Virus record (IMG/VR): IMGVR_UViG_3300046653_000062
Direction: 5' to 3' (one strand)
DNA: 20,000 bases
Origin: an uncultured virus (IMG/VR IMGVR_UViG_3300046653_000062)
Taxonomy: Duplodnaviria > Heunggongvirae > Uroviricota > Caudoviricetes
Translations under genes and position numbers: made by a program
The notes under the pieces: generated by a model
Databases searched by the model: none
Told to the model about the DNA's origin: nothing
Seen by the model: only the letters and a program-made list of their open reading frames with translations
In this document: positions 1-20,000 of the stretch, piece by piece
How the letters are laid out: every line of letters begins with the position of its first letter
How positions within the stretch are numbered: position 1 is the stretch's first letter

Positions 1-738
1 ATCGAAAATCTCGAAGTCGTGCAGGCCGCCCGACAGTGTATGAATGGCGTTCGGGTCGTTGTCGGTGGTGCCCGGCCGCAACTCGGCTTTGATCAAGCGA
101 ATGCAGACGTCTTCTAGCGCGATTGGAGCACAGAGAAGGCGGCCGCGCGCGCGGATTTTCAGCCCGGCCTCGTTCACGAACCCGGCGCGAATCTGCTTTA
201 GACCTGCGATGAGGGTGGCCTCGTTGAGGTCTACATCAACGCTCGGCCGGTTGGCCCACGAGCCGCCGACGAACGGTGAAGTTTCTGTAAGCGGATGCGC
301 GGCGTTGAGCAACGAAACACCGTCACCACCGATGGACGCATTATATGTGCCAGCGGTGTTCAGGATATTCATTGCCTGAATCTCCCAGTAGTCCGCGAAC
401 GACTTAGCCAACCCAAGATTCATTGGGTTGAAATCGTGCTTGTACAGGTTATCGTCGATCGCCTTACGAGTGATGGCGTAGCCAAGACCCGCCTCGATTG
501 GCTCCATGTTGTAAATCCAACGCTGTCCGGCATTGTTGTCGAACAGAGTCTGCGCGCCTTCTTCCTTCAGCGCGGCAAGCTGCAAGTAACGAGCCTGGAC
601 AGTACGTTCAATCTGCATTTTAGACTGAATCGTGCGGAACAGACGCCGCCACTGCGGCTCGATCTGCCTGTACTGACCCGTGATAGCCGCGAGACCTGGG
701 AGTAGAAGGTCGCGTTCGGCTGCGAGATTAATAGCCAT
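1..738 (-). CDS. Major capsid protein (Mu gpT-like family), 3' end beyond window edge
   Basis: Not in ORF track; hand translation from ATG 738 (SD GAGGAG upstream) is open to position 1: MAINLAAERDLLLPGLAAITGQY...LGYAITRKAIDDNLY...GGDGVSLLNAAHPL...DLNEATL...ELRPGTTDNDPNAI. These motifs are typical of this capsid family, and the gene lies downstream of scaffold and portal. Confidence 0.88.
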   Translation of the reverse strand, partial: MAINLAAERDLLLPGLAAITGQYRQIEPQWRRLFRTIQSKMQIERTVQARYLQLAALKEEGAQTLFDNNAGQRWIYNMEPIEAGLGYAITRKAIDDNLYKHDFNPMNLGLAKSFADYWEIQAMNILNTAGTYNASIGGDGVSLLNAAHPLTETSPFVGGSWANRPSVDVDLNEATLIAGLKQIRAGFVNEAGLKIRARGRLLCAPIALEDVCIRLIKAELRPGTTDNDPNAIHTLSGGLHDFEIFD

Positions 739-752
739 AGTTCGCGCTCCTC

Positions 753-1358
753 TTAGATACCAGTCATCTGCGCAGTGTTCGGCGTCACTACGGCAAGGTT
801 ATATGGGGTTGTGTTGTCTGCGCCCGGCGCGCCGGGTGGGGCATAGTCGGACCACAGGCCAACCACACGGAATGGAAGGGTTGGAGTCGTGGTCGGGGCG
901 CCGAGAGTAGCGCCGGAAAGGCCAAGCGATCCGCCAAGGATATGGCCGGTGCCCAGAACGATATCCGCGTTCTTACCGATGTCAGAAAGCGCAATCGGGG
1001 TCGTTGAGCTACTGGCCTGGATGACGAAAAGCGGGGCTGGGAAGCTGTCGCACGGGATGACGTACACGGTCCCGTCCGTTGTGGAGTCGTTGCCCGGCCA
1101 GAACGTGTTCTGGGTGGTGCGGCCAAGGGCGGTCGACAGATATTTCGCGCCCCAGAACACGCCTACCAAGTAGGATGCGGGCTGACCGTTCACCCAATAA
1201 TCGGTGTATCCGGTGTTCAGGCGAATAAGAGGGTCACCGCGATAGAAAGCGTGCGTATTACCCGCAGCGACTTTCCACGCCTGGAGTTGAAACGTTGGCT
1301 GCGCCGCGCCGTAAATCCCTAGCGGGCGCAATCCGAACGGGGAGTTCGTGTTGGCCAT
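753..1358 (-). CDS. Conserved virion protein immediately upstream of the capsid gene (putative decoration/head protein)
   Basis: 201 aa, N-terminus MANTNSPFGLRP, G/T/P-rich beta-type composition. The function is inferred from synteny. Confidence 0.65.
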   Translation of the reverse strand: MANTNSPFGLRPLGIYGAAQPTFQLQAWKVAAGNTHAFYRGDPLIRLNTGYTDYWVNGQPASYLVGVFWGAKYLSTALGRTTQNTFWPGNDSTTDGTVYVIPCDSFPAPLFVIQASSSTTPIALSDIGKNADIVLGTGHILGGSLGLSGATLGAPTTTPTLPFRVVGLWSDYAPPGAPGADNTTPYNLAVVTPNTAQMTGI

Positions 1359-1390
1359 TTCTTAAATCCTGGGTTGGGTTATCCGGCTTT

Positions 1391-1511
1391 GCTTTCAACG
1401 TTCCCCGGCGCGGAGACGGAACAGCTTTACCTGGGTTTGCGCTTTCAACGCCGAGACGGAACTGCGCGGCATGCTTTTCTCTCGTCCTCAACGCCGAGGC
1501 GGAATGACGAG
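1391..1511 (-). repeat. Three tandem copies of a structured RNA-like motif (UUC-CGY...RCG-UU-GAR) in the leader of the capsid genes
   Basis: Copies at 1391-1425, 1439-1467 and 1481-1511 share TTCCGYCTC and CGTTGA on the minus strand; each is closed by its own stem. Confidence 0.75.
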
Positions 1512-1524
1512 CCTGCTGAACTGT

Positions 1525-1560
1525 GGGGGTCAGCCTAAAACCAACAAAAGACTGGCCCCC
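1525..1560. other. Stem-loop just after the stop of the 262-aa gene
   Basis: GGGGGTCAGCCT-12 nt-AGACTGGCCCCC imperfect inverted repeat with no U-tract. Confidence 0.5.
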
Positions 1561-1571
1561 GTTACGCACTA

Positions 1572-2360
1572 CTAGAATTCGTTATCACCAGCAATGGTGT
1601 GCGACGGAGCCCAACTTGGGTCTGCCTGCTCACGAACTGCTCGCAAAAGCGTGTCTCTCTGCGCCTGGGGGTGGTTCACGTCGAAGTAATCATCACGCTT
1701 CGACTCGATACCCCAATTCCGTTGCCTCATGAGAACCTGCTCACGGGCGCTATGCTGTTCTTCACGCCGAGCTGCGTTTGTCAATCCAACAGGACGCTCC
1801 ATTAAAATCATGCCGTCATGCTGAACTGCTTCGTTCTCTTCTCCCGAGAAGACGCCGGGAAGCCTGTCGTTAAGAACAGGCCGCCAGCCGCCGTCTCTTT
1901 GGAGCCGAGAAATATAAACACCACGCTCTTCATTGTAGACGAACCGGGTTTTCCATTCAAGAGTATACCCCTCTTCTAGAGTAGCTTCCACAAACTCTGT
2001 CGGGAGGTCAAATGGGTTCGACGCCGCGAACTGCGCGCGCCGGGTCACGGTCTCGCCGTCGCGGCCGATAGCCGTTGTGACAGCGCTCTCTCGGGCCTGT
2101 GGGCGCTGGGGCGCGCGCGCCTCGACGCGGATTTCTCTGCGGTCTGCAACCTGCTTGCCGAGCGCAGAAATTTGACCCGCCATCTCTTTTTGAGAGGCGG
2201 TCATCATTTGCATAAACTGCGCCATCTGACCCGCAAGGGCGTCAACAGCGCTAACTTCGGCCTCATCGGCCTTAGGTTCTGGGGCTTTCGCCATAGGGAG
2301 TTCCTTCGGAGTTGCCGGGATTTTAGCCGCCTTACGCCAGTTGTACGGAGCTTTAGACAC
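1572..2360 (-). CDS. Conserved phage head-module hypothetical protein
   Basis: 262-aa ORF overlapping the scaffold stop, with motifs RDGGWRPV and DGMILMERP. It lies between the scaffold and capsid genes. Confidence 0.7.
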   Translation of the reverse strand: MSKAPYNWRKAAKIPATPKELPMAKAPEPKADEAEVSAVDALAGQMAQFMQMMTASQKEMAGQISALGKQVADRREIRVEARAPQRPQARESAVTTAIGRDGETVTRRAQFAASNPFDLPTEFVEATLEEGYTLEWKTRFVYNEERGVYISRLQRDGGWRPVLNDRLPGVFSGEENEAVQHDGMILMERPVGLTNAARREEQHSAREQVLMRQRNWGIESKRDDYFDVNHPQAQRDTLLRAVREQADPSWAPSHTIAGDNEF

Positions 2361-3405
2361 CGGCCCCTCCCTTATACTTATCTCTTGACCAGAGAAGATT
2401 AGATTTACCGCTGTCGACCTCAGCGACTCCGCGCGCGTATTTCGCCAGGGCCTCGTGCTCGGGGAGGTCGGAATACATCTGAACCGCCGCCCGGCGCTGG
2501 TCCTGAGAAAGCTGGATACGCCGCGCGCCGCCCTGCGCCGCGCCGAATGTGGATCGGGCCGGAGGCGCGGCCGGGGTCTGCGCCTGCCTTGGGGCAGGGG
2601 CGGAGCGTTGCCGCCCGCTGTCGATTTCCTTGGTCACGGTCTTGTACCCCATCTGCTCGTCGATAAAATCGAAATATTCATCCGACTCCACCGGAATTCC
2701 CCGCAGCTCCGCAGTACGGGCGGCGGCCTCGGCTAGTCCGGCGCGTGCGGGTTTCAGGTAAATGTCTTCCCGGTGTTCGCGCAACCAGTCCTGGGTTTTA
2801 GGCGGAAACGCTCTGATCTGCGATTCGAACCCATCTTGCGCCGAGGGCTGCTGATACTGGGAGACGTCAGGCGGCGGCGCCGTCTCGACGTTGCGCTTGG
2901 CCTGCTCCAGGCTTTGAATCTGAGAGGAGTTCTCGGTCAGAACCGCGACTGCTCGGGTGTGCGTGTCCCAGTCGTTGCGGGACGCCGCCGCCGCCATGGC
3001 GGCTTGCGCCCGCTCGATATTGGACTTCGCCAGCGCAATGGCGTTGTCCACCGCCGCAACGGTTGCTTCGCGGTAGTTCCGCTCACCCTGAACGGCGCTG
3101 TTGGCGTTGGCGTTGGCGCGGCGCTCGGCCTCGGCGTTCTCGCGGCGGAGCCGCTGCACTTCTGACTCGCGCTCCGCATATTGCGCCTTGAGCTTGGCCA
3201 GGGCATCGGGTTCCTCCGCCTCGCGGATCGCAGGGGAGTGGGCGTCTTCGGCGTGCTCGATAATGATCTCATCGAACGGAGCCGCCGCGATCACGGCGCC
3301 GCCTTCGTCAACAACCTCAAACTCTACATCAGCCGCCGTCTCGCGGGCGCTCTCGGCCGTCATCCGGTCAAGCTGCGCCGCTGCTGCTCTTTTACGCCTG
3401 GACAT
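2353..3405 (-). CDS. Putative capsid scaffolding protein
   Basis: 350 aa, acidic N-terminus, long Ala/Glu/Arg coiled coil, C-terminal IQLSQDQRRAAVQM...KYAR helix motif; SD AAGGAG; located between portal and capsid genes. Confidence 0.7.
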   Translation of the reverse strand: MSRRKRAAAAQLDRMTAESARETAADVEFEVVDEGGAVIAAAPFDEIIIEHAEDAHSPAIREAEEPDALAKLKAQYAERESEVQRLRRENAEAERRANANANSAVQGERNYREATVAAVDNAIALAKSNIERAQAAMAAAASRNDWDTHTRAVAVLTENSSQIQSLEQAKRNVETAPPPDVSQYQQPSAQDGFESQIRAFPPKTQDWLREHREDIYLKPARAGLAEAAARTAELRGIPVESDEYFDFIDEQMGYKTVTKEIDSGRQRSAPAPRQAQTPAAPPARSTFGAAQGGARRIQLSQDQRRAAVQMYSDLPEHEALAKYARGVAEVDSGKSNLLWSRDKYKGGAGV

Positions 3406-3414
3406 GGTCGCTCC

Positions 3415-3897
3415 TTACAAAATCTCGTTGGGGGCCGTAGCGATCATCTTCACGGTGCTGTCGAGCGAGTACCGACACGGGACGCCGCGCAGGCCAAACA
3501 GCTTTGAATCCGTAGGGAAGTGAACAACCCAGTCGCCAACTTTTGGCGTGTGCTTTTTCGCCCGCATGGCGTAGCTCTTCTTGAGCTTGCCTTCCTCGCC
3601 GTACTCCTCGGACCTGGGGCTGACCCAAGGGAACGAACCGCGAAAGCGGAAGGCGTCAGGGCCGGTCTTGACGATAAGGCCGACTTTCGACTGATAGAGG
3701 CTTTCCTTCAGACGTTCATCTGGAAGGATAATGCCGCCTTTGTTCACGCCCGGCTCAATATACACAGCCATGATAATGTCATTGCCAGTGAGCGTGATAG
3801 TATCGAGCGAGTCCCCTAGGGCGGCTATAATCGCCGCCGCTTGGTCTTTCGCAACCGCAAGTTCGCGGATTAAGTCTGATCTGAAAAATGAACTCAT
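3415..3897 (-). CDS. Phage co-chaperonin GroES-like protein
   Basis: Mobile-loop motif KGGIILPD, then VGLIVKTGPDAF and KVGDWVVH; located in the head module. Confidence 0.8.
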   Translation of the reverse strand: MSSFFRSDLIRELAVAKDQAAAIIAALGDSLDTITLTGNDIIMAVYIEPGVNKGGIILPDERLKESLYQSKVGLIVKTGPDAFRFRGSFPWVSPRSEEYGEEGKLKKSYAMRAKKHTPKVGDWVVHFPTDSKLFGLRGVPCRYSLDSTVKMIATAPNEIL

Positions 3898-4097
3898 GTG
3901 CTGGACCTATATTTCTCGTGAAGTTCTTTGGCGATATCTCCCGCTATCGTCAGGCCATTAAGCTGGCCAACCTGTCTCAGGTATTCGTCATACTCTGAGC
4001 CATGGGCGAGACCTTCAAGAAGCTCGAAACGTTTTGTTTCCAGGGCCTTCATAAGCTTCTCGAAGAAAACCTCGTCCCAATAGCTTATTTGTACCAT
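3894..4097 (-). CDS. Small helical hypothetical protein preceding the GroES-like gene
   Basis: 67 aa, LAHGSEYDEYLRQVGQLNGL; ATGA overlap with the next gene. Confidence 0.7.
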   Translation of the reverse strand: MVQISYWDEVFFEKLMKALETKRFELLEGLAHGSEYDEYLRQVGQLNGLTIAGDIAKELHEKYRSST

Positions 4098-4492
4098 GGC
4101 TTGAAGTCATTAATTTCCTGAACGCTCGGCCAGACACCCTTGAACTGAACTGCGCGATCATCAATCGTCATCCACGCGGCGGGCTTCTCTTTCGGGAAAT
4201 ACAGCTCGCTAATCGCATGGTTAACCTTCTCGGCGTTCTGCTCGCCGAAAGTCTCGCGAATATGGTCCTGCATCCACCCGTAGATAGCGCTGTGCATCGC
4301 CGCCACGCCGCCCGACAGGTTAGAACGGGACGAGTATATCGTGACCAGGAAGCCTGCGGCCTGATACTCCAGAATCGCCGCCATGGCGCCGTGGACAGGG
4401 CCGTCAGTGATGACGTCCGCGCCCTGCCACCCCGACGTATAGGCGTGGATTACGCCATCGAAGTCGAGGGATACTGTTTTTGGGTAAGACAT
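4085..4492 (-). CDS. HAD-superfamily phosphatase/nucleotidase-like protein
   Basis: Motif I LDFDGVIH, motif II IYSSR, motif III K (EKP), motif IV IDDRA; SD AAGGA upstream. Confidence 0.85.
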   Translation of the reverse strand: MSYPKTVSLDFDGVIHAYTSGWQGADVITDGPVHGAMAAILEYQAAGFLVTIYSSRSNLSGGVAAMHSAIYGWMQDHIRETFGEQNAEKVNHAISELYFPKEKPAAWMTIDDRAVQFKGVWPSVQEINDFKPWYK

Positions 4493-4512
4493 GCTGGAAT
4501 GTCCTTGAATGA

Positions 4513-4629
4513 TTAAGATAAAAATCCGGAAGCAGCCGCCGCGATTAACGCGACAGCTATAATCCCGGCGACGAATACGGCTATAAACCGCGAGAGGTGA
4601 CAGTTGTCGTCACAAGGTCTTTTTTTCAT
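4513..4629 (-). CDS. Small single-pass membrane protein (38 aa)
   Basis: Hand translation MKKRPCDDNCHLSRFIAVFVAGIIAVALIAAAASGFLS; the ATG overlaps the upstream TGA (ATGA) and the ORF fills the intergenic gap. Confidence 0.6.
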   Translation of the reverse strand: MKKRPCDDNCHLSRFIAVFVAGIIAVALIAAAASGFLS

Positions 4630-5141
4630 TTGCCTCCGTACCACCTTTTCTTCTCTAGACGCCCCTCGCCGCTGCCCGCGCCAGCGTGCATATGAACCTT
4701 GCCGCCGCGTTTACGCGGCATCGGGCCGGGGCCAGCCTGCCCGCCGAGAGCGCCCACGCCAGCCATCGGGCCGCCAGCTCCAGGCATCGGGCCGCCAGCT
4801 CCAGGCATCGGAGCTGGCATTGGATGCGGCGCCATGGCTCCAGGCGGAGGCATCGGAACCGGCATGGCCGCCGGGGCTGCTCCCTGCGACGGGTTCACCA
4901 CGATATTGACCTTGGTGTGTCCCTTGCCCTTGTGATGCACGGCTCCGCCGTGGGCGCGCTTCAGAGCCGCCGGTTTCACCATATGCTTCACCAAGGCGCG
5001 ATCTTCCGCCACGTCGCTGTGATGGTCGCCGTGAGGGTGGCCCCCATGAGCGTAGCCGGCGTGCGCCGACGTGGAATGAAGGCCCAGGTGAGAATGACGC
5101 GCGGCGTGGGTCGCCTTCGCGTGCGCCTTGATATGCTTCAT
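4626..5141 (-). CDS. His/Lys-rich, Pro/Gly/Met-rich low-complexity virion-module protein
   Basis: 171 aa with repeated (H/R)GG-x-V motifs and a GAGSGEGRLEK tail; SD GGAG upstream. Confidence 0.75.
   Translation of the reverse strand: MKHIKAHAKATHAARHSHLGLHSTSAHAGYAHGGHPHGDHHSDVAEDRALVKHMVKPAALKRAHGGAVHHKGKGHTKVNIVVNPSQGAAPAAMPVPMPPPGAMAPHPMPAPMPGAGGPMPGAGGPMAGVGALGGQAGPGPMPRKRGGKVHMHAGAGSGEGRLEKKRWYGGK
4764..4811. repeat. 21-bp coding tandem repeat, about 2.3 copies
   Basis: CATCGGGCCGCCAGCTCCAGG x2 + CATCGG, encoding PMPGAGG repeats. Confidence 0.85.
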
Positions 5142-5157
5142 GGTCCGTTACTCCGTG

Positions 5158-5472
5158 TTAAAAGCCCCATCGGCCAATAGTTTCGCCGAAAGTATCTTGC
5201 CCTTGCCGGGCGCGGTTCACCGCCGCAGGCCGCCCGACGCCCTTGATCGAACGGATATGACGGATATCAATCCCACCCCACTTGCCGTCATATGTCGCAG
5301 GCGCGTGGATCAGGTTGCGCGGCTGGGCGAACAGCTTTTTGTTTCCGCGCTTACGGAGAAGCAGCTTGCCCCGCGCCGCGAGGGATAACTCAGCGTGTAT
5401 GCGCTCGTCGCTAGAACCTTTAAGCCGCCGCTCAGCGTGTTCGGCGCCGTCATGCCTGGGGTGACGGGTCAT
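5158..5472 (-). CDS. Basic hypothetical protein
   Basis: 104 aa, ATGA overlap with the upstream gene, SD GGAG(A), same strand as the operon. Confidence 0.6.
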   Translation of the reverse strand: MTRHPRHDGAEHAERRLKGSSDERIHAELSLAARGKLLLRKRGNKKLFAQPRNLIHAPATYDGKWGGIDIRHIRSIKGVGRPAAVNRARQGQDTFGETIGRWGF

Positions 5473-6137
5473 TCTCCGCCCTCCGCGTTCTTATGAACAA
5501 AGACAGGCTCGGACTCTAACGCGATGGCGTCGGCCTGCATCTGACTGATATCGACAGCGGCTTTGGCGAGAGCCGCCGCGTTGAAGTCGACCGTCAGAGA
5601 CTCAGGCTGTTTAAACGCATCCCCAGCAGGCTCGCCAGTGATCTTCGCGTGCTCTTCAGGGGTAATCAAGCCATCGGCAAGGAGCTGACCAGCGGCCTCG
5701 GCCGTATCGTTCGCCGTTTTCAGGTCTTCGGCGGCGAGCCGCCGCGCAATCTCCGCTTTGATCTCGTCAATGCGCGCGTCGAACGCCGCAACCCGGTTCT
5801 TGTCTTCGTCCGGGTCCTCTGTGTAGCGCCTGCCTTCCTGCTTGATAGGGACTGGGCCAAACCTGCCCTCATGCCAGTCGATAGGGGGGTTCTCGGCGAT
5901 GAACTGGATGAGCGCGCTTTGACCCGCCTGCTGATGCGCCAGAGCTTCGTGAAGCTCATCGAGAGATAACTCAGTCAGCGGGCGGAGCTTCTCCGCGCCG
6001 CGTCGGTCGGCGAGGGCGGCGGCGTACATGCGGGTCAGCACCTCGACCACATCGGCCTCGGTCAGCTCATTCATCGCCTCATTCATCGCCTCCAGGTCCT
6101 CAGGGGTAAACGGCGTCTGGTTCTTTTCTTCTGGCAT
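5469..6137 (-). CDS. Acidic helical hypothetical protein
   Basis: 222 aa, strong SD GAGGAG, GC-rich third codon positions. Confidence 0.75.
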   Translation of the reverse strand: MPEEKNQTPFTPEDLEAMNEAMNELTEADVVEVLTRMYAAALADRRGAEKLRPLTELSLDELHEALAHQQAGQSALIQFIAENPPIDWHEGRFGPVPIKQEGRRYTEDPDEDKNRVAAFDARIDEIKAEIARRLAAEDLKTANDTAEAAGQLLADGLITPEEHAKITGEPAGDAFKQPESLTVDFNAAALAKAAVDISQMQADAIALESEPVFVHKNAEGGE

Positions 6138-6164
6138 GGTTTCTCCTCACTGCTGGACTCGTGA

Positions 6165-8288
6165 TTAGATAGCGCCTGGGAGCGTTGGGGCCTGCCCCGG
6201 AGCGCCCTGTTCCCCGCCGCCGAATATCTGCGCGGCGAGAGGATGCGTCACAAGATGCTGGATAAGCCGCATGTATTCAAGCTGCTTGTCGCCCTCGATC
6301 TTGGCCATTTCGATCTGCTGACGCGACTGAATATCCGCCATTTTCGTCTGGCTCTGCTGCGCGGCCGACGCCACCTTGGCTTGGTTGGCCTGCTGTTGCT
6401 GCTGAACCTTCAGCATCTCCGGGTTCGGTGGAGGCGGCGAGCCCGGCGAAGGCTCAGGCATGAACAGCTCGTCCGCGTCATCGATCTGCATCATGTGAAG
6501 CACACGGGACGCCACCTTGCGCGGATTGAACACCCCTGGCGGGGTCTGCTGGGCCACCGTCCCAAGCGCGATCGCCTTCATGAGCCGGTGCGCATGGCTG
6601 GGAGTGTTCGGGTCCGAACGAGGGACCAGATTATAGTTGCCGAGCGCATGAATGACCGCGTCCATGGTCCACGCGGGCTGGTCGGGGTCAGGGCGATATA
6701 GGACCTCGGGATGCTGGCGCAGGTGCTCCACGATCAATTCAAGCTCGACGCTCTGAGAGTCGTGAAGCCGGGTGTGCACCGCGTTGAGGATTTTCCCGGC
6801 CTGCTCGATCGCCGCCAACATGGTGCCCACGGGCACGTCCGCCTTGCCCTCGGCGGTCGGAAGCTCCGCAGTCCCGCCCAATTTCTGCCCGGCGTTGGCG
6901 ATGTTTTCGGAAAGCGCGATCAGGCTCTGCGACGGCTCCTTGTAAGGGAGGGGCATCACCGCGTCCGCCAGCTTCACGCCGCCGGGGACGTCCACCGGAG
7001 CGCCGCCGCCGGGCGGGACGCGGAACGTGTTGTTGCTCTGCTTGGCCCCGTTCTTGGCGTACAAAAAGCCTGGGAAGTTGCTGAACATCCCGGCGTCAAG
7101 CAGAAGCCGCCATGCGCCGGTCAGGGCAGACGTAGCGTTACCGAGAATTTGCAGAAGACCCGTGCAGTAGAACCCGAAGGTGGGAGCGAAGCCAAAGGGA
7201 ACAAAAGTGCGTCTGCGGATGAAATCTTCATCGCCTTCGTCCCAATCGCGTCTGATCTCCAGAATTGCTCGTGACGTGAGGTCAATGGTGATTCGATAAG
7301 GGAGCGGAAGACCTGTGGGCTTTCCGTCAAGATGGTGCTCAAACTCGGGGAGGTCGATATCAGCGTACGTCTCGTAAATTGTGTGCACCTGATCTTCAGG
7401 GCGGGTCACGTTGAGGTTTACGCCCTGAGAGCGCGCCACCGCCGCGTCGAACACGTTGATATTGGCGTCGGGAAGCTGGATGGGAATGTCCCGGTAGACC
7501 CCCAAGAGCTGCATCCGCTTGAACGTGGTGCGCTGCATCGGGATGATATGGGTCACACGGGGCGCGGTCTGAATGTCCGTGGTCGTGTTGGCTACAACCA
7601 AGTGCTCGGCGTCCACCATCTCGGACACCGGACGCCGCCGCATCGGGCAGAAGTACACCTTTTTAAAGGCCATCCCCGAAAACCCCACCATAAACAGCAA
7701 TCTGTCGGTGCCGGGGATAAATTCTGTAGCCTTTTTAGTGAGATACCAGTTGATCTCTTGTTCAAGCTTATCCGCGAGCCAGTCTTTCGAGGCGGTCTGG
7801 GAGCCGAAAACCGCGATCTTGGCCGGGCCATTGCTCGGAATCAGCTCACGCCGGGCGTTCCCCTGAAAATGCAGGCACGCCTCGCCCAAAAGCGGGTGTC
7901 GGACAGTCGACATGCCCTCAAGCGGGGCTGAGGTGCTGGCGAGGTCGCTCCGGGGCTCCTCGACCTTGAACCCGAGAAGCTTGATCCCGTTCGCGCGGGT
8001 CTGCAACCACTCCGAAAAGCTCCTCCGGTCCTCCTCGACTCCCTCGATAAGATCGACCGCGAGACCGTTTAAGGCTGATTCGTCAATAAATTCCGCCAAA
8101 TTAGCGTTGTGGTCGCCCGCCGCCTCTTTCGAGTTGTGGTTCCGAGGGCTGAACTCGATGGTTACCCCGCCGTCCGGCTCATCAATGACAAGCGCGTCGT
8201 TCTCCTGAGCAAAATGAACGCCATTCGGTTTAAACGCGGGCTGGGCGTCCATATATTTCTGAAAATCGAAGACCTGTGCGGCTGTCAT
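6165..8288 (-). CDS. Portal protein (P22-like, large)
   Basis: 707 aa directly after terL; motifs HNANLAE, VRHPLLGEAC, GMAFKKVYF, LLDAGMFSNFPG, MPLPYKEPS, PVGTMLAAIEQ and a Gln-rich coiled-coil C-terminus. Confidence 0.88.
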   Translation of the reverse strand: MTAAQVFDFQKYMDAQPAFKPNGVHFAQENDALVIDEPDGGVTIEFSPRNHNSKEAAGDHNANLAEFIDESALNGLAVDLIEGVEEDRRSFSEWLQTRANGIKLLGFKVEEPRSDLASTSAPLEGMSTVRHPLLGEACLHFQGNARRELIPSNGPAKIAVFGSQTASKDWLADKLEQEINWYLTKKATEFIPGTDRLLFMVGFSGMAFKKVYFCPMRRRPVSEMVDAEHLVVANTTTDIQTAPRVTHIIPMQRTTFKRMQLLGVYRDIPIQLPDANINVFDAAVARSQGVNLNVTRPEDQVHTIYETYADIDLPEFEHHLDGKPTGLPLPYRITIDLTSRAILEIRRDWDEGDEDFIRRRTFVPFGFAPTFGFYCTGLLQILGNATSALTGAWRLLLDAGMFSNFPGFLYAKNGAKQSNNTFRVPPGGGAPVDVPGGVKLADAVMPLPYKEPSQSLIALSENIANAGQKLGGTAELPTAEGKADVPVGTMLAAIEQAGKILNAVHTRLHDSQSVELELIVEHLRQHPEVLYRPDPDQPAWTMDAVIHALGNYNLVPRSDPNTPSHAHRLMKAIALGTVAQQTPPGVFNPRKVASRVLHMMQIDDADELFMPEPSPGSPPPPNPEMLKVQQQQQANQAKVASAAQQSQTKMADIQSRQQIEMAKIEGDKQLEYMRLIQHLVTHPLAAQIFGGGEQGAPGQAPTLPGAI

Positions 8289-8302
8289 CGGCGTTTACTC
8301 CA

Positions 8303-11047
8303 CTACATCGGATAGAGGGGAATGTCATTGCGCGCTCCGCTACCGGACGCGCCGCCCGTATCGGGGTCATTCGCCGCTCTTATCTCTTCGCGACGAGCCA
8401 ACATATTCTGTTGCCGGAACCACCAGAGCGCATAAGTGGCGGAGTCGGTCAAATCATCATACCGCGCTTTGGGGAACGCCGCCATTTCATCTTCAACCAT
8501 GGTCGCCCAAGGCCGGTTCGGGCGATAGATCATACCGGCGGACCAGATGTGTTGCACCCGGTTCGCCCGCACTTCCTTATCGGCGCGACCAGGATTGACG
8601 AACTCGATCCCGAACTTCTCTTGAAAAAGAAGTCTCTGCAACTCCTGGACAGCGGATATCCCGGTCGCCTTCGCCTCCACTATCAGCCGGTCCACATGGA
8701 ACCGCTTGCAGGTGTGCCCGATCCACTCGACCAGACCCCACGCCTTCTTCTGACGCTCCAGAAACAGCTCGGGTGGCTCCCCCCACTCCTGAATCAGGTC
8801 CGGGCCATGAAGCTGCAACCATTTCCGCCACGCTGCGATCAAGAAGACGCGGGGCGTCCCGTCGTCGGCGTAATTGAGCCCCCAGACGGTCATGGCCGAG
8901 GGGTCGTTCTCGTCATGATGCGTGTAGGCCGGGTCGACCGAGGCCAGGATGAAATCGAACGTGGGGTATTTCCCGTCTTCCGGTTCCCAGACGTTCCAAT
9001 ATTCGTTCTTGAAGATACCGCCGCCGCGCGGGGCAGGTCTTTGTTGATACTGACTGGCGAAAGCATGCTCCCCGAGCTTCAAGCATTCCTCGACAGCGGC
9101 GGGTGGGAACCGCGCTTCCCAAAAGTTTTCGCCGTCAGTAGACCTGGGATCACTCCATCCGATCGAAGTAACGCAATGTCTACCATCTTCATATAACATG
9201 GGTATCATAAGATGATCGTACCCAAGATCTGCACTAATAATAGTCCCAGAAACATCAGATTCATGAACGCGCTGCATTATACAAATAATGGCGGACTTTG
9301 TCATGTGATTTAATCTGTTAGACATTGCCTCACGGAACCAGCGAACAGTCTCCTCACGTATAGTTTGGGATTCACCTTCCTTAATATTATGGGGATCATC
9401 TAGAATTACTACGTCTGCTCTTTCGCCAGTACCAGTTCCTCTTACAGAAGACGCAAATTTCCAACCAAACTTGTTATTGGATATTTTCGTTACTCCCTTC
9501 TGACGCATCGTAAACTTGTGGCCCCAGAGGTCTTGGAATTTCTGGCTCTCAATCAGGTCGAGCATCCGCTGATTGTCGCGTTCAGTCAGAAGCGATGAGT
9601 AACTGAAGTTGATGAAACGCTTTCCCGGCTCCCCGGCGGCGGACCACTGCCATGCGGGCCAAAAGACATTAGTCATCAGGCTGTTATGAACGATCAGCCC
9701 GTTAACCGTGAAAGTATGGTCCTCCTCGACCGTCAAACAACGGCATACACCCGGCTCGACCTGGACAACATCTGCAACCTCATCCTCATATATATTCTTC
9801 GGAAAGATATCGAAGAACGCTTTTTCCGCTTCTTCCCGCTTTCTAGTGAGAAGCCCTGGAAGAGTTGCGAATTTGGCCACTTCGTTTCTCTCCGAAGTTA
9901 TAACTTCGTACGAAATATAGACGCCTCCAGGCTGAGACTTTGTTGTTATATTAGATCGGGTTAATCTTATCCTAGAGTGTATGTTTAGGAGAAAAAGCGC
10001 TCTATGAGTATCCTCTGCAAGTTTTCGACTTACCGTTGTCGAAAAAGATATCATAGTATTTCTATTACCCTTATGGCGTATGCGGATACATCCGTCGCAT
10101 GACCAATACGCCCCAATAAAATTAGCTATAGTATTTGGCCCGGACCGAAAAATACCCTCCGGGATAAATTTGGTATAGCTGTTGCTTAAGAATAGGCCAT
10201 GTTTTTTGAGCCATGAATGAATAGGTAACTCTGCCCCCTTCTTAAATACTTTCAGTGCATTTTCTTCGGTAGATTTAAGAATTATCTTTTGGGCTTTAAC
10301 TTTTGGGTTATTATGAGTCGTTGAATACGCAAAAAATCCGATAGTTTTTGCGCAGTAGATAAAATCGTCTATGGATTCCTGATCTGCGCTGACAAAACAT
10401 AGGGAACGCTGCGAAATACATCCGTCCCCAACAAGATACCCGAGAAGCCGGGCTTCCTCCGGAGACATGGAGTTATCGCCGAAGCTGTCCCATACATGCG
10501 GGACTCCGACGTAGTCGTGATCTGTGATCTTATCAGCCGGAACCCATCCACGAGTGGTAAGAAATGGGTGGTCGTGCGCCGCGCGCACGGCGCGTCCTGA
10601 CGTGGTGCGAACCTCCACGAGCGGGAGAACTCCCTGCTCGTGAACCGCAAGCACTCGCCGGAAACGCCCGGCATGGGTAAGAACTTCGTCTCCTACGGCG
10701 ATATCGCCCAGACGCACGAACCCTCGGCGCGTCATTATGGGCTCTTCAATATATACTGGTTTCATTGACCCTGGTGGAACATTGATGAGAAGCCTTGTGA
10801 TACCACCATATGTCACTGCTTCCAAGTGCATTGCGACCGCCTCAAGCGGCCAGCCCTCCACAAACTCTCGCCCGGGCTCGATCGTGTCCCAAAAATATCT
10901 GACGAACTCCAGCAGCCCGCCGGGCCGGGCCTGCTTCTCCCGCTCGATGCGCATCTTGAACTCGTGCATCGCCGCCGCCAGAAGCTCATGTTTCTGGCGC
11001 GGGTCTCCGGTCTTGGCGAGAAGCTGCTGAAGATCAGACTGGGCCAT
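8303..11047 (-). CDS. terL: Terminase large subunit, intein-containing precursor (555-aa extein)
   Basis: Walker A RLLINVPPGSMK/S interrupted by the intein, Walker B VVILDDPH, coupling motif IMQRVHESD, nuclease motifs SVDPAY, IVEAKATG and FPKARYDDLTDS. Confidence 0.95.
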   Translation of the reverse strand: MAQSDLQQLLAKTGDPRQKHELLAAAMHEFKMRIEREKQARPGGLLEFVRYFWDTIEPGREFVEGWPLEAVAMHLEAVTYGGITRLLINVPPGSMKPVYIEEPIMTRRGFVRLGDIAVGDEVLTHAGRFRRVLAVHEQGVLPLVEVRTTSGRAVRAAHDHPFLTTRGWVPADKITDHDYVGVPHVWDSFGDNSMSPEEARLLGYLVGDGCISQRSLCFVSADQESIDDFIYCAKTIGFFAYSTTHNNPKVKAQKIILKSTEENALKVFKKGAELPIHSWLKKHGLFLSNSYTKFIPEGIFRSGPNTIANFIGAYWSCDGCIRIRHKGNRNTMISFSTTVSRKLAEDTHRALFLLNIHSRIRLTRSNITTKSQPGGVYISYEVITSERNEVAKFATLPGLLTRKREEAEKAFFDIFPKNIYEDEVADVVQVEPGVCRCLTVEEDHTFTVNGLIVHNSLMTNVFWPAWQWSAAGEPGKRFINFSYSSLLTERDNQRMLDLIESQKFQDLWGHKFTMRQKGVTKISNNKFGWKFASSVRGTGTGERADVVILDDPHNIKEGESQTIREETVRWFREAMSNRLNHMTKSAIICIMQRVHESDVSGTIISADLGYDHLMIPMLYEDGRHCVTSIGWSDPRSTDGENFWEARFPPAAVEECLKLGEHAFASQYQQRPAPRGGGIFKNEYWNVWEPEDGKYPTFDFILASVDPAYTHHDENDPSAMTVWGLNYADDGTPRVFLIAAWRKWLQLHGPDLIQEWGEPPELFLERQKKAWGLVEWIGHTCKRFHVDRLIVEAKATGISAVQELQRLLFQEKFGIEFVNPGRADKEVRANRVQHIWSAGMIYRPNRPWATMVEDEMAAFPKARYDDLTDSATYALWWFRQQNMLARREEIRAANDPDTGGASGSGARNDIPLYPM
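9683..10759 (-). mobile_element. Intein (359 aa) with LAGLIDADG homing endonuclease, inserted in the TerL Walker A motif
   Basis: Starts PVYIEEPIMTRRG after PPGSMK and ends GLIVHN before Ser. Block B AHDHPF, block C LLGYLVGDG, block E FIGAYWSCDG, block F CRCLTVEEDHTF. Removal restores PPGSMKSL. Confidence 0.93.
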
Positions 11048-11687
11048 GGGTCAGCTTCTTCTGAGCCGGGTTGAAGTCGGGAACCGTCTCCGCCGTAACC
11101 TCGATCACGGGGCCAATCTCACTGTGAACTTTGGCTATGAACTGAAGCAGCTCGTCATTGCTCATCCGGGAGATAGAGCCCTGAACCGTAATTTCCGCCT
11201 TATCGATCAACAGGCCATGCAGCTTGGCCAGACCCATGGTGGCCTGGACCGCCGCGCGGGCGTCGGATCGCCAGTCGGCCCCCTTCGTATGGCCCTTCAC
11301 CTGGGGCTGGTCGGGGAGGCTGAGTTCTCCGGTCCTGGCGAAGTGCCGATCTTCGAGCAGCATCAGCGTCAGCCGCTCGATATTCATATGAAACTTGTCG
11401 GACAGCTCGTTGCGCTGCTTATCCAGAACCTTGGTCTGAGCCTTCATCAGCTCGCCGATGCGCTTCTGAACATTGGCGTTTTTACGAACCTTGGCCCCAC
11501 GCTGGGCCAGATACTGCTCCGCCTCCCGTTTGGATTTCCCCTCGATATTGGGGCGATACCCCGCAAGGGTGACGGCGTCAGAAAGCGTGCGGCCAGCGAC
11601 GATATATTGAGCAAACAACTCCTGACGGGGATTTAACCCCGTCTTTGGGTTGACCTGCCCGTGGGTGTCCCCCTTGCGCGCCGCCAT
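11034..11687 (-). CDS. terS: Terminase small subunit
   Basis: 217 aa overlapping the terL start; N-terminal HTH-like LNPRQELFAQYIVAG..LSDAVTLAGY and C-terminal LAKLHGLLIDK. Confidence 0.82.
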   Translation of the reverse strand: MAARKGDTHGQVNPKTGLNPRQELFAQYIVAGRTLSDAVTLAGYRPNIEGKSKREAEQYLAQRGAKVRKNANVQKRIGELMKAQTKVLDKQRNELSDKFHMNIERLTLMLLEDRHFARTGELSLPDQPQVKGHTKGADWRSDARAAVQATMGLAKLHGLLIDKAEITVQGSISRMSNDELLQFIAKVHSEIGPVIEVTAETVPDFNPAQKKLTHGPV

Positions 11688-12163
11688 CAGATGGCCTCGG
11701 GGTGATCGTTAGCGGCGAGCGGAGCGATAGGGCCTGGGTCGGAGACAAAGACAGGCGATGGGTTCTCCGATTGAGGCTGCGGTGGGAAAGTGGCCACCGG
11801 GACCTGAAAGACATAAATCAGGTTACCTTTGGCGTCTCCCGCGAAAGACGGCTGGACTTGACGGGTCACCGGATAGAGCCGCGTCTGAACAAGCGCCTGC
11901 TCGACAAGCTGATTGACAGTCATCTGAAGGGCTTGAAGGGTCGACTGAATCCAGATTTTCTTGAGAAGATTCTGGCGGTCGGCTTCCGGCACGAGCTTGA
12001 ACAGAAGCTGGTCGTCGGCCGGGGCTATAATCGAGATTGTCAGAAGACCCTGCATCGCCACCGAGGTGGTTGTGTCGAGTTCTTCCGCCTGGGCCGGGGC
12101 GGCCGCACGCTTGGACGGATCGATAATAATTGAAGCCGGTTTGATATAGCTGATAGTCGCCAT
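11687..12163 (-). CDS. Hypothetical protein
   Basis: 158 aa, SD AGGGAG, TGATG coupling to terS. Confidence 0.7.
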   Translation of the reverse strand: MATISYIKPASIIIDPSKRAAAPAQAEELDTTTSVAMQGLLTISIIAPADDQLLFKLVPEADRQNLLKKIWIQSTLQALQMTVNQLVEQALVQTRLYPVTRQVQPSFAGDAKGNLIYVFQVPVATFPPQPQSENPSPVFVSDPGPIAPLAANDHPEAI

Positions 12164-12181
12164 GGGGCTGGACTCCCTTTG

Positions 12182-12421
12182 TTAGTCGTCCCTTATAATA
12201 CGACCTTTCATAAGTTCGTCCATAGCTTCAAAAGCTTCGTCAATGCCATCAGCGGCGGCCTCTATCTCCAGAAAATCGTGCTCGTGGTTCTTTTTCCACT
12301 CGTCCCAGAGCTTAAGGATGTGGGAGAAGTCGCGCCGTTGTTGGGTGTCTGACCAACGGAGGGGTCGGGGTAAGGGGTCCGGTGAGTGGGAACTGGAAGT
12401 CAGCGATCGTTTCGGAGCCAT
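12182..12421 (-). CDS. Hypothetical protein (79 aa), first gene of the late operon
   Basis: ORF 12182-12475 re-started at ATG 12421, which has SD GAGGA upstream. Confidence 0.6.
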   Translation of the reverse strand: MAPKRSLTSSSHSPDPLPRPLRWSDTQQRRDFSHILKLWDEWKKNHEHDFLEIEAAADGIDEAFEAMDELMKGRIIRDD

Positions 12422-12443
12422 AATGCATTCCTCATGCTGGTTT

Positions 12444-12495
12444 GTCATGAGTAGGAAAAGCCGTTTTCTGCCCACGTTGTCAAGGTCATGAGTAG
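12444..12495. repeat. Direct repeat GTCATGAGTAG x2, 41-bp period
   Basis: Copies at 12444-12454 and 12485-12495, each followed by (G)AAAA, upstream of the late operon. Confidence 0.7.
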
Positions 12496-12660
12496 AAAAC
12501 GCGTGATTTGGGCTATCTGGGAAATTCTGAAAAAATTTTTGCTCGGGCCTTAGCTCGGGCTCGGGCCTGAGGATAGGCCCCTCCCCCGGTCGGCGTGTGA
12601 AACATGTATTGTTTCACAATCTCGGAGCTGGGCCTCAGGCGTCAAACATAATACTAAAGT

Positions 12661-12737
12661 TAACCCATTGAAACTGCACGGCTTTCTGCCACGTGTTGAG
12701 AGCGTTTAAACGCTCTCAACTTGATAACCCATTGATA
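12661..12737 (+). promoter_or_regulatory. Two IHF-like sites (12661-12673, 12725-12737) flanking a palindrome
   Basis: TAACCCATTGAAA (one mismatch) and TAACCCATTGATA (exact) versus the IHF consensus YAANNNNTTGATW. Confidence 0.65.
12695..12720. repeat. Perfect 26-bp palindrome, GTTTAAAC family
   Basis: GTTGAGAGCGTTTAAACGCTCTCAAC. Confidence 0.95.
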
Positions 12738-13016
12738 TCATTTGGTATTCTTCGCGCGCTTAGCGTCATGCATGCGTCGTGACCACGCTCGTCTGTCACT
12801 GGCCGCTGTCCATTCCGCGACCGCGTCAGGCGTTGTTTCCTCAATCACCGCTTGACGTTTCAGCCTCTCAGCATCGAACCAAAGCGCTTCGGCCTCCCAG
12901 AGCGCTTCGACTAACGCCCTATCACCCTGCCCTGACTTGGCCAGTCTGGGGGCTTCTGTGGGCGTCTGGCGACGTGGTGAAAGGTAATCGTATGCCCAGC
13001 TTACAAGTTTGATCAT
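12738..13016 (-). CDS. Hypothetical protein
   Basis: 92-aa ORF with a G-rich SD; no recognisable motif. Confidence 0.55.
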   Translation of the reverse strand: MIKLVSWAYDYLSPRRQTPTEAPRLAKSGQGDRALVEALWEAEALWFDAERLKRQAVIEETTPDAVAEWTAASDRRAWSRRMHDAKRAKNTK

Positions 13017-13026
13017 ACCCCAAGTC

Positions 13027-13054
13027 CATTCGCATAAGTTAGATTATGGAAAAA
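13027..13054 (+). other. dif-like XerC/XerD recombination site
   Basis: CATTCGCATAA-GTTAGA-TTATGGAAAAA: 11-6-11 architecture with the CGCATAA and TTATG cores. The TTATGGAA arm is the Rhizobiales-type variant as I recall it. Confidence 0.8.
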
Positions 13055-13081
13055 TCAATGTTCGATGATATTCGAACAATG

Positions 13082-13107
13082 GCTAAGGCTGTTTAAACAG
13101 CCTCAGC
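13082..13107. repeat. 26-bp palindrome with one mismatch, GTTTAAAC family
   Basis: GCTAAGGCTGTTTAAACAGCCTCAGC. Confidence 0.9.
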
Positions 13108-13116
13108 GCTTAAAGG

Positions 13117-13689
13117 TTAACCGAGCTGCAATGTTTCCTTGCAGCGTGGGCAATCAGGTAAACCCACCTCATCAATCCATTTCTGAGATATTCTGATTGT
13201 ATAGTCACAGCATTCACAGATTGCTTTGTGCATTCTAATAGTTTGTTTCTTTGGCGCCGTGGAAATTGCGTCAGTATTCAGGATAAAGTGGGGAAACTTT
13301 GGTAAGTCTAAACTGTTCAATTCGTCAATAAGAGCTGGGCTTTCAGTTGTCGCTGTCATTTTACCTTCCAAACCTACTGCCTTTGCAAGCTTTCTGAACT
13401 TGCCTTTATGGCCGCATACTAGACCAACACACACATGAACTAATTCGTGAACGAGAACACCTAGGGCTTTTTGTTGAGCCAAGCTGGGATGAATGAACAC
13501 CTCATAGAAGCCGCCTTCTGAGGATGTGTCAGACCAGACTTGGCCTATCGCCTTCTTTCCGCCCCGCGACGTGAACCCCACAGTCACGCGTACGTTCTGA
13601 GGGATTATTGCGCCATGGCGCTTAAACAGTGGGCGCAACTTATCAATCGCCAACTCCAACCAACCTTCACGTGTGAGCTTTGCAAGCAT
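13117..13689 (-). CDS. SprT-like zinc metalloprotease with C-terminal Zn ribbon
   Basis: HExxH motif VLVHELVH followed by GHKGKF; C-terminal CECC...CPRC; SD AAGGA. Confidence 0.8.
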   Translation of the reverse strand: MLAKLTREGWLELAIDKLRPLFKRHGAIIPQNVRVTVGFTSRGGKKAIGQVWSDTSSEGGFYEVFIHPSLAQQKALGVLVHELVHVCVGLVCGHKGKFRKLAKAVGLEGKMTATTESPALIDELNSLDLPKFPHFILNTDAISTAPKKQTIRMHKAICECCDYTIRISQKWIDEVGLPDCPRCKETLQLG

Positions 13690-13705
13690 TCCCGTATTCC
13701 TTGTT

Positions 13706-13866
13706 TCAATCCATCAATCATAGGCATGATGTGATATGTAGCGTTTAAACGCAACATATAAGATGGGGTTTTCCAGGTTGTGAAGATTTTTTCACTCAAC
13801 CATTAAAAGGGGCTTGCGTCGAAGTGATATGTTGTGTTTTATGGTTATAGTGAATGGATGGATTGA
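13706..13866. promoter_or_regulatory. Pair of divergent putative promoters
   Basis: Both strands show TTGCGT-N26-TATRRT followed by GATGGATTGA (minus: 13754 to 13706; plus: 13814 to 13866). Confidence 0.55.
13734..13759. repeat. 26-bp palindrome with one mismatch, GTTTAAAC family
   Basis: ATATGTAGCGTTTAAACGCAACATAT. Confidence 0.9.
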
Positions 13867-13965
13867 GTTGATGGGGGGTTAAGTGAGGGTTCCGCAGGGG
13901 TTACGCAGTCTTTAACGTTTCATGCTCCCCTTGGGCTTAGCCGCCCTTTGCGTGAGCGCTGGCAG

Positions 13966-13984
13966 TACTCTTTGACATTGTGAA
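13966..13984 (+). promoter_or_regulatory. boxA-like antitermination element
   Basis: TACTCTTTGACATTGTGAA resembles rrn boxA (TGCTCTTTAACA; alphaproteobacterial TCTTTGACATTG form) and lies in the leader of the rightward operon. The embedded TTGACA has no -10 partner. Confidence 0.65.
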
Positions 13985-14098
13985 CGATCTTACAGCCCGT
14001 GGTGCGATTGTGGGTTGTGAGACATACACCAACGTGAATATGAGCTTGCCTCATGTCGAGCGTTCCCACAGTGGGAACGCTGCATATGAGGGGGTTAC

Positions 14099-14152
14099 AT
14101 GTTTGAAGATTTGAAGCTAATTGCGTTAATAATGGCGCGTGCTCCGAAGTAG
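14099..14152 (+). CDS. Possible 17-aa leader peptide MFEDLKLIALIMARAPK
   Basis: Strong SD GAGGGGG directly upstream, partly sequestered in hairpin 14049-14091. Confidence 0.35.
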   Translation: MFEDLKLIALIMARAPK

Positions 14153-14223
14153 AAACCGTTAGGTAATCACGGCGAAATCATTGAAGCCGTGAGCATCATG
14201 CGTTTAAACAGTGTGAGGGTGAA

Positions 14224-14886
14224 ATGACTAACCGGAGAAAGTGGATTGCTAAGATTATCGAAATATCGGAGGGCTTACCTAACGTGTGTCCTGACTTGCG
14301 TGTTGCATACGGCTATGCCGAACCTGGATATGATGCGCCAAGTTCGGGGATTGTCGTGTTGGCGGATTGGAACTCACGTAAGTTTGACAGTAAAGTCAAA
14401 GCAGACAATACAATGCCACGTTTGGCGAAGCTTCTAGAGTACTTTGGCGCGTCTCTGGAATGGATTGACGAATGGTTTGTATGTGATTGTGGGAAGTGTA
14501 TGCGCACAAGTGCTGACAGTCACGGGTGGAAAGCGTCTTATTGGTTTACTGGCAGTAACATAGTTTGCGCTGAATGTGTGTTGAGTGATCCTTCTGATTA
14601 TCTTGAGTATCTTCAGGGTAACGCAGAAGACGCGCTAACACTCGATATCGATCTCAGCGACCATGATTATGTAAAATTCCGCGCAAACTGTGAAACAGGC
14701 TGGCACTATGGCCAGAATGATAGCCCGAAAGAAATAGCCAAGTCATTACAGACTATGGGTATAGAGAACTTCATATTCGAGATAGACGAGGCTCAACAGT
14801 TCACAGTCATATGGTCCGTATGGATACGCATAGACGAGCTAAGACGTCTCAAGTCATATGAACGCAAGCAACGCATTGCTGCGTAG
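14224..14886 (+). CDS. Phage hypothetical protein with Cys clusters
   Basis: 220 aa, SD GAGGG; motifs YAEPGY, EWIDEWFVCDCGKC, CAEC and GWHYGQNDSP. Confidence 0.8.
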   Translation: MTNRRKWIAKIIEISEGLPNVCPDLRVAYGYAEPGYDAPSSGIVVLADWNSRKFDSKVKADNTMPRLAKLLEYFGASLEWIDEWFVCDCGKCMRTSADSHGWKASYWFTGSNIVCAECVLSDPSDYLEYLQGNAEDALTLDIDLSDHDYVKFRANCETGWHYGQNDSPKEIAKSLQTMGIENFIFEIDEAQQFTVIWSVWIRIDELRRLKSYERKQRIAA

Positions 14887-14896
14887 CGAACAAGTT

Positions 14897-14920
14897 CTAG
14901 GAGCGTTTAAACGCTCTTAG
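14897..14920. repeat. 24-bp palindrome with one G-T pair, GTTTAAAC family
   Basis: CTAGGAGCGTTTAAACGCTCTTAG. Confidence 0.9.
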
Positions 14921-14955
14921 TGATTGTTTACTATAGCAAAAGAGGGAAAAGTAGC

Positions 14956-15768
14956 ATGATTACATTCAAGATTGGCGTTAAGTCTGACAATGAGACGCCC
15001 AAAGTGGAAGAGACCCAAGGCTTTGCTTATCGAGTCGAGATTGGTAAGAACGCGTTTTTCTTCGTCGCCCATAAGGAGGAAAGGGCGCTGAAATTGTCCC
15101 ACTACAATTCTGGGCGTTTGGTCGCGCATGATTTGAACGATCGAACGGGGACAGAAGCGCAAAAGGTGGGACGGCATTTGCGAGGTATTGTGAACCGTGT
15201 GGGCGTCAAGAAATTTATTGCAGCAATCCAAAACGCGCCTGTGATCACTGAGGGTGAGCCGGAAACTTACATGGTAACCACGATTGCGCCAGAACCGAGA
15301 GAAGCGGCGCCCAAAGCGGAGGAGGGGGGAGACGTAGTCTGTGGTTGCGTGGCGTGCAAAGGGGCAGGGAAGGTCGCAAACTTTTCTGGAAAATGTCACG
15401 TGTGCGACGGCATTGGCTCGTATCGCCACACGAACAAAACTGAACTCGATAGGGTTTTGTTCCTGATTATTTCTCAGCAAGGGAAATCGAAGGGACGGCT
15501 TAAATCGAGCTGGAGCTGGGCAAAACAGAAGGAGTTGACTGGCCATGAACGCGTAACATTCAACCGCGCTTACTACGTATGGCGCTGGGCGCGGTTTCAT
15601 GGTGGGGAAGATGTAACCCTGCCATTCAATGCGAATTTCATTGGTGGGAGTGACCCTTGCAAAGAAGCGCTTGATCGTTGGTCTGAAACTGTGGCCAAGC
15701 GTGCTTTCGGCTCTGACAAGGTAGGCGCTCAGCGCTGGCACGACGCTTTCTATGGGGCGACTAGCTAA
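14956..15768 (+). CDS. Hypothetical protein with DnaJ-type CxxCxGxG zinc finger
   Basis: Start ATG 14956 after AGAGGG; motifs CVACKGAG and CHVCDGIG. Confidence 0.8.
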   Translation: MITFKIGVKSDNETPKVEETQGFAYRVEIGKNAFFFVAHKEERALKLSHYNSGRLVAHDLNDRTGTEAQKVGRHLRGIVNRVGVKKFIAAIQNAPVITEGEPETYMVTTIAPEPREAAPKAEEGGDVVCGCVACKGAGKVANFSGKCHVCDGIGSYRHTNKTELDRVLFLIISQQGKSKGRLKSSWSWAKQKELTGHERVTFNRAYYVWRWARFHGGEDVTLPFNANFIGGSDPCKEALDRWSETVAKRAFGSDKVGAQRWHDAFYGATS

Positions 15769-15825
15769 CAATACAGTAGGGCGGATTTACCGCCTTACTA
15801 TATGGTTAACTAGAAGGGAAATGAC

Positions 15826-16311
15826 ATGTTTACAGTAAACACCAACATAGAAACTGGAATTGCTTACGGATACATTGCTGCCAATGCTCTGGACTCTGAG
15901 TTAGTTTATGAACTGATGAGCGAGGGGACGGATGAAACGGCAAACGCCGCGTGGGAAGAATTTGTTTCCGATTTGGCGCGGAAAATTCAGCTCGCAAACG
16001 AAGATTTGGCCGTGACAGACGAGGAAGCGCGGGAGGAAGCGGAGGAAGCCGCAGACAACGACGCGCAATCGTTCTGGGATGGATACGAGGCATGCGAGCC
16101 AACTGTGACAGGGGAAAAAGACGGCGTCAAATATGCCTCATCCTGGCTTGGCGGCGCCTTGAATTTCTTCATTTTCCTGTCGCCTGTGATCACGGATAAA
16201 GCCTGTCTGGCCAGTCCTTGCGTGCCAAATGCGGGGATTCTCGACCGTCTTGAGGGGTATGTGACGGCCTACGATGTGCCGGCTGATTGGCGGCTCAACC
16301 CTGACGATTGA
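15826..16311 (+). CDS. Highly acidic phage hypothetical protein
   Basis: 161 aa, 33 D/E versus 8 K/R by hand count; motifs ETGIAYG, SWLGGA and SPCVPNAG. Confidence 0.82.
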   Translation: MFTVNTNIETGIAYGYIAANALDSELVYELMSEGTDETANAAWEEFVSDLARKIQLANEDLAVTDEEAREEAEEAADNDAQSFWDGYEACEPTVTGEKDGVKYASSWLGGALNFFIFLSPVITDKACLASPCVPNAGILDRLEGYVTAYDVPADWRLNPDD

Positions 16312-16318
16312 AGGGTAG

Positions 16319-16342
16319 GGGAGGCTGTTTAAACAGCCTCCC
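16319..16342. repeat. Perfect 24-bp palindrome, GTTTAAAC family
   Basis: GGGAGGCTGTTTAAACAGCCTCCC. Confidence 0.95.
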
Positions 16343-16383
16343 GTGACGTTCAATCCGAACGGGTGAAACCAACAGAGAACATT

Positions 16384-16598
16384 ATGAAGCTTACAAAAAT
16401 GGAACGCGAGAACGCGAGAACGCGAGAACAAAATTGAAGCGTGGTGAAATCATCCGCGACAGTCTGAAAGCGGCGATGGATCGGGAAGATATCCCGGAGG
16501 ATATCCGCACGGCAGTCCGCACGCTGGCGGTCGAGCTGGATATGGAGATTCTCGGATACCTTTCAAATCTCATAATCTATGGGGGGCGGAAGTCATGA
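16384..16598 (+). pseudogene. 68-aa gene frameshifted by an extra 8-bp repeat unit
   Basis: (GAACGCGA)x3 at 16402-16425 gives a stop at 16437. With two units the frame runs to TGA 16596-16598, overlapping the next ATG. Confidence 0.6.
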
Positions 16599-16894
16599 GC
16601 CGGAAACTGGGAAAGGTCGGTGGGCCGTTCGGCGCGCCTATGGGAAGGCAGGGAAACCCCCAGATAGACCCGGATAACCCCACGAAATGGTATCTCTCAC
16701 GCGTTTATCTGAACCCCCAGGGATACGATTCGGGCGGCGCATATTGGGGAACTGGGCAGCCGCTGTACTGGGCTTTGCAGAGCAATCCGGCGGATGGAGA
16801 AACAGAAGAAGAACTGTTTTTCCGGGCGATAGATCGGGCGGCGGCAAAAGAACACGTCATAAAGCTAAACCCAAATTCTAAATTCTATCGGTAA
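16595..16894 (+). CDS. Phage hypothetical protein
   Basis: 99 aa; motifs GAPMGR and GYDSGGAYWGTGQPLY. Confidence 0.82.
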   Translation: MSRKLGKVGGPFGAPMGRQGNPQIDPDNPTKWYLSRVYLNPQGYDSGGAYWGTGQPLYWALQSNPADGETEEELFFRAIDRAAAKEHVIKLNPNSKFYR

Positions 16895-16898
16895 TAAC

Positions 16899-16954
16899 GG
16901 GCGGCAATTGCCGCCCCTCTCGTAAATCCGCAAACAATCAAGTATGCGGATTTA
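16899..16954. other. Two intergenic inverted repeats
   Basis: GGGCGGCAATTGCCGCCC (16899-16916) and TAAATCCGCA-N12-TGCGGATTTA (16923-16954). Confidence 0.7.
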
Positions 16955-16967
16955 TTAGGGGGATACT

Positions 16968-17420
16968 ATGTCAACAAAGACCACATACGAGCCGACTGCA
17001 AAAGAACTTGAAATGCTCAACTATTACCATGATTTGGTCGGGTTTCGGTGGAAAGCGGCGCTTCTGAAACTGTGGTACGTCGAAAAAATCGGGCCGGTGG
17101 CGTTCGCCCCCCAAATTCGTTCGCTTCGTACGGCCGCCAACGAAGTCTGGCTGCGAAAATTCAGCCTGGAAAATGCGAACAAAAAGGCGACGGCGGAAAA
17201 GCCTCCTGTTGTCGTTACGTTCCAGATCACTTGCGCGGGTGACGCCTTTCTGGACGGTGGGATTTCACAGATTCTTTCGTTGTTCAACGCAGCGTCTAAA
17301 AGACTTTCAGAATTCTCCGATGTGCGTTCTCTTGACGGCCATGAAGGGAAACTTTCTGATCTGAACGGGAATATCTGCGCAACACTTACGGCGAAACTGG
17401 TGGAAAATGAGACTGTTTAA
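16968..17420 (+). CDS. Hypothetical protein, apparently two-domain
   Basis: 150 aa, SD AGGGGG; C-terminal DAF...LSDLNGNIC motif. Confidence 0.78.
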   Translation: MSTKTTYEPTAKELEMLNYYHDLVGFRWKAALLKLWYVEKIGPVAFAPQIRSLRTAANEVWLRKFSLENANKKATAEKPPVVVTFQITCAGDAFLDGGISQILSLFNAASKRLSEFSDVRSLDGHEGKLSDLNGNICATLTAKLVENETV

Positions 17421-17823
17421 ACGCGTTTTGGGTTGGGTGGGTGCGAAAGCACCCACTACAACGCCCACAGAGCCTTCTGTGGGTGAGGAAAATCTGGCGG
17501 CTTCCCCCCATAGGGGGGAAGGCAAAGACCGGCCCCTGATGCTATCAGAGCTTGAGGAAAAGCATATCTGGCAACTGTTCGGTCGGGCGGCCCTGATCGA
17601 GATATGCAAAAAGCCGGAGAGCTTCGGCTTTGACGCCGAACTAGACGGAATTTTTGATTTCTACAACAAGGCGCGGCAGCTTCAGGGGCAGTTCTGGGAT
17701 GCGCTAAAGCTGACTGAAGGCAACCTTGAAGCCGCCACAGACCCGACGTTGCCTGTGTGGCGGACAGCGGCGAAACTCACGGAGCTTGATTGGACGTCAC
17801 GGAAGAGGCGGGAAAATGTCTGA
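17407..17823 (+). CDS. Hypothetical protein
   Basis: 138 aa overlapping both neighbours; the start codon is uncertain. Confidence 0.65.
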   Translation: MRLFKRVLGWVGAKAPTTTPTEPSVGEENLAASPHRGEGKDRPLMLSELEEKHIWQLFGRAALIEICKKPESFGFDAELDGIFDFYNKARQLQGQFWDALKLTEGNLEAATDPTLPVWRTAAKLTELDWTSRKRRENV

Positions 17824-18061
17824 CGAAACCCTGGTTCTGGTCCGTGTCGCGGAGCGCCTGGAAAGCCGGGCGAACTCGATCTGCTGCTGTTTCCGTTCGC
17901 AGACGCCGACCGATGATAGACGGGCCCTGGCGCGATTTGTGGGGCTTCTCCGCCAGCGGGCGGCGGTTCTGCGGAAGTGGCGGCAATTCGCTCTGGATGG
18001 GCGGCCGCTCCCCATAAACTGGAAAGCAGAAGCGGCGGAAGCGGAAAACCTCGCAGAATAA
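17816..18061 (+). CDS. Hypothetical protein (81 aa)
   Basis: ATG 17816 after GAGG overlaps the previous stop; the ORF ends at the terminator. Confidence 0.6.
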   Translation: MSDETLVLVRVAERLESRANSICCCFRSQTPTDDRRALARFVGLLRQRAAVLRKWRQFALDGRPLPINWKAEAAEAENLAE

Positions 18062-18098
18062 AAAACCCCCTGGCTGAAAAGTCAGGGGGTGATTTTTT
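18059..18098. terminator. Bidirectional rho-independent terminator
   Basis: A-tract, stem ACCCCCTGGCT-GAAA-AGTCAGGGGGT, T-tract; located between convergent operons. Confidence 0.85.
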
Positions 18099-18113
18099 GT
18101 CCGTCTTCTGAAG

Positions 18114-18320
18114 TCAAAGGGTCGGGCGGCTTCTGATCGCCTTGGCGGCCTTGGCCAGGGCGTCTCGGGCGTCGAAGTCCATGGACGGGGTAATCTGGGC
18201 GTCGATTTCCTTCGCGCACGCTTCCCGCTCTAGAAGGACGAGTTCAATCGCGGATTCGCCAATCTCGGTCAGAGCGGAGCTGAAACGATCGGCGGCGGCT
18301 TTCTCGTAATCTGCGGTCAA
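18114..18320 (-). CDS. Small phage hypothetical protein
   Basis: 68 aa, EREACAK...AAKAIRSR pattern; the TTG start overlaps the upstream stop. Confidence 0.65.
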   Translation of the reverse strand: MTADYEKAAADRFSSALTEIGESAIELVLLEREACAKEIDAQITPSMDFDARDALAKAAKAIRSRPTL

Positions 18321-19450
18321 ACTCTGATTTCCTGTCGGGCGCGGATCAGCGCGGGCGCATCTGGTTTCGGGTGATCGGCGTATTGCAAAATCCGGACCAT
18401 CCCGGCCGGGGTAACTTCGACATCGCGGAAAATGTAAAAAATGTTTGGGTCCACAAAACCCATCTCCGGGGTGAGAAGAACCGGCGCTGCCGAGTTATCC
18501 TTCGGACGGATGAACTGCTTATCTCCAAGCCAGCCCTTTGCGATAGCGGTCGCGTGCGGCTTCCACCGGCCGGAGCGGGATTTCGACCGGTAAATCCACC
18601 CGCCTTTTCTGAAAAGCCACTCGTTGAACTCATGCTGCGGCTGTTCGAGCTGGTTCGCGGCGTCCCGGAGCGGGATACTTTCTTGAGAACCAAGAAGGGC
18701 GGTCAGAAGGGAAACACCATTCGCGGCCAGGGTCGCAATTCCCTTCGTCGTGTGCAGCTCCTGGGAAAGCCCGATGTTTTGATTCCCGAGGTCCGCGACC
18801 TGCTTCGCGAAGGACAGGCGGGCGGCTTCCGATGCTTCCGCGCGTTCTTCGGCGTCAGCCCAGTTACGGGCGAGCTCGGCTCGACTGAGCGTCTTCGCCG
18901 GTTCCCGGTTCCCATATCCCCCTGTCTTGCGGATCGAAGGGAGGACTTCGCCGGTCACCCATTTGCGGAACCGTTTCGCCGATTCCTTCCGGCTTGTCAT
19001 GATCACGGCGTAAAGGCCGGATTCGTTGACGCATTTGAACCGGCGAACCTGAGACGACCCGTTTAAGCTGGTGTCGATTAAATCGAGGTCAGCTTTTTCA
19101 TCCCCATCGAGACGGGCTGCAACGTCGGAAGGGTTGCCGACCTCCAAAATTACGCAGACGTCAGAAAGGACAAACCACGGAACCCCGTTAACGTCCAGTT
19201 CGTGGCGGACGGCTCGCCCCTCGAACTGGAAATATTTCAAGCTGCCCGCAAAATTGCGTTCAGTCGTTGCCGCGTCGTGAACCTTCTCTAACGGCGGCTG
19301 CGCCGGATCGCCGACATACGCCTGCCCATCCTGGGAAAACTGCACAGGGGATTTCGGCGCTGGGAAACCCGGCCCTGGCTGCGGGTAATTCCACCCCTCA
19401 TCAGGGGCAGGATAAAACGGGGGAATCGGGGGAAATTTCTTGCTGGTCAT
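18317..19450 (-). CDS. Phage antirepressor, BRO-N plus ANT/KilAC domains
   Basis: BRO-N: PWFVLSDVC...VNESGLYAVIMTSRKESAKRFRKWVTGEVLPSIRKTGGY. ANT-like: IPLRDAANQL...FNEWL...GWIYR...VTPAGM. SD GAGGAG. Confidence 0.9.
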   Translation of the reverse strand: MTSKKFPPIPPFYPAPDEGWNYPQPGPGFPAPKSPVQFSQDGQAYVGDPAQPPLEKVHDAATTERNFAGSLKYFQFEGRAVRHELDVNGVPWFVLSDVCVILEVGNPSDVAARLDGDEKADLDLIDTSLNGSSQVRRFKCVNESGLYAVIMTSRKESAKRFRKWVTGEVLPSIRKTGGYGNREPAKTLSRAELARNWADAEERAEASEAARLSFAKQVADLGNQNIGLSQELHTTKGIATLAANGVSLLTALLGSQESIPLRDAANQLEQPQHEFNEWLFRKGGWIYRSKSRSGRWKPHATAIAKGWLGDKQFIRPKDNSAAPVLLTPEMGFVDPNIFYIFRDVEVTPAGMVRILQYADHPKPDAPALIRARQEIRV

Positions 19451-19489
19451 GCGAACAGCTTCTCCTCGCTGTTGTCTCTGGGGAAGGGT

Positions 19490-19545
19490 GGCGCGGGCAA
19501 ACAGTCAGAGAACTCTGTCTTTCGGGGATCAACCTATCCCGCGCC
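19490..19545 (-). ncRNA. Structured RNA/leader upstream of the antirepressor
   Basis: GGCGCGGG...CCCGCGCC outer stem enclosing GGTTGATCCCCGAAA and a GACAG/CTGTT hairpin; it begins just downstream of a promoter. Confidence 0.55.
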
Positions 19546-19550
19546 GGGGT

Positions 19551-19580
19551 CTTATCGCCGAAATCCGGCTCCTGTGTCAA
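19551..19580 (-). promoter_or_regulatory. Putative sigma70 promoter
   Basis: TTGACA (19580-19575), 18 nt, GATAAG (19556-19551). Confidence 0.5.
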
Positions 19581-19762
19581 TCTTCATCTTCAGCCCCCGT
19601 CGATCCGGCCCCGCCGCAACTCGGACAGCTCACATAGCCGCCTCCTGAACAACAAGGGCAGGGCTTCATGCCGTCGTTCTCGGGATGGCCCCAGCCGTCG
19701 CAGCTCGGGCAGCGGACGAGGCCGCCGCCCGCGCACGCCGCGCATATTTTCCGTTTCCCCAT
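19577..19762 (-). CDS. Small DnaJ-type zinc-finger protein
   Basis: 61 aa with four CxxCxGxG motifs; SD GAGGG. Confidence 0.8.
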   Translation of the reverse strand: MGKRKICAACAGGGLVRCPSCDGWGHPENDGMKPCPCCSGGGYVSCPSCGGAGSTGAEDED

Positions 19763-19766
19763 CGCG

Positions 19767-19850
19767 TCAATCCCTCGCCGTCAATGCGAACAGGAAGAAA
19801 ATCGCCGCCAGAAGCAGCGAGACCCCCGGAACTTTGTCAAAACCCAGCAT
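19767..19850 (-). CDS. 27-aa hydrophobic peptide
   Basis: MLGFDKVPGVSLLLAAIFFLFALTARD; SD GAGGA, TGATG coupling. Confidence 0.5.
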   Translation of the reverse strand: MLGFDKVPGVSLLLAAIFFLFALTARD

Positions 19851-19999
19851 CAGTTTTTCCTCGTCTCGATATAGCCGCGCCCATCGCAGACCTGACAATC
19901 CTCGTACCCGTAGCCGCCGCAGGACGGGCATTTCCCGCCGTGGGCGTCCCGGCCGGAGCCTCCCGCGCATCCGCTGCACTGTTGGGTTCCTGAACCTTC
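19850..19999 (-). CDS. Second DnaJ-type zinc-finger protein, 5' end beyond window
   Basis: Hand translation EGSGTQQCSGCAGGSGRDAHGGKCPSCGGYGYEDCQVCDGRGYIETRKN-stop. Confidence 0.75.
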   Translation of the reverse strand, partial: EGSGTQQCSGCAGGSGRDAHGGKCPSCGGYGYEDCQVCDGRGYIETRKN

Positions 20000-20000
20000 A

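Follow-up and report, generated by a model that had tools for sequence, protein, structure and literature searches.

What sets the output of the capsid genes within a phage late operon? To our knowledge, large-excess capsid synthesis inside such an operon, in step with the assembly factors, is understood for a few model phages only. The stretch of DNA analysed here (the window, 20,000 nt from an uncultured virus of the class Caudoviricetes) raises this question through a short leader on its minus strand. The initial annotation described this leader as carrying three covarying copies of a bulged RNA hairpin and read it as an operator or a processing signal. We found the three hairpin strings on the minus strand exactly as they had been written, and the third pair of the CGY/RCG helix is indeed C-G, U-G and U-A across copies 1, 2 and 3 (Table 1). 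A shared sequence, AACCCAGG, had been placed after copies 2 and 3. It directly follows copy 2 (1437-1430), but the other instance is not adjacent to copy 3 and begins 16 nt further on (1375-1368), where it does reach the ribosome-binding region and contains the Shine-Dalgarno sequence. In the long-copy alignment described below, most of the first AACCCAGG forms the 5′ side of a basal stem that closes copy 3, with 1434-1429 pairing with 1387-1383 around a bulged A.

Table 1. The leader, its elements and the neighbouring genes in the window
Feature	Position	Strand	Remarks
P0001, major capsid protein, N-terminal part	1..738	(-)	extends past the window edge; identified by tblastn
P0002, capsid decoration-like protein, 201 aa	753..1358	(-)	first gene 3′ of the leader
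Leader, intergenic	1571-1359	(-)	213 nt, between P0003 and the decoration-like gene
A/C-rich single-stranded segment with Shine-Dalgarno AGGA (1370-1367)	1359..1382	(-)	predicted open
Copy 3, full length	1383..1434	(-)	basal stem, bulged module (1425-1391) and apical stem
Family-wide loop C[GCGCC]G, copy 3 tip	1406..1412	(-)	-53 from the start codon
Copy 2	1439..1467	(-)	same bulged module as copy 1
Copy 1	1481..1511	(-)	outer stem, purine bulge, UUC/GAR, UU bulge, CGC/GCG, YNCG-type tetraloop
Hairpin 0, GC-rich stem	1525..1560	(-)	12 nt past the upstream stop codon
P0003, conserved, 262 aa	1572..2360	(-)	directly 5′ of the leader
P0004, 350 aa, acidic, Ala-rich	2353..3405	(-)	putative scaffold by position and composition

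The leader sits within a head module that fills the left two-thirds of the window on the minus strand, in the order terminase small subunit, intein-bearing terminase large subunit, portal, several unassigned genes, P0004, P0003, leader, P0002 and P0001. It does precede the capsid gene, as had been said, but a decoration-like gene comes first and the major capsid gene second. For P0001, 21 phage records contain a matching protein annotated as major capsid protein (57% at best, in MW202675.1, and 41% in HTVC023P). The model of P0002 has a pLDDT of 87.6, and at the top of its Foldseek list stand capsid decoration proteins or capsid entries (HFTV1, lambda gpD, SHP, Sf11, T1, Pam3); since these matches are weak, with E values of 0.01-0.2 in all top rows, we label the modelled protein decoration-like. 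Searches of PHROGs and Pfam gave no match for P0004, which we take as the putative scaffold from its position and composition.

Several other features of the window were recorded. The terminase large-subunit gene (8303-11047, minus strand) carries an intein with a LAGLIDADG endonuclease, and GC content drops to 47% over 9001-10000, within this gene region. A 135-aa head-module protein (4085-4492, minus strand) matches two PHROGs, one with the annotation phosphoheptose isomerase (E 4e-12) and one without assigned function. Short imperfect repeats at 4720-4860 (minus strand), in a 171-aa ORF, encode a tract rich in Pro, Gly, Ala and Met. Over 13001-15000 the GC content is low (45%), GC skew turns positive and the long ORFs change strand; this is possibly a divergent promoter region or an origin.

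Within the leader itself, a scan gave no promoter-like site, and the ribosome site is predicted to be open, at a cost of 2.4-3.4 kcal/mol to unpair. A 103-codon ORF that overlaps the leader was rejected as coding, since eight of eight relatives have stops in all three sense frames. No U tract follows the stem of hairpin 0 in the window. Close relatives also have a strong predicted stem near the intergenic start, with another sequence, and in a distant set of leaders, which we call class B (CCGGY loops; the window belongs to class A), the stem at this place resembles an intrinsic terminator by eye. Hairpin 0 is possibly a stabiliser of an mRNA end.

The pattern TTCCGYN{3,14}RCGTTGAR has three matches in the 20 kb against 0.03 expected, and none of 200 shuffles reached three, a significance that is overstated because the pattern was derived from the copies themselves. 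At the DNA level the bulged module is a near-exact direct repeat with a spacing of 40-43 bp. When folded alone, copies 1 and 3 adopt essentially the drawn structure; copy 2 does so in the minimum-energy fold only, and its centroid is empty. Neither the copies folded alone (z -1.35, +0.89 and -0.47) nor the whole leader (z +0.57) are more stable than shuffled sequences.

To follow the element in relatives, we collected loci by searches with the decoration protein (8, 80 of 562 viral, 80 of 321 metagenome and 8 loci); the 169 loci from the searches that preceded the genome search gave 115 distinct leaders. The bulged module is confined to one small clade: among the matches listed, it occurs in 9 of the 115 leaders, all with at least 63% identity to the decoration protein, in 3, 3, 3, 3, 2, 2, 2, 1 and 1 copies. 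A complete 70-kb relative carries it three times, all within the leader of the decoration gene. Loose DNA patterns found 116 stretches in viral contigs, and none of 80 examined had a second copy within 300 nt; we treated these as chance. Of two tighter patterns, the first gave 11 stretches, with one new contig, L304, whose leader is the same as that of L209, and the second gave 15. Seven matches of this second pattern outside the clade were rejected, as they have no outer stem by eye and no head-gene homologue nearby.

The same intergenic region, compared across these close relatives, bears out the description of a covarying multi-copy element in a head-gene leader, with the covariation located in the outer stems. 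Eleven short copies from eight loci have 98.2% of 110 cells paired, a fraction reached by none of 500 shuffles; four of ten pairs are compensatory, all of them in the outer stem, and three of ten never vary. Eight long copies have 95.2% of 125 cells paired and three compensatory pairs, a weaker result that 10-27 of 500 shuffles match. Because the inner pairs are nearly invariant (three of ten never vary in the short copies and 8 of 12 in copy 3), the geometry with the UU bulge rests on little covariation, from closely related loci. In equilibrium folds of the whole leader, the repeats cross-pair, so that copies 1 and 2 barely form or are marginal: the pairing probability of copy 1 is about 0 in all four three-copy leaders, and that of copy 2 is 0-0.54. 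Pairing of these copies improves only when pairs are limited to 45 nt, with no improvement in L206. Given the selection on them, there is presumably a stage, co-transcriptional or ligand-bound, at which the outer stems form. A pseudoknot between the copy 2 loop and the next segment was rejected, the two being complementary by eye in only two of seven loci (L134 and L208). A palindrome, GTTTAAAC, recurs at differing positions in the leaders of L206, L208, L209 and L134.

The wider signal, missed in the initial annotation, is the type of tip found on copy 3, C[NCGNY]G. Among 85 cluster representatives, 45 have a pair of hairpins with this loop, some 80 and 42 nt ahead of the decoration gene, 69 have at least one such hairpin, and 16 have no strict hairpin in either window of search; these windows (-100 to -66 and -56 to -30) and the loop classes were chosen after seeing the data, with some labels set by hand. 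In 100 dinucleotide shuffles, both hairpins were found in 0 (maximum 0) and any in 2.3 (maximum 6), and on the antisense strand of the same 85 representatives both were found in 0 and any in 15. Among pentaloop hairpins in general, this loop accounts for 124 of 482 on the sense strand (107 leaders), as against 27 of 407 on the antisense strand and 13 of 298 in coding sequence. RNAalifold recovered two hairpins from 35 leaders of the CCGGY type, with 12 of 14 pairs compensatory, and pair counting for this type gave 89.9% of 556 cells paired, a level seen in 0 of 500 shuffles. Most hairpins of the family have stems of 5-9 bp, and what is conserved is the loop and not the helix length.

The two hairpins of a leader share their loops and not their stems. 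Across 51 within-leader pairs, stems are 0.31 identical and loops 0.90 identical, and the loop class agrees between both hairpins in 51 of 51. Stems that are unrelated while the loops match mean that the tandem hairpins are not a recent duplication. Loop-to-loop spacing is 32-48 nt, mostly 38-41. Leaders with three or four copies exist, and mixed loop classes were seen in L250, L193, L227 and L175. The 61-kb genome MW202675.1 has one tandem pair, before its decoration gene. The motif was found before the same gene in none of five further records (four cultured phages and one GenBank record, with spacers of 6-53 nt), and the L008 leader lacks it as well.

Is copy 3 a member of this family? Across 57 sources, a covariance model of class B recovered 14 leaders of that class where they were expected (one of them in the training set) and, weakly, two mixed leaders; it missed the window and the other class-A leaders, whose own alignment was too poor for a covariance model. 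Because the class-B model misses class A, homology of copy 3 to the family hairpin rests on loop, position and basal pairing, the last being GGY/RCC pairing in 15 of 23 leaders against 8.7 expected. On these sequence features, copy 3 is probably the orthologue of the start-proximal hairpin of the family, and we propose the C[GCGCC]G loop at its tip as a putative recognition site. The tips of copies 1 and 2 can also be read as C[UCGGC]G, at -139 and -96 from the start codon, which would place the three tips of the window 43 nt apart. This match may be incidental, because in these copies the tetraloop register is preferred over the family pentaloop register by 3-5 kcal/mol, and the C[UCGGC]G reading is broken in one copy (L133). 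Pentaloop hairpins of the family type at the copy 1 position in L207, L208 and L209 favour the pentaloop reading.

Two groups of leaders depart from this layout in ways of their own. In the clade of L138, L212, L213, L219, L221 and L264, the loop is replaced by C[GGAAY]G, 50-120 nt before the decoration gene, and a conserved GAUCGCGGCU is added about 45 nt before the start codon; GAUCGCGGCU is also present in L141. In class-B leaders such as L143, L151, L153, L195, L260 and L275, a terminator-like stem and a sigma70-like promoter lie just before the first hairpin. This arrangement, which the clade of the window lacks, suggests a dedicated capsid transcript that starts at the hairpin in class B. 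An unannotated tRNA-like sequence in MW202675.1 (L009, ~7150-7230) lies just before the terminator and promoter of that leader, by eye.

At what level does the element act? The proximal loop lies 33-52 nt from the start codon (sd 3.9 nt, 57 loci), while the intergenic length ranges from 43 to 741 nt, and the distal hairpin falls inside the upstream coding sequence in four loci. Since hairpin position tracks the start codon and not the upstream gene, control is probably translational. The same geometry argues against an antitermination site of the nut/boxB or put type, which would modify RNA polymerase for the long late operon. Pentaloop hairpins are the form of boxB, and 6 of 38 class-B leaders, as against none of the coding controls, have a sigma70-like -10 box whose end lies 3-8 nt ahead of the first hairpin. 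A promoter-like site directly upstream was found by a strict scan in 1 of 17 class-A leaders. The pair persists in intergenic regions of 43-80 nt, with its distal hairpin inside the upstream gene, no terminator separates the hairpins from the gene, there is a single site per genome where this was tested, and the leader of the window has no promoter-like site; we consider antitermination very unlikely.

A processing or cleavage signal, with irregular stems of the RNase III kind or guide sites, could separate the capsid message from that of the scaffold and so set their ratio. Copy 3 is a long irregular stem, and the leader, with no promoter-like site of its own in the window, lies between the putative scaffold-side genes and the capsid genes. 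RNase III needs about two helical turns, however, and the short stems of most family hairpins, with their conserved loops, speak against this second proposal of the initial annotation, which is in our view unlikely. A DNA-level repeat, either arisen by neutral duplication or serving to bind a transcription or packaging protein, would explain the near-exact direct repeat of the bulged module and folds that are no more stable than shuffles. Yet stems vary freely and keep pairing, those of the two hairpins are unrelated in sequence, and the signal is strand-specific, which makes such a repeat the least probable of these accounts, with only a slight chance of being right.

Given control at the RNA level, the loops may be read by a protein or may contact each other. 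We mapped six changes of loop class on a 79-locus tree, to which L290 adds one; labels on the tree were partly set by hand, and L290 was left out of it because its capsid gene is truncated. In six of the seven changes, both loops carry the same new sequence, including GGAAY, ACGCU, ACGAU and CCGUU, the exceptions to the rule being L227 and the mixed leaders L250, L193 and L175. In the C[GGAAY]G clade, L138, L219, L221 and L264 have two copies and L212/L213 one. None of these four new loops can form a kiss of four pairs with itself. Paired loops that keep their identity where complementarity is lost are expected if one factor reads each loop, and the co-changing loops therefore favour a putative protein reader over kissing loops.

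An architecture that needs no protein would fit some of the data: tips that kiss, or bulged modules that dock, would give a compact 5′ fold, which would shield the abundant capsid message or make the ribosome site accessible. In 116 of 124 hairpins the loop has complementary bases at positions 1 and 4 (GCGC, CCGG, UCGG), so that most loops could kiss; a kiss of two CG pairs is possible even for the changed loops except GGAAY; and strong stems stand at leader starts. Kissing loops would be expected to keep complementarity when they change, but the four changed pairs (ACGCU/ACGCU, ACGAU/ACGAU, CCGUU/CCGUU and GGAAY/GGAAY) retain identity and lose four-pair complementarity. Moreover, none of the 51 pairs has loops that are different, mutually complementary and non-palindromic, and leaders with three or four copies exist. 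We regard a protein-free structure as doubtful and prefer a protein reader.

The best reading of the leader is the one first offered, a protein-binding RNA operator, of the general kind that MS2, Aca2 and P22 represent: a conserved loop sits on covarying stems in a 5′ leader, at a fixed distance from the translation start. More doubtful is the place given to the bulged UUC/UU/GAR module, which, found in 9 of 115 leaders as against the family-wide C[NCGNY]G tip, is probably not the recognition element of the family as a whole. The suggested tuning of capsid-to-scaffold stoichiometry gained no support from the analysis, nor did RNA processing. Sequence, conservation, covariation, position and uniqueness per genome are direct observations on this element. 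Transcription, protein binding, the reader and the direction of control are what we infer from them, and on balance we judge it moderately probable that the leader is a protein-read element of translational control.

We propose that the leader would be a cis-acting mRNA operator of repeated hairpins that controls translation of the decoration and major capsid genes. Its unit, recurring every ~40 nt, would be a hairpin whose stem is free to vary and whose C[NCGNY]G tip is fixed, the last copy lying 33-53 nt before the start codon. At least two identical tips would be read by a protein, probably phage-encoded and oligomeric. In the largest subgroup, CCGGY, the last hairpin would compete with a helix that buries the Shine-Dalgarno sequence and the AUG, so that binding would switch translation on. 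In the clade of the window, the ribosome site appears open and lies at least 13 nt past the last stem, and binding would more likely stabilise or enhance the message than block it. This clade seems to have added the UUC-CGY/RCG-UU-GAR module under the tip, copied one to three times, which would give three tips 43 nt apart; the same factor, or a second one, probably uses this module as an additional contact surface.

Predicted opening of the ribosome site bears on the direction of control. Class-B leaders offer an alternative pairing, between the start-codon region and the 3′ arm of the proximal hairpin, which extends a hairpin over the Shine-Dalgarno sequence. Forcing the hairpins in class B lowers the median cost of opening the region from the Shine-Dalgarno sequence to the AUG from 12.3 to 10.0 kcal/mol (easier in 28 of 37, harder in 3), although forcing any hairpin tends to free downstream sequence, and leader-shuffled controls are exceeded by a small margin (11.0 vs 9.95, 25 of 36). 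Class A has no such switch: the median moves from 7.2 to 6.9, and opening is easier in 8 of 23. Because opening is eased in class B and the ribosome site of the window is open, activation or stabilisation is somewhat likelier than steric repression, a lean that we hold only modestly.

Which protein might read the tips? P0003 is a candidate, and the scaffold, decoration or capsid protein or a host protein may serve instead. A P0003 homologue lies upstream in 97 of the 115 leaders, among the matches listed; of the 18 leaders without one, many come from truncated contigs. The probable start of P0003 is residue 23. The family matches only a PHROG of unknown function and no Pfam family. It is widespread among head modules and has an alpha/beta core that is modelled with confidence; structural searches gave no clear match to its fold (VIA Z at most 4.2, Foldseek E no better than 0.09, Atlas best 0.78). 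P0003 has at least some other job, because HTVC023P and CRP-901 carry homologues before the same gene and have no such hairpins. Within the P0003 family, both ACGCU phages, which count as one event, have His in place of a conserved Arg, and the ACGAU phage has Tyr in place of a His; these two coincidences with loop changes are too few to count. Three gene trees each need six to seven loop changes, and none singles out a gene as the reader. We give only an outside chance to the specific proposal that the P0003 family, with an undescribed fold, is a translational activator that reads the tip arrays, with the loop code (GCGCY, CCGGY, ACGCU, GGAAY) repeatedly switched in step with this protein and the second, bulged module of the window's clade as a further binding site.

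We then compared the element with known systems. The suggestion that it may belong to an undescribed RNA family agrees with Rfam 15, which has no relevant match at the hairpins: there were no hits in the window as a whole, two weak hits in a search of 1200-1700, both outside the hairpins, and three hits at E up to 5 from 15 loci, none in a leader. No description of the motif turned up in the literature searched, which lay largely outside subscription journals. Lambdoid nut boxB and HK022 put are also short hairpins, boxB with a pentaloop and put a two-stem unit, but they are tied to promoters and terminators, whereas the element here is tied to a start codon.

The closest mechanistic analogue, judging from the sections of the source available, is the dual hairpin of the ANTAR target RNAs (EutV, NasR, AmiR), in which two short hairpins with conserved loop residues are read by a dimeric protein (PMC3369931). 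As far as that text describes them, both systems have two hairpins, a conserved loop and closing pair, variable stems, constrained spacing and a competing alternative structure (PMC3369931). Membership fails on loop size, loop sequence and spacing. In the same sections, ANTAR loops have 6 nt with A1 and G4, as against 5 nt in C[NCGNY]G (GCGCY, YCGGY, ACGCU and others); ANTAR linkers are 5-12 nt, as against about 40 nt from loop to loop; and a terminator follows the ANTAR hairpins, where here a start codon does. No ANTAR domain was found in the 26 proteins of the window or in 64 proteins of the P0003 family.

Other precedents lie in phage operons. Autoregulation by the P22 scaffold acts on its own gene, but the element here is 3′ of the putative scaffold gene and 5′ of the decoration and capsid genes. 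The parts of the P22 report available describe translational autoregulation by the scaffolding protein, and to that extent the two share post-transcriptional control inside a head-assembly operon (10.1101/2022.12.13.520362). For Aca2 and Aca1, the accessible portion of the source describes a phage protein that binds 5′-UTR motifs of anti-CRISPR operons and controls translation (PMC13551039). In that account the targets are acr genes and the HTH or RHH proteins are encoded in the operon, whereas here the targets are decoration and capsid genes and the adjacent P0003 has no clear fold match. Rfam GP20-a and GP20-b and the csRNAs of Fremin et al. 2023 are, like our element, predicted cis-regulatory RNAs directly upstream of phage head genes, five of the csRNAs described in the sections available being upstream of the major capsid gene (PHA00201) (PMC10690425). 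Four of the six files listed in that supplement, alignment files aside, contain no match to the motif or to a contig, and the tandem-hairpin signal could overlap one of the 8,495 models of that study. Our verdict is that the bulged hairpins of the window are a clade-specific elaboration of a broader tandem-loop leader absent from Rfam 15, and a variant of the dual-hairpin operators.

The family offers a compact, testable element in dozens of lineages. Because none of the four cultured phages checked carries it, tests need reporters. Natural variants in which both loops changed together make it possible to identify the reader directly, by exchanging loops among lineages. Were that reader encoded by the phage, the loop variants would be orthogonal RNA-protein pairs. 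Should P0003 prove to be an activator that reads the tips, the family would be a naturally diversified set of orthogonal RNA-protein switches and would provide a feed-forward link from the head-assembly genes to capsid output.
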